Shown here one piece after another: positions 1 to 64,000 of a stretch of 64,000 nucleotides of DNA. Source of the DNA: Longimicrobiales bacterium (GTDB lineage Bacteria; Gemmatimonadota; Gemmatimonadetes; Longimicrobiales; Gaopeijiaceae); contig CBDANQ010000059.1 of assembly GCA_965197725.1 (NCBI GenBank), positions 96,001-160,000 on the forward strand. Reading direction: 5' to 3'. Below the pieces are notes generated by a model. That model did not search any database. It was not told the origin of the DNA and was given only the letters and a program-made list of their open reading frames with translations. How positions within the stretch are numbered: the stretch's first letter is position 1; each line of letters begins with the position of its first letter. Made by a program: the position numbers and the translations under genes.

Positions 1-604
1 GTTCGTCCGCCAGACCGGTGGGCGCGGTCAATACGGTCATGTGGTCATCAACCTCGAGCCCGGGGCGCCCGGTTCGGGCTTCATTTTCGAGGACAAGATC
101 CGCGGTGGCGCGATCCCGCGAGAGTACATCGGTTCCGTCGAGGCGGGAATCCGTGCCGCCCTCGACTCGGGTGTACTCGCTGGTTATCCGGTCATCGACG
201 TAAAGGTCGAGCTCATTGACGGGTCGTACCACGATGTCGACTCCAGCGAGATGGCGTTCAAGATTGCCGGCTCGATGGCACTCAAGGCGGGCATCAAGAA
301 GGCCAAGCCGATCCTGCTCGAGCCGATCATGGATGTCGAAGTCGTGACTCCGGCCGACTACATGGGAGATATCATCGGAGACCTGTCGGCCCGTCGGGGC
401 AAGGTCGGCGGTATGACCGAGCGTGCGGGCGCGCGCGTCATCGGCGCTTCCGTGCCGCTCGGTGAGATGTTCGGATATTCGACCACGCTCCGCTCGATGA
501 GCCAGGGGCGGGCCGTCTACACGATGCAGTTCGCGCACTACGACGAGGTTCCGAAGTCGAAAGCCGAGGAGATCATGGCGGCCAACGGCGGCGGAGCCGA
601 CTGA
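1..604 (+). CDS. fusA: Elongation factor G, C-terminal part (truncated by window edge)
   Basis: Domain IV/V motifs [49 protein letters not shown]; directly upstream of tuf. Confidence 0.98.
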
Positions 605-650
605 GCTAAGAAACCAACCTCAGCCTACCGAGCGAGAGAGAGAGACAGCG

Positions 651-1844
<1,194 letters not shown>

Positions 1845-2074
1845 GGGGTTATAGCTTAGGGTTTCGACGAGAAACGGGTTCCTCTCCGCGAAAGGGCTAG
1901 CGCAAGTCGGGGCACGGGGAACACGAGTTTGTATGAAGACCAAGACGGTGGTGCAACCACCGTGCAGAAGAGAGAGGCAGGCGGAATAAGTAAGAAGACG
2001 GGATACACTAGCGGCCGAACGGCTGAGCAAGAGCGGGGGACGGGCCTGCGGTCCCCCCACCACAAGAGACGCGA

Positions 2075-2383
2075 ATGGCTGAGAGAATCAGAATCAGACT
2101 TAAGGCGTTCGACCACTGGGTGGTCGATCAGACCGCGGCCGACATTGTTCGGACGGCGCAGAAGACGGGCGCGACGGTGCGGGGGCCTATCCCGTTGCCT
2201 ACGCGGCGTGAGCGCTGGACCGTGCTTCGCTCGCCGCACATCGACAAGAAGAGTCGTGAGCAGTTCGAGCTGCGTACGCACAAGCGACTCATCGACATCG
2301 TTGATAGCCGCCCACAGACGATCGACGCGTTGACCAAGCTGGATTTGCCGGCAGGGGTCGACGTGGAGATCAAGGTCGACTGA
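2075..2383 (+). CDS. rpsJ: 30S ribosomal protein S10
   Basis: [30 protein letters not shown]. Confidence 0.98.
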
Positions 2384-2396
2384 CGGAGGACTCTGG

Positions 2397-3014
2397 ATGC
2401 CCGGATTGATCGGAAAAAAGATCGGTATGACGCGGATCTTCGATGACGAAGGGGTGCAGATACCCGTAACCGTCATTGAAGCCGGTCCGTGTGCCGTCGT
2501 TCAGGTGAAGTCAGAGGAGACGGATGGCTACCGTGCCATCCAGCTCGGCTTCGGTGCCCAGAAGGCCAAGCGTGCTTCGAACGCCGAAGTGGGACACGCG
2601 GCCAGGGCGGGCCTCGAGGCCGCGCCACGGCTCATGCGTGAGTTCGCCGCGGACAACGGTGAGGAATACGAGGTGGGCCAACAGCTCACCGTTGAGGTTT
2701 TTGAGGCCGGTGACCGCGTCAAGGTCACAGGCCGGTCGAAGGGCCGCGGATTCCAGGGCGTGGTGAAGCGCCATGGTTTCGCCGGGCGTCCGGCTTCGCA
2801 CGGACACTCCCAGTCCCGCACCCCAGGCTCCATGGGCCCGGGTACGGACCCGTCCCGCGTCATCAAGGGCAAGAAGTTACCCGGACGTATGGGTGGGACC
2901 CGCACGACCATCCGGAACCTTCAGGTCGTCCGCGTCGATGGTGAGCGGAACCTGATTTTCGTGAAGGGCGGCGTTCCGGGCGCCCGCAATGGCTACGTTC
3001 TGATCTCGAAGTGA
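2397..3014 (+). CDS. rplC: 50S ribosomal protein L3
   Basis: [25 protein letters not shown]; operon order. Confidence 0.98.
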
Positions 3015-3718
3015 GTGCCATGTACAAGGCGCGTTATTACAAAGCTGACGGCAAGAAGGGGAGGGCTCGGGCGTTGCCCGACACCCTCTTCGACGGCGTC
3101 GTGAATGAGGGCGTCATGCACCAGGCGGTGAGGACGCACCTCTCGAACCAGCGACAGGGGACGGCAGCAGCCAAGGGGCGTTCCGACGTCGCGGGTGGCG
3201 GCCGCAAACCCTGGCGTCAGAAAGGCACGGGTCGCGCCCGAGCGGGAACCATCCGGTCGCCCATCTGGGCGGGGGGTGGCGTTGCGTTTCCACCCATCCC
3301 CCACTCCTGGCGTCAGCGTCTGCCCAAGAAGGTGAAGGCGCTCGCGCGGCGCTCGGCGCTCAATGACCGGGCTGAGCACGACAGGGTCGTCCTCGCGGAC
3401 TTGCCCGTCATGGAGGCTCCCAAGACTCGTGATCTCGTGAGTTTCCTGGACACGATCACGGCAGAGGGGAAGGTGCTCGTGCTGACCGATGGCAAGAACG
3501 AAAACCTGTACCTGTCAGCTCGCAATCTCTCGGACGTGTCGGTCGTGCAGTTCGGTGGCGAGTCCGTATACGACGTGCTCTGGGCGTACACGGTCGTCAT
3601 CGAACGCTCGGCGCTCGACGAGAAGGCTGACGCCCCGGCCAAGGCAGAGGAGGCCGAGGCGGAGCCTGCGGTCGAGGAGCCAGCCGAAGTGGAGACGGAG
3701 GAAGACGACGATGCGTGA
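3011..3718 (+). CDS. rplD: 50S ribosomal protein L4 (acidic C-terminal tail)
   Basis: GGGRKPWRQKGTGRARAG; start could be ATG at 3020. Confidence 0.97.
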   Translation: MSAMYKARYYKADGKKGRARALPDTLFDGVVNEGVMHQAVRTHLSNQRQGTAAAKGRSDVAGGGRKPWRQKGTGRARAGTIRSPIWAGGGVAFPPIPHSWRQRLPKKVKALARRSALNDRAEHDRVVLADLPVMEAPKTRDLVSFLDTITAEGKVLVLTDGKNENLYLSARNLSDVSVVQFGGESVYDVLWAYTVVIERSALDEKADAPAKAEEAEAEPAVEEPAEVETEEDDDA

Positions 3719-4022
3719 CGCTTACGACATCATCTACGCGCCCGTGATCACCGAAAAGACCAGCGAGCAGATGGAGACCGACACCGTCTACACGTTCATC
3801 GTGAACAAGGACGCCAACAAGATCGAGATCGGGCAAGCCGTCGAGCGGATCTGGGACGTGACCGTGAGGGACGTCCGTACGATGCGCTATGCCGGCAAGG
3901 TACGCCGGTCCCAAATGGGGCGCATGGCCCGGACCCATACCCCGGGTCGTCGCGCGTCTTTCAAGAAGGCCGTCGTCCAGCTCGCCGAGGGCGACCACAT
4001 CGAGCTCTACGAGGCCGGCTGA
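3711..4022 (+). CDS. rplW: 50S ribosomal protein L23
   Basis: [25 protein letters not shown] at 3711 overlaps rplD end. Confidence 0.95.
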
Positions 4023-4024
4023 TC

Positions 4025-4864
4025 ATGGGAATCAAGAAATTCAAGCCGGTCACGCCCGGCCAGCGAACCCGGTCGGTTCTCGACAATGAGGTGCTGACTC
4101 GCAAGGGGCCGGAGAAGTCGCTCACCGAATCGCTGAGTTCCAGCGGTGGACGCAACCATCACGGTCACGTGACGGTTCGACGCCGGGGTGGGGGCCACAA
4201 GCGGAAGTACCGGATCGTCGACTTCAAGCGGAACAAGCTCGACGTGCCGGGCATCGTGAAGCATATCGAGTACGACCCGAACCGCTCGGCCAACATCGCA
4301 CTGATCTTCTACGAGGACGGCGAGAAGCGGTACATCCTCCATCCGAAGGGACTCGACGTCGGCGACACGATCATGTCGGGTCCCAACGCGGACGTCCGCA
4401 TCGGTTCGGCGATGCCACTCGCACTCGTGCCTCTCGGCACGACGGTGCACAACATCGAGCTCAAGCCGGGCAAGGGTGGTCAGCTGGCGCGCTCGGCGGG
4501 GGCTTCGGTCCAGGTCGTGGCGAAGGATGGAGACTTCGTGACGTTGCGACTGCCTTCGACGGAAATGCGCCGGTTTCGCAAGGAGTGCATGGCTACCATC
4601 GGAGAGGTCGGCAACTCGGACCATGAGTTGACCGTGATCGGCAAGGCAGGTGCAAACCGTTGGCGGGGCAAGCGTCCGAAGGTGCGCGGTGTCGCCATGA
4701 ACCCGGTCGATCACCCTCTGGGTGGCGGTGAGGGCCGGGCATCGGGTGGGCGGCCTCCGGTCTCGCCGTGGGGCAAGGCCGAGGGCAAGAAGACACGCAA
4801 CAAGAAAAAAGACTCCACCAAGTACATCGTGCGCGGCCGCAAGCGCGGCAAAGCCACGCAATGA
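4025..4864 (+). CDS. rplB: 50S ribosomal protein L2
   Basis: [29 protein letters not shown]. Confidence 0.99.
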
Positions 4865-4881
4865 CCAGGGGCTGACCAACC

Positions 4882-5175
4882 ATGCCGCGTAGCATAAAGA
4901 AGGGTCCGTTCATCAGTGACAAACTTCTTCTCCAGATCGAGATCATGAACTCTCGTAATGAGAAGAAGGTCATCAAGACATGGTCCCGTGCCTCGACGAT
5001 CTCTCCGGATTTCGTGGGTCACACGGTGGCCGTGCACAACGGCAACAAGTTCATCCCCGTGTACATCACGGAGAACATGGTCGGACACAAACTCGGTGAG
5101 TTCGCGCCAACCCGCCTATTCCGCGGGCACAGTGGCAGGCTGGCCGACAAACGGTCTGGACGGTCGGCCCTATGA
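4882..5175 (+). CDS. rpsS: 30S ribosomal protein S19
   Basis: [27 protein letters not shown]. Confidence 0.98.
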
Positions 5176-5525
5176 AAGCTCGAGCAGTCGCGCGGTACGT
5201 CCGCATGAGCCCCCGAAAGGTCCGGCTCGTCGTGGACCAGATCCGGGGTAAGTCGGTGAACGAGGCATACGCCATTCTTCAGTTCTCGAAAAAGAGCGCT
5301 GCCGAGCCCGTCGGTAAGACTCTTCGCTCGGCGGTGGCGAACGCACAGGACAGATCACAAGACGAAGGCGGACTTCTCGATGTGGACGACTTGGTCGTTC
5401 AGGAAGCCTTCGTAGACGAGGGCCCGACGCTTCGCCGCTGGCGCGCGCGCGCGCAGGGGCGAGCAGCGCCGATCCGTAAGCGCACGAGCCACGTCACCGT
5501 GGTCGTCGACACAAGGGACGCCTGA
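5172..5525 (+). CDS. rplV: 50S ribosomal protein L22
   Basis: [30 protein letters not shown]. Confidence 0.97.
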
Positions 5526-5529
5526 GGAT

Positions 5530-6189
5530 ATGGGACAGAAGACACACCCCGTCGGGTTCCGGCTCGGGATCGTCAAGGACTGGACGTCCCGCTGGTACGC
5601 CGAGCGCGATTTCCCGCGCCTCCTCAAGGAGGACGAGACGATCCGCAACTACCTTCGTCGGCGCCTGGCTCATGCCGCGCTTGCGCTGGTCGAGATCGAG
5701 CGCAAGCCGAGCAAGATCGTCGTCACGCTGCACACCGCCCGTCCGGGCGTGGTGATCGGTAAGCGGGGCGCCGAAGTCGACAAACTGCGCGACGAGCTCG
5801 CGATGCTCACCAGCGCCGAGATCTCCGTGAACGTCGAGGAGATCAAGCGGCCGGAGGTGAGCGCGTATCTGGTGGCCGAGAACGTCGCCCACCAGTTGCG
5901 TCAGCGCATCTCCTTCCGGCGCGCGATGAAGCGTGCGGTGCAGTCCGCGATCCGTGCCGGGGCCGAGGGCATCAAGATCCAGTGCGCAGGCCGTCTGGGT
6001 GGCGCCGAGATCGCGCGCACGGAGGGATACAACGAGGGCCGGGTGCCGCTGCATACGCTGCGCGCGGACATCGACTACGCCCAGGTTCCTGCGTTTACGA
6101 CGTACGGCGTCGTTGGGGTGAAGTGCTGGATCTTCCAGGGCGAGGTCGTCGAGGAGCGGCGTGGCCGCACCTACTCGACCGGTGTCTGA
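5530..6189 (+). CDS. rpsC: 30S ribosomal protein S3
   Basis: [36 protein letters not shown]. Confidence 0.98.
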
Positions 6190-6204
6190 GAGAGGATATA
6201 GACG

Positions 6205-6621
6205 ATGCTAGCTCCAAAACGAGTGCGGCGACGGAAGACCCACAAGGGTCGCATGCGCGGAGTGGCGCGCCGGGGAAGCAAGATCTCCTTCGGGGAGTAC
6301 GGCCTGCAGGCGCTAGAGCCGACTTGGATCACTAACCGACAGATCGAAGCGGCCCGTGTCGCCATGACCCGTCACATCAAGCGTGGTGGCAAGGTCTGGA
6401 TTCGGATCTTCCCGGACAAGCCGATCACTTCAAAGCCCGCCGAGACCCGCATGGGGAAGGGCAAGGGCAACCCCGAGGGTTGGGTCGCGGTGGTCAAGCC
6501 GGGCCGGATCATGTTCGAGCTCGAGGGCGTGGACGAAGAGGTGGCAGAGCAGGCGATGCGTCTGGCCGCTGCGAAGCTGCCGATCAAATGCCGCTTCGTC
6601 GTCCGCGACCGCCAGTTCTAG
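6205..6621 (+). CDS. rplP: 50S ribosomal protein L16
   Basis: [25 protein letters not shown]. Confidence 0.98.
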
Positions 6622-6627
6622 GAGAGA

Positions 6628-6858
6628 ATGATGAAGGCCGAGGACATCCGCGATTGGGATGACACTGAGATCGAAGCCCGGCTCAAAGAGCTTAGGGAAG
6701 AGCAGTTCAAGTTGCGTTTCCAGCGCTCGATGATGGAGCTCGAGAACGCTGGGCTGCCGAGGCAGATCAAGCGCGATATCGCGCGCCTGAAGACCGTGCG
6801 TCGCGAGCGAGAGCTCGCGCCGAACTCCGCTGAGAACGCGCGAGCCAGGAAGCCATGA
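6628..6858 (+). CDS. rpmC: 50S ribosomal protein L29
   Basis: [23 protein letters not shown]; operon order. Confidence 0.95.
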
Positions 6859-7199
6859 GCGAGAACGAGATCGAACAGGTCGAGGCCGAGACCCCGGACA
6901 CGGAGGTCGTCGAAGCTCCCGCCGCCGCGGAAGCCGAGGTAACGGGCGCGCGCAACCAGCGCAAAGTGCGCACGGGCGTGGTTGTGAGCGATGGGGGTGA
7001 CAAGACCGTGACCGTCGTGGTCGAGCGTCGATTCGCCCACCCGTTGTACGGAAAGGGCGTGAAGCGCACCAAGAAGTATCGGGCGCACGACGAGAAGAAC
7101 GAGTACCACGTTGGCGACTCTGTGCGGATCGTGGAGACCCGCCCACTGTCCAAGACCAAGCGTTGGCGTGTCACCGGTTTGGCCGAGCGCCAGGCTTAA
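6855..7199 (+). CDS. rpsQ: 30S ribosomal protein S17 (acidic N-terminal extension)
   Basis: [29 protein letters not shown]. Confidence 0.97.
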
Positions 7200-7222
7200 G
7201 CGAACGTCAGAGGAATCGAGAG

Positions 7223-7591
7223 ATGATTCAGCAGGAGTCGATCCTCCGGATCGCCGACAACACGGGCGCAAAGTCGGCACTCTGTATCAGGGTGCTGGGC
7301 GGTTCGGGACGCCGGTATGCGGGGGTGGGCGATGTCATCGTCGCGACCGTGAAAGACGCCATCCCCAACGCGGGTATCAAGAAGGGTGAGGTCGTGCGAG
7401 CCGTGGTCGTGCGCACCGCCAAGGAGACGCGCTGTCGGGACGGGACGTACATCCGGTTCGAGGACAACGCGGCGGTGATCATCACGCCGCAGGGTGAGCC
7501 CCGCGGCACCCGGATCTTCGGGCCCGTTGGCCGCGAGCTACGCGAGAGAAAGTACATGAAGATCGTTTCCCTGGCGCCTGAGGTACTGTGA
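7223..7591 (+). CDS. rplN: 50S ribosomal protein L14
   Basis: [33 protein letters not shown]; start at ATG 7223. Confidence 0.98.
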
Positions 7592-7926
7592 TGGCCGGGA
7601 CCAAGTATCAGATCATGAAGGGCGACCGTGTCCGAGTGATTCGCGGCAACGACCGCGACCTCGAGGGTGCGGTGCTCGAAGTCCTGAAAGAGAAAGCGCG
7701 AGTGCGTGTCGAAGGCGTAAACATTCGCAAGCGGCACACGCGCCCGACCGAGGCGAACCCCGACGGTGGCATCATCACCTTCGCGGCGCCGATCCACGTT
7801 TCGAACGTGATGCTCGTCGATCCGACGACCGAAGACGCTAGCCGCATACGCACGCGCGTCGAAGAGGACGGAACCAAGGAGCGGATTGCCGTGAAGACCG
7901 GCAATCCGATTCCCAAACCGCAATGA
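7591..7926 (+). CDS. rplX: 50S ribosomal protein L24
   Basis: KOW motif KGDRVRVIRG, VEGVNIRKRH, APIHVSNV. Confidence 0.96.
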   Translation: MAGTKYQIMKGDRVRVIRGNDRDLEGAVLEVLKEKARVRVEGVNIRKRHTRPTEANPDGGIITFAAPIHVSNVMLVDPTTEDASRIRTRVEEDGTKERIAVKTGNPIPKPQ

Positions 7927-8501
7927 CGATGGTACCACGACTCAAGATTCATTATGCCGACTACGTGAGACCCAAGCTCCAAGAGGAGTTCGGCTACACG
8001 AATTCGCACCAAATCCCGAAGGTCGTGAAGGTCGTGATCAACGTGGGTGCCGGTGAAGTGGCCAAAGACCAAAAGCTGCTCGATAGCATCATGGCCGAGC
8101 TGAGCGTGATCTCCGGCCAAAAGCCCCTGATGAACCGAGCCCGGCGCTCGATCTCGAACTTCCAACTGCGGGAGGGCATGCCGATCGGCGCTTCCGTGAC
8201 GCTGCGCGGCGAAAAGATGTGGTTCTTTCTCGACCGCCTGATCAGCACCGTGATTCCACGTGTCCGCGACTTCCGGGGGCTCAAAACGCGCTCCTTCGAC
8301 GGTCGGGGGAACTACACGATGGGCGTGAAGGAGCAGATCATCTTCCCCGAGATCAACTACGAAAAAGTTCGTAAGATTCACGGGATGGACATCACGGTGG
8401 TCACGTCCACCGACAAGGATGACGAGGGTCTTGCCCTGCTGCGTGAGTTGGGCTTCCCGTTCCGCGGCGCGGTGCCGGTGCAAGTCGGCGCGACCGCCTA
8501 G
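7923..8501 (+). CDS. rplE: 50S ribosomal protein L5
   Basis: PRVRDFRG, FDGRGNYTMGVKEQIIFPEI. Confidence 0.98.
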   Translation: MTMVPRLKIHYADYVRPKLQEEFGYTNSHQIPKVVKVVINVGAGEVAKDQKLLDSIMAELSVISGQKPLMNRARRSISNFQLREGMPIGASVTLRGEKMWFFLDRLISTVIPRVRDFRGLKTRSFDGRGNYTMGVKEQIIFPEINYEKVRKIHGMDITVVTSTDKDDEGLALLRELGFPFRGAVPVQVGATA

Positions 8502-8516
8502 GAGAGAGCGTTTCGA

Positions 8517-8702
8517 ATGGCCAGAAAGGCGCTCATCGAGAAGTCCAAGCGCAAGCCGAAGTTCGGTGTGCGGCAGCGGAACCGCTGTCAGCGTTGCGGG
8601 AGGCCGCGTGCGTTCCTGCGGAAGTTTGGAATCTGCCGGATCTGTTTCCGGGAGATGTCGCTCAGGGGCGAGATCCCTGGTGTGCGCAAGTCGAGCTGGT
8701 AG
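8517..8702 (+). CDS. rpsN: 30S ribosomal protein S14, short zinc-binding (type Z) form
   Basis: 61 aa, [25 protein letters not shown]. Confidence 0.97.
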
Positions 8703-8718
8703 GAGGAACTAGACAGTC

Positions 8719-9111
8719 ATGATGACCGACCCCATCGCGGACATGCTCACCCGCATCCGAAACGCCGGCCAGGCGGCCCACAAGTGGGTGGACATGCCCG
8801 TGTCCGCGAAGAAGATCGAGATCGCACGGCTCCTGCAGGAGAGCCATTTCGTGCACGCCCACAAGGTGCTTGCGGACGGACGCTTCGGTGTGCTCCGGGT
8901 CTACCTGAAGTACTACGAGGGCAAGCCGATCATCCGTCACATCGAGCGTGTCTCACGTCCCGGCCAGCGCACATACGTCGGCAAGGATGAGATTCCCCGG
9001 GTACGGAACGGTCTCGGCATGGCAATCCTGTCGACCTCGGCCGGTATGCTCTCCGACCGCAACGCCCGTGCGCAGGGCGTCGGTGGCGAGTTGATGGCCG
9101 TGGTCTGGTAA
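8719..9111 (+). CDS. rpsH: 30S ribosomal protein S8
   Basis: TDPIADMLTRIRNA, GLGMAILSTS. Confidence 0.98.
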   Translation: MMTDPIADMLTRIRNAGQAAHKWVDMPVSAKKIEIARLLQESHFVHAHKVLADGRFGVLRVYLKYYEGKPIIRHIERVSRPGQRTYVGKDEIPRVRNGLGMAILSTSAGMLSDRNARAQGVGGELMAVVW

Positions 9112-9132
9112 GCGGCGAGCGAGAGAGAAACG

Positions 9133-9672
9133 ATGTCTCGTGTCGGAAAGGTGCCTGTCGTGCTCCCCAAGGGAGTCGAAGTCAAGCAGGCCAACGGCAC
9201 GCTCAGCGTGAAGGGTCCGAAGGGCTCCTTAGAGCTCAACGCACACCCGGACATGAACGTTGTCATCGACGGGGGGGAGGTCCGCGTAGAGCGGCCATCC
9301 GACGAGAAGGAGCACCGCGCGTTGCACGGGCTGACCCGCTCGCTGATCGCGAACATGGTGACCGGCGTGACCGACGGTTTCGCCAAGACGCTGGAGATCG
9401 TCGGCGTAGGCTACCGCGCGAACGTCAGCAGGAAGGGCGTGACCCTGAACCTCGGGTTCAGCCACACCATCGAGTACAGGCCGGTAGACGGTATTAGTAT
9501 CGAGTGCCCGAACCAGACGACGATCGTCGTCTCCGGCATCGACAAGCAGAAGGTCGGCCAGGCAGCAGCGGAGATCCGCGCGTTTCGGCCGCCGGAGCCC
9601 TACAAGGGCAAGGGAATCCGGTATCAGGGCGAACAAGTTCGGCGTAAGGCCGGTAAGACCGCCGGGGTATAG
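9133..9672 (+). CDS. rplF: 50S ribosomal protein L6
   Basis: [23 protein letters not shown]. Confidence 0.98.
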
Positions 9673-9674
9673 CG

Positions 9675-10067
9675 ATGACGATGATCAAACAGAGCAAGCT
9701 CAAGAAGAGCCGTTCGCTTCAGCGGATGCGACGCCACTTCCGGGTTCGGAACAAGGTGCGCGGCACCGCGGAGCGTCCACGCCTCGTTGTCTTTCGCTCG
9801 TTAAAAAATGTCGAGGCTCAGGTCATCGACGACGACACCGGCCGCACGCTCATCGGGCTTTCGACCCTCAACCCCGAGTTGAAAGACTTCGCGGCCGAGG
9901 GTCAGAACCGCCGGGTAGAGCACGCCTACGCGGCCGGGAAGCTGCTCGGTGAGCGCGCGAAGGCCCAGGGAATCGACACCGTGGTCTTCGATCGCGGTGG
10001 ATACAAGTACCACGGCCGGGTGAAAGCCTTCGCCGACGGCGCACGAGAGGGAGGTCTGGAGTTCTGA
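9675..10067 (+). CDS. rplR: 50S ribosomal protein L18
   Basis: [24 protein letters not shown]. Confidence 0.97.
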
Positions 10068-10603
10068 TGGCTGGAGGAGAACAGAAGAAAAAGAAGAAGC
10101 AGGGGCGCGGTCGGGAGACCGATCTCGTCGAGAACGTCATCTTCATCAACCGCGTCGCCAAGGTCGTGAAGGGTGGACGGCGGTTCTCGTTCTCGGCCCT
10201 TGTGTCCGTGGGTGATCAGAAGGGGAACGTCGGCATCGCGCTGGCCAAAGCGAACGAGGTCGCCGAAGCGATTCGGAAGTCTTTCGAGCAGGCCCGCAAG
10301 AACATGGTGAAGGTGCCGATCCGGAATGGAACGCTTCCCCACGACATCGTGGGTCGGTGGGGCGCCGGCCGCGTGTTGCTCCGCCCCGCCGCCCCCGGTA
10401 CCGGTGTGGTCGCAGGTGGTCCCGTGCGCGCCGTGCTCGAGGCAGCGGGTGTGAAGGATGTGCTCACGAAGAGTCTGGGTACGAACAACCCGATCAACGT
10501 CGTGCGCGCTACCATGAACGGCCTGACGGAGCTCGTCACCGCCGAGCGAGCGGCCGAAGAGCGCGGCGTGACGGTGGAAGCATTGGGAGTGCATAGTGGC
10601 TAA
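10067..10603 (+). CDS. rpsE: 30S ribosomal protein S5
   Basis: [35 protein letters not shown]. Confidence 0.98.
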
Positions 10604-10799
10604 GAGGAAGAAGCCCAAGATGATCAAGATCACCCAGACGCGGAGCGGAATCGGCCGACTCACCAAGCACCGCCGCACGCTTCGGGCGCTGGGAATAAAG
10701 CGTCACCAGCAGAGCGTGATCCATGAGGATAGCGCGGCCATTAGGGGGATGATCAACCAAGTCTCCTATATGGTGGACGTGGCTGAAGTAGAGGGCTGA
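10596..10799 (+). CDS. rpmD: 50S ribosomal protein L30
   Basis: [22 protein letters not shown]. Confidence 0.95.
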
Positions 10800-10916
10800 C
10801 CGCTGAAATCGGCGCTGAACGTCGTTAGGCTCCGGTCGTCGACCTGCGAAGTAGCGTTGCTACTCCTCGGTACGCCGATCCTCGCCTGCCTAGTTTAGCA
10901 TCCAATTTGAGCGGTC
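10798..10916. repeat. Long imperfect palindrome (REP/MITE-like or structured RNA) in rpmD-rplO spacer
   Basis: ACCGCTGAAATCGGCGCTGAAC (10799-10820) pairs imperfectly with GTTTAGCATCCAATTTGAGCGGT (10893-10915); central AGTAGC-gtt-GCTACT hairpin. Confidence 0.6.
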
Positions 10917-10944
10917 TTGGTAACAACTAACGAGAGTTTGTGAC

Positions 10945-11406
10945 ATGGCAGAACTACACGATCTGAGCCCCCCCGCCGGCTCCCGCCGCAAAGGCAAGCG
11001 CGTCGGTCGCGGACCAGGCTCCGGCCTGGGTAAGACCGCGGGGCGGGGACAGGACGGTCAGAAGTCGCGCTCGGGCGGACGCATCCGCCGGGACTTCGAG
11101 GGTGGCCAGATGCCGCTCATGCGCCGGGTTCCGAAGCGCGGCTTCAAGAACATCAACCGCGTCGAGTATCAAGTGGTCAACGTGCGGGACCTGGGCCGGT
11201 GTGACGGTGACGTGGGCCCGGACGAGCTCAAGGCGGCCGGGCTCATCCCGTCGCTTCGCAAGCCCGTGAAGATTCTCGGGGAAGGCGATATGGAGAAATC
11301 GCTTGATGTGAGCGCACACAGGTTCAGCAAGAGCGCTCAGGAGAAGATCGAGGCGGCAGGGGGATCGGTGACGGTCATGGGCGCCACGGCCGAGGACGCT
11401 TCGTAG
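10945..11406 (+). CDS. rplO: 50S ribosomal protein L15
   Basis: RVGRGPGSGLGKTAGRG, FEGGQMPL, KIEAAGG. Confidence 0.98.
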   Translation: MAELHDLSPPAGSRRKGKRVGRGPGSGLGKTAGRGQDGQKSRSGGRIRRDFEGGQMPLMRRVPKRGFKNINRVEYQVVNVRDLGRCDGDVGPDELKAAGLIPSLRKPVKILGEGDMEKSLDVSAHRFSKSAQEKIEAAGGSVTVMGATAEDAS

Positions 11407-11407
11407 C

Positions 11408-12721
11408 ATGTCGAATCCCGTACAAAACCTCTTCCGGGTTCCGGAACTCAAAGAGAAGGTCCTCTTCACCTTGTTCATCCTGCTCATCTACCGAGCGGGA
11501 TCGCACATCACGGTGCCGAGCCTGGACGTGGGCGCACTTCGTGAGCAGTTCGGTCAACTCCAGGGGACCTTCTTCGGCATCTACGACATGTTCGTGGGTG
11601 GAGGGCTGTCTCGCGCCACTATCCTGGCGCTGGGCATCATGCCCTACATCTCCGCGAGCATCATGTTTCAACTGCTCGCCGCGGTCTTCCCAACGATCGA
11701 AAAGCTGCAAAAGGAAGGTGAGGAGGGCCGTAAGAAGCTGACCCAGTGGACGCGTTATACCACGATCGGGTTGTCGGCCGCCCAGGCCTACGGGTACGCG
11801 TCGTTCCTGCAGGCGATTCCCGGCGCGGTCAGCACGCCCGGCGTGCTGTTCACGTTCACGACGGTCATCACGCTCACCGTGGGCGCTATCTTCGTCATGT
11901 GGCTCGGTGAGCAGATCACGGAGCACGGCATCGGCAACGGCATGTCGCTCATGATCTTCTTCTCGATCATCCAGGGGTTCCCGGCCGCGGTCGTGCGCAC
12001 CTACGAGTCGTTCCGGCTCGGTGAGCTCGGGGCGTTCGATATGGCTGCGCTGCTCTTCGTGGTGGTCGGCGTCACCGCGGCGGTGGTCGCGATGACCATG
12101 GCGGCCCGCAAGATCCCGGTTCAGATCCCACGCAAGGTCGTCGGCCGCGGCCGAATCCGAGAGGGCCAGAAGAGCTTCATTCCGCTGCGCATCAACTCCG
12201 CGGGCGTCATGCCGATCATCTTTGCGCAGTCGTTCATCGTCGTACCCGGCACCGCCGCCGCGTTCATCGACGTCCCGCTGCTCAACACCATCAACGAGAT
12301 CTTCCAGCCGCAGGGCTGGCCCTACTACATCACGTATGGCCTCCTGATCGTGTTCTTCACGTACTTCTACACGGCGATCATTTTCAACCCGATCGACCTC
12401 GCAGAGAACCTGAAGAAGCAGGGTGGTTTCATCCCGGGTGTAAAACCGGGAGCGCGCACGGCGGAATACATCGACCGCGTTCTGACACGTGTGACCCTAC
12501 CCGGCTCGATCTATCTGGCTATCGTAGCGCTCGTGCCGTTCTGGATCTTCGACTTCTTCCAGATCAACACCTTTTTCTTCGGTGGCACGAGTCTGCTGAT
12601 CGTCGTGGGCGTGGGTTTGGACACCGTGCAGCAGGCGCAACAGCTGCTCATGCTCCGTCACTATGACGGTTTCATGAAGAAGGGTCGCGTGAAGATGCGG
12701 GGCCGCTCGCGGTACATGTAG
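11408..12721 (+). CDS. secY: Preprotein translocase subunit SecY
   Basis: LGIMPYISASI, MWLGEQIT..GIGNGMS, FIPGVKPG, GGTSLLIVVGV. Confidence 0.99.
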   Translation: MSNPVQNLFRVPELKEKVLFTLFILLIYRAGSHITVPSLDVGALREQFGQLQGTFFGIYDMFVGGGLSRATILALGIMPYISASIMFQLLAAVFPTIEKLQKEGEEGRKKLTQWTRYTTIGLSAAQAYGYASFLQAIPGAVSTPGVLFTFTTVITLTVGAIFVMWLGEQITEHGIGNGMSLMIFFSIIQGFPAAVVRTYESFRLGELGAFDMAALLFVVVGVTAAVVAMTMAARKIPVQIPRKVVGRGRIREGQKSFIPLRINSAGVMPIIFAQSFIVVPGTAAAFIDVPLLNTINEIFQPQGWPYYITYGLLIVFFTYFYTAIIFNPIDLAENLKKQGGFIPGVKPGARTAEYIDRVLTRVTLPGSIYLAIVALVPFWIFDFFQINTFFFGGTSLLIVVGVGLDTVQQAQQLLMLRHYDGFMKKGRVKMRGRSRYM

Positions 12722-13375
12722 GTGTCGACGGTCGTCATCCTTCTCGGTCCGCCGGGTGTCGGAAAAGGCTCGCAGGCCGTGCGTCTCGCTGCTGCGATCG
12801 GTGGCGAGCACATCTCTACGGGAGATCTGCTTCGCGCGGCCCGCCGTGACGGCACCGAGCTCGGCCAGCAGGCTCAGGGCTATATGGATGCCGGAGAGCT
12901 CGTTCCCGACGCGCTGATCCTGGACCTCGTTCGCGACCACCTAGGGGGCGTGGCGAGCGAGGCGAGCCTCCTGTTCGACGGCTTCCCACGCACGACCGCT
13001 CAGGCGGACGGACTCGATGCGGTGCTGTCCGATGTGGGTCGGCAGGTCGACCGGATCGTGCTCCTGGAGGCTTCCGACGAGACGCTTCTCAAGCGGCTGA
13101 GCGGGCGGCGGAGCTGCATGGACTGTGGGGCGATCTTCAACGTCCACTTGAACGCCTCGGAGATCGATGGGATCTGCGACCGCTGCAGCGGTCCGCTCAT
13201 CCACAGGATCGATGACGAGCCGGATACGGTGCTCCATCGCCTGAAGGTGTATCAAGAGCAAACGGCACCGCTCGTGGCCCACTACGAAGCGCGTGACGCA
13301 GGCCTGGTTCGGGTCCAGGCCGAACGGGGTATGGAGGACGTGCACGCGGACGTGCGAACCGCTGTTGGCGTGTGA
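12722..13375 (+). CDS. adk: Adenylate kinase (zinc LID)
   Basis: LGPPGVGKGSQ, HISTGDLLR, DGFPRT, CxxC..CxxC LID. Confidence 0.97.
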   Translation: MSTVVILLGPPGVGKGSQAVRLAAAIGGEHISTGDLLRAARRDGTELGQQAQGYMDAGELVPDALILDLVRDHLGGVASEASLLFDGFPRTTAQADGLDAVLSDVGRQVDRIVLLEASDETLLKRLSGRRSCMDCGAIFNVHLNASEIDGICDRCSGPLIHRIDDEPDTVLHRLKVYQEQTAPLVAHYEARDAGLVRVQAERGMEDVHADVRTAVGV

Positions 13376-13381
13376 GTCGCG

Positions 13382-14176
13382 ATGATCCATCTACGGACCC
13401 CCGAGGAGATGAACGCGGTCGGTCGCGGCGGCGCGATCATCGCCGGACTGCTCAGCGAGCTCCACGAGCGAGTTGTTCCGGGCGTCTCGACCCAGGACCT
13501 CGACAGCGTCTGCGATGAGTACATTGTCTCACACCACGGTGCCGTGCCGGCATTCAAGGGCCTGTATGGATTCCCTGGAAGCGTGTGCACCTCGGTGAAC
13601 GAGGAGGTCGTTCACGGCATTCCGAGTGCGAAGCGCGTGCTGCGCGAGGGCGACGTCATTTCAGTCGACGTAGGTGTGAAGGTCGACGGATGGTGCTCCG
13701 ATTCGGCTTGGACATTTCGCGTCGGCGAGGTGAGCGACGAGGTGCAGCGATTGCTAGACGTGACCGAGCGGTCCCTGTGGGCCGCGATCGAGGCTTCCAT
13801 CTCCGGGAATCACGTGGGGGACATCGGTGCGGCGGTCATGCGTACTGTGGACGGAACGAGCTTCGGCATCATCAGGGACCTCGTGGGACACGGCGTGGGA
13901 CGCGACGTGCACGAGGAGCCCCAGGTGCCTAACCACGGACGGGGCGGACACGGTCCGTTGCTGAGGGAGGGGATGGTTTTGGCCATCGAGCCGATGCTCT
14001 CGGCGGGTTCACCGAACATCAGAACCCTCGATGACGGATGGACGGTCGTTACCGCCGACCGAACGACGTCGGCACACTTCGAGCATACCGTCGGAATCAC
14101 CGCGGACGGCCCAAGGGTTCTGACTGTGTCCGGAGCCCCGGTTCATGCGGGTTCTGGCACCCCGAATGGCGCTTGA
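13382..14176 (+). CDS. map: Methionine aminopeptidase type I
   Basis: CTSVNEEVVHGIP, GHGVG..HEEP, AIEPM, SAHFEHT. Confidence 0.97.
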   Translation: MIHLRTPEEMNAVGRGGAIIAGLLSELHERVVPGVSTQDLDSVCDEYIVSHHGAVPAFKGLYGFPGSVCTSVNEEVVHGIPSAKRVLREGDVISVDVGVKVDGWCSDSAWTFRVGEVSDEVQRLLDVTERSLWAAIEASISGNHVGDIGAAVMRTVDGTSFGIIRDLVGHGVGRDVHEEPQVPNHGRGGHGPLLREGMVLAIEPMLSAGSPNIRTLDDGWTVVTADRTTSAHFEHTVGITADGPRVLTVSGAPVHAGSGTPNGA

Positions 14177-14251
14177 AGCCGCACCAGCGCTTGGTTACAT
14201 TATAAAGCTCTGCAACAAACGAACGTGGAGATGTTGAGTGGAGATGTTGAA

Positions 14252-14368
14252 GTGAAGGTTCGAAGCAGCGTAAAGCCGATCTGCGAGCACTGCAAAGTGA
14301 TCCGCCGGAAGGGTGTCGTGCGCGTTATTTGCTCGCGGGATCCTAAGCATAAACAGCGCCAAGGATGA
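14252..14368 (+). CDS. rpmJ: 50S ribosomal protein L36 (below ORF-track cutoff)
   Basis: GTG start; translates [38 protein letters not shown]. Confidence 0.97.
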
Positions 14369-14410
14369 TGAGCGACGTGAAATCGCGAGAAAAGAGGCAA
14401 AGCGTAGAAC

Positions 14411-14790
14411 GTGGCACGTATCGCCGGCGTTGACCTTCCGCGTGGGAAGAGAATCGAAGTCGCCCTGACGTACATCTACGGGATCGGCGCGATGCGCGCG
14501 AAGGAGATCATCCGGGAGTGTGGCGTCGACGCGGACCGGCGCACCCAGGACCTCGACGACGATGATGTGAACCGCCTCCGTCGGCAGATCGAGGGGAACT
14601 ACAAGGTCGAGGGCACGCTGCGCACCGAGACCTCCATGAACATCAAGCGTCTCATGGACATCGGTTGCTACCGGGGACTCCGGCACCGGCGCGGTTTACC
14701 CGTGAGGGGTCAGCGGACGCATACCAACGCGCGCACGCACAAGGGCTCCAAAGATCCATAGCGGGAAAGAAAAAGCCGCCGAAGAAGTAA
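14411..14790 (+). CDS. rpsM: 30S ribosomal protein S13 with apparent 1-nt frameshift near 14750
   Basis: [30 protein letters not shown] stops at 14761, but one extra A in the run at 14750-14752 gives the typical basic tail [13 protein letters not shown] ending 14790. Confidence 0.93.
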
Positions 14791-14856
14791 GCGGCCCGAC
14801 AGGCTCGCTGAGCCGGCGTATCACTCGATGCGGCGTCACCCGAGGCACCAACTAAC

Positions 14857-15246
14857 GTGGCAAATCCAAAGACCCGTACCAAGCGCTCGAAGAAGGTCGT
14901 AGAAGCTGAAGGTGTCGCTCACATCAAAGCGACCTTCAACAACACGATCATCACAATCGCCGACAACCAAGGGAACGTCATCGTGTGGGCCAGCGCCGGA
15001 AAGGCCGGCTTCAAGGGCTCCAAGAAGTCGACCCCGTTTGCTGCCACCGTAGCTGCCGAACAGGTGGGACGTGAGGCCGTCGGCATGGGCGTGAAGCGCC
15101 TCGACGTGCGTGTCCAGGGCCCCGGCTCCGGCCGTGAGTCCGCAATCCAGGCGCTCGCCGCCGTGGGTCTCCAGATCAAGTCCATCCAAGACGTGACGCC
15201 GCTGCCGCACAACGGGTGTCGGCCGCCGAAGAAGCGTCGCGTCTAG
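14857..15246 (+). CDS. rpsK: 30S ribosomal protein S11
   Basis: [36 protein letters not shown]. Confidence 0.98.
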
Positions 15247-15275
15247 TCGTGTCCGAGAGGGAATACCACTAGGCC

Positions 15276-15911
15276 ATGGCTCGTAATACCGGTCCGATTT
15301 GTAAGCTTTGCCGCCGAGAAGGCCAGAAGCTCTTCTTGAAGGGGCAGAAGTGTTACACCGAAAAGTGCCCCGTCGAGCGGCGCCAGTACCCGCCGGGTCA
15401 GCACGGCCCCGCGCAGGCTCGCCGACGCAAGCAGTCCGACTACGCTGTTCAGCTCCGAGAGAAGCAGAAGGTGAAGCGGATCTATGGGCTGCATGAGAAG
15501 CAGTTCCGCGCGCTCTTCGAGCGCGCTGCTCATGTCCCGGGCATCACCGGCGCGAACCTCATCGTTTCGCTCGAGACGCGCCTCGACAACATCGTCTTCC
15601 GCATGGGCTTCGCGGTCAGTCGTAGCGCGGCACGGCAGCTCGTGCGGCACCGTCATGTAGAGGTGAACGGCCGCATCGTCGACGTCCCGAGCTTCCACGT
15701 GAAGGCGGGCGACGAGATCGCGGTGAAGGCCAAGTCGAAAGACATCGTGCCCGTGCAGGGGGCTCTCGAGGCGCGGACGCGTCCGGCGCTGGCAGATTGG
15801 CTCGCGCTCGACGAGAGGGCGCGTGTGGGCCGCTTGGTTCGCGAACCGACCCGCGCGGACATCCCGCTGGCGGCGTGGGAACAGCTCATCGTCGAGCTCT
15901 ACTCGAAATGA
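15276..15911 (+). CDS. rpsD: 30S ribosomal protein S4
   Basis: CKLCRREG, QLREKQK, LETRLDNIV, LIVELYSK. Confidence 0.98.
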   Translation: MARNTGPICKLCRREGQKLFLKGQKCYTEKCPVERRQYPPGQHGPAQARRRKQSDYAVQLREKQKVKRIYGLHEKQFRALFERAAHVPGITGANLIVSLETRLDNIVFRMGFAVSRSAARQLVRHRHVEVNGRIVDVPSFHVKAGDEIAVKAKSKDIVPVQGALEARTRPALADWLALDERARVGRLVREPTRADIPLAAWEQLIVELYSK

Positions 15912-15969
15912 CCCGATCGCGGGGATTCGTTCGGCGGATCCTGGCGTCCTAGGCTAAGCAGGAGGCAAC

Positions 15970-17013
15970 GTGGAATTAGATCTCACCGGACTGGTACTCC
16001 CCGAGCGCATCGAGAGCATCGGGGATCCGGGCGACACCCGTAATGCCCGCTTCGTGATCGAGCCGCTCGAGCGCGGCTTCGGCCATACGCTGGGCAACTC
16101 CATGCGTCGTGTACTGCTGTCGTCACTGCGCGGTTCAGCGGTGTGGGGCTTCCGCCTCGACAGCGTGGTACATGAGCACCAGACGCTCGCAGGCGTGGTC
16201 GAAGACGTTCATCAGGTCATCCAGAACCTGAAGGCGCTCGCCGTCACGCTGGACGACGACGTCGACGATGCGGTTCTCCACATCCGCGTCAGTAAGACGG
16301 GTCCCGTCACGGCTAGTGACATTCAGCCAACGGCCGGAGCGACGATCATGGAGCCGGATCACCATCTGTTCACGCTCCAGGAGAAGCGCGAGGTCAACCT
16401 GGAGATGCACGTGAACAAGGGTCGCGGCTTCGTGCTCGCGGATGCGCACCCCATTCCGCGGGGCGCCCCAGTGGACCTCGTACGTATCGACTCGATCTAC
16501 AACCCGGTCCGCCGCGCGAACTTCACGGTCGAGGAGACCCGCGTGGGTCAGCGCACCGATTTCGATCGTCTGACCCTTCATATCGAGACCGATGGCTCGG
16601 TCGATCCGGAGCGTGCGGTGGCGTACGCCGCCGAGCTCGTTCGCAAGCACCTCGAGTACATGCTCTACTTCGGTGAGGGTGGCATTCCCGAGGTCGCGCC
16701 TCCCGGAGCGGTCGCGGTTTCCGATCGCCTGCAGAACCTGTTCGAGCGGCCCATCGAGGATCTTGCGGAACTGTCCGTGCGCTCGCGAAACTCGCTGCAG
16801 AAGGAGAACATCCAGACGCTGGGTGATCTCGTGCAGCGCTCGGAGGACGACATGTTGCAGATCGAAAACTTCGGCAAGAAATCGCTCAAGGAGATCTCCG
16901 ACTTCTTGGAGGAGCATACGCTCCGCTTTGGCATGCAGCTCGAGGAGGGCGAGGACGGACGCCTTTTCTTCGTGGAGGAGGAAGCCGAGGCCGCAGCGGC
17001 CGGGGAGCAGTAG
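15970..17013 (+). CDS. rpoA: DNA-directed RNA polymerase subunit alpha
   Basis: [38 protein letters not shown]. Confidence 0.98.
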
Positions 17014-17015
17014 CC

Positions 17016-17369
17016 GTGCGGCATCGCAAGAAGGGGAGGAAGCTCTCCCGTACCCCAAGCCACAAGAGGGCGACCATGCGCAACATGGCCACGTCGCTGT
17101 TTCGTCACGAGAGAATCGAGACGACCACAGCCAAGGCCAAGGAACTCCGTCCGTACGCCGAGCGTCTCATCACGCTCGCGCGCCGTGGGGACCTGCATGC
17201 ACGTCGCCTTGCCGCGACTAAGATCCAAGATCGTGAAGTACTAGGGAAGCTGTTCGGCGATATCGCTCCGCGTTTCGCGGAGCATCCGGGTGGCTATACA
17301 CGCATCCTGAAGCTGGGCCATCGGAAGGGTGACGCGGCGGAGATGTCGCTCATCGAGCTCGTCAGCTAG
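17016..17369 (+). CDS. rplQ: 50S ribosomal protein L17
   Basis: [30 protein letters not shown]. Confidence 0.98.
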
Positions 17370-17418
17370 TTTGTCGAGTGTTTCCGGCGGACAAACTCAA
17401 ACTGGACAGGATTTCGGA

Positions 17419-17980
17419 CATGCTGGACAACGCTTCCCGACGCGGCGCTGCCGAGCTGAGCACTCTACTGATGTTCATGGCGTTCGCGGCCATCGGTGGT
17501 TTCATGTTTTGGCTCATGGGTGAGTCGGACGCGCAGCGCGAGCTCCGACTCGTGGAAGACACCACCGAGGTCGCCACCGACGATCTCGGTACGGCGACCA
17601 CGGTCGCCGCGGTGGACCTTCAGACGGATCCCACGCCGTTCGAGGGTCAGAACATCCGCATAGCGGGGCTTAGCGTGGCGGGCACGCTCGGGTCACAGGG
17701 CTTCTGGCTTCAACTGCCCAACCGCAATCCGTTCCTCGTCTCGATGTCTGAGCAGGTGATGGCCGAGGGGCTGGATCTTTCAGTGGGCAGGCCCGCCACG
17801 GTGATCGGCGTCGTGTACGCGGTGGGTGACTCAGCTCTGACCGCCTGGGCTGAGGCGGGGACGATCAGCGAGGGCGACCGGCTCGCGGCCGAGTTCGCCA
17901 CCCACTTCGTGGAAGCGAATCAGGTCGTGGTCGCGGCCGGGTCCGGCGGCGACGGCAACGCGCCTGGCGACGGTAACTAG
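17419..17980 (+). CDS. Hypothetical protein with N-terminal TM helix and acidic, possibly OB-fold domain
   Basis: Single hydrophobic segment [17 protein letters not shown]; coding-like codon use; start uncertain (17378 or 17419). Confidence 0.7.
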
Positions 17981-18045
17981 AGGTTCTGTTTATCAGTGGG
18001 TGGATGCATCGCCGCCCCGGCTGGGGAAAATCAAGGAAGCTTCAG

Positions 18046-18255
18046 ATGGCTAGAGTTTGCTACGTGTGTAACAAAGGCCCGGCAACGGGCAACAACGTGA
18101 GTCACGCGCACAACAAAACGCGGCGCCGCTGGCTTCCGAACCTTCAGACGTTCAAGATCGTCGACGAGAAGGGCGTGCGCCGTCGCGTGCGGGTGTGCAC
18201 GCGGTGCATCTCGGCGGGGAAGGTTACGAAGGCTCCGGCGGTGGTGGGGGGGTAG
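18046..18255 (+). CDS. rpmB: 50S ribosomal protein L28
   Basis: [36 protein letters not shown]. Confidence 0.96.
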
Positions 18256-18260
18256 GGGGG

Positions 18261-19241
18261 CTACTGGCGGTTGCTGCTTGGTTGTGAGAGAGCCTCCCTG
18301 GTAGGTTGCTGGGGAGGCTCTTGGTTTGCCCCTCGACTACGGGTGCTATCAGCTCTTCGGGAGAGGCAGTGCCAGAAGGGTGCGTACTCCGAGAAACGCA
18401 CGCGTTCCATCCCTGCGGCGGCCAGCATGTCGGCGATCTCCACCTTTTTGAAGCGCTGCTCGAGGGGGGTGCCGAACCGATCCAAGGCATCGTTGCGGAT
18501 GATGCGGAGGCTCTTGTTACGGTAATAGCCGAGCGGGAGTCGCGCGGCAAGCGGGGCGTTGACCTTGGCGACCATGCGTGCCACCGACACCAAGGGTAGG
18601 TAGACACTCATCGCCAACACGTCGGCTGCGCATCGCTTTGCCGGGGCTGGCAGTCCCGAAACGAAGCGCCTGACGAGGTCTGTAACGGCGAACATGGCTC
18701 TGTATCCGGCGCCGCGGTTGTCGAGCGAGTAGTAGAGGTAGAGGAGAAGGTGGCCGCCCGGTCGGATCTTTCGTGTCAGAGCGCGTAGGGCTCCGGCCGT
18801 ATCGGGAACGTGATGAAGGACGCCGAGGCAGATCACCACGTCGAACGTCTCATCGTGGAACGGGATGATATCGATCGCGGCCTGTGTAAACCGGACATTC
18901 GACAGGCCTCGATGTTGGTCTGCGGCGACGAAGACTGCGCTGCTAGGGTCGATCGCCTCCACCCGCCCGACACGCGGTGCCAAGAATCGACTCCAGCGGC
19001 CGGAGCCACAACCGGCGTCGAGTACCGTGGTCTCCCGGGTGAGAAGTTCCGGCGGCACTACGTCGAAGTACTCCTTGCCGGCGCCCTCGATCTCGTCGTC
19101 GCTGAACTCGCGGAACTTGCTCCACTCGGCACCGAAAGAAGCCACAGTGCTCGGGTCCACGTTCGTCGCCCCCGTGAAGCAGGCGACCGTGACCCCGCCC
19201 GCTTCATGGACACGGTCGGGCTCGGTCGAGTATGCGATCAC
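18261..19241 (-). CDS. Class I SAM-dependent methyltransferase
   Basis: VLDAGCGSGRW motif I, FDVVICLGVLHH; start uncertain (ORF open to 19313). Confidence 0.85.
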   Translation of the reverse strand: MIAYSTEPDRVHEAGGVTVACFTGATNVDPSTVASFGAEWSKFREFSDDEIEGAGKEYFDVVPPELLTRETTVLDAGCGSGRWSRFLAPRVGRVEAIDPSSAVFVAADQHRGLSNVRFTQAAIDIIPFHDETFDVVICLGVLHHVPDTAGALRALTRKIRPGGHLLLYLYYSLDNRGAGYRAMFAVTDLVRRFVSGLPAPAKRCAADVLAMSVYLPLVSVARMVAKVNAPLAARLPLGYYRNKSLRIIRNDALDRFGTPLEQRFKKVEIADMLAAAGMERVRFSEYAPFWHCLSRRADSTRSRGANQEPPQQPTREALSQPSSNRQ

Positions 19242-19584
19242 TCCTCGAGCCAAAACGGCGGCATGTCTGGTCCTCCGTGCCAACTGGTTCCGCCCAGCGT
19301 TCACTGTCCGCACCGATGTCCAGCATCCCTACAGTAGCCGGGACGTCATGCGGCACAAGCTGGTCCGTACCGTCAGGCTTCCCTAACCGTCGCCACGGTC
19401 GACTCGATCCCGGGTCGGTAGCAGGGCTGAGCGTGGCGAGCACGCGAGCCCCACTTGTCCGAAAGATTCTGAAGCTCAACAGTTCTAACTTGATGGCATT
19501 GCCGAACAACCGCACAAGAAACCGTTTTCAGTCCGCGAGCGATCGAAGGAGATGATTAAAGGCCCGGTTTTCAATCCGCTTCTT

Positions 19585-20856
19585 TGACCTGACCCCCTGA
19601 AACGAGACCAGGTGCAATGTTAGGATCGAGCTGGTCTGAAGCTTTTCAGCGAGGAGGTCAGGATGGGAAGGAAGCGACACACTCCGGAGCAGATCATCAC
19701 TGCACTGCGGGAGGCAGAGGTCGGTCTGGCCCGCGGCAAATCCGTGAAGCTGATCAGCCGGGAGCTCGGCATCACCGAGCAGACGTACTACCGGTGGAGG
19801 CGGGAGTACGGCGGGATGAAGGTGAGCCAGGCACGGCGCCTGAAGGAGCTCGAGCGCGAGAACGGGCGCCTGAAGCGAGCAGTGGCGGACTTGACACTGG
19901 ACAAGCTGATCCTGGAGGAAGCAGCCGAGGGAAACTTCTGAGCCCCGAGCGCCGACGACGTTGTGTGGTGCGTGTACGTCAGCAGCTCGGGGCGTCGGAG
20001 AGGAGAGCGTGCCGGGTGCTCGGGCAGCCACGCACGACCCAGCGCCGGGCGAGGAAAGTGGCGAGTGACGAGGGGGCGCTCCGAGGTGATATCGTGCGAC
20101 TCGCGAGTCGATTTCGGCCGCTACGGCTACCGACGCGTCACGGACATGCTCCGCATCGAGGGCTGGGGGGTGAACCACAAGCGGGTGGAGCGGATCTGGA
20201 GGCAGGAGGGGCTGAAGGTCCCGCAGCGGCAGCCGAAGCGAGGTCGGCTGTGGCTCAACGACGGATCGTGCATCCGGCTGAGGCCGCTGTATCGGGGCCA
20301 CGTCTGGTCGTACGACTTCGTGGCCTCGAGGACGCACGACGGGCGTGCGCTGAAGCTGCTGACAGTGCTGGACGAGCACACGAGGGAGTGCCTGGCGATC
20401 GTGGTGGCTCGCAAGATCCGCTCGCACGACGTGCTCGAGGTGCTGGCCGATCTGTTCGTCCGACACGGGCCTCCCGAGTATCTGAGGTCGGACAACGGAG
20501 CGGAGTTCACCGCGAAGCTCGTGCGGCGGTGGTGGGGGCGCGTGGGCGTCGAGACGCTCTTTATCGAGCCGGGCAGCCCGTGGGAGAACGGCTACAACGA
20601 GAGCTTCAACGGCAAGCTCAGGGACGAGCTGTTGAACGGGGAGATCTTCTACTCGTTGGCGGAGGCGGCCGTGCTGGTCGAGCAATGGAGGCGCGAGTAC
20701 AATACCGTCCGACCCCACAGCGCCTGCGGCGGCTTTCCCCCGGCCCCTGAGGCGATTAAGCCGTCGCCCTGGTTCTTGAGGATGCCCGTCCTTCACGGCC
20801 CTCCACAGGTGCTGGGACTAACATAGGATGTGGTACCCGCTCTTGGGGGCAGGTCA
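19585..20856 (+). mobile_element. IS3-family element type A, copy 1 (orfA 19663-19941; orfB has an extra T near 20113)
   Basis: TGACCTG...CAGGTCA ends; orfA HTH ending AEGNF with G-GGA-AAC slippery heptamer and downstream GCCCCGAGC/GCTCGGGGC stem; orfB DDE (WSYDF, SDNG, ESFNG). Confidence 0.95.
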
Positions 20857-20984
20857 AAGCATGCGGGGTCGGCGCTCGCGGGCGCCGCTGTTTGCTTTGT
20901 GTGCCTATGGTGTGCCGGGATCTTGATGGTCTCGGTCACGGCGCTGTCCTAGTCTAGCGATTCAAAAGTCTCATTGCACGACGG

Positions 20985-21642
20985 CGTCCTGTTCCAATAC
21001 TCGATCGACCGGTCAAGCAGCTTCTCGGTAGTAATGGCTGGCATGTGCGGCAACCGCTCCGGCGCGGGCCCAATCCCACACTCCTTCAGAAGCCGCCGAA
21101 CCGTCGATCGCGAAACCCTGTGGCCCAGCTTCGACAATTCACCAACGATCCGCGTGTAGCCCCAGCTCTCGTTCTCGCTCGCCATGCGTGCCGTGAGCGA
21201 GCGGATCTCGGCAGCTACCGGTGGCCGACCGGGGCCACGAAGGGCGCTTCCGTCAAATTTCCGTGCGCTCAACTCCCTGTGCCATCGCAGAATCGTGTCC
21301 GGCGTCACGACACAGTCGAGATCCCTCAGCGCACTTCGCCCGAGTGCCCTCCCCTTCCTGGCGAGCCTCCTCCGCTGATCATCCGTGAACCGCAACCGTT
21401 TCTTGCCGTGCAGTTCACGCAGCACGCGGTTCTCTTCCGTCAGGTATGCACTAATGATTCGCTGCTGTTCGTTCATCCGACCAACAAGCGTCACCAGCAG
21501 CATCTGCCAAGGCGCGTTCAACGTCCCTCAACTCATCAGGTCCAAAAAAAGTTCAATGTCGACCGAGAATGACATGGCAGAGGTCAACCTAACCCCCTGT
21601 AAACTCATCGTTTAACGATCGGCTGAGTTTTGGAACAGGACG
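20985..21642 (-). mobile_element. Internally deleted IS (HTH/integrase-core transposase N-terminus only)
   Basis: 17/18 terminal IR CGTCCTGTTCCAA(T/A)ACTC; ORF 20949-21521 with VTPDTILRWHREL and WGYTRIVGELSKLG but no DDE part. Confidence 0.75.
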
Positions 21643-21761
21643 GGGTTAAACGCTCAACCTACCGCCGACGATCACCACGCCTTCCACGAAGACGCAAAGC
21701 CAGGGGATGTGAGGTTTCAATTTCCCATTCCGCTGGCGAAGCTCGCGAGGCGCGCCATCAA

Positions 21762-23135
21762 CTACAGCCCCCGTAGCCACAAAATCACGAACGCGCCGTA
21801 GAAGAGCGACGTGGCCACCAGGCACGCTCGCCGCCACGTTGGCGGCCGCAGGGCCTCGGGCAACAGTCGCGTATTGATGTAGAGCAGGTGCAGGGACGAC
21901 ACCACGAAGACAATGCCCGCCATGTTCGCGCCCAACTGAAGGAGCACGATCGGCTGAGCGAGCCGTAGAGCGGTGATGCCCCAGAGCGTGATCGCGACCA
22001 GCACGCTGTAGTAGACCACCCTGACGTCGCCACCCCTCCAAGCACGGACGCGCCTGCTCCCCGTCCAGAGTAGGTCCGTAACAGCCCGTGTCATGCCGTC
22101 GAGGACATCGAGCTGCGTCTTGAACAACACCCAGACGGCCAACAGCGCGATGACGCCACCGTAGGCCGCCCCGGCCCGGGTTGCCATGGCGTCCGCCAGG
22201 GCGGCCGCCACCGACAGCCCTCGGATGTCGGTTCCGAACTCGATGAACGTGACGTAGAGCAGCGCAGGAAGCAGCATTCCGAGTATCGAGCCGACGAAGT
22301 ATATGCCCCACTGGTCGGCCCTCACGATGCGCCACCAACCGCGCCACCGCTGCATCGCCTCGGGAGTTACGGCGAAGGTGTATCCCGTATGGGCGAGCTC
22401 GACCTTCTTCCCGCCGACTACGGCCGGGATGTAGCCCACGAGGCTGCCCATGCCGTACCCCTTGTCCCGGGCCCAGTTGGACAGCGTGAGGTTCGTGACG
22501 CCGCCGGCACCGGAATAGGCCGCGAACGCTCCGATCAGGAAGTAGTCTGCACCGCTCGGCATCAGGCGGAAGCTCGTGGTGGCCGGGTCGTAGCCGACCA
22601 GTCCGGTGACCCCTGCGATCCACGTGTCGGGCGATACGAACATCACGGCCAGCACGAAGAAGCTGCCCAGGATGATCGCGACGAGGATCCAGTTCAGAAT
22701 CTCGAGCGTGCGCTCGATACGTCTCCCGAACAGAAGGATCGCGACGCACACGACGAACGTGCCTACCCCGAGCCAGTACACCACGCTCGCGTGCTCCGGC
22801 CCCGCCAGATCCCGGGCGAAGAGGAAGAAGACCGCGCCCGCCGCGGCCCCGGCCCAGCCGGGCCACCCGAGCTGGAGAAAGTAGAGGCCGGCGTAGAACC
22901 ACCCCCAGAAGGGGGCCGACGGCTTCGTGCGCATGAAGCCGATGCACACGGGCTCTCCGGTCGCGATCGTCCACCGCATCAGCTCGGTGTTCAGGACGGT
23001 CTGCAGGAAGGCCGCGACCAGCGTCACCCAGAGAAGGGTCAGGCCGTACTGCACGAACGCGGCCGGTCCGAGCAGGAACTCGCCACTCCCGATGGACGAA
23101 CCCAGGACGATGACGCCCGGGCCTACCACCCCCAT
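21762..23135 (-). CDS. Nramp-like (APC fold) membrane transporter
   Basis: VGPGVIVLGSSIGSGEFLLGP N-terminal motif and many TM segments; frame stays open upstream, start uncertain. Confidence 0.8.
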   Translation of the reverse strand: MGVVGPGVIVLGSSIGSGEFLLGPAAFVQYGLTLLWVTLVAAFLQTVLNTELMRWTIATGEPVCIGFMRTKPSAPFWGWFYAGLYFLQLGWPGWAGAAAGAVFFLFARDLAGPEHASVVYWLGVGTFVVCVAILLFGRRIERTLEILNWILVAIILGSFFVLAVMFVSPDTWIAGVTGLVGYDPATTSFRLMPSGADYFLIGAFAAYSGAGGVTNLTLSNWARDKGYGMGSLVGYIPAVVGGKKVELAHTGYTFAVTPEAMQRWRGWWRIVRADQWGIYFVGSILGMLLPALLYVTFIEFGTDIRGLSVAAALADAMATRAGAAYGGVIALLAVWVLFKTQLDVLDGMTRAVTDLLWTGSRRVRAWRGGDVRVVYYSVLVAITLWGITALRLAQPIVLLQLGANMAGIVFVVSSLHLLYINTRLLPEALRPPTWRRACLVATSLFYGAFVILWLRGL

Positions 23136-23416
23136 CCAGGCCAGGCCCTTCGGGCGAGGCGGGGCGGGAAGCTCCCCCTCCTGCCAGGGGTCGAGTCCCG
23201 AGCGGGCCTCGAGGGGGATCGAGACTTCAGTACCCCCGCTGTAGGTCGACCACGTTCAACATCCTCTCGCCCAGAACATACCGGCGGAGGTTCTCGCGGC
23301 AGGACCTCGAGGCCGAAGATGCCCGAGAACCCCAGCGTTTCCTGGTCGTCGTGAACTGGTTCGAGGAGCTTCGGCAGCGGATGGGCAATTGAGCAGTGCC
23401 GTGACGGGTGATCTCC

Positions 23417-25846
23417 TCACCTCACGAAGATCTCCATGATCTCCACCGGCACGGAGCTGCTGTTGTGGAACCCGTGTTGAGTGCCTGCCTCCATGAAATA
23501 GGGGTGCCAGGGTTGCACGTCCACGGACTGCCCTCCGTCCAGGTTCAGCTCCATCGGGCCCGAGATCGGAACGAACAAATGGAATTGGACCCCCGTGTGC
23601 GCGTGTATCACGCGTGTACCGCTGGGGTCCACGACGACGCGCAGGGCACGAACCTCAGGTTGATTGCGAAGCACGGCATTGCTGATTCCCACGTTGCCTT
23701 CGCTCGAGAGCGGGCGTAGTGGCGAGGAGCGATCGCCGATGATCGGCGGTGTCTGTGCCACCGGGGCCACGTCGGTTGGATTACCTAGCCGTCGAAGCAC
23801 ATCGCTCGCCTCGGCCTCGGCAATGATAGTCGCAGCATCCTCGGGAAGGAGATATCTCTCCGCAACCAGCTTCTCTGCCGCCGCCCGCACCGCAGCCATA
23901 TATCCCGCATGATTCTTGTAACGCTCCTCGAGCGACAGGCGCGGATCGCCGGTTGCGAGCCGTTCCGCACGGGTCTTCGGGAACGGACTGATAATGCCTC
24001 GGTTGTCGCAGAAGCCGCCCTCCGAGTAGCCCGCCGCCCTTTCGTTGAAACCGGTATAGGTGGCGGTCGGCGCCAGCAACAGGTTGGACCGAATGCCTCC
24101 CAGATCGTTACCGTCGGCGTCTACCTGCGGGACCAGGATCGGATACTCGCGAGAGATCCGGCGCGGCGGGTTTTCCGTGATGATGCCGGACACATCCTCG
24201 TGCCGGAAGTGGGGCCCGAAATCCAGGAGCTCGAACCGATTCACGAGCCCGGTATAGGTGATGCCCGGAATCGCCGGCCAGTCGACCTGCCCGAACGGCG
24301 AGTCGACCTGCGGAGAAACGAGCGTCCCATCGCGCAGCGTGGGCGTTTTGCTTGGGGGCGGCAGAATATTCTGCGTCACCCACTTGTGAAGCGCGTCGAA
24401 AGCGGCTCGCTGTGCATACCGCGAGTCATTGGGATTACCCGGGTACTTGCACTGCGGCGGCCCGCCACCGCTCCCGTGGGGCGTGCCCGCGACGAAGTAC
24501 ATGCGGACGTTCTCGGGCAACGGTAGATCCTTGGTCGCCAGTGCATCCGTCATGCTGGCGGACATCCGATGGTTGTAGAACTCGGATGACGTGAAGGTCG
24601 ACACGATTTTCGGGCAGGTATCCGACTTCATGCAGCGCGCGAGAATCCCACCCGTGCGACCCGTCAGAGGGTCGAATGTTGGCATCCAGGAAAGCGGGGC
24701 CTGATAACGCGGAAATAGATGCTGCGTGTGCTCGAACGGGGCGCGGCCCGGCTGCCCAAACCGCACGCTGAGCGGCTGTACGCCGGCCGCTTTCCTCACA
24801 TGCGCGCCGTCCGCCACCCGTCGTCCGTTTAGGTCCTCGTTGAAACCCAGGTGGATGAACGCCCGCAGGGCGGCCCCGGTTTGTGACGACCCCCAGATCT
24901 CGACGTTCTGGATCTGCCCGGCGAGCGGGTTCCGCGTGCCGGAGCCATCCGCCGCCTCCCGCCGGAAGAACGCGAGGAGGTCGCGAATCGCGGCGTATCC
25001 CAGCCCGAGTACGGTCGGGTTCTTGGCCGTGTAGATCAGCTCGTAGATGTGGTTGGTATCGAAACCGTCCTTCGGACAGATCATCGTGGTGCTGGGACGG
25101 CCGGGGAAGGGTACGTCTCTGCAGTCGGCGAACGCCCAGTCGGAATTTGGGATGAGTTGCCGCGCGTCGCCCTCACGGACTCGCTTGGTTAGCGTCGCAG
25201 TAGTGTTGTCCAGACTCACGGTCTCGTAGGGCCTTGTTCCCCTGGTGTAGGGCGCCTCGCTCAACGGAAGAGACTTGGCTGGCTCAGACTGAACGTACTC
25301 GGTTCGCACCTCGCCCGTGATTTCCGAGCCGTCGGGGTTTCTTGCCACCGGAACGTCGATGCTCAGCCGCCCATTGGTGCGCAGTATGTCGCCTTGCCAG
25401 GCGCTCCATAGAATGGCAAACCCCCTCTTCTCGAGGAACCCATCGCCCGGGCCGGTCGGCTCGTTGCGGCCCTCAACGCCGATGTTCCATTGGCCTTTGT
25501 TGCCCCGGTTGATCACGTTGTGGACGAGCGTGTGGTTGCCCTTGCTCATATCGACCGGTTTGATCAAGTAAAAATCCGTCACATACTCGACCCGCCCGCG
25601 CGCGTTCTTCGGCGCGAGCTCGATGTCCTGGATTCCGGCGTTCAGCGGATGCGAGGGGTCCACCTCGCCAAACGCGCGGCCTACCAGCTTTTCGTATTGG
25701 CCGACGTCGCCCAGTCTCTGCCCACCGTAGGTCGGAGACTCCACTCGATCGATCACGATCCGTGTAATCTGTGCCACCGCAACGACTGGCATCGCGAACA
25801 GAGCGGCCACTATCCAACAGATCAGTTTTGCTCGAATCGTTCGCAT
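23417..25846 (-). CDS. Secreted alpha/beta-hydrolase-domain protein with C-terminal cupin-like domain
   Basis: Signal peptide, GQYEKLVGRAFGEVDP, WGSSQTG nucleophile elbow, VPQVDADGNDLGGI, DPRLSLEERY; tail with HAH..HLFVP..GTQHGFHN. Confidence 0.8.
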   Translation of the reverse strand: MRTIRAKLICWIVAALFAMPVVAVAQITRIVIDRVESPTYGGQRLGDVGQYEKLVGRAFGEVDPSHPLNAGIQDIELAPKNARGRVEYVTDFYLIKPVDMSKGNHTLVHNVINRGNKGQWNIGVEGRNEPTGPGDGFLEKRGFAILWSAWQGDILRTNGRLSIDVPVARNPDGSEITGEVRTEYVQSEPAKSLPLSEAPYTRGTRPYETVSLDNTTATLTKRVREGDARQLIPNSDWAFADCRDVPFPGRPSTTMICPKDGFDTNHIYELIYTAKNPTVLGLGYAAIRDLLAFFRREAADGSGTRNPLAGQIQNVEIWGSSQTGAALRAFIHLGFNEDLNGRRVADGAHVRKAAGVQPLSVRFGQPGRAPFEHTQHLFPRYQAPLSWMPTFDPLTGRTGGILARCMKSDTCPKIVSTFTSSEFYNHRMSASMTDALATKDLPLPENVRMYFVAGTPHGSGGGPPQCKYPGNPNDSRYAQRAAFDALHKWVTQNILPPPSKTPTLRDGTLVSPQVDSPFGQVDWPAIPGITYTGLVNRFELLDFGPHFRHEDVSGIITENPPRRISREYPILVPQVDADGNDLGGIRSNLLLAPTATYTGFNERAAGYSEGGFCDNRGIISPFPKTRAERLATGDPRLSLEERYKNHAGYMAAVRAAAEKLVAERYLLPEDAATIIAEAEASDVLRRLGNPTDVAPVAQTPPIIGDRSSPLRPLSSEGNVGISNAVLRNQPEVRALRVVVDPSGTRVIHAHTGVQFHLFVPISGPMELNLDGGQSVDVQPWHPYFMEAGTQHGFHNSSSVPVEIMEIFVR

Positions 25847-26304
25847 CGGATTGCCTCCTAAAGTAGTGTCCGGTTACGCGATCGGTGTCTCCTCGCAAAT
25901 CATAGTAGGACATGATTCCTGCACCACAACCCAGAGAGCAACACGCCTGGGCACGCAGGATCAGGGCAACGAGGGTTGAGGGTGTGTACAGCGCCTGTCG
26001 GCCCGCCGGGTGTGGACCGAAGCGTACGAAACGGCCTATGAAACCTGGGAAAACAGCCCTTCAGTGACTCGCCTATGATCATTATTATGTTACCTTGAAC
26101 CCCGAAGAGAACCCGCTCCCCTTTGGAAATGCCATCCCTAGGACGGCGGGTCCGCCGGCTGTGTCGCACTGGGATGCTGCGATTGCCGAGTGTCAGAATA
26201 CCTGGTAGTATGCGCCTTCAGAGGCTATCCACCGGGCTCGAACACTACGTGGAACAAACGCAGAATGGGGAACTCGGCAGCAAGGGGAGCCCGATCGCCG
26301 TGAC

Positions 26305-27761
26305 GAAGGTGTCCCCGGCTCAGTTGAAGGTGGTGACTCCGAGGCTTTCGTGATTAACCTGCCATCTTCATTTCGGCAACCGGCTCGCGGTCATCGAGGT
26401 GAGCTTTGAGCATCCAGAGTTGGTCGAAGCCGACGATGCGTCGGTAGTTCTTCTCGGTCTCGACGAAGGAGGCAGCGGCCCATCTCAGTGCCATCGCTCC
26501 GTTCTTCCAGTTCGTCACCCTATAGGTCTTCTGCCTCACGCCTGCGTGGGTGCTGTCGATCAGGTTCGTGGTGCCGAGGCACTTCCTCAGCCGAGGCGGT
26601 AGCCCAAGCCGGTTGATTGTGAACATCTCACCCAGCCCCTCCCTCAGGCTCGCTGCGGCCGACGGCTGATCTCGTTCAAGCCACCGCGCGAGCTGCTCGA
26701 GTTTCTGCACGCCGTCCCTCGCATCGAGCTTCCATGCTGCGCGGATCGCGGCCTTCACCTGCGGGTGCTGATCCTTCGGTAGGTGAGCGAGCACGTTTCT
26801 GAGCTTGTGATTTCGGCATCTCTGGACCGAGTGGCCCGCGCCGAACACCTGAACAATCGCCTTCCGTAACGCCTTCGAGCCATCGATCACGAACAGGCGT
26901 CGACGCTCGGGGTCCAGACCCCGCTCGACCAGATCCTGCAGCAGGGCCGTCGTCACTTCGGTGTTCTCACTCGCTCCCTGCCGCATCCCCAGCACGTGCT
27001 TCTTGCCGTCCGTGTCCACGCCCACAGCCGCAAGTACATGGTGCGCACCGAGTTGGATACCGTCCAGGTAGATCACCAACAGATCCCATGCGTCCAGCCG
27101 CCGCTCCATCAGCTCCTTCAGCACGCGCTCCGACGCTTCGATCGTCTCGCGGCTCACCGACGACTTGCTCACCCCCACCGTGTCGGCCATCTCGCCGATC
27201 ACCTGGCCGTATTTCCGGGTGCTCACACCTGCCATCAGGATCTCCAACATTCGGTCCGCCATGGCGCCCGGCCTGCGCATCGCCTCGTACGCTGGCACCT
27301 CGACCTCGCCGCCCTGGCCGCCAGTCCGCTCACGCAGCCGAGGCCGCTGGATACGGACCTTTCGGTCCGACAGGTAGACCTGACCGCCCTGGCGGCCGTA
27401 CCAGACCGTCGCCCCCTCCTCGCGTGCCTTGCCCGATTGCTTCGGGCCCGCCACACCTTCGGCGCTCATCTCGAGTACCGCCTCGATCGTCGCTCGGCCC
27501 ATCACCTGGACGACTTCGTCGATCGCGAGCTCCGTGTGCTCTACGAGCTCGACCATCGGCAGCAGGAACTGGCCTTCTCGCTTCACGAACTCAGCCATCG
27601 CACGCCTGTCCGTGTCACTCGCTACTTCGTACGTTCTCTTCATCGTGGTGGCTCCGTTTTTGGGTTTTTAGCGCACCCGATCCTATCGGATCGGGCACCC
27701 TCGGAGCCACCACTTTTCTTTTCCCTCTTCAGGGACCTTCAACTACGGCTGGGTCAGCTTC
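26305..27761 (-). mobile_element. IS256-family element (transposase 26354-27643)
   Basis: GVSTRKY, IYLDGI, QRCRNHK, TTNLIDS; imperfect IRs GAAGGTGTCCCCGGCTCAGTTGAAG / GAAGCTGACCCAGCCGTAGTTGAAG; near-TSD GCCGTGAC/GACGTGAC (7/8). Confidence 0.93.
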
Positions 27762-27924
27762 GACGTGACCACGTAGCCCCATTCGACCACTTAGACCTAT
27801 CTGAATCGCGAAACCCTGCTCTCAGAATGCCGGGAGACACCGTGGAAGCGAAAAGGGCAACGACTTAGGAGGCGGGGGCCAATGGAAGAGAAACAAAGAG
27901 GCGGGGCCAAGCAAACAGAAACGC

Positions 27925-28365
27925 GTGCAGGATCCGAAGGCCCATGCCGGCGCCGTCGCAACGGCCAACTTGGTGGCGGTTTGGGCGAGACTATTCGATC
28001 GCAATCCAGGGGCGGTCGCAGTCATCCATTCCCAGATCGATGAGCGAATGAAGGGAAGAAGGCTCCCCGCGGGTGACGGGGAGCTATTGGCTCTGATCGC
28101 CGAGCTCCTGCCGGCTCTTCAGGAGTCCGAGGAAGTCCAAAAGGCACTTAAGAAGCTGGATTCTGACTATCATGTGCTCGCCGGCACCGACCCAGGGTCG
28201 CTGGAACGACGTCCGGAGGAGGAGAGGATCGTCGGCGACCCCCAGTTCCATCGCGTTGGTGCGGCCATCGCAATAGGTGGTACGGCGGGGGTGGTGCTCA
28301 TGCTAGCGCTCGGCGGCTACCTTCTGTACAGGGAGTTCAAGGAATCCTACGGTGACTCGGGCTGA
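27925..28365 (+). CDS. Hypothetical protein with C-terminal TM helix
   Basis: ORF with hydrophobic C-terminus; no recognised motif. Confidence 0.5.
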   Translation: MQDPKAHAGAVATANLVAVWARLFDRNPGAVAVIHSQIDERMKGRRLPAGDGELLALIAELLPALQESEEVQKALKKLDSDYHVLAGTDPGSLERRPEEERIVGDPQFHRVGAAIAIGGTAGVVLMLALGGYLLYREFKESYGDSG

Positions 28366-28372
28366 CCCCTCG

Positions 28373-28963
28373 CTATCGCATCTCCACTGCGGGGCGGAGG
28401 TACCGAACCGCCTCATCGCTGAAACGTAGCGGCAGTTTGGAGTAGTACGTCGTGTCACCCACGCGACGCGAATACTCGATACTGAAGTGTCCGGCGAGAC
28501 GATAGTCACGAATCCGACCTTCCAGAACGTCGCGTTGGCGATTCGGTGAAAGCAGTTTCGTCGTGGTCACGATCGAGTCGGCGGGAAGATCGACGATCTC
28601 GAGGGTAGGTCCGGCCTCCCTGAAGCACGGGTCGACGACGCAAATCGGAACCATCGTCTCGAGACCATAGAGCCGGCAGAACCACAGAGCGTCCTCGATG
28701 GTTCGGTCGCGTGGCCGCTCCGGGCCTCGGGGCGAAAGGACCACATCGACATCTGACGTCTCGCGGTTGGCTTCAAGCCGCGATCCGACCAGCCAGATCC
28801 TGAAACCCGCAAGCTCACGTGCCTCTCGAAACTTCTCGAGCATCTGCCGCACAGCGGTGTCGGTAACTGCGGTGGCACCGCGCGCGCGGGGCCCGAACAA
28901 GATCTGGTTCATCCGGCGAATCTCCAGCGTCATCGGGACGCCGTCGACAACGGAGTCCATATT
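28373..28963 (-). CDS. Hypothetical protein with pol-beta-type nucleotidyltransferase motif
   Basis: IWLVGSRLEANRETSDVDVVL (hGS-x9-DhD) and later VVDP; start uncertain (ORF open to 29122). Confidence 0.55.
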   Translation of the reverse strand, partial: NMDSVVDGVPMTLEIRRMNQILFGPRARGATAVTDTAVRQMLEKFREARELAGFRIWLVGSRLEANRETSDVDVVLSPRGPERPRDRTIEDALWFCRLYGLETMVPICVVDPCFREAGPTLEIVDLPADSIVTTTKLLSPNRQRDVLEGRIRDYRLAGHFSIEYSRRVGDTTYYSKLPLRFSDEAVRYLRPAVEMR

Positions 28964-29270
28964 CATCCGGAGAGAGCACCGGGGCCCGCCAGCCACCGTT
29001 GACAGGCAATCAATGCCTCGGCTAGCTTCGAACTGTGGTATTGAGGCGGCCAGCGCGTCGTTCTCAAAGTTCGGGGTGCGGGCTGATCTCCCGCCCCCCG
29101 CTTTTTTTTGCCCATGGCTCATCGCCTTCCCTCACCGCACCTCACATCGATCTCGGCAGACGACCCCAGATCGTGTCGAAATCAGCGAGGAAAAGGCCGG
29201 CCAATTTGGGGTTCTCCCTGACGAGAATGCGCTGCTCGGAATGTCGGGCGGTCGCATCCACGGACATGTT

Positions 29271-30541
29271 TGACCTGCCCCCAAGAGCGGGTACCACATC
29301 CTATGTTAGTCCCAGCACCTGTGGAGGGCCGTGAAGGACGGGCATCCTCAAGAACCAGGGCGACGGCTTAATCGCCTCAGGGGCCGGGGGAAAGCCGCCG
29401 CAGGCGCTGTGGGGTCGGACGGTATTGTACTCGCGCCTCCATTGCTCGACCAGCACGGCCGCCTCCGCCAACGAGTAGAAGATCTCCCCGTTCAACAGCT
29501 CGTCCCTGAGCTTGCCGTTGAAGCTCTCGTTGTAGCCGTTCTCCCACGGGCTGCCCGGCTCGATAAAGAGCGTCTCGACGCCCACGCGCCCCAACCACCG
29601 CCGCACGAGCTTCGCGCTGAACTCCGCTCCGTTGTCCGACCTCAGATACTCGGGAGGCCCGTGTCGGACGAACAGATCGGCCAGCACCTCGAGCACGTCG
29701 TGCGAGCGGATCTTGCGAGCCACCACGATCGCCAGGCACTCCCTCGTGTGCTCGTCCAGCACTGTCAGCAGCTTCAGCGCACGCCCGTCGTGCGTCCTCG
29801 AGGCCACGAAGTCGTACGACCAGACGTGGCCCCGATACAGCGGCCTCAGCCGGATGCACGATCCGTCGTTGAGCCACAGCCGACCTCGCTTCGGCTGCCG
29901 CTGCGGGACCTTCAGCCCCTCCTGCCTCCAGATCCGCTCCACCCGCTTGTGGTGCACCCCCCAGCCCTCGATGCGGAGCATGTCCGTGACGCGTCGGTAG
30001 CCGTAGCGGCCGAATCGACTCGCGAGTCGCACGATATCACCTCGGAGCGCCCCCTCGTCACTCGCCACTTTCCTCGCCCGGCGCTGGGTCGTGCGTGGCT
30101 GCCCGAGCACCCGGCACGCTCTCCTCTCCGACGCCCCGAGCTGCTGACGTACACGCACCACACAACGTCGTCGGCGCTCGGGGCTCAGAAGTTTCCCTCG
30201 GCTGCTTCCTCCAGGATCAGCTTGTCCAGTGTCAAGTCCGCCACTGCTCGCTTCAGGCGCCCGTTCTCGCGCTCGAGCTCCTTCAGGCGCCGTGCCTGGC
30301 TCACCTTCATCCCGCCGTACTCCCGCCTCCACCGGTAGTACGTCTGCTCGGTGATGCCGAGCTCCCGGCTGATCAGCTTCACGGATTTGCCGCGGGCCAG
30401 ACCGACCTCTGCCTCCCGCAGTGCAGTGATGATCTGCTCCGGAGTGGGTCGCTTCCTTCCCATCCTGACCTCCTCGCTGAAAAGCTTCAGACCAGCTCGA
30501 TCCTAACATTGCACCTGGTCTCGTTTCAGCGGGTCAGGTCA
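29271..30541 (-). mobile_element. IS3-family element type A, copy 2
   Basis: Near-identical to 19585-20856; orfA 30185-30463, orfB ends 29301; one substitution in the IR; no TSD. Confidence 0.95.
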
Positions 30542-30645
30542 TCGGCGGTCCTCCCACTCACGTCGCTGCGCAGGACGTTTCACCACTCCTCGTTGGTGAG
30601 CGAGTACGTGCCCGCACTCTCGAAGGTGCCACGCACGATGGCCTC

Positions 30646-31068
30646 GTGCGCACGATTGACGCGACCGAGTTGGGGCTCCAGATCGGCCAGGACGGGGGCG
30701 AACTGCTTCTTCTCCCGCTCACGTCACTCGAAACGCTCGAAGTGCACGGACGGACAAGTGCAGTGTGGAAGGGTGCCCGCATCGGAGCCTTGGTCGGCGG
30801 AGGTCTGGGAGCGATAGTCGCGGGGGTAATCATCGGTGAGGGTTGTGAAATCTCAACCAATTTCAGCACGGGTCAGCTCAGTTTTCCACATGACGAATCG
30901 TGCGAGGGCGAGGAGGTGGTCGTCCTTGTCGTCGGAGCCGCGATAGTGGCCCTCGCCTTTGGGGTCGTCGGTGCGGTCGTCGGGGCTCCGTTCAGGACCG
31001 ACAAGTGGGAAGAGCTGCCCCTGTCACCCCGACCGGACGTGCGGCTGAGGCGAAGCGGGCGACTTTGA
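30646..31068 (+). pseudogene. Membrane protein fragment, 5' end probably removed by the adjacent IS
   Basis: Gly-rich TM segments (GARIGALVGGGLGAI), ends TDKWEELPL; begins just after the IS end. Confidence 0.5.
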
Positions 31069-31115
31069 ATGGTCCGTATCGCTCGCTGTTGGGCACTAGC
31101 ACCGGGGATCTCGAA

Positions 31116-31529
31116 GTGAATAAGCCTGCCACACTACACCGCTACCGCCCGATGGTCCTCCTGATGCTGGTACTGCATCTCGCTGGATGTCACTCATGGC
31201 GCACCACGACGATCAGTCCAGCACAGCTCATTGCTGACGAGCAGCCGTCCACTGTGCGGGTCACGCTGACGGACGGCACGCAGGTGCGCCTGGATGGTCC
31301 GACTATCCGCAACGACTCCATCGTCGGAACAGCAGCGGTCCGTTCACCGGTGGTGATCTCTGATGTCAGCACCCTCGAAGTCCGGCACTTCAGTGTAGGG
31401 AAAACAATTGGGGCGTCTTTTGGGGGTTGGTGGGCATTGCCGTTGCCGCTGCCGCGATCTGCCTCACATATGACGATTGCGGGCCCCAAAATTGAAGGCT
31501 CAGATCCCCTGGCTTCGCGTCTTCGTTGA
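31116..31529 (+). CDS. Hypothetical lipoprotein-like protein
   Basis: LLMLVLHLAGC lipobox-like signal; VRVTLTDGTQVRL; start and C-terminus uncertain. Confidence 0.5.
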   Translation: MNKPATLHRYRPMVLLMLVLHLAGCHSWRTTTISPAQLIADEQPSTVRVTLTDGTQVRLDGPTIRNDSIVGTAAVRSPVVISDVSTLEVRHFSVGKTIGASFGGWWALPLPLPRSASHMTIAGPKIEGSDPLASRLR

Positions 31530-31993
31530 AGGCGTGGTGATCGGCCAGCCTCCCACGCGTACCCGGCCTCTTCTGCCTGAGGAACATCGCGTCCGCTCTA
31601 GGTAGCGCGTGTAAGCTGCACTTTTGTCCGGCCCTGTGGTGTGGGAGCGAGCCGGAGACCTTCCCAAGCGCCGCAGGCGCGCCAGCCCTCACGTGGAGGG
31701 GGACATATGGGACCCGTGGGGCGTGCATTGATACCGATCCCGCCCCGGTTTCGCTTGACTGCCCCCCGAGCTTGCGGATGAGTACCGGAAAGAGGAAGAA
31801 GCGGTAGCCTGCCGGGCCTGACACCACATCGGCCCGCCCTCGCGGAGATTGCCTCCGCACGCTCGCACCACTAAAGGACTGTTAATTAGGACGGCTTCCA
31901 TTCGAGAGTCGGCCCTACCGGCGTGTGCCTTCGAGCCCGCCGCGCTCGCCTCCCCCGGTCTTCTACCCCACCCACTTTGAAGGAGGAAGACCT

Positions 31994-32326
31994 ATGAGTA
32001 CGCCCGCGACGTTTATCGACTGGCTCCAGGAGACGCTCGACGCCGATCAGCTTGCCGACTTGGCGCGCTACGGAGCCGACACCGGCTGGCCCGGCCTGAC
32101 CTACACGACGGACTGCGTGGAACTGTACGACCGCCACGCTGACGAAATCCGCGAGGCCCTGAACGAGGACACTGAGTCGTTCGGGTATGATTGCCCGGAT
32201 GCGTTCGTGGCCACCTTCAACCGCTCCGACATGCTTTGGACCGAGGACGGGAGGAAGAACCTCCTCGTCTGGTACCTGGCGGAGAGAACGGCAAGGGAGA
32301 TCACTGACGCCTCTAGGACGCCCTGA
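31994..32326 (+). CDS. Small acidic phage/plasmid-type protein (110 aa)
   Basis: Strong RBS AAGGAGGA before ATG 31994; 23 D/E vs 9 K/R; GLTYTTDCVELYDRHADEI..KNLLVWYLAE. Confidence 0.75.
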   Translation: MSTPATFIDWLQETLDADQLADLARYGADTGWPGLTYTTDCVELYDRHADEIREALNEDTESFGYDCPDAFVATFNRSDMLWTEDGRKNLLVWYLAERTAREITDASRTP

Positions 32327-32633
32327 AGGGCCACGAGAGGCCCACGAGCCCGCAACACCCTTCCCCCCCCCGGCGAGAACGCCGAGGGCTTTTCAATCCC
32401 ATTCGAGACGCAGGGAGATAGAGAGATGAGCCGATCAAAGAAGCTGCCGAAGGTCCTGAGCCAGGAGGAGCAGGCCTCCTCCTGCGCACCGTCCAGATAG
32501 GTTTCAGGGAATCCCATAAGACAAGTGAAGTGGTTGTTAGGACATTACTTATGTTATACTGCCGTGTCAGGACGTTCGCCTTGTTCCACTACTGAAAGGG
32601 TGATCACCGGGGTGATCGCGAAAGGGTGATCAG

Positions 32634-33065
32634 ATGGGCCGACACGGCAAGAAGCTCACCGCCGCCTTCGTGCGAAGCGTCCATAAACCGGGCCTGTACT
32701 GGGACGAGCACGGACTCGTGCTCCGGGTCAAGCCGTCCGGATACAAGCAGTGGATCCAGCGGTTGTTCATCCACGGCAAGCGCCGGGAGTTGGGGCTCGG
32801 TCCCGTGCGGCTCGTCACGCTGGCCGAGGCCCGGGACGCGGCGCTGGCCAACCGCAAGGTGGCCCGTGCGGGTGGCGACCCCCGGGCGAAACAGCGTAGC
32901 GGCTTCCGTTCCAGCTTTCGCGACTGGGCGGCCGAGCGCACGGACGCGCCGCACGCGGTCATGGAGGCGGCGTTGGCGCACGCGGTCCGCAACAGGGTGG
33001 AGGCGGCCTACGCCCGCTCGGACCTGTTCGAGCGGCGGCGCGTGCTGATGGAGCAGTGGGCGCCC
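32634..33065 (+). pseudogene. P4-like integrase with large in-frame internal deletion
   Basis: Arm-binding N-domain (KLTAAFVRS..GLVLRV..RRELGLG..VTLAEAR) joined directly to the C-terminal GFRSSFRDWAAE..LAH..AAYARSDLFERRRVLMEQW. Confidence 0.85.
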
Positions 33066-33637
33066 CTTCGATCCCCCAGCTTCCCGTGCCGCTGCCGGGG
33101 CAGCGGTCGCGCGGCCGGTGCGGCCCCCCGAAACCCGCCGCCGGTGCGCCGATGGCTGACCCACCGCACCGCCATGGTCGCCGCTCGCGCCACGTCGGCC
33201 GAGCTCGCCAGCGGGCGGGCCAAGGCCGTGGCCATCGATAGCCGCATGATTGAGATGGCCGCGATCTTGCTGTTCACCGGGATTGGGACGAAGTCCGCCA
33301 ACCTGTAAGAGGCCGCGGGCGATATCGCCGACGTTGGACTGCCGGCGCCCGCACCGCTCGTGCGACGTGCCCGTCACCGTCAGCCAATTGAAGGCGCGGC
33401 TGCGGGTCACCTCGATGTCACGCCGGACGGCGAGGAGCCGGCCAAGCGTATGGGCCGAAGCCGGGGAGGCCCCGACCGACCGGCAGCCCGGCCCTCGACG
33501 CCTGGCATGAGGGAAGTTCGCTGGGCAGAGGTGGTGGGATCCGAACCGGCGGTTTAACGTTAGTGATGCGCGGCTGTCCACGCCGGTGGATAGACCGTCA
33601 CCCCACGACACATGACAGAAAAGAAGGAGTCGGTCTC

Positions 33638-34945
33638 ATGCGAAAGCGCATCGTTTTTTCCGTCGCGGCGCTGATCGCCGTTCTTGCGACGCCGGGATGC
33701 AAAGAAAGTCCAACCACACCAAGTCCAACCACACCAAGTCCAACCACACCAAGTACAACCACACCGCCGGAATTCGAGCCCGGGCCGCTGGGTGCGGTCA
33801 CTTTGGAGGCAGGCGAGGCCGTGCGGATCCGCATGCTGCTTTCGGTCACGGTCACGCCGTCGCTGGGGGCCGTGTCCCGGCACGGGGCCGAGTTCGCCGT
33901 CGAGGACATGGGTCCCGTTCACGGGCGTCAGGTCGACCTGGGCGATCCGGTTGACACCAGTTGTTCGCCGGAAGGCGGCCGCGAAGGTGCGCTTGGAATC
34001 ATCGGGGACCCGCAGGTGGCCGGCGTCATCGGAACAATCTGCTCGGCCGCGGCCGTGGCGGCGTCGCCCGTCATCAGCGACGCGGGCTTGGTCATGATTT
34101 CGCCGGGCAACACCTCGCCGCGGCTCACCTCCGACCTGGCCGGCAACGCGAACCCCGACTATCACGCCGGTTACTTTCGCGTGTCGTCCAACGACCTCCA
34201 CCAGGCACGCGCCCTCTCGGACTTCGTCTACAACCAGCTGGAGCTGCGGAGCGTGGCCACCGTTCACGACGGCGACCCCTACACGTCCGCCCTCGTGGCG
34301 GCGTTCGCCGACGCGTTTTCGGCCCTCGGGGGCAAAGTGCCGGCCCGGGCAGAAATCGAGAAGGGTGACACCGACATGACGGAGGTTCTGGAGCAGTTCG
34401 CGGTCGCCGGCCCGGACGCCATCTTCTTCCCGCTGTTCATCACGGAGGGATCCGCCTTTGCCGCGCAGGCCCGGGCCTTACACGGGCTTGAAGGGACGAC
34501 CCTGATTTCAGCGGCCGGGCTGCTGGTCTCCGCGTTCCTGGAAACGCCGCAGTCGGAGGGGATCTACTTCGCGGGGCCGGAATCGGACTTTCGCTCAAAC
34601 GTCAACGAGGTGACAGGACGGAGCGGGGAGCAGGTTCTCGCCGCGTTCGAGGCCAGGCACGGCGGGTTCCCCGAGTCACCCTATTGGGCGCACGCCTACG
34701 ATGCGACCAGCATCCTCCTCTCGGCCATCGAGGCCGTTGCCGTGGAGGACGGTGACAGGCTGCACATAGACCGGGCGGCACTGCGCGAGCAGGTGGGGGC
34801 AACCGCTATGAGCGGCCTGCTCGGGACGCTATCCTGCGACCGGTTCGGCGACTGCGGCACGGGACGGATGAACATCTACCACCACACGGACAGGAGCGTC
34901 ACCGACGTTTCCAAGCTGCCGGTGGTCTACGTATACAGCCCCTGA
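33638..34945 (+). CDS. Branched-chain amino acid ABC transporter substrate-binding lipoprotein (LivJ/K-like)
   Basis: Lipobox LATPGC, VIGTICSAAAVAAS, MISPGNTSPRLT, HAYDATSILL; RBS AAGGAG. Confidence 0.88.
   Translation: MRKRIVFSVAALIAVLATPGCKESPTTPSPTTPSPTTPSTTTPPEFEPGPLGAVTLEAGEAVRIRMLLSVTVTPSLGAVSRHGAEFAVEDMGPVHGRQVDLGDPVDTSCSPEGGREGALGIIGDPQVAGVIGTICSAAAVAASPVISDAGLVMISPGNTSPRLTSDLAGNANPDYHAGYFRVSSNDLHQARALSDFVYNQLELRSVATVHDGDPYTSALVAAFADAFSALGGKVPARAEIEKGDTDMTEVLEQFAVAGPDAIFFPLFITEGSAFAAQARALHGLEGTTLISAAGLLVSAFLETPQSEGIYFAGPESDFRSNVNEVTGRSGEQVLAAFEARHGGFPESPYWAHAYDATSILLSAIEAVAVEDGDRLHIDRAALREQVGATAMSGLLGTLSCDRFGDCGTGRMNIYHHTDRSVTDVSKLPVVYVYSP
33706..33765 (+). repeat. 15-bp tandem repeat x4 encoding a (SPTTP)n linker
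   Basis: AAGTCCAACCACACC x3 plus AAGTACAACCACACC. Confidence 0.95.
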
Positions 34946-35750
34946 GCCGGTAGGCGGGCCGGTTTCCGGTCACCCGGAACTTGAAGTTCTTGTCGGGGCA
35001 GACCTTGGGCAGCGAACTCAGCTTGAGCCGGTAGTTTTCGGGCGCCAGTTCAAGCTCCAGGTGTTCGGGGGTTTTGGGGGGATTCCGCAACCCGAAGCGT
35101 AAAGGGTGATCACAGGGGTGACGGAGGACGTTTTATGGAATACGTAACGTACAGTATATCATAGATTTACAGCTTATATGACGGCGGACTGGGCCGCTAT
35201 TACTGTCACAGTTCAACACGCGGTACGCGAGCCCGATGAGGAATCTGCTCATGTGTCGCCTCATGCTGGAGGCGGGTCTCCGCGTCGGGGAGGTCGTGGC
35301 GCTCAGGCCCAAGCATTTGGACATGACGACCTGCCGTTTGCTAGTCAGGAAAGGCAAGGGTGCGAAGGACCGAGTTCTGTGGATTCGTGACGAGTTGCGG
35401 GACCTAATCGGCGAGTGGCTCGGGAGGCGGCCTGAGTCGCTGTGGCTCTTTCCGACCCGAAAGGGAGGGCAGGTCTCCACCCGCTACATGCGCGAGATGG
35501 TGAAGAGGATGGCTCGGCGGGCGCGTGTCGCGGAGTGGGAGCGTCTCGCCCCGCATAGCCTGCGGCACACGTTCGCGACGGATCTCTCCCGAGAGACAAC
35601 CAACCTTAGGCTCGTCCAGAAGGCCCTCGGTCACGCCGACCTGAGCAGCACGATGGTCTATACGCACGTCCACTACGGGGAGCTGGAAGTGGCTCTGAGG
35701 AGAGCATCGTGAGCGCCCCCGAAAACTCGGTCAGCGGCGGCCATTGATAG

Positions 35751-35827
35751 CGATTTAGCTGCGATGTAGCACCGATTTAGCAGCCGTACTCCTACATAGT
35801 ATACGCGTATATATACGCGCGTATATA
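35751..35827. repeat. Three 11-bp-period iteron-like repeats plus overlapping TATACGCG palindromes (possible origin)
   Basis: CGAT(T/G)TAGC at 35751, 35762, 35773; TATACGCGTATA 35800-35811; TATATACGCGCGTATATA 35810-35827. Confidence 0.55.
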
Positions 35828-36029
35828 GGGCTCTTGGGGGCTCTCGGTCCTCTCGGGACCCGCTCTTGACACCACGGGCCTCCAGAGAGGGTTAGGCTCC
35901 TCCTGAAATCACCAGCCGGTCTTTTGACGCTCGCGCCCGGACGGCGCGGACGGCATGGACGGCAGATTCCAGGAGTCTCGCAGATGCCACTCTGTAGGAC
36001 GAAGATTCTCGAAGGGAGGGCACGCCTAG

Positions 36030-37524
36030 CAGACCGTGGATAAAGTCCGGTCATCGCTGTTGTGTTAAATCAGGAGGACACGAGGGTTTTTGCAGCGAGG
36101 ACGGCGATGGCGGTAGGCAAGCGGCCCGAGGCTCGGCAGGGCGAGATGTTCGTGGTGGCGAGCGAGATTCGGGCCTTGGACAACCCGTTCTACTGGGCCT
36201 TGAACGAGCTTCTGGCGAAAAGCGGGTTTGACGAGTTCGCGGAAGAGGCATGCCGTGAGTGCTACGCGGACAATCGGGGTCGGCCGGGGATTGCTCCCGG
36301 GGTGTATTTCCGAATGATGATGGTGGGCTACCTGGAAGGGATCGGCTCGGAGCGGGGCATTGCCTGGCGGTGTGGGGACTCGTTGTCGTTGCGTGAGTTT
36401 CTGGGATACGGGTGGGCGAAGAACCCGCCGGAGCATTCGACCCTGTCGAAGACGCGCAAGCGCCTGAGCGTGGAAGCGCACGCGGCGGTGTTCGGGCGGG
36501 TGCTGGAGCTGCTGAAGGGGTCGGGGTTGCTGAGCGGCAAGACGCTGGGCGTCGACTCGACGACGCTGGAGGCGAATGCGGCGATGCGCACGATCGTGCG
36601 GCGCGACGACGGGTTGGGCTACGATGAATGGCTGGAGCAGGTGGCCCGGGCGTCGGGGATCGAGACGCCGACGCGCAAGGATCTGACGACGCTGGACCGG
36701 AAGCGTCCGAAGAAGGGCTCGAACAAGGACTGGGTGCATCCGCACGACCCGGAGGCGCGGATCACGAAGATGAAGGACGGCAGGACGCGCCTGGCGCACA
36801 AGTTGGAGCAGGCGGTCGACATGGAGACCGGTGCGCTTGTGGCGGTGACGGTGCAGACGATGGACGGGGGAGATGTGGCGTCGCTGCCCAACACGCTGGA
36901 CGAGGCAGAGCGGCAGCTGGAAGTAGTGCAGGTAGAGCCCGAGGAAGTGGTGGCCGACAAAGGCTACCACTCGAACAAGACCATGACGGGCGTGAAGGAG
37001 CGGGAGCTGCGCAGCTATGTGAGCGAGCCCAACCGCGGGCGCCGGAAATGGAAGAACAACCGGGACGCGCAGACGCCGACCTACGACAACCGCCGCCGGA
37101 TCCGCGGCAACCGGGGGATGCGGCTGCTGCGCCAGCGCGGCGAGAAGGTGGAGCGGGGGTTTGCGCACTTGCTTGTGACCGGAGGGCTGCGTCGCGTCCA
37201 CATACGGGGCCAGGAGGAGATTCGAAAACGGATGTTGATCCACGCGGCGGCCTTCAACCTCGGCCTTCTCATGCGCAAGCGGTTCGGGGTTGGAACCCCC
37301 CGTGCGTTACAGGGCCTCGCTACCGTACAAGCTGCGCTCGCAACTCAGGTTACAACCCGCGTCTCGCGCTTTTTCCGCCGTATTCGGCGCTATTTCGCCT
37401 TCCTTGGGCCGAATATCGCCTCGTCAGACCCCAAAACCCGCTTCTTGCACAACAACACAGCCCCCGCGTGTCTGCCTTCTCTCCCACCCATCATCCGCTG
37501 GGAACCTATTTCTTCCACGGACTG
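36030..37524 (+). mobile_element. IS1182/IS5-like element, copy 1 (transposase 36062-37528)
   Basis: CTAG TSD on both sides; IR CAGACCGTGGA/CAGTCCGTGGA; GRPGIAP..SERGI..PEHSTLS, GVDST, VADKGY, VERGFA. Confidence 0.93.
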
Positions 37525-37635
37525 CTAGGTGCAGCGCTCAGCGACCCGTTCTGCTGCCTCGAAGATAAGGCGCCCCCGGTACGGGGCTGGTTCACTTTCC
37601 TAGCTCGGGATCTTCCGCTCGCCACATTCCAAACA

Positions 37636-39231
37636 CTTATCAGGCCCCCGGAGTCAAGAGCGCGCATGTCCCCCGGCGCGTCGCGGAGCGGCGCGTAATG
37701 AAGTGAGCGTCGGTCGTCGAGTCCTCTGACTTGGTTTCCGTCAACAGGTGCGAGCACTTCCGAGCTCTGCACCAAACACTTATCGAGGTTCAACCGCCGG
37801 GTGCCCTTCGAGGCGAGCTCGAAGGAGCGGCGGAGCAGGAGCCTGCTGTGGGCTCCTACGACCTAGAAATTCATCTGTGCCCTCGTGCCGTCCGACTCCA
37901 TTCAAGGTGAGCAGGCTCGGGCCGTGAGGCGCCGGACCAGTTAGCTCCGGGCTCGGGTGAGGGGCAGAGTCCTGAGTTAGACCGCCTTCGATGTGTGGGG
38001 AGCGGGAGGAGGCGTCCAATCAAGCGAGGCGGCTGTCAGGCATCCGGTGCCCGCTCGAGTTAGAAATCGGGGCTCGCGACCTCCCCTCCCCGTCAGGTGC
38101 GTGTATAGAAGCGTTCGGTGTGGAATGCCTCCCCGTTCTTGAGCATGAAGTAGGTGGCGCGACCGATGCGAGCCGCGAGGATGCTGAGCGCCTTGCCCTT
38201 GCCGTGGCGGCGCGCGAGCCTCTTGAGATGGCCCTGGGCCGCGGACGTTGTCGCGTAGGAAGAGGACGGCAGCCTCGCTGAACGCCCACTTGAGGTGTGC
38301 GTTACCGATCTTGGCTCCTCCGCTGCCGACCCGCTTGCCTGCACTGCGGTGCTCGGGCTTGGCGAGTCGACAGTAGGAGCTGAAGCGCTGCACTGTGCTG
38401 AAGCGAGCGATGTCGTGGATCTCATAGAGCAGCGTGAGCGCCAGGATCCGACCGATGCCGGGGATGGTTCGGAGCCGCTCCAGCGTGTCGGAGTCGTGGA
38501 CACGGGCTTCTTCTTCGACCGTACGCTCGAGTTCTCGGATCACGGGGTCGTAGCGATCGGCCAGGGCGAGGTCCGCCTCAATGGTCCTCTGGATCATGGG
38601 ATCGTCGAACGCCTGGGCCAGTCCCTCTCGGTTCTTCTTGTAGAGGAGCTGACCCGGGGGCCGAGGCAGGTTGTACTGATGAAAGGTGTTGCGGACGTGG
38701 GCGAGGAGCTCGCCGCGCTTGCGCACGAAGTAGAGTCGGCGCCGGAGCACATCGCGCGTGGCTCGCATCTGGGGAGGATAGACGTAGGCCACCGGGAACG
38801 CACCACCACGCAGCAAGACCGCCGTCTTGTGCGAGTCGATGTGGTCGTTCTTGGCCTTGGCCCCGTGGATCGCCTTCATGTAGAGCGCATGGCCGAGCAC
38901 GAAGTGGATCTGCTCACGAGCACATAGATCGGCGAGCCAGTACCAGCAGAAGATGCACTCGCTGCCCACCACGAGGTCCAAACGGTAGGGCTCGAGGGCG
39001 CGAAGCAGTGCCTCGCGCTCACAGCGTAGCCTCTTGTGCAGTCGTATCTTGCCCTGGCCGTCCAGAACGCAGAGGTAGAGCGTGCGAGCGTGAAGGTCGA
39101 TGCCACAGTAGTATCGATGCTGGCCGGTGTAGAAGCGCATGGTTCCCCTCCTGGGTTGGATGGATCGAGCGTCGCGCTCTGATCATTCCGTCCTCTCTGT
39201 GAGAGGTCCAGGAGGGGGCCTGCATGAGTAT
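37636..39231 (-). mobile_element. IS110-family element (recombinase 39140 to 38093 with a +1 frameshift near 38237)
   Basis: DEDD RuvC-like N-terminus YCGIDLHART, AKNDHIDS, TIPGIG, SAGK..IGNAHLKWAFSEAA; imperfect IRs ACACTTATCAGGCCCCC / GGGGGCCTGCATGAGTAT; ends approximate. Confidence 0.9.
37650..38092 (-). ncRNA. Candidate bridge/seek RNA in the IS110 3' non-coding end
   Basis: ~460-nt non-coding stretch with several stem-internal loop-stem modules and segments identical to both element junctions. Confidence 0.65.
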
Positions 39232-39286
39232 CAAGCGATTTGGTGCGCATCTCCACGTGGGCCCCGAAGCCGGACTATCAAAAACA

Positions 39287-39735
39287 TCAGCCAGCCGCTG
39301 CCGACTCGTTGGGGATGTCGAGGCCGGCCTCACGAAGAAGGTTGAAATACGTGGCGAAGAACGTACGGTCCGTATTTGGCCAAACTCGCTCGAAGAACTC
39401 AGGGGAGAAATCCGGCTGCATCTCTAACAATGTGCTCACTGCCGCCCGCGCTTCTTCGAATCTCCCCTGCCCGGACAACGCCGCGGCCAAATTCGCGTAG
39501 GCCCAAAAGCTGGCTCTCGGGTGATGTGACGCTAGCCGAGCACATTCCTCGGCCTGTTGAAACCGCCCCAACACGCTGAGGACCCCAGCTCGAACGGCCT
39601 GGAACACCGGAAGATACGGGTCGTGCGGGCTTAGTTGCTCGGCCAACTCAAACTCAGGTACGGCTGCTTCCGGACGGCCCATGAACGCGAGACACAACGC
39701 AAGGCCGTAGTGCGCGAGCGCAAAGCTGGGCTTGG
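39287..39735 (-). pseudogene. TPR-repeat protein C-terminal fragment (TolB/adenylate cyclase-associated type)
   Basis: GRPEAAVPEFELAEQLSPHDP, GRFEEARAAV..LLEMQPDFS, LREAGL; no 5' part. Confidence 0.65.
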
Positions 39736-40131
39736 GGTCAGCACCGGTCCATTCTGGTCGGCACTATTTGCGGACTGTGTCCTCCTCCTGATCGTCATTA
39801 CTTATCGTTGTCTCCCGAACTGCTCCGGTCCGCATCCCCCCTCGCCCCGATTCGGAGGACGAAGCCGACCACCAAGCGGAAGTACCGCACAGGTTCGCCC
39901 CGGTCTTTCGCAGGCGCGTCGAGCACTGGGCACCGGCGCACGATCCGCCACCCGTGGTGCGGGTGGACGGCCCTTCCTCCACAAGTGGCCGTGTGACCGG
40001 CCTTCGGCGAGCCCTACAGCCGTCTCGATACCCAGACGACGCGACCTACGACACGGATCTCGTCGGCGGGGCGTTCGTAGCTGTCGTACTCGGCGTTGGC
40101 AGACTTGAGCACGACTCTGGGTGGAGCGGGA

Positions 40132-40645
40132 CTACGGCAGTGCGTCAACGTGTGACTGGAGGGCTTCCCGCAGAGCGCCGAGGCGCTCTATAGCCCACGC
40201 TCGGAGGTCCGGCCAGCGGTCACGCTCCTCGACACCAATGTCGTCCTGATAGTAGCTGGCTATCCGGCTCGCCCGACGTGACTCCAGGCGCTCCCATTCT
40301 AGATTCTCGCCGAACTGGTCTTCGATCTCTTCGCGCCGCCCCGTCAAGGCATCAAAGCGCCGAGTTGCTTGGTCCTGATCGTCGGCATCCACATAAAGCT
40401 CGATGCGGAATCTCCTCGGAAGGCAAAAGCCCGCTGAGTAGGACAAGCCAGTCAGCGCGTCGAATAACTCAGCGTCAAGGTGCCGCCACTCGTCCGGATT
40501 CTGGAGGTGGGCAGTGTGCCTTCCGTCACCGGCGGGTCCAGCGTTGGGATGCAGGTACCAAGCGACACCGAGACGCTTCGTTCCTCGGATCGCCCTCAGG
40601 AGTGCGTACTTCACGAAATCTCCCACGTCTCCGACGTAACGAAGG
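40132..40645 (-). pseudogene. Chimeric fragment: conserved hypothetical N-terminus (RYVGDVGDFVKYALLR) fused to a DUF4268-like C-terminus
   Basis: ELYVD..FDAL..REEIEDQFGENLEWERLESRRASRI resembles DUF4268; abrupt change near 40440. Confidence 0.55.
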
Positions 40646-40962
40646 AAGAGCTCGTAGGTGCGGATCTCCAGAGCGCAATTTCCGATGAGCAGCCGACGCC
40701 GTATGGGCGCAACACTCGGCGTGCGGCAATCCAAGGACGGTCGTTTCCGTGATGCTTGGCTTGGAGTTTCTAGTCCCGACGGCGTGCCGGTCTTTGCCGC
40801 GCGCATGTGCCGCAGGTTGGCCACGCAGTAGAATGTGGGAGGTTAGAGTCGCATCTTCAGTTGACGACTTCGCGAACGGGGAAGAGTTTCACGATGGTAC
40901 CGGCCTTCTTCGGACCCGACGGCCGATCTCAATCCCGCGCGGTCTGAGAACAGGAAGTAGAT

Positions 40963-43040
40963 GTGCTGAGTGCTGAAGTGCCCATCCGCGAAGGACAGGT
41001 CCTCACCGGAACCCTGTTCAGTGAGCCCATGCAGGTGGAGACGGTTCGCGCCAACGGTCCCGGCGTTTGGGTGGCAGGCCTTGTGGGCCAGCGTTCAGAG
41101 CGGTTCCGGCGAGTCACACTCACCTCGGCTGACATTGCGAAGCTAAGCATCGCCGACTCTGCTCTATCCTACGATGGCGATGGGCGGCTACTGCGGATCG
41201 GCCTCCAGGCCTATTCGCTGGGCATTGCCTGGGAGTTCGATCCCTATTTCGGACTTTCCATCTCTCGTGTGGACCCGCTGCCGCACCAGCTTGAAGCCGT
41301 CTACGAACACCTTCTGAAGCTGCCCAGCGTGCGTTTCCTGCTTGCGGACGATGCGGGTGCAGGCAAGACCATCATGGCAGGCCTCCTCGTCCGTGAACTG
41401 AAGCTGCGGGGCCTTATTGAACGGGTGCTCGTGGTCTGTCCCGCGAACCTGTCGTTTCAGTGGCAGCGGGAGCTGAAGGAAAAATTCGACGAGAAGTTCG
41501 TCGTGCTGAAGGGCAGCGACATCCGCGATCAGTTCGGGGTCAACCAGTGGATGGAGCAGAAACAGATCATCACGTCGCTCGACCTCGCCAAGCGCACGGA
41601 GATCTTGCCTGGCGTACAGCAGGTACACTGGGATCTGGTGATCGTCGACGAGGCACACCGCATGTCGGCACGTGACGAGAGCCATAAGAGCCAGCGCTAC
41701 AGGCTTGGGGAAATGCTGCGCGACAGCACCGATCACTTGCTGCTGTTGACCGCCACCCCGCACAAGGGCGACCCAGAGAACTTCACGCTGTTCCTGCAGC
41801 TGCTTGACCGGGACGCCTACGCCGATGTGAAGTCGATCCACGAAGCCATGGATCGGAGGCGGGCACCCTTCTACCTGCGACGCACCAAGGAGGCGATGGT
41901 CTATTTTCCGGAGCGCCAAGCTGACGGCGTGTGGACCGCAAGGCCGATATTCACCAAGCGCATCGCTCGTACAGCTGCCTTCGCCATCGATGGTCCGGAG
42001 TTCGAACTCTACCAGAAGATCACCCGGTTCGTGAAACGACAGAGCGCCCGTGCCGCAGCGGACGGCGACAATCCACGGGCCCGGGCGGTCGGTTTCTTGA
42101 TGTCGCTATATCAGCGGCGCCTGGCTTCAAGTACCTACGCCATGCGGCGGTCGCTAGAAAACCGAGCAAGGCGACTGAAGGAGGGTCTCAAGCGCGCTCA
42201 GGAGCTGGTGCGGACGGCGCCGCCGGACCTACCCGACTGGGAAGAGCTCGAGGAGTTCGAGGAAGCCGAGCGTGAGCGCCTGGAGCGAATGCTGGAAGCG
42301 GTCACGCTAGCCGGCAATGCGGACCAGGTACGTGAGGAGGTGGCCGAACTGCTAGAGCTGGCCGAAGAGGCGAAAGCCGTCGAGGGCTCGGCCAAGGAGG
42401 CGAAACTCGGACATCTTCGCGAGATCATGCGGGATGAGGGATTCTTCGACCGCCCGGACCAGCGACTGCTGCTCTTCACCGAGTTCAAGGATACCCTCGA
42501 CCATTTGATGGAGCAGTTGAAGGCGTGGGGCTTCAGCGTGGGCTGCATCCACGGCAGCATGAAGCCTGGCTCACGCGACGAACCGGGGAGCCGGATCTAC
42601 ACGGAACAGCAGTTCCGCGAAGGTGCCATCCAGGTGCTAGTAGCGACCGAGGCGGCCGGTGAAGGCATCAACCTTCAGTGCTGTCACATCCTGTTCAACT
42701 ACGACATCCCATGGAATCCGAATCGGCTCGAACAGCGCATGGGCCGCATCCACCGCTACGGACAACAGCACGACTGCCTGATCTTCAACTTCGTTGCGAC
42801 CAACACGATCGAGGGGCGGGTGCTGCAACGCCTCCTGGACAAACTCCAGGAGATCCGCGATGCCCTCGATGACGATGCAGTGTTCAACGTCGTGGGCGAG
42901 ATCTTGCCCTCCGCTCACCTGGAGCGTGTGCTGCGGGACTATTACGCAGGCAAGCTAGGTGACGCCGACCTCGAGGAGCGGCTACTCGAGGATGTGGATG
43001 AGGGTCATTTCCGAGCCATTTGTCAGACAGCGCTGGATCG
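40963..43040 (+). pseudogene. SNF2-family helicase, C-terminally truncated
   Basis: DPLPHQLEAV, LLADDAGAGKT, VIVDEAHRM, LLTATPHKG, ATEAAGEGINLQ, WNPNRLEQRMGRIHRYGQ; homology ends near 43035. Confidence 0.88.
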
Positions 43041-44563
43041 ACGCCGACCTGGCTGGTCCGATGGCGCATGCGAAAGCCCTGGATGTGGACGCCCAGGGTG
43101 TTCTGCGCGACATCCACCGCCGCGTGGGCACGACTATCCTATTCGAGTCCTCCGGAGGACAAGTAGACAAGGTGGCTCATTGGCCCGAACTGCGCTTCGC
43201 GCTTGGTGAGCCAGAGGTTGATACCACCACCATCGACAACGCTGCGGCAGCCCTGGAGACATCCGGGTTCTTCATTCGCAAGGTCGGGACGGACGGCTAC
43301 TGCATCCACCACCAGGCGACATTGAAGAAGGTCGTCAGCGACAGGCGTGCTTCGCTGGACGAAGAAACGGAGATCAAGCCGGCAGTCCGCAAGCTCGTCG
43401 AGAGCGAGTTCAAGCGTGGTGCAACCCTGCCCGTCGTCGTCTTCCCGGAGGACAGTGCCGCAGTCCAGGACTCGCCGCGCCTCGCGTTGATCGTCGTCGA
43501 CCCGGAGACGGAATGGAAGGACGGCGACCAGGTAGTCGAGCGGATCGGCGAATGGACGAAGGAACGGGGCAAGTCCCCACGGCTCTACCCTGGCTCGTTG
43601 GTCTGGTGCGCCAGGAAACCAGGACGGGAACTTCGCGAGAAGGTTGAGTTGTGGCTTGCTTGGCAGCGTGTGGCGCGCGAGGTGGCGGAGGGTGTCCTAG
43701 GTGCCGAGTTCGACCGTGCTGACCGTGTCGAAGTCCAGCTCAAGGTCAGCGACGCGGAGGAAGCTTCCAAGGACGCAGTGTGGGCCAGCTATCGCTTCGT
43801 GGCACTGTCCGATTCAGAGGCGCAGTACGGTCTCAAACGCATCGACCTCGGCGCTGGCCACGCTAGCGCGAGCGAAACACTCTGTGGCCGTGTCATCGGA
43901 GCGTTGAAATCCGAGGCCCTGCTGAACGAGAGCGTAGGCGCCGGTTACATTGACCGTCACTGGCCGCCCACGTTCCAGAGCACCGGGGCATGGCCGCTCA
44001 CGAGCTTGCGACAGAGCTTCCTCGACGGCTCGCTAACACGGTTGATCGACCCTGATGCGATCCTCCGTAGGCAGATCACAGCGTTCGTGGAGAACGGAGA
44101 CTTCGGCTTGGCATCCGGTGCCGAGAACGATGGCACCTACAGTCGGCTGTGGTATGCCGAGCTGATCCGCCAAGAAGAGGTCGCCTTTGAATCGGGTGTC
44201 TTCCTGTTGACTAAGGCCAGAGCCGAAGAACTCAAGACCATGCCTGCAGGGGATGAGCACCCACAACCCGGACCCCCACCAGGCCCGGGCCCGGAACCCG
44301 AGCCTGAACCGAAACCTGATCCAGAGCCAACTCCGGTTGCTGAGAAGACAATCCTTCGCCTTGCCGGTACCGTGCCCCCCGAACTCTGGAACCGGCTCGG
44401 AACCAAAGTCTTGCCTAAGCTCCGGTCGGGAGACGACCTCAGGGTAGGCGTCGAGTTCTCCGTGAGTGTCAGCTCGCAGTTTGCACGGAACATGGAGACC
44501 GAGCTGCAGCAGACTCTGGACGAGCTCGGGCTGAGCAACACGATCCGCGTTCAAAGGTTGTAG
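43028..44563 (+). pseudogene. DUF499-type ATPase, C-terminal half only
   Basis: QRWIDADLAG..HRRVGTTILFESSGGQ..ELRFALGEP; Pro-rich linker; VPPELWNRLGTKVLPKLRSG tail; lacks the P-loop half. Confidence 0.7.
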
Positions 44564-44588
44564 TGACGAGGAGCTTACGAAGGGCGCT

Positions 44589-44661
44589 TGAACCAGTCCC
44601 GATTTACTGGACAAGAGCGCGGCTTAATCATGCCGCCTTACGGGTGAGCTCCTCGCGGACC
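44589..44661 (-). mobile_element. Isolated end of an IS related to IS3 type B
   Basis: TGAACCAGTCCCGATTTACTGGACAAG...CGGGTGAGCTCCTCGCGGACC aligns with 50206-50279. Confidence 0.7.
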
Positions 44662-45311
44662 TGGAACGGAGTCCGGTATCCATGGCGCCCTGGGAGCCAC
44701 CCGCGGTTGTAGCTATCGATACGCGCAAGCGACCGGAACGCCGAATTGATCGCTGAGAGCCTGTAGCCCCTTGTTTAGCAATGGAAGCGTCGGATCCGGA
44801 CCGGCGGGGACGTGATCAAACGGCGGCGCCGTCGAATTGTCGTTGAGCTGGTGAGAAAGACCTAGACCCGCGGAGCCAGGCGATCCCTAAACTACGGAAT
44901 TCGAGGTCCTGCACGAACGAACCAGCGTAAGGAAGACCCGGCGTGTCGGCTTGTCGCGAGCGAGGCCGGCCGCACGTTTCGCGCGCTCCTACGGGAGCTA
45001 GAGCGAGGCCGGGCGATCCTCGGAGGCTGGGCCGGGGCCTCCGGGCCGGAGGCCCCGGACGCCGGGGTTTCTGAAGAGGCCGCCCGCATTGAGCGGGCGA
45101 TCCTTCATGGCGACGAGCGGGCACTCGGGGAGTACGGCGCGGTCTGCAGGCCGCCAAGAAGCGAAGCGTCGTGCTGAGGAAGCGCGCGCGCCAAGGGCCG
45201 ACGGCAACGGTGCGCCTCTCCGGGCGCACTTCCGATTACCCGCTATGTGTCATCCTCAGCCCGCACTCTTCTCTTAGAGCGTAGGGTAAAGACAGATGCA
45301 CCAGCGCCCTG

Positions 45312-45685
45312 CGTCGGCGCTCGGGGCTCAGAAGTTTCCCTTGGCCGCTTCCTCCAGGATCAGCTTGTCCAGTGTCAAGTCCGCCACTGCTCGCTTCAGG
45401 CGCCCGTTCTCGCGCTCGAGCTCCTTCAGGCGCCGTGCCTGGCTCACCTTCATCCCGCCGTACTCCCGCCTCCACCGGTAGTACGTCTGCTCGGTGATGC
45501 CCAGCTACCGGCTGATCAGCTTTCACGGATTTGCCGCGGGCCAGACCCACCTCTGCCTCCCGCAGTGCAGTGATGATCTGCTCCGGAGTGTGTCGCTTCC
45601 TTCCCATCCTGACCTCCTCGCTGAAAAACTTCAGACCAGGTCGATCCTAACATTGCACCTGGTCTCGTTTCAGGGGGTCAGGTCA
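45312..45685 (-). mobile_element. IS3-family type A, truncated and diverged copy (left end and frameshifted orfA)
   Basis: Same left IR and orfA with several substitutions and an indel; breaks off just past the orfA stop. Confidence 0.88.
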
Positions 45686-45976
45686 TTAGCCGGGAGTGAC
45701 CCCGGAGTGACCCCCCGGCGGATGGTGACATGGGCGCGCACACGGAAATGGGCGCCGTTTACCGATGAACACGCTGCAACAGCCAGCGTGAGGAACTCAA
45801 CTCAAGGCGGGTTGCTGACGTGGGATCTGATACGACCCGGGAGTCCCGCCATTTGGTGGCGTTTTTCCGCTGTTTCAGTACGGTGGAGTCAGATATCGTC
45901 GAACGGCAAGTGCGGCAGATCGTGCAGTCCTAGTTTAACTTAGACGATTCTTGCCGTGATTCACATCATCTGTACT

Positions 45977-46359
45977 CTGCCGGTCAGCCAGACCGGCGCC
46001 ATGCTCTTCTTCCCACTCATCAACCGGCGCTATGAGCGCGCATCCACTGTGCTGACCTCCAATAAAGGCTTCGAGGAGTGGGGCCAGATCTTGGGCGACG
46101 AGGTCATGGCCGCTGCGCTCATCGATCGCCTGCTGCATCCCTGCCATATCGTCAACATCCGCGGCAGCAGCTACCGGATGCGCAAGCACACCGACCTCTC
46201 CAAGATCCTCCACTCGCCTCCTGCGGAGTCGAGCCCTTCACCCCCGAAGAGAAAGAGAGCAAGAGCAAAGGAGAAAACGACGAACTAGAGGCTCGTCACC
46301 TCCGCCAAGTGTGCAATTTTCGATGGCCAGACCTGTGCAGCTTTCGATGGCCGTTGACA
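45977..46359 (+). mobile_element. IS21 partial copy (istB 3' end plus right end), empty allele for the nested IS
   Basis: Nearly identical to 58730-59041 joined to 60541-60611; ends GGCCGTTGACA. Confidence 0.9.
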
Positions 46360-46757
46360 ATCTTTGCCGGGAAGGACGGCGCGTGTAGATCGCGCCACAC
46401 GTGTCAGACGTGGCTCAGGCGAGCGAAGGCATGTTGGCTGGCTAAGGTGCCGGAGGCGGAACGAGAGGGGCTCAGTGAGCGTCTCAGGGGCGTCGGGTTC
46501 CACGCCGAGAAACGATCCGGTGTGAGGAATCCACAGTTCCGGCGGCTGTCGCCAGGAGTACAGGAGGCGATCAGCGGCACACGATACGATACGCTACGAG
46601 GCGTGTACGACGAGATTGGACCGGAGGACATCCGAGCAGAATTGAGGGCGGTGTCCGGTGGTCCTGACAGCAGTAATTGACAGCAGAGGTGATCGTGAAC
46701 AGGAAACACGAAACCCCCACCGCACCGAAGTGCAACGGGGGCAACGATCCGTACCAG

Positions 46758-46834
<77 letters not shown>

Positions 46835-46842
46835 GGCCAGAA

Positions 46843-46871
46843 AAGCTAATGACCACGGGTACTCTCCTCAA
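46843..46871 (-). promoter_or_regulatory. Possible sigma70 promoter for tRNA-Ile
   Basis: TTGAGG-N17-TAGCTT ending 11 nt upstream of the tRNA 5' end. Confidence 0.35.
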
Positions 46872-46972
46872 CCGCGCTCTTCTCCTCTCCCTCCTCCGGG
46901 GGGCCCTGGTGCATGGCTCCGGGCTTCGCCACATGATTGTGGTGATAGGCCCCCGACCCGGAGTCACCACCG

Positions 46973-47145
46973 ATGAAGTACCCGAAGCGTAGCCAGTACA
47001 AGTACGCGAAGTCCCGGTATCGAGTTCGCAATTGGGCTGAGTACGAGGGGGGCCTGCGGAGACGAGGCGACCTTACTGTCTGGCTTTCCAATGATGCCCT
47101 CGACTCCTGGCGAGCGCCGCCCAGCGGCAAACCCAGCGGCCAGCG
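46973..47145 (+). mobile_element. IS5-family (IS903-like) transposase N-terminal fragment
   Basis: YRVRNWAEYEGGLRRRGDLTVWL..W..GKPSGQR. Confidence 0.75.
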
Positions 47146-47171
47146 CCACCCGCATCGTGTGCGTGGGTCGC

Positions 47172-48101
47172 TCAGGTCCTGCACACGGCGAGCTCCATCA
47201 GCGCGCGAATCGCCGCGCCGGCAACCGCTGCAGCGAAGTCATAGTCCAAGGTCTCGGGAGTGTCCTCGGGTTGGTGGTAGTGGCCATTCCGGAAGTTGGC
47301 GGTGTCGGTGATCATCACGGCCGGGTATCCCTGGGACCAGAAGGGGGCGTGGTCGCTGCGATAGAAGTCGGGGATCAGCCGGGCGACCCCGGAGACCTCC
47401 ACCGGCACGAAGGGGAGGTTCACTTCCCGGGCGGCTCGGGCGATGGCATCCTGCAGATGCACGGCGTCGGGGCGCCCGACAGACGCGATGAAGTCGCCGC
47501 GCCGGCCGCGGGCTTCGACCCATCGCATGGCGTCCGGGAACACAAGCGAGAAGCCCCGCGGGAAGCGCTGGCTCTGTGGTTGGCGGCGACACAGGCCGAT
47601 CATCTCAAGGGCCAGCACCCCGCCGATATCCCGCCCGTCGCGTCGCGCCGCCTGGGCCATGGCGCGGCTCCCCAGCCGCGATCCGGCGCGCAGGGACTGC
47701 CACTCCTCCAGATCCCAGGCCACTAGCTCCACGCTCTCCTCGAAGCGGCACTCCGAGAGCAGCGCCGCCGCCTCCAGCACGGCGGCCACCGCGATGCCGT
47801 TGTCGTCGGCGCCCGGGGAGCCCACCACCGTGTCGTAGTGGGCTCCGAGGATCCAGGTCCGGCCAGGGCGGCGTTCGCCGCTGCGCGTGGCCACGATATT
47901 CGCGCCGCGGCCGTAGGGTCCAAGCACGGGCTCACGGCGAACCTCGAATCCGGCCGCCCCGAGGCGCTCCTCGATGTACGCGGCAGTGGCCGCGTGGTGA
48001 CCCGGGGAGGTGCGGATGTGACGCTCCCCCACGAACTTCTCCAGGTGCTCCCGGAGGCGATCCGGAAAGGAGGTTGGGGGCGCTGGCGTTGCCAAATCCA
48101 T
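47172..48101 (-). CDS. M28-family metallopeptidase
   Basis: LGAHYDT..PGADDNG, DLEE, LEMIG, RSDHAPFW, YHQPEDT. Confidence 0.9.
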   Translation of the reverse strand: MDLATPAPPTSFPDRLREHLEKFVGERHIRTSPGHHAATAAYIEERLGAAGFEVRREPVLGPYGRGANIVATRSGERRPGRTWILGAHYDTVVGSPGADDNGIAVAAVLEAAALLSECRFEESVELVAWDLEEWQSLRAGSRLGSRAMAQAARRDGRDIGGVLALEMIGLCRRQPQSQRFPRGFSLVFPDAMRWVEARGRRGDFIASVGRPDAVHLQDAIARAAREVNLPFVPVEVSGVARLIPDFYRSDHAPFWSQGYPAVMITDTANFRNGHYHQPEDTPETLDYDFAAAVAGAAIRALMELAVCRT

Positions 48102-48195
48102 GGGCTATACTCGCTCGCTCCGTGCAGGCGCGCTGAAGGCAACGTATGGACCTATCAATCAAGTTCTCGCTCGTCGTACCTTGCTACAACTCTAG

Positions 48196-49691
48196 CAGTC
48201 CGTGGAAGAAATAGGTTCCCAGCGGATGATGGGTGGGAGAGAAGGCAGACACGCGGGGGCTGTGTTGTTGTGCAAGAAGCGGGTTTTGGGGTCTGACGAG
48301 GCGATATTCGGCCCAAGGAAGGCGAAATAGCGCCGAATACGGCGGAAAAAGCGCGAGACGCGGGTTGTAACCTGAGTTGCGAGCGCAGCTTGTACGGTAG
48401 CGAGGCCCTGTAACGCACGGGGGGTTCCAACCCCGAACCGCTTGCGCATGAGAAGGGCCGAGGTTGAAGGCCGCCGCGTGGATCAACATCCGTTTTCGAA
48501 TCTCCTCCTGGCCCCGTATGTGGACGCGACGCAGCCCTCCGGTCACAAGCAAGTGCGCAAACCCCCGCTCCACCTTCTCGCCGCGCTGGCGCAGCAGCCG
48601 CATCCCCCGGTTGCCGCGGATCCGGCGGCGGTTGTCGTAGGTCGGCGTCTGCGCGTCCCGGTTGTTCTTCCATTTCCGGCGCCCGCGGTTGGGCTCGCTC
48701 ACATAGCTGCGCAGCTCCCGCTCCTTCACGCCCGTCATGGTCTTGTTCGAGTGGTAGCCTTTGTCGGCCACCACTTCCTCGGGCTCTACCTGCACTACTT
48801 CCAGCTGCCGCTCTGCCTCGTCCAGCGTGTTGGGCAGCGACGCCACATCTCCCCCGTCCATCGTCTGCACCGTCACCGCCACAAGCGCACCGGTCTCCAT
48901 GTCGACCGCCTGCTCCAACTTGTGCGCCAGGCGCGTCCTGCCGTCCTTCATCTTCGTGATCCGCGCCTCCGGGTCGTGCGGATGCACCCAGTCCTTGTTC
49001 GAGCCCTTCTTCGGACGCTTCCGGTCCAGCGTCGTCAGATCCTTGCGCGTCGGCGTCTCGATCCCCGACGCCCGGGCCACCTGCTCCAGCCATTCATCGT
49101 AGCCCAACCCGTCGTCGCGCCGCACGATCGTGCGCATCGCCGCATTCGCCTCCAGCGTCGTCGAGTCGACGCCCAGCGTCTTGCCGCTCAGCAACCCCGA
49201 CCCCTTCAGCAGCTCCAGCACCCGCCCGAACACCGCCGCGTGCGCTTCCACGCTCAGGCGCTTGCGCGTCTTCGACAGGGTCGAATGCTCCGGCGGGTTC
49301 TTCGCCCACCCGTATCCCAGAAACTCACGCAACGACAACGAGTCCCCACACCGCCAGGCAATGCCCCGCTCCGAGCCGATCCCTTCCAGGTAGCCCACCA
49401 TCATCATTCGGAAATACACCCCGGGAGCAATCCCCGGCCGACCCCGATTGTCCGCGTAGAACTCACGGCATGCCTCTTCCGCGAACTCGTCAAACCCGCT
49501 TTTCGCCAGAAGCTCGTTCAAGGCCCGGTAGAACGGGTTGTCCAAGGCCCGAATCTCGCTCGCCACCACGAACATCTCGCCCTGCCGAGCCTCGGGCCGC
49601 TTGCCTACCGCCATCGCCGTCCTCGCTGCAAAAACCCTCGTGTCCTCCTGATTTAACACAACAGCGATGACCGGACTTTATCCACGGTCTG
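48196..49691 (-). mobile_element. IS1182/IS5-like element, copy 2 (1-nt insertion near 48456 frameshifts the C-terminus)
   Basis: CTAG TSD at 48192-48195 and 49692-49695; near-identical to copy 1. Confidence 0.93.
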
Positions 49692-49738
49692 CTAGGAGCC
49701 CACGCTCGAGAGTTCCCTCTCCCTCAGAGCCAGCGCTC

Positions 49739-49903
49739 TCAAAAAAGCCCCTTCGCCACAGTCCAGAGAGAGATCTGCTTGCCGCCATCGGTCGTCTGTA
49801 GCCGAGCGGTGGCGTAGGTGTGGCGGAACTTGGTGAGTCGAGGCATCTCCATCCCTGCCTCAGCAACCATTGTCCCGAGAGATTTCCGCAGATCGGTGAT
49901 CAT
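49739..49903 (-). pseudogene. Tyrosine integrase catalytic-domain fragment
   Basis: Translates MITDLRKSLGTMVAEAGMEMPRLTKFRHTYATARLQTTDGGKQISLWTVAKGLF* (box II-like FRHTYA). Confidence 0.6.
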
Positions 49904-49946
49904 CTCGCCCGTTTGGGTGGGCCACCTCCTTATTTATTGTTGAGTA

Positions 49947-51946
49947 TCAGGGGTTCCAGATTAGGCCGATCCAAGGCATCAACTCTTGGTCGTTGTTGTT
50001 CCAGGTGGCAGCCGCAGAAAGGCTTAGGTTGTCGCGTAGGGCACGGGTATAGGTTATGCCTGGGAGCTCGTTTGGGGGCTCATCTAGAAAGTCGAGCATG
50101 TGAAAGCTCAGCTGTAGATCGCCGAAACTCATCCATATACCACCAAACTGTCCTTGGAAAACGCCCTCGAGGTTTTCTACCCCGTCGTTTTCTGTCTTCC
50201 AGTCTTGAACCGGTCCCGGTTTCCTGGACAAGTGGGCGGCGTAATCAGGCCGCCATGCGGGTGAGCTGCTCGCGGACCTCGGCCGGGGTCTTGTGGCCGT
50301 GCCGCTCGATGAGCCAACCGCGGTTGTAACGCTCGATGAAACCTCCGATCACCGTCCTCGCCTCCTCCAGGCTCTCAAAGTCGTGCAGGTAGAGGCACTC
50401 TTCCTTCAACGTCCTGATGAACCGCTCGATCACGCCGTTGCACTCGGGCTCGCCGACGTAGGAGGCCGTCGAGCGGATGCCGAGCCAGGCGAGTTCGCCC
50501 TGGAACTGGTGTGCGGTGTACTGGGGACCCCAGTCGTGTCGTAGCCCGAGGCCGAGCGCGATCTTCGGAGCGTAGCCGTCCATGTAGGTCCTCACACCCT
50601 GACGGATCGGCTCGAGCGCCGCCCACCGGTCACCCTTCTTCGCGACGTGCCAGCCGACGACATCGCTCACGCAGTGGTCGACGGCCCCGAAGAACCAGCA
50701 CCAGCCGTCGGCCTTCGTATAGAATCTGGTCGCATCCGTGCCCCACAGCTCGTTGGGCGTGTCCGTCGTGATTCGGCCGCTGTGGCTGCGGTCGCCCCGG
50801 GGATGCCTTCCCTTACGCACCGGCGCCAGGAGTCGGTTCTCTCGCATGAGCCTCAGCACCCTGTTCTTGCCCACCCAGATCCCCTTGGGCCGCAGCCGTA
50901 CCCTCACCTTCCGGTGCCCCTCGCCGAGGAAGTCGCTCTCCTCGAGTACCTGCCGGATCTCTTCCACCAAGGCCTCGTCGCTCAGCTCCGTTTTGGGGCC
51001 CCGCTTCTTCGGCTCCCTCGACTCATCGTTGCCTCGCTCCTCAGCCTGGTAGACCGTCGAGCGAGCGATGCTCCAGACCTCGCAGATCATCGTCAGCGGG
51101 TAGCGCCGTCCCGTCGCCGGACTCATTCGCTGCCGCGCTTCAAGAGCTTCTTCAGGTCGTCCCCGTAGCCCCTTTTTTCGAGGAGCTCGCTCGCGAGCTC
51201 CATCCGCATCGTCACCTCGCCCAGCTTTGCCCGGGTCCGGATCAGCTCACGTTCCCCGGGATCGCGGCTACGGCGTTTCAGACCTTGCTGACCTCCCTCC
51301 AGGAACACGCGCCGCCATTCCTCGAGCTCCGCAGGCGAGACCTGGACCTCACGGCTCACTTCGCCCAGGTCCTCCCCGCGTAGCAGTCGCAGCACCACCT
51401 CCGTCTTCTGCCCCGCGCTCCAACGCTTGGGCAGCTCCGCCCTTCCTTCACGACCTTCGGTCGCTTTCGACTCCCCAGGCTTGGGAGACATCAAAACACC
51501 CCCTCTCTCTGGACCCCATCGTCGCTGCCAATCTACTGTCCAGAGAAATCGGGGGCGCTAAAGTCTCTGGGTTCTCCCCAGAAAAAGAAGCCCGGCCAGT
51601 ATATGGCACCAAGGCGAATGTTTTGCGACAGGCGACCATTTGTCGCGAGTAATGGGGCGACAAAAGGAGCGTTTTGTAACAGTCCCGCAGTAGCCCCTAT
51701 TGTAAAGGCAAGGTCGTCGTCGCCAAAGTATTGTCCGTAGATAAAGCGTTGCTGCTCTCTTTCGAGAGTAGCTTCTACCATCCGCCCGTTTTTGTTTCTG
51801 ATCCTAATGGTGCCAGAAGTGCCACTGGTGATTGGACTTGAACCACGAGACAAGATTGTTTGTTGGATTTGCCACCCGCCCTGTGCTTGTGTGGCACTAG
51901 GCACGAAGACAAAGGCCGAGGCAAAGAGAAAAAAGATCTTTTTCAT
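49947..51946 (-). pseudogene. Secreted/outer-membrane hypothetical protein (212 aa reconstructed) interrupted by an IS
   Basis: Signal peptide MKKIFFLFASAFVFVPSATQA; removing the IS and one TSD gives in-frame ..WGEPRDWKTENDG..WIGLIWNP. Confidence 0.8.
50206..51561 (-). mobile_element. IS3-family element type B (orfA 51123-51494, orfB 50245-51126)
   Basis: AGTCT 5-bp TSD (50201-50205, 51562-51566); IR ..TTTC(T)CTGGACA; DDE WGTDAT, HDWG, ERFIRTLKEE; ATGA overlap of orfs. Confidence 0.92.
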
Positions 51947-52388
51947 CCTCTCCTTTTAGTTTTTATCTTCGTCTCGATGACACATAACGGTTCAACGGTG
52001 CGCTCGCGACCGGTGCTCGGCCCGTTTTCTGCATGTCCATGCATCGAACGGGACAGCGCCGCTCCGCTCGATGGGCTTCGTGAGCGTGATCATCGCGTCG
52101 GGGATCTTCGCGTTGGGCTGCCGCTGGTGCTGCTATAGGGGGGCTGGCTTGATGGAGCTGTCATCCTACCGCATACTGACCGCAATATCTCCCCAAGCTG
52201 GCGGGCGAGTATGAGCGAAGACTGCTCGTTCTTTTCAGGGCTAAGGCCCAGGAAGGCCCACCAGACTGGGGCAGCGTACGTAGTAGCTGCACTTGCGCTC
52301 TGGCGGGCTGTGGACTTCGCTTGCGGTCGCCGCCGTGTGATCCTCGGCAGATGGAGGGCACCAGATGGGCGACCCCGGCGGCCCGAGC

Positions 52389-54007
52389 ATGAATCCTAGC
52401 AGCGAGCCTCGCGGCGTCGATGCAGGCAACGGTTGGGCTTGGCTGCGGGATGCGTTCGGCTGACCTGCCCCCAAGAGCGGGTACCACATCCTATGTTAGT
52501 CCCAGCACCTGTGGAGGGCCGTGAAGGACGGGCATCCTCAAGAACCAGGGCGACGGCTTAATCGCCTCAGGGGCCGGGGGAAAGCCGCCGCAGGCGCTGT
52601 GGGGTCGGACGGTATTGTACTCGCGCCTCCATTGCTCGACCAGCACGGCCGCCTCCGCCAACGAGTAGAAGATCTCCCCGTTCAACAGCTCGTCCCTGAG
52701 CTTGCCGTTGAAGCTCTCGTTGTAGCCGTTCTCCCACGGGCTGCCCGGCTCGATAAAGAGCGTCTCGACGCCCACGCGCCCCAACCACCGCCGCACGAGC
52801 TTCGCGGTGAACTCCGCTCCGTTGTCCGACCTCAGATACTCGGGAGGCCCGTGTCGGACGAACAGATCGGCCAGCACCTCGAGCACGTCGTGCGAGCGGA
52901 TCTTGCGAGCCACCACGATCGCCAGGCACTCCCTCGTGTGCTCGTCCAGCACTGTCAGCAGCTTCAGCGCACGCCCGTCGTGCGTCCTCGAGGCCACGAA
53001 AGTCGTACGACCAGACGTGCCCCGATACAGCGGCCTCAGCCGGATGCACGATCCGTCGTTGAGCCACAGCCGACCTCGCTTCGGCTGCCGCTGCGGGACC
53101 TTCAGCCCCTCCTGCCTCCAGATCCGCTCCACCCGCTTGTGGTGCACCCCCCAGCCCTCGATGCGGAGCATGTCCGTGACGCGTCGGTAGCCGTAGCGGC
53201 CGAATCGACTCGCGAGTCGCACGATATCACCTCGGAGCGCCCCCTCGTCACTCGCCACTTTCCTCGCCCGGCGCTGGGTCGTGCGTGGCTGCCCGAGCAC
53301 CCGGCACGCTCTCCTCTCCGACGCCCCGAGCTGCTGACGTACACGCACCACACAACGTCGTCGGCGCTCGGGGCTCAGAAGTTTCCCTCGGCTGCTTCCT
53401 CCAGGATCAGCTTGTCCAGTGTCAAGTCCGCCACTGCTCGCTTCAGGCGCCCGTTCTCGCGCTCGAGCTCCTTCAGGCGCCGTGCCTGGCTCACCTTCAT
53501 CCCGCCGTACTCCCGCCTCCACCGGTAGTACGTCTGCTCGGTGATGCCGAGCTCCCGGCTGATCAGCTTCACGGATTTGCCGCGGGCCAGACCGACCTCT
53601 GCCTCCCGCAGTGCAGTGATGATCTGCTCCGGAGTGGGTCGCTTCCTTCCCATCCTGACCTCCTCGCTGAAAAGCTTCAGACCAGCTCGATCCTAACATT
53701 GCACCTGGTCTCGTTTCAGGGGGTCAGGTCAGTCATGGGCCTCTCAGTGCCGCTCTCCATGGCCATCTGGTTTGCCCCGGCGCTCGTGGTCCTCCAGGAT
53801 CGCAAACCCGTTGATGCCCTGAAGACCAGCTTCACAGCATGCCTCAAGAACGTCGTGCCGTTTCTGGTGTTCGGCATCGCATCGCTCTTGATCGCCATCT
53901 TGTGCACCATTCCGCTCGGTCTCGGGCTGCTGATTTTCATGCCTGCAATGTTCGCATCGCAATATACGAGCTTCGCTGATATTTTCGCGCTACGTGATCG
54001 AGCGTGA
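52389..54007 (+). pseudogene. BPSS1780-like membrane protein interrupted by an IS, middle apparently deleted
   Basis: N-part MNPSSEPRGVDAGNGWAWLRDAFG (52389-52460); C-part MAIWFAPALVVL..SFTACLKNVVPFL..IPLGLGLL..YTSFADIF (53732-54007). Confidence 0.7.
52461..53731 (-). mobile_element. IS3-family element type A, copy 3
   Basis: Near-identical to copy 2; compensating +1/-1 indels at 53000-53020; no TSD. Confidence 0.95.
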
Positions 54008-54245
54008 GCTAGGCGAAGGCGGCATGGCGACGGTCTACCTGGCCGACGACATCAAGCACGAGCGCAAAGTCGCGCTCAAGGTCCTGAAGCCGGAACTAGC
54101 AGCCGTCGTGGGTGCCGAGAGGTTCCTGGCCGAGATCAAGACCACGGCGAACCTGAGTCACCCCCACATTCTGCCGCTGCACGACTCGGGTGAGGCCGAC
54201 GGCTTCCTGTTCTACGTGATGCCGCATGTAGAGGGAGAGAGCCTT
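53994..54245 (+). pseudogene. Hanks-type Ser/Thr protein kinase N-lobe fragment
   Basis: IERELGEGGMATVYLA..VALKVLKPELAAVVGAERFLAEI..HPHILPLHDSG..YVMPHVEGESL, then breaks off. Confidence 0.85.
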
Positions 54246-54619
54246 CTCTCATTCCGATCGTCGCGCCGCTTGCTATTACGGAAGAGTCGCGCACCTGAAG
54301 AGCAGCTTTCCGAAACGCCTTGAGTGATGTCAGCTCGTCGGCATTCAGGCCCATCGCGGGTGACCCCGGCTGGTGGCTCTTGGTCGGGTTTCAGTGAACA
54401 CGCGATCCACAAGTCCTCGCAGCTCCCCAGGCTCGATCACGGCGAAGACTGCGTTCCACTTCCGAGACCTAAGGGGATGCACCAGGCAACGTACCAGCGA
54501 TTGTGGAGGGAGGAGCGGATGCTACGGGACCGCTCACTTCTGGTTTTCGCAGCTGACCACGGCTTGCTCCAAGACTTCCTGTTCTGAAGCCAGGTTCCCA
54601 CATACGGTGAGCGGCCAAG

Positions 54620-54960
54620 TTGAACACGACGAGTGACTCTGGCGATCTGCCTTCACGTGAAGAAGCGATCGAGATCCTCCAGGGGGGCTTCGGGCGAGAG
54701 ATCAACAAGGTCGCCGCGCAATACGTGGCGCCGATATTCGGGGGACACCCAACCTCGACGGACGACGATAGCGTCCTGGGCAACGGGTCTGTCTTCTTCC
54801 TCCAGTGCGGTGGGCCCGTGCTAGGTGTGACCTGTGATCATGTGATCGAGGGCTGGCTGCGTGCCAAAGAGGCGCGTCCCGACATCGCGTGTCAGGTCCT
54901 CGACCTGGTTATGGACCCCACCTCGCGGGTCATCGCCAGAGACGCAAGTCGGGACCTGTC
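54620..54960 (+). pseudogene. Trypsin-like protease N-terminal fragment
   Basis: GNGSVFFL..GVTCDHVI..RDL; ends at a 14-G tract. Confidence 0.5.
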
Positions 54961-55024
54961 GCGGGGGGGGGGGGGGCGTGCAGGTCTTCAGGAAGGGTAC
55001 GGGTGAGCTAACCTCAGTCTCGTA

Positions 55025-55088
55025 GAGGCCAACCTAACCCGCAGAAGACTCACGACTTCACGCTAGACTGAGTTTTGGAACAAAACGG
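55025..55088 (-). mobile_element. Isolated IS end related to the 20985-21642 element
   Basis: GAGGCCAACCTAACCC...CTGAGTTTTGGAACAAAACGG aligns with 21580-21643. Confidence 0.6.
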
Positions 55089-55130
55089 GCGAGGGCGCTT
55101 TGCCGACCGCGCGGGTTCGCCATACTTCGC

Positions 55131-55652
55131 TCAGCGTATCGCTTCGGGAACTCGGCGAAGGATAGCCCCCAACCCCCACGCCAACGCCGCACCGACGGCA
55201 AAGTCCACAATGCCCCGCCACGGATCCGGCAGGGTTCTCACGATCAGGACCGCGCCGAGGATCGCCGTCGTGAGGAGCCACCCACGGATGAGATCGTCCC
55301 TGCCAGCCCCCACCAGAGACAGGCCGTACAGCGGAGCCAATAATCGCACGAAAAGCCTCGGGTCGTCCCGCAGGAGCAGCGCCCGTTCGACCAGCCTGGG
55401 GACCCAGCGCCGATCCAGCGCCCGGAACCCCTCACCGTACACGAAGGCGACTGTAAGCAGCACCAGCACCGACCACTCTCCCCACCCGAGCCCTGCCTGG
55501 ATCGTCGCGAATCCTCGTGTACCGAGCCGGTAGATCGCCAATGCAAACAGGGCCGCGACACCGATGAGCGTCCACGCGGACACCACGGCTCGAAGTCGAC
55601 GGTCGATCATCGTGCTTGTCCACCCCGGAGATCGGTCCCTGCCATCAGCCAC
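55131..55652 (-). CDS. Hypothetical integral membrane protein
   Basis: Four hydrophobic segments; FVYGEGFRAL, PWRGIVDFAV. Confidence 0.7.
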   Translation of the reverse strand: MADGRDRSPGWTSTMIDRRLRAVVSAWTLIGVAALFALAIYRLGTRGFATIQAGLGWGEWSVLVLLTVAFVYGEGFRALDRRWVPRLVERALLLRDDPRLFVRLLAPLYGLSLVGAGRDDLIRGWLLTTAILGAVLIVRTLPDPWRGIVDFAVGAALAWGLGAILRRVPEAIR

Positions 55653-55987
55653 TCTCGCATGGCGCGGGCTCCCACCACGCCTGTATCCCGAACCCCAGCA
55701 GGATAGACCCGACGATCACCATGCCGGCCTCGCCTAGTTCACGCTCGATGCGGTAGCAGCCCTCTAGGGCGGCGTTTAGGCGGGTGATGGGGTCGGAAGT
55801 GTTCACGCGCTCAAGATGCGGCGCAGGTCACCAAACCGCGAGCAGATTCCGCTACAGCAACACCAACGGCGCCGCCCTGGCCCGCCCGTGCCAGGCTTAC
55901 CGCCGCCGATCCGTGTTAGAGCCCCATCTCGCAGGGGTCATCGGCGAGCTCCACCTTGCCACCCTCCCTGCGAACAGTACGCCATCG

Positions 55988-56295
55988 CTACGCGTGAGGG
56001 TCGAGGAACTCCCTGGCCAATCCAGGATCGATCTCGAGTCCGTCACAAAGCCGCTCAAGCAACAGACCTTCCTCAGGGCTGATTCCATCGGACTGGGCAA
56101 GGCCCACGGCCGCCCGGAAAGGCTCTGCCCTGAGCTCCCGAGGAATTGCTTCGCATATGAGTCCCAGGAGGTCGGAAACTCCTTCGTCCGTCATACGGCT
56201 CCCGTCGTGCGGGAACGAAGACCACACCCATTCGATCGCGTCCGCCATCAGCTCCGCCACCCGCGTCTCATCTAGTTCATCGAACATGGGCAGGG
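55988..56295 (-). pseudogene. TerB-like protein C-terminal fragment cut by IS256
   Basis: AVGLAQSDGISPEEGLLLERLCDGLEI resembles the TerB helix-DG-E motif. Confidence 0.55.
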
Positions 56296-56669
56296 GAAGC
56301 TGACCCAGCCGTAGTTGAAGGTCCCTGAAGAGGGAAAAGAAAAGTGGTGGCTCCGAGGGTGCCCGATCCGATAGGATCGGGTGCGCTAAAAACCCAAAAA
56401 CGGAGCCACCACGATGAAGAGAACGTACGAAGTAGCGAGTGACACGGACAGGCGTGCGATGGCTGAGTTCGTGAAGCGAGAAGGCCAGTTCCTGCTGCCG
56501 ATGGTCGAGCTCGTAGAGCACACGGAGCTCGCGATCGACGAAGTCGTCCAGGTGATGGGCCGAGCGACGATCGAGGCGGTACTCGAGATGAGCGCCGAAG
56601 GTGTGGCGGGCCCGAAGCAATCGGGCAAGGCACGCGAGGAGGGGGCGACGGTCTGGTACGGCCGCCAGC
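56296..56669 (+). mobile_element. IS256 partial copy (left end and first ~85 codons)
   Basis: Identical to the reverse complement of ~27388-27761, then truncated. Confidence 0.92.
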
Positions 56670-56944
56670 GTCTTGACATCACCTCACGGTGGTGCGCTGA
56701 AGGTCAACGGAGAACTGGTGCCGGGAACCAACCTTGTGCCCGCATATAACCCGAAGATCGGGGCCACTCCGGTGCCTCGTCGCACGTTCTCGCACTACGT
56801 CTCGCGACTCATCGCATCGGGTTTCTTCGTCATGCCTACCACCTGACCGTCGCTGCTCCCTTGTTCTACGGGCTGGGTCTGGAGGGGATGTTCGGCCCGG
56901 GTCACGAGCCCCCGCTCCCGCACGCCGCGAGAGGAGGCCCTTTA

Positions 56945-56989
<45 letters not shown>

Positions 56990-57173
56990 ACAACATCTAT
57001 CGGCTGCGGTGTGCTGTTAGCGGCCTTCCAATATTGCACACATGTGGCCATCGAAAATTGCACACTTGGCGCTTTGACCTAGCGGGCGGGAGAGTGGGGA
57101 TGTAGGCACCACCCCGAGCGATCTTCCGGCCGATCCACTCACTTGGCGCCTCCACCGAGAACGTGGAGGTGCA

Positions 57174-58202
57174 ATGATCGGAAGGGAGAAGCGCGTGCTG
57201 CTCCGTCATTACCTCGAGCAGGGGATGAACAAGGCGGTGATCGCCCGGGATCTGGGGGTCAGTCGCCGTACCGTGTACCACTGGATAGAGACCGGTCAAC
57301 TGGACCGGGAGTTGGACGAAGAGCGTGTCGGGTACGGTCCGAGATGTCTGATGCCGTCGAAGCTGGATCCGTACAAGCCGTTGATCGACACGCGTCTCAA
57401 GGAGTACCCGAAGCTCACGGCTGTACGGCTCTTCAAGGAGGTCCGGGCCGCTGGCTACCCGGGCAGTTACAACCAAGTGAAGCGCTATGTACGCAAGGTC
57501 CGGCCTCGACCCCCAGAGGAGCCGGTCGTGCGCTTCGAGACGGCGCCTGGGCGTCAGGGCCAGGTGGACTTCGCCCACTTCCGGCTACCGTGGGGCAAGC
57601 GTTACGCACTAATCGTCGTGCTGGGCTACTCGAGGCTGCTGTGGGTTCAGTTCTACACCCGGCAGACCATGAAGGCCCTGATGCATGGCCTGGAGTCTTC
57701 GTTTTCCTACTTCGGCGGCGTGCCCTCAGAGCTTCTGTTCGACCAAATGAAGGCGGTCGTCATCGAGGACGGTCGATACGACGATGGTGCCCTCGTCGAG
57801 AACCCGGAGTTCATGCGCTACGCCTACCACTGGAACTTCAGGATCCGAGCGTGCCGACCCTATCGGGCTCAGACCAAGGGCAAGGTGGAGCGGCCGATCC
57901 GCTACCTCAGGGAGAGCTTCTTCTACGGGCGCACCTTCACGTCGGACGACGATCTCAACGCGCAGGCCCTTCATTGGCTTGAGACGGAAGCCAATGTGCG
58001 CAGCCACGGAACGCTGAAGGAGCGGCCCCTCGATCGCTTCGAGCGTGAACGACTGCTCCTCGAGCCCTTGGCGACTCGCCCGTATCACCCCCTCGTCCTG
58101 CCTCCGGATCGCTCCTCACCCGGCACGACGTCCTTGCCGGCCATCCACGTCGAGCGACGTCCCCTCACGGCCTATGCCCAGATCGCGGGAGGGGACCGAT
58201 GA
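57174..58202 (+). CDS. istA: IS21 transposase IstA
   Basis: RFETAPGRQGQVDF, LGYSR, FDQMK, QTKGKVERPIRY. Confidence 0.95.
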   Translation: MIGREKRVLLRHYLEQGMNKAVIARDLGVSRRTVYHWIETGQLDRELDEERVGYGPRCLMPSKLDPYKPLIDTRLKEYPKLTAVRLFKEVRAAGYPGSYNQVKRYVRKVRPRPPEEPVVRFETAPGRQGQVDFAHFRLPWGKRYALIVVLGYSRLLWVQFYTRQTMKALMHGLESSFSYFGGVPSELLFDQMKAVVIEDGRYDDGALVENPEFMRYAYHWNFRIRACRPYRAQTKGKVERPIRYLRESFFYGRTFTSDDDLNAQALHWLETEANVRSHGTLKERPLDRFERERLLLEPLATRPYHPLVLPPDRSSPGTTSLPAIHVERRPLTAYAQIAGGDR

Positions 58203-59041
58203 AGGCTGCCGCTCGCTCTCGCCGTGACCGGATCCGAGCCCAGCTCGCCGATCTCAAGATGCCCGGTGCGCTGGAGGCCATCGACGACGTCCTCACCGGG
58301 GTCGATGGCGGAGGCGTGACGGCCTCGGAGGCCATCGAGCAACTCCTCGGTGCCCAGATCACGCTGCGCAACAACCGCCGCCTTCAGGCTGCGATGCGCT
58401 CGAGCCGGCTACCGGGCATCAAGACCCTCGACGACTTCGACTTCAGCTTCCAGCCCTCGATCAAGCGCGAGCAGATCGACTCGCTCCACGAGCTCGGCTT
58501 CTTGGAGCGTAAGGAGAACGTGATCTTCCTCGGCCCTCCGGGCGTCGGCAAGACGCATCTCGCGATCAGCCTCGCCATTGCCGCGGCTCAGAGCGGGCGC
58601 AGAGTCTACTACGGCGCTCTGGCCGACCTCATCACCTCGCTCGAAGAAGCCAAGACCACCGGCCAGCTGGGACGCCGCCTCAAGATCCTCACCTATCCTT
58701 CGCTCCTGGTCATCGACGAGATCGGCTACCTGCCGGTCAGCCAGACCGGCGCAATGCTCTTCTTCCAACTCATCAACCGGCGCTATGAGCGCGCATCCAC
58801 TGTGCTGACCTCCAATAAAGGCTTCGAGGAGTGGGGCCAGATCTTGGGCGACGAGGTCATGGCCGCTGCGCTCATCGATCGCCTGCTGCATCACTGCCAT
58901 ATCGTCAACATCCGCGGCAGCAGCTACCGGATGCGCAAGCACACCGACCTCTCCAAGATCCTCCACTCGCCTCCTGCGGAGTCGAGCCCTTCACCCCCGA
59001 AGAGAAAGAGAGCAAGAGCAAAGGAGAAAACGACGAACTAG
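58199..59041 (+). CDS. istB: IS21 helper ATPase IstB
   Basis: KTLDDFDFSFQP, GPPGVGKTHLA, LVIDEIGY, DRLLHH. Confidence 0.96.
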   Translation: MKAAARSRRDRIRAQLADLKMPGALEAIDDVLTGVDGGGVTASEAIEQLLGAQITLRNNRRLQAAMRSSRLPGIKTLDDFDFSFQPSIKREQIDSLHELGFLERKENVIFLGPPGVGKTHLAISLAIAAAQSGRRVYYGALADLITSLEEAKTTGQLGRRLKILTYPSLLVIDEIGYLPVSQTGAMLFFQLINRRYERASTVLTSNKGFEEWGQILGDEVMAAALIDRLLHHCHIVNIRGSSYRMRKHTDLSKILHSPPAESSPSPPKRKRARAKEKTTN

Positions 59042-60536
59042 CAGACCGTGGATAAAGTCCGGTCATCGCTGTTGTGTTAAATCAGGAGGACACGAGGGTT
59101 TTTGCAGCGAGGACGGCGATGGCGGTAGGCAAGCGGCCCGAGGCTCGGCAGGGCGAGATGTTCGTGGTGGCGAGCGAGATTCGGGCCTTGGACAACCCGT
59201 TCTACTGGGCCTTGAACGAGCTTCTGGCGAAAAGCGGGTTTGACGAGTTCGCGGAAGAGGCATGCCGTGAGTTCTACGCGGACAATCGGGGTCGGCCGGG
59301 GATTGCTCCCGGGGTGTATTTCCGAATGATGATGGTGGGCTACCTCGAAGGGATCGGCTCGGAGCGGGGCATTGCCTGGCGGTGTGGGGACTCGTTGTCG
59401 TTGCGTGAGTTTCTGGGATACGGGTGGGCGAAGAACCCGCCGGAGCATTCGACCCTGTCGAAGACGCGCAAGCGCCTGAGCGTGGAAGCGCACGCGGCGG
59501 TGTTCGGGCGGGTGCTGGAGCTGCTGAAGGGGTCGGGGTTGCTGAGCGGCAAGACGCTGGGCGTCGACTCGACGACGCTGGAGGCGAATGCGGCGATGCG
59601 CACGATCGTGCGGCGCGACGACGGGTTGGGCTACGATGAATGGCTGGAGCAGGTGGCCCGGGCGTCGGGGATCGAGACGCCGACGCGCAAGGATCTGACG
59701 ACGCTGGACCGGAAGCGTCCGAAGAAGGGCTCGAACAAGGACTGGGTGCATCCGCACGACCCGGAGGCGCGGATCACGAAGATGAAGGACGGCAGGACGC
59801 GCCTGGCGCACAAGTTGGAGCAGGCGGTCGACATGGAGACCGGTGCGCTTGTGGCGGTGACGGTGCAGACGATGGACGGGGGAGATGTGGCGTCGCTGCC
59901 CAACACGCTGGACGAGGCAGAGCGGCAGCTGGAAGTAGTGCAGGTAGAGCCCGAGGAAGTGGTGGCCGACAAAGGCTACCACTCGAACAAGACCATGACG
60001 GGCGTGAAGGAGCGGGAGCTGCGCAGCTATGTGAGCGAGCCCAACCGCGGGCGCCGGAAATGGAAGAACAACCGGGACGCGCAGACGCCGACCTACGACA
60101 ACCGCCGCCGGATCCGCGGCAACCGGGGGATGCGGCTGCTGCGCCAGCGCGGCGAGAAGGTGGAGCGGGGGTTTGCGCACTTGCTTGTGACCGGAGGGCT
60201 GCGTCGCGTCCACATACGGGGCCAGGAGGAGATTCGAAAACGGATGTTGATCCACGCGGCGGCCTTCAACCTCGGCCTTCTCATGCGCAAGCGGTTCGGG
60301 GTTGGAACCCCCCGTGCGTTACAGGGCCTCGCTACCGTACAAGCTGCGCTCGCAACTCAGGTTACAACCCGCGTCTCGCGCTTTTTCCGCCGTATTCGGC
60401 GCTATTTCGCCTTCCTTGGGCCGAATATCGCCTCGTCAGACCCCAAAACCCGCTTCTTGCACAACAACACAGCCCCCGCGTGTCTGCCTTCTCTCCCACC
60501 CATCATCCGCTGGGAACCTATTTCTTCCACGGACTG
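59042..60536 (+). mobile_element. IS1182/IS5-like element, copy 3, inserted at the istB stop codon
   Basis: CTAG TSD at 59038-59041 and 60537-60540; transposase 59074-60540. Confidence 0.95.
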
Positions 60537-60998
60537 CTAGAGGCTCGTCACCTCCGCCAAGTGTGCAATTTTCGATGGCCAGACCTGTGCAGCTTTCGAT
60601 GGCCGTTGACAGTGTGCAATGTTTTGTGCAAGAATGCCTTGTTCATGCCTGCTTCTCCCTCAACTCACCGCCGCTTAGAACGACAGATAAGATAGTCTCG
60701 GCATCTGTCCGTTGGTAGGCGCGTTTGAGGCTCATAGGGTCCTTCCAGCCACCTGCTGCAGAAGTGACACCTGGACCCGCCCGGCTGAGACTGAGGGGTA
60801 GCGTCTGGGCGGTATCCAGGATGTTGAAGTGGATGCGACAGGAGGCTGCGCTGCGGGATGCGGATAGGCAATGAGGGGGCTATGCGGTTCTCTACAGCCC
60901 TGACCAGGTTGCATAGGTCACGCGGGCATGAACATATTCTCCCGCCTCACCGACGGCCATCGGCTATCTCATTTCACCCGACCTCAGGAGAACCGGCC

Positions 60999-61430
60999 AT
61001 GCGGCGACGAGGCGGACTCACGCTAGCTCTCACCGCGTTCCTCATGACGGGATGCTTTCACCAGGTCGTCCATACGGGAGCGACACCGGCACCGGGGAAC
61101 GCTGTGGTACAGAAAACCGCCGACCTCTAATTCTTCGGACTGGTCGGTGCGGAGGTCAACACCACCGCGGATTGCCCGAGCGGTGTGGCGATCATCGAGA
61201 CCCAACAGACCTTCCTAGACGGACTGGTCGGTGTGGTTACGCTGGGCATCTACACCCCGCAAACGGTCACAATCACGTGCGCCGCGGGAGGAGAGGACTC
61301 GGTGCCGGACGCACCGGTCGTCACCATCGCCACCGACGCGAGCACCGAGGAAGCGGAGACGGCCGCCCGGAGAGCTTTCGAGCTTGCGAGGCGCAGCCAT
61401 GAGCCGGTGATTCTTCGCTATCTGAACTGA
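60999..61430 (+). pseudogene. Bor/Iss-family lipoprotein with an in-frame TAA at 61128
   Basis: LMTGC lipobox; ..L*FFGLV..CPSGVAIIETQQTFLDGLVGVVTLGIYTPQTVTITC. Confidence 0.75.
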
Positions 61431-61471
61431 ACGTGAGTCCTAATTTTCCAAGCTGTTTTCGGAGGGTAAGA

Positions 61472-61890
61472 ATGCGCCGTAGAATGCGGGCGATCTGCGC
61501 CGCCGTAGTCGTGATGTCCGGGTGCTACCACGTCACCGTCTTTGCCGGCGCGCCGGAATCATCGACACGGTTTAACGAGGCGTTTCAGATGTCTTTCGTC
61601 TCTGGCCTTGTTCCCCCTCCCGAAATCCAGGCCGACCAGGAGGGGTGCACCGATGGCGTCGCGAAGGTTGAGACGTGGCGCAGCTTCGTGAACATATTGG
61701 TCGGCGCCCTCAGCTCCTCACTCGTTACGCCCATTTCTGTGACCGTGACGTGCGCCGCGAGCATGCCGGTCCCCGACGCCGCGACCCCGACCGAGGATGG
61801 TGAGCCATCGCCTCCCGAGCCCGAGTCGGGTGCGACCGAGGACCAAGCGACGGTCCAGGATGCCAGGGGGGGGCGACCGAAGGCTAGTCG
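61472..61890 (+). CDS. Second Bor/Iss-family lipoprotein (end uncertain, 8-G run near 61866)
   Basis: VMSGC lipobox; SFVSGLVPP..C.DGVAKVETWRSFVNILVG..TPISVTVTC. Confidence 0.65.
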
Positions 61891-61964
61891 GTCCCCCGCG
61901 GTGTCGCACGCAACGCGTCGATTGAACTTCGCGCAGCTGCTGGCCGGGGGCTACGCTCGCTCGG

Positions 61965-62387
61965 CTAGTTGTCCTTGGCGCCCTCCGCGATCCACGTGCG
62001 GATCACCTCGATGTCCTCGGGGGACAGCGGACCACCTTCCTCCGGCATGTCGCCATCCTGGATGAGCGTGATCATCATGCTGTCGTCCGGGTTGCCGGGC
62101 TCGACAACGCTGCCGTACTCGGAACCGGCCATGACGGTCTCGTAGCTCGTCAGATTGAGACCGGCCTCAAGAATCACGTCGCCGTCGTCCGGCGGGCCCC
62201 CGTGGCACTTGATGCAGTTCGCGTTGAGGATCGGAGCCACCTCATCAGCGAAGCTCACGTCCAGGACCCGAGCGGTCACGTGGTCGGGGGCCACGGGCTC
62301 CGCCGTGCCGAGTCCGCCTTGCAGCGTGAGTCCCATCCCCAGCGGGAATGCGATGACCGAGAGAAAGCCGTAACGCGTGATGAGCAC
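61965..62387 (-). CDS. Small c-type cytochrome (planctomycete cytochrome c-like)
   Basis: VSFADEVAPILNANCIKCHG, GLNL, MP..L..WIAEGA; GTG start at 62387 after AAGGA. Confidence 0.85.
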   Translation of the reverse strand: MLITRYGFLSVIAFPLGMGLTLQGGLGTAEPVAPDHVTARVLDVSFADEVAPILNANCIKCHGGPPDDGDVILEAGLNLTSYETVMAGSEYGSVVEPGNPDDSMMITLIQDGDMPEEGGPLSPEDIEVIRTWIAEGAKDN

Positions 62388-62544
62388 CGTCGTTTCCTTT
62401 TCGCTGTGCGGGAGGGTCCGCGCCGTTTTCGGAATTGCTCCTTCCCGGGGCGGTGGCCCGGGTGGATGGAGACCCATCAAAAATCGCAGCACCACTCCAT
62501 TCTGTCGAGAGGCAGGCAGCCCGTACTGGACCACCGCTGAACCC

Positions 62545-63634
62545 TCAGGCCTTCGACTTCGGCTGCACGTCGTGGAATCGAATGTCTTCAGCCTGGCTCT
62601 CACTGCGCTGCAGCGCCCACTTGTTGTCGAACAGGATCATAGGAAGGCCATCCACGTCCGCGACCAATCGACGGCCGTGCATCGAGCCGAGCCGTTTCAT
62701 CTGCGACTCGTCGCCCGTCACCCAGCGTGCGCAGTGGAAGGGCAGGGTCTCGAGGCGAATCGAGACGCCGTACTCCCTCTCGAGACGATCGACGAGTACG
62801 TCGAACTGGAGGCGACCAACCGCCCCCAACGATGGGTACCGGGCCAGTCAGTGAAGGCGCGAAGAGAAGCAGGATCGTGCCTTCCTCGGCCAGGTGGCTC
62901 AGCCCTTGGTCGAGCTGCTTGCGCCGCAGCACTTTGTCGAGCCGCACCTGCGCGAAGTGCTCAGGCGAGAAACGTGGGGACGCCTGGATACTCGAAGCTG
63001 CCCGCAACCGCCACGGTGTCGCCCACTCGCAGGCTGCCACGATCGTGCAGACCCACGACGTCGCCGGCGACCACGTCCTACACGCCGATTAGCCGCCCGT
63101 CCTTTCGAACCGGCCAGGTCGCGGCGAACGCTCGGATGCCCAACTCCGTGTGCACGTCGTCGATGATGCCGAGGCGGGTCCTCACCGACTCGGTCGCACT
63201 TGTTCACGAGGGTGAAGATCGGGAGTTGGCGGCGTTGGCAGACATTGAACAGCTTGCGCGTTTGGCTCTCCACGCCCTTCCGGTTGTCGATAAGCATGAT
63301 TGCGCTGTCGGCGGCGGTCAGCGCCCGGTACTTGTCCTTCGAGAAAGTCTTGGTGGCCGGGCGTGTCGAGCAGATTGATGCGGAAGCCCGCATAGTCGAA
63401 GTGCAGCACGCTCGCGGTGATCGAGATGCCGCGTTCCTGCTCCATGTCCAGCCAGTCCGACGTCGCGTGACGCAGGGCGCGCCGCGCCTTCACCAACCCC
63501 GCCAGATGGATCGCGCCACTGAAGAGTAGCAGCTTCTCGGTTAGGGTCGTCTTCCCCGCATCGGGATGGCTGATGATGGCGAAAGTGCGTCGCCTGCCGA
63601 TCTCTTGCTCGAGGGATGCCGTCGTGCTCATCAA
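62545..63634 (-). pseudogene. prfC: Peptide chain release factor 3, several frameshifts and an internal deletion
   Basis: [40 protein letters not shown]; later frames [30 protein letters not shown]; only ~1090 nt. Confidence 0.92.
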
Positions 63635-63718
63635 GTCGTTTTGGTCGGTTTGAAGCGTGTCGCGGACGGCCAGGACGTTAACGGCGCGCCCACATCGCGA
63701 GAAGCAACACCCGTCCGG

Positions 63719-63976
63719 CTACGACCTCCGGCGCAGGACGGTCACCCGCGTCTCCCCCTCGAAGTCGTACGACGAAGTCGACGTAGCGCGCGCCGCGCGA
63801 CAGCGCTTCCAGGCCGATCGCCCCACAGCCCGCGAACAGATCCAAGACTCGTGCTCCTGTGAGATCTGCCTCGACGAGATCGAGCCACCGGTCACGAACA
63901 CCCTCCGACGTGGGGCGCACGTTTCTGCCGGGGAGGTCAAATGGCGGCCCGCGAACTTCCCGCTGACGATTCGCAT
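63719..63976 (-). pseudogene. rsmD: RsmD-like 16S rRNA methyltransferase remnant
   Basis: MRIVSGKFAGRHL, frameshift, VRPTSEGVRD..VLDLFAGCGAIGLEALSRGA..FV, then jumps to a short tail; ~260 nt. Confidence 0.82.
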
Positions 63977-64000
63977 CGTGAAACATCGCAAAACGCCCCG

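What the first reader, a model, noticed from the sequence alone, without database searches (positions are those of the whole stretch)
37629..38092. IS110 element with a long, apparently three-module bridge RNA matching both of its own junctions
Seen (minus strand): ~460 nt of non-coding DNA after the recombinase stop. It folds by eye into three stem/internal-loop/hairpin modules at about 38092-37997, 37968-37875 and 37788-37723. Modules 1 and 2 repeat the scaffold GAGCCC-N4/6-CTAACT ... CTTGA(T/A)TGG. Module 3 has GATAAGTGTTTGG (37784-37772), 13/13 identical to the right junction (37641-37629), at an internal loop closed by CCTC/GAGG and GGTGC/GCACC stems. Module 1 has TCGCTTGAT (38027-38019), 9/9 identical to the left junction (39238-39230). 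Its variable segment CGATTT (38069-38064) is complementary to the flank AAATCG next to that junction. Known: IS110/IS1111 recombinases are guided by an element-encoded RNA with target- and donor-binding loops; the IS621 prototype has two loops and is much shorter. Inference: this is an expanded guide with a duplicated loop, possibly specifying two targets or each end separately.
Basis: partly seen in the sequence, partly recalled or inferred. Interest (0 to 1): 0.8.

Follow-up and report, generated by a model that had tools for sequence, protein, structure and literature searches.

The report
Three-part guide RNA of jumping gene
The stretch is the guide-RNA end of a 1.6-kb jumping gene of a known RNA-guided type; its three parts are real and shared by relatives, but the middle part does not look like a second address, so this is a well-documented new example, not a new mechanism.

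Summary
The strings and coordinates hold. The region is the 464-nt 3' non-coding end of an IS1111-type (IS110 family) element. The genome has 4 full copies; only the window copy is frameshifted.

Relatives of 56-96% protein identity share all three modules.
- Module 1 is the target loop. Its 3' guide tracks the left flank (60 vs 38.3±4.6, 0/5000). Its 5' guide is hypervariable, and its partner is only weakly resolved.
- Module 3 carries the right-end donor guide: 229/243 positions identical to the right end across 27 loci, 0/5000.
It is complementary to the left end with four Watson-Crick pair types at one position (112/150 vs 87.2±4.5, 0/10000).
- A covarying long-range helix encloses modules 2 and 3. 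This fits the "multi-loop" donor domain noted for IS1111 elements (PMC11208160).
- Module 2 looks like a duplicate of module 1. I found no DNA partner for it, and its loops drift.

"Two targets" is not supported. Expression is unproven. The scan has reported IS1111 guide RNAs before on other DNA.

The parts
37632..39234 (-). Whole IS1111-type element (about 1.6 kb), counting the TT at both junctions
   Evidence: Four full copies at 99.6-100% identity share exactly this span. The common sequence starts at (C)TTGATACTCATG and ends at ...CCTGATAAGTGTT.
39223..39234 (-). Left end: TT (putative core) plus GATACTCATG, the right-donor sequence and a -10-like GATACT
   Evidence: TTGATACTnATn is conserved in 56-96% relatives. 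Bases 7-12 pair with the RNA's left-end guide.
39214..39222 (-). Left sub-terminal inverted repeat, CAGGCCCCC
   Evidence: Inverted copy at 37649-37641. The family-wide counterparts are AAGGCCTCC and ATGGCCTCC.
38093..39140 (-). Recombinase gene, broken here by one extra C near 38238
   Evidence: Pfam PF01548 (E 3.6e-9) and PF02371 (E 3.8e-19). NCBIfam NF033542, 187.7 bits against a cutoff of 140. The intact form is 348 aa in the 3 sister copies.
38004..38091 (-). Module 1: target-binding loop (seekRNA equivalent), closed by GGGGAGGGGAGG/CCUCCUCCC
   Evidence: It starts 1 nt after the stop, as described for IS1111 seekRNAs (PMC11187229, Results). It is conserved in relatives.
38058..38075 (-). 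T1: GAGCCC-CGAUUU-CUAACU, the 5' guide of module 1 (variable part 38069-38064)
   Evidence: Hypervariable between 94-96% relatives. With CUAA included it tends to match TT plus the right flank (82 vs 71.5±4.8; 92 of 5000 as high). The variable 6 nt alone are weak (z 1.7).
38013..38035 (-). B1: 3' guide of module 1, made of left-target guide UCGC (38027-38024), core UU (38023-38022) and GAU (38021-38019, the element's first bases)
   Evidence: B1 vs left flank: 60 vs 38.3±4.6, 0 of 5000. UUGAUUGG is invariant in the family.
37965..37969 (-). 5' strand (CUCUG) of the long-range helix P0
   Evidence: Pairs with CAGAG at 37728-37724. In 33 distinct sequence pairs, base pairs 1-6 are paired in 33, 33, 33, 32, 31 and 28. 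There are compensatory changes at bp 4 (UA 25, UG 4, CG 2, GC 1) and bp 5 (CG 11, UA 8, UG 11, GC 1).
37877..37964 (-). Module 2: an arm like module 1, with T2 GAGCCC-GGAG-CUAACUGG (37954-37937) and B2 GAGCCUG-CUCACC-UUGAAUGG (37918-37898). No partner found.
   Evidence: Its covariance model hits 76 of 82 sources. Basal stems are 97.9% paired, 6 of 10 pairs show compensatory change, 0 of 500 shuffles as high. No match to flanks, ends or the element itself.
37862..37875 (-). Left-end donor guide (RDG-like): GAUGAA + UUUCUA + GG
   Evidence: The 6 nt 5' of the conserved UUUCUAGG pair with left-end bases 7-12. Across 25 distinct pairs, 112 of 150 cells are paired vs 87.2±4.5, 0 of 10000. At one position the pairs are UA 10, GC 8, AU 3, CG 2.
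37794..37857 (-). Two small variable hairpins between the two donor guides
   Evidence: By eye. Variable among relatives. Contigs of relatives replace this stretch (table 5).
37775..37784 (-). Right-end donor guide (LDG-like): GAUAAGUG + UU
   Evidence: Identical to the right end at 37641-37632. Across 27 loci, 229 of 243 positions are identical vs 211.2±2.8, 0 of 5000. It follows right-end variants ATAGGTGTT, ATACATGTT, ATATATGTT and ATAGATGTT.
37747..37774 (-). Hairpin c (UGGUGCAG...GCACC). Its first three bases are the TGG of the 13-mer.
   Evidence: TTTGGTGCAG is invariant in the family. Pairing support is inconclusive.
37724..37728 (-). 3' strand (CAGAG) of helix P0, within the conserved tail GAAACCAAGUCAGAG
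37652..37657 (-). -35-like TTGACT just inside the right inverted repeat
   Evidence: TTGAC(A/T) is conserved at this place in 22 of 22 loci shown. A junction-promoter role is inferred by analogy with ISEc11 (PMC11187229); it was not tested.
37641..37649 (-). Right sub-terminal inverted repeat, GGGGGCCTG
37632..37640 (-). Right end: ATAAGTG (left-donor sequence) plus TT
   Evidence: ATA(A/G)GTGTT is conserved in relatives. The four full copies diverge immediately after it.

Best explanation
The region is the 3' non-coding end of a 1.6-kb IS1111-type member of the IS110 family. It most likely encodes a bridge (seek) RNA of about 370 nt with two domains.

**Domain I (module 1)** is the target-binding loop.
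- Its 3' segment reads the left flank plus the TT core plus the first bases of the element.
- Its 5' segment ends in CUAAC. That can pair with G-TT-AG, meaning the last base of the element, the core, and the start of the right flank.

**Domain II** is a multi-branched donor-binding domain closed by a long-range helix (CUCUG/CAGAG).
- One single-stranded run, just after module 2, is complementary to the top strand of the element's left end.
- A second run, in module 3, is identical to the element's right end plus the core.
- This is the same strand rule as RDG and LDG in IS621, and the same order (top-strand match 5' of bottom-strand match) reported for IS1111 seekRNAs.

**Module 2** is an arm of domain II that repeats module 1's scaffold. 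I read it as a retained duplicate that serves as a protein-binding or architectural arm. Its former guide positions now drift.

**Shown:** conservation, covariation of stems, and covariation of three of the four guide segments with their DNA.

**Inferred:** that the RNA is made, that it binds the recombinase, and the role of module 2.
For: **Family**
- Pfam PF01548 and PF02371; NCBIfam "IS110 family RNA-guided transposase", 187.7 bits.
- The C-terminal domain aligns to IS621 (PDB 8wt6, E 1.4e-5), with a Ser opposite the Ser of IS621's ESG motif.
- 9-bp sub-terminal inverted repeats and a long downstream non-coding end.
- 4 full copies with different flanks.

**Conservation of the three parts**
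- Seen in relatives of 56-96% identity from several phyla, and in a Vibrio campbellii plasmid copy at 54% identity.

**Structure**
- Module 2 stems: 97.9% paired, 6 of 10 pairs with compensatory change, 0 of 500 shuffles as high; slid controls reach at most 51.6% paired.
- Long-range helix P0: paired in 28-33 of 33 distinct sequence pairs at each of 6 base pairs, with compensatory changes.

**Guides**
- B1 vs left flank: 60 vs 38.3±4.6, 0 of 5000.
- Right-end guide vs right end: 229 of 243 identical, 0 of 5000.
- Left-end guide vs left end: 112 of 150 paired vs 87.2±4.5, 0 of 10000, with 4 Watson-Crick pair types at one position.
- T1 and B1 differ between 94-96% relatives, while the donor guides and module 2 do not.

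**Literature**
- IS1111 seekRNAs start just after the stop codon, with the top-strand match 5' of the bottom-strand match (PMC11187229, Results read).
Against: - No direct evidence of transcription or protein binding. The RNA-labelled runs hold only contigs of relatives, and these cannot show strand, ends or freedom from DNA.
- The partner of T1 is weakly resolved.
  - Its variable 6 nt score z 1.7 in the expected right-flank register.
  - They score z 2.9 one base off that register.
  - They score z 1.8 on the left flank.
- In this genome the right flanks match T1 no better than about 5 of 10.
- My permutation tests break phylogeny, so their counts overstate significance. The compensatory pair types are the stronger evidence.
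- Right and left ends of relatives were placed from the inverted repeats at fixed offsets. 38 of 78 loci gave a call, and 4 of those were doubtful and dropped.
- The TT core is inferred from four copies, not from an empty site.
- Module 2's proposed scaffold role is an inference from absence of a partner.
- Hairpin c is not supported by covariation on my alignment.
- Rfam has no matching family.
Confidence: 0.75

Rival explanations
1. One reading: module 2 is a second programmable target loop, so the RNA specifies two targets.
For: - Module 2 keeps every scaffold feature of module 1: GAGCC-variable-CUAAC and AGCC-variable-UUGA-UGG.
- Its loop segments differ between lineages.
- They are identical in three close relatives whose apical hairpins differ.
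Against: - T2 vs right flank: 51 vs 53.5±3.6. B2 vs left flank: 46 vs 40.1±4.5, with 535 of 5000 permutations as high (19 loci).
- It is unchanged where module 1 guides change.
- The predicted module-2 site is not enriched in the genome: 21 hits at up to 3 mismatches, against 10-51 for shuffled patterns.
- Its variable positions change almost as fast as the apical hairpin (0.23 and 0.39 vs 0.45 differences per site; stems 0.066).
Confidence: 0.1
2. The internal 13-mer is mainly a DNA-level feature: an alternative or former right end of the element that the recombinase can use. It would not be an RNA guide.
For: - In contig C52 the last ~145 bp of the element are duplicated in tandem, starting exactly at the internal copy.
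- ISPpu9 uses alternative end boxes to move modules (PMC12288879, passages read).
- An internal end copy would also covary with the true end.
Against: - The internal copy sits at a fixed place in a conserved, structured domain, next to an invariant UGGUGCAG hairpin.
- Its partner, the left-end guide, is antisense to the left end. A DNA repeat cannot explain that.
- Any bridge RNA gene must contain such a copy, so the C52 duplication is expected as a side reaction.
Confidence: 0.08
3. The conserved 3' end is not a guide RNA at all. It would be protein-binding DNA or an mRNA 3' UTR with regulatory structure.
For: - No transcript was shown.
- Single-sequence folding is no better than shuffles (z -0.55).
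- Rfam gives no hit.
Against: - Compensatory base-pair changes occur in stems 90-240 nt apart.
- Guide segments track flank and end sequences by the strand rules of IS621 and the IS1111 seekRNAs.
- The family is annotated as, and experimentally known to be, RNA-guided (PMC11187229, PMC11208160).
Confidence: 0.03

Closest known systems
IS1111-group seekRNAs (ISEc11, ISPa11, ISKpn4, ISPst6; Siddiquee et al. 2024, PMC11187229)
   Same: - Sub-terminal inverted repeats and a long non-coding end downstream of the recombinase gene.
- The RNA starts just after the stop codon.
- Top-strand match lies 5' of the bottom-strand match.
- The target guides are naturally reprogrammed between close relatives.
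   Different: - The recombinase is far from these. The only named enterobacterial type listed, ISEc45-type in E. coli/Klebsiella, is about 27% identical over 57% of the protein in the plasmid collection. The best named relatives are 49-58% identical (Manganitrophus, Vibrio, Alteromonas).
- The structured RNA is about 368 nt. The published short forms are 82-96 nt and the long forms 148-172 nt (PMC13604230, Table 1).
- The published work maps target matches only. Here both donor guides are also mapped.
IS621 bridge RNA (Durrant et al. 2024, PMC11208160; Hiraizumi et al. 2024, PMC11208158)
   Same: - Four guide functions with the same strand rules: the left guides are identical to the top strand plus core, and the right guides are complementary to the top strand.
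- Constant bases beside the guides match the other partner's DNA (GAU in B1; C of CUAAC in T1), like handshake guides.
   Different: - The RNA lies at the 3' end, not the 5' end, and the order of guides is reversed.
- The donor guides are about 90 nt apart in a multi-branched domain closed by a long-range helix, not in one internal loop.
- There is an extra arm like the target loop (module 2).
- The core is TT (inferred), not CT.
- Protein similarity is detectable only in the C-terminal domain (E 1.4e-5).
Predicted IS1111 bridge RNAs with a multi-loop donor site (Durrant et al. 2024, section 'Diverse IS110s encode bridge RNAs')
   Same: [quoted passage not shown] That is what I find here.
   Different: I could read only the text and legends, not Fig. 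6d or Extended Data Fig. 10c. I therefore cannot say whether an arm like module 2 or the closing helix is drawn there. The text does not mention either.
ISPpu9 modular ends (Pares-Guillen et al. 2025, PMC12288879)
   Same: Copies of end sequences inside or beside the element allow alternative recombination products. Compare the tandem duplication of the last ~145 bp in contig C52.
   Different: ISPpu9's extra module is a separate small-RNA gene flanked by its own end boxes. Here the internal copy is the guide-coding sequence itself.

Membership tests
IS110 family, IS1111 group | N-terminal DEDD (RuvC-like) domain | tested here: met
   PF01548 at residues 12-156, E 3.6e-9, 37 bits against a cutoff of 29. 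NF033542, 187.7 bits against a cutoff of 140.
IS110 family, IS1111 group | C-terminal PF02371 domain with the conserved Ser of the G--P----S(G) motif | tested here: met
   PF02371, E 3.8e-19. In the alignment to IS621 (8wt6), the query's ...PEHRSAG... places its Ser opposite the Ser of IS621's ...YESGSS.... It reads SA rather than SG.
IS110 family, IS1111 group | Sub-terminal inverted repeats of 7-17 bp | tested here: met
   CAGGCCCCC (39222-39214) and GGGGGCCTG (37649-37641). These lie 12 nt and 9 nt from the ends.
IS110 family, IS1111 group | Longer non-coding region downstream of the recombinase gene | tested here: met
   464 nt downstream against 94 nt upstream of the ATG.
IS110 family, IS1111 group | Site-specific insertion at a shared core, with no true target duplication | tested here: inconclusive
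   TT stands at both junctions of all 4 full copies, and left flanks resemble each other (AATCGC, AAGCGC, AAGCCC, CAATCGC). No empty site was found, so a shared core and a 2-bp duplication cannot be told apart.
IS110 family, IS1111 group | Circular intermediate with a junction promoter | not testable with these tools
   Only sequence hints exist: a conserved TTGAC(A/T) inside the right repeat and GATACT at the left end, 20 nt apart once joined.
Bridge RNA / seekRNA | Conserved secondary structure supported by compensatory changes | tested here: met
   Module 2 stems and long-range helix P0. Hairpin c is inconclusive. Module 1's stems were seen by eye only.
Bridge RNA / seekRNA | Target loop with one segment per DNA strand that changes with the insertion site | tested here: inconclusive
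   The left-target segment passes (0 of 5000). The other segment is hypervariable, but its partner is only weakly resolved (92 of 5000; z 1.7-2.9). Its fit is poor at this genome's own sites.
Bridge RNA / seekRNA | Donor guides matching both element ends and covarying with them | tested here: met
   Right end: 229 of 243 identical, 0 of 5000. Left end: 112 of 150 paired, 0 of 10000, with 4 Watson-Crick pair types at one position.
Bridge RNA / seekRNA | The RNA is transcribed and bound by the recombinase | not testable with these tools
   Contigs of relatives (90-95% alike) in two RNA-labelled runs from two studies cover parts of the region. They show neither strand nor ends, and DNA carry-over cannot be excluded.
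Two-loop bridge RNA of the IS621 type | Two simple internal loops, one for the target and one for the donor | tested here: not met
   The donor guides lie in a multi-branched domain with an extra arm. The RNA works like a bridge RNA but does not have the IS621 architecture.
Rfam families | Match to a curated RNA family | tested here: not met
   0 matches at E up to 1 in 36000-41000.

The most novel reading that the evidence does not exclude
Module 2 is a working third guide loop. Its two lineage-specific segments would pair with a nucleic acid I did not sample: a second DNA site used in excision or copy-out, a host site, or another RNA. IS1111-type recombinases would then assemble on three guide-bearing units rather than two. 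The evidence does not exclude this. The scaffold that presents the guides is fully kept in relatives down to 56% protein identity. The loop segments are identical in three close relatives whose neighbouring hairpins differ. My partner search covered only the flanks, 80-100 nt at each end, and the element itself.
Probability: 0.12. Interest if true: 0.75.

Novelty: new member of a known kind. Interest (0 to 1): 0.38.

Why it matters
RNA-guided IS110/IS1111 recombinases are being developed as genome-writing tools, and almost all mechanistic work rests on the two-loop IS621 RNA.

This clade gives a readable natural example of the other architecture. It spans Gemmatimonadota, Desulfobacterota, Nitrospirota, Balneolales and marine Gammaproteobacteria. 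It has a short target loop and a large multi-branched donor domain. Three of the four guide segments are placed by covariation; the fourth, the 5' target guide, only tentatively.

It also isolates a concrete open question: what is the conserved second arm, which resembles the target loop, for? For this window itself, the result is a sound annotation of a multi-copy element with one broken copy.

Tried and rejected
- **Single-sequence folding of the 464 nt.** MFE -192.6 kcal/mol, z -0.55; 30 of 100 shuffles fold as well. Uninformative in this GC-rich DNA.
- **RNAalifold on a MAFFT alignment of module 3.** It found only 3 trivial pairs, because the hairpin varies in length. My own 9-pair structure for hairpin c was no better than shuffles.
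- **First test of T1 against the right flank.** It used a register one base off and was redone.
- **First extraction of the long-range helix and of the left-end guide.** Loose anchors mis-placed several loci. Both were redone with better anchors.
- **Partners for module 2's loops.**
  - Flanks.
  - Fixed-offset scan of 100 nt at each end on both strands. The best z values, 3.3-3.8, were no higher than the background signals from shared ancestry.
  - The stretch just inside the right repeat pairs 9 of 10 in the window copy and its two closest relatives, but only 5-8 of 10 in the other 19 loci.
  - The whole element on both strands gave no consistent place.
  - Predicted ideal sites in the genome were not enriched.
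Rejected.
- **Insertion into the end of the neighbouring IS5/IS1182-like element.** Rejected. That element ends at 37528, about 100 bp away.
- **Expression.** Four metatranscriptome-labelled runs were laid on the element. They hold only contigs of relatives, so there is no verdict.
- **attC sites as the family's target.** This lead came from earlier scan notes. The base before TT is variable, so the attC GTTRRRY core is not generally met. I did not pursue it.
Full report
**1. What is at the coordinates**

All coordinates are on the minus strand.
- The recombinase frame opens at ATG 39140. In this copy it runs into a wrong frame. The true C-terminus (...KNGEAFHTERFYTRT) is in a second frame that stops at 38095-38093.
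- Comparing the four full copies in the genome (contigs C59, which is the window, plus C52, C29 and C60; 99.6-100% identical) shows one extra C near 38238 in the window copy only. The other three encode an intact 348-aa protein.
- The protein carries PF01548 and PF02371. It passes NCBIfam's "IS110 family RNA-guided transposase" model at 187.7 bits against a cutoff of 140.
- Its C-terminal domain aligns to IS621 (8wt6, E 1.4e-5), with a Ser opposite the Ser of IS621's ESG motif.

**2. Ends**
- The copies share sequence from (C)TTGATACTCATG... to ...CCTGATAAGTGTT and differ outside it.
- TT stands at both junctions, so I take TT as the core. This is an inference; no empty site was found.
- Nine-base sub-terminal inverted repeats are present: CAGGCCCCC at 39222-39214 and GGGGGCCTG at 37649-37641.
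- The non-coding end downstream of the gene is 464 nt.
- Together these features make this an IS1111-type element as defined in PMC11187229 and PMC11208160.

**3.

The first two are rarer than chance.

**4. Relatives**
- A scan of one genome per species returned 505 relatives. I kept the best 80, at 56-96% protein identity. Most are metagenome-assembled genomes of Gemmatimonadota, Desulfobacterota, Nitrospirota, Balneolales and others.
- In 38 of 78 loci with a readable stop codon I could place both inverted repeats. 4 of those were doubtful and were dropped later.
- The ends are strikingly conserved: TTGATACTnATn plus repeat on the left, and repeat plus ATA(A/G)GTGTT on the right.
- The right repeat lies 399-689 nt after the stop (420-620 nt in the confident calls). 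The long 3' end is therefore a clade feature, not a peculiarity of this copy.

**5. Module 1 (38091-38004)**
- Directly after the stop, every relative has GGAGGGGA..GAGCC(C)-variable-(C/A)UAACU. Later comes variable-UUGAUUGG.
- Between the window copy and its 94-96% relatives L011 and L013, almost everything in the 3' end is conserved. The exceptions are these two variable segments and some hairpin loops.
- The 3' segment (B1) matches the left flank: 60 matches vs 38.3±4.6 in permuted pairings, 0 of 5000, across 19 loci.
- B1 reads UCGC-UU-GAU, which is left flank, core, and the first three bases of the element.
- The 5' segment (T1), read together with its constant CUAA, tends to match TT plus the right flank.
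  - Overall: 82 vs 71.5±4.8, with 92 of 5000 as high.
  - Good cases: L088 8 of 9; L013 and L035 6 of 9.
  - The six variable bases alone give only z 1.7 in that register, z 2.9 one base off, and z 1.8 on the left flank.
- In this genome the right flanks (AGATAGCT, AGATGGCC, AGGCATCT, TGGAATGT) fit T1 no better than about 5 of 10.
- I therefore leave T1's partner in this element open. The family rule favours the right flank. Reading the left flank on both strands is not excluded.

**6. Right-end donor guide (37784-37775)**
- The motif TC-N-ATAAGTGTT-TGGTGCAG occurs once in the 3' end of 60 distinct relatives.
- Its ATAnnTGTT part follows the relative's own right end: ATAGGTGTT, ATACATGTT, ATATATGTT, ATAGATGTT.
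- Across 27 loci, 229 of 243 positions are identical vs 211.2±2.8 permuted, 0 of 5000.
- The following TGG is invariant RNA sequence.

**7.
- I searched each 3' end for a run able to pair with its own left end. This kept returning the segment just 3' of module 2, upstream of an invariant UUUCUAGG.
- With clean anchors there are 25 distinct guide/end pairs.
- The six bases pair with left-end bases 7-12 in 112 of 150 cells, vs 87.2±4.5 permuted, 0 of 10000.
- The pair types vary: UA 10, GC 8, AU 3, CG 2 at one position; UA 14, AU 7 at the next; AU 19, CG 3 at the third.
- The right-end guide is identical to the top strand, and the left-end guide is complementary to it. This is the IS621 rule for LDG and RDG (PMC11208160, PMC11208158).
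- The order, top-strand match first, is the IS1111 order (PMC11187229).

**8. Helix P0 and the domain plan**
- CUCUG (37969-37965), just before module 2, pairs with CAGAG (37728-37724) in the conserved tail GAAACCAAGUCAGAG.
- In 33 distinct sequence pairs, the six base pairs are formed in 33, 33, 33, 32, 31 and 28 cases.
- The pair types vary: CG, UA, UG and GC occur at bp 4 and bp 5.
- This helix encloses module 2, the left-end guide, two small hairpins, the right-end guide and hairpin c.
- The result is a multi-branched donor domain. This is what Durrant et al. state in one sentence for many IS1111 orthologues. I could not see their figures.

**9. Module 2 (37964-37877)**
- Its basal stems are well supported: 97.9% paired, 6 of 10 pairs with compensatory change, 0 of 500 shuffles as high, and slid controls at most 51.6% paired.
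- A covariance model built from 49 sequences finds it in 76 of 82 sources, 27 of them outside the building set.
- In the window, the model's best non-self hit is module 1, aligned in register but weak (8.1 bits, E 0.27).
- Its two loop segments do not match the flanks. They show no consistent partner at either end or inside the element.
- The site they would specify is not enriched in the genome.
- Among 56 sequence pairs of 80-97% identity, the variable positions differ at 0.23 (T2) and 0.39 (B2) per site. Compare 0.45 in the apical hairpin, 0.066 in stems, and 0.14 in the columns I labelled as the left-end guide, which sit about one base off.
- I read module 2 as a retained duplicate of the target-loop scaffold whose guide positions are no longer read.
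- Two points count against that reading. The segments are invariant in the three closest relatives. The B2 columns of that alignment are also gappy, which inflates their rate.

**10. Beyond the clade**
- A Vibrio campbellii plasmid copy (54% identity) shows the same three parts and an internal copy of its own right end, ATATGTGTT.
- A Pseudomonas aeruginosa plasmid element (30% identity) seems, by eye only, to have two GAGCC...ACUGG units and a third region repeating its right end.
- If that holds, the plan is general for IS1111-type RNAs. That lowers its novelty.

**11. Expression**
- Fourteen runs hold most of the stretch. Their kind is not on record, and I assume they are DNA.
- Four metatranscriptome-labelled runs held small shares.
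- Laid on the element, they give contigs of relatives (mostly 90-95% alike) over parts of the gene and the 3' end. One example is a 288-nt contig over 38225-37937 in X17; another is a 184-nt contig laid over 37964-37818 in X18.
- Contigs show neither strand nor ends, and DNA may be present. This is no evidence of transcription.

**12. Verdict**
- This is a real, multi-copy IS1111-type element. Its 3' end has the anatomy of a bridge RNA with a separate target loop and a multi-branched donor domain.
Its "two targets" idea is not supported. Its "each end separately" idea is half right.
- The kind has been known since 2024, and this scan has met it repeatedly on other DNA.
- What remains open is the role of the second arm, which resembles the target loop.

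Noticed in passing
window 36026-37528 (+): An IS5/IS1182-like element of about 1503 bp. Its 488-aa DDE transposase ORF runs to the element's end. It is present in more than 40 near-identical copies in a 3.0-Mb, 89%-complete assembly.
   Followed up: partly
G000 contig C52, 19507-21257 (locus L003/L008): A sister copy carries a tandem duplication of its last ~145 bp. The duplication begins exactly at the internal copy of the right end (the guide-coding site). This looks like recombination between the true right end and the internal copy. Compare the alternative end boxes of ISPpu9 (PMC12288879).
   Followed up: partly
G000 contig C32, 62591-63979 (loci L005, L007, L009): A fifth copy is present only as three rearranged pieces. 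Its left flank (GACTGCAGCAATCGC|TT) is the same as the left flank of the relative L013 in another genome. This suggests a conserved host sequence that this lineage targets.
   Followed up: no
loci L015-L089, 20 nt on either side of the element: - Left flanks of elements from different phyla share GCCGTC(C/A)G-TGCA.
- Right flanks often read AGACGGC or AGGCGGC, which suggests a palindromic, repeat-like target.
- Earlier scan notes place look-alike recombinases inside integron attC arrays.
- The base before TT varies, so the attC core GTTRRRY is not generally met.
   Followed up: partly
window 37652-37657 with 39227-39232: TTGACT sits just inside the right repeat, and TTGAC(A/T) is conserved there in all 22 loci shown. 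GATACT sits at the left end. In a circle they would face each other 20 nt apart. This would be a junction promoter like ISEc11's, but with an unusually long spacer.
   Followed up: no
G000 contig C45, about 27677: An unoccupied site resembles module 1's ideal target (...CTCGC-TG-AGAAGTCGGGGG). It matches 16 of 18 positions, but its core is TG rather than TT. This was selected after the fact, and about 1.5 such 16-mers with 2 mismatches are expected by chance.
   Followed up: no
L092 2208-2620 (Pseudomonas aeruginosa plasmid NZ_CP093017.1): A 30%-identical IS110-family element has a ~390-nt 3' end. By eye it holds two GAGCC...ACUGG units and a third region repeating its right end (ATGGGTG). The three-part plan may be general for IS1111-type elements.
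   Followed up: no
window 39287-39697 (-) and 40132-40824 (-): Neighbouring genes: the 3' end of a TPR-repeat protein, which ends 50 bp from the element's left end, and a DUF4268 protein.
   Followed up: no
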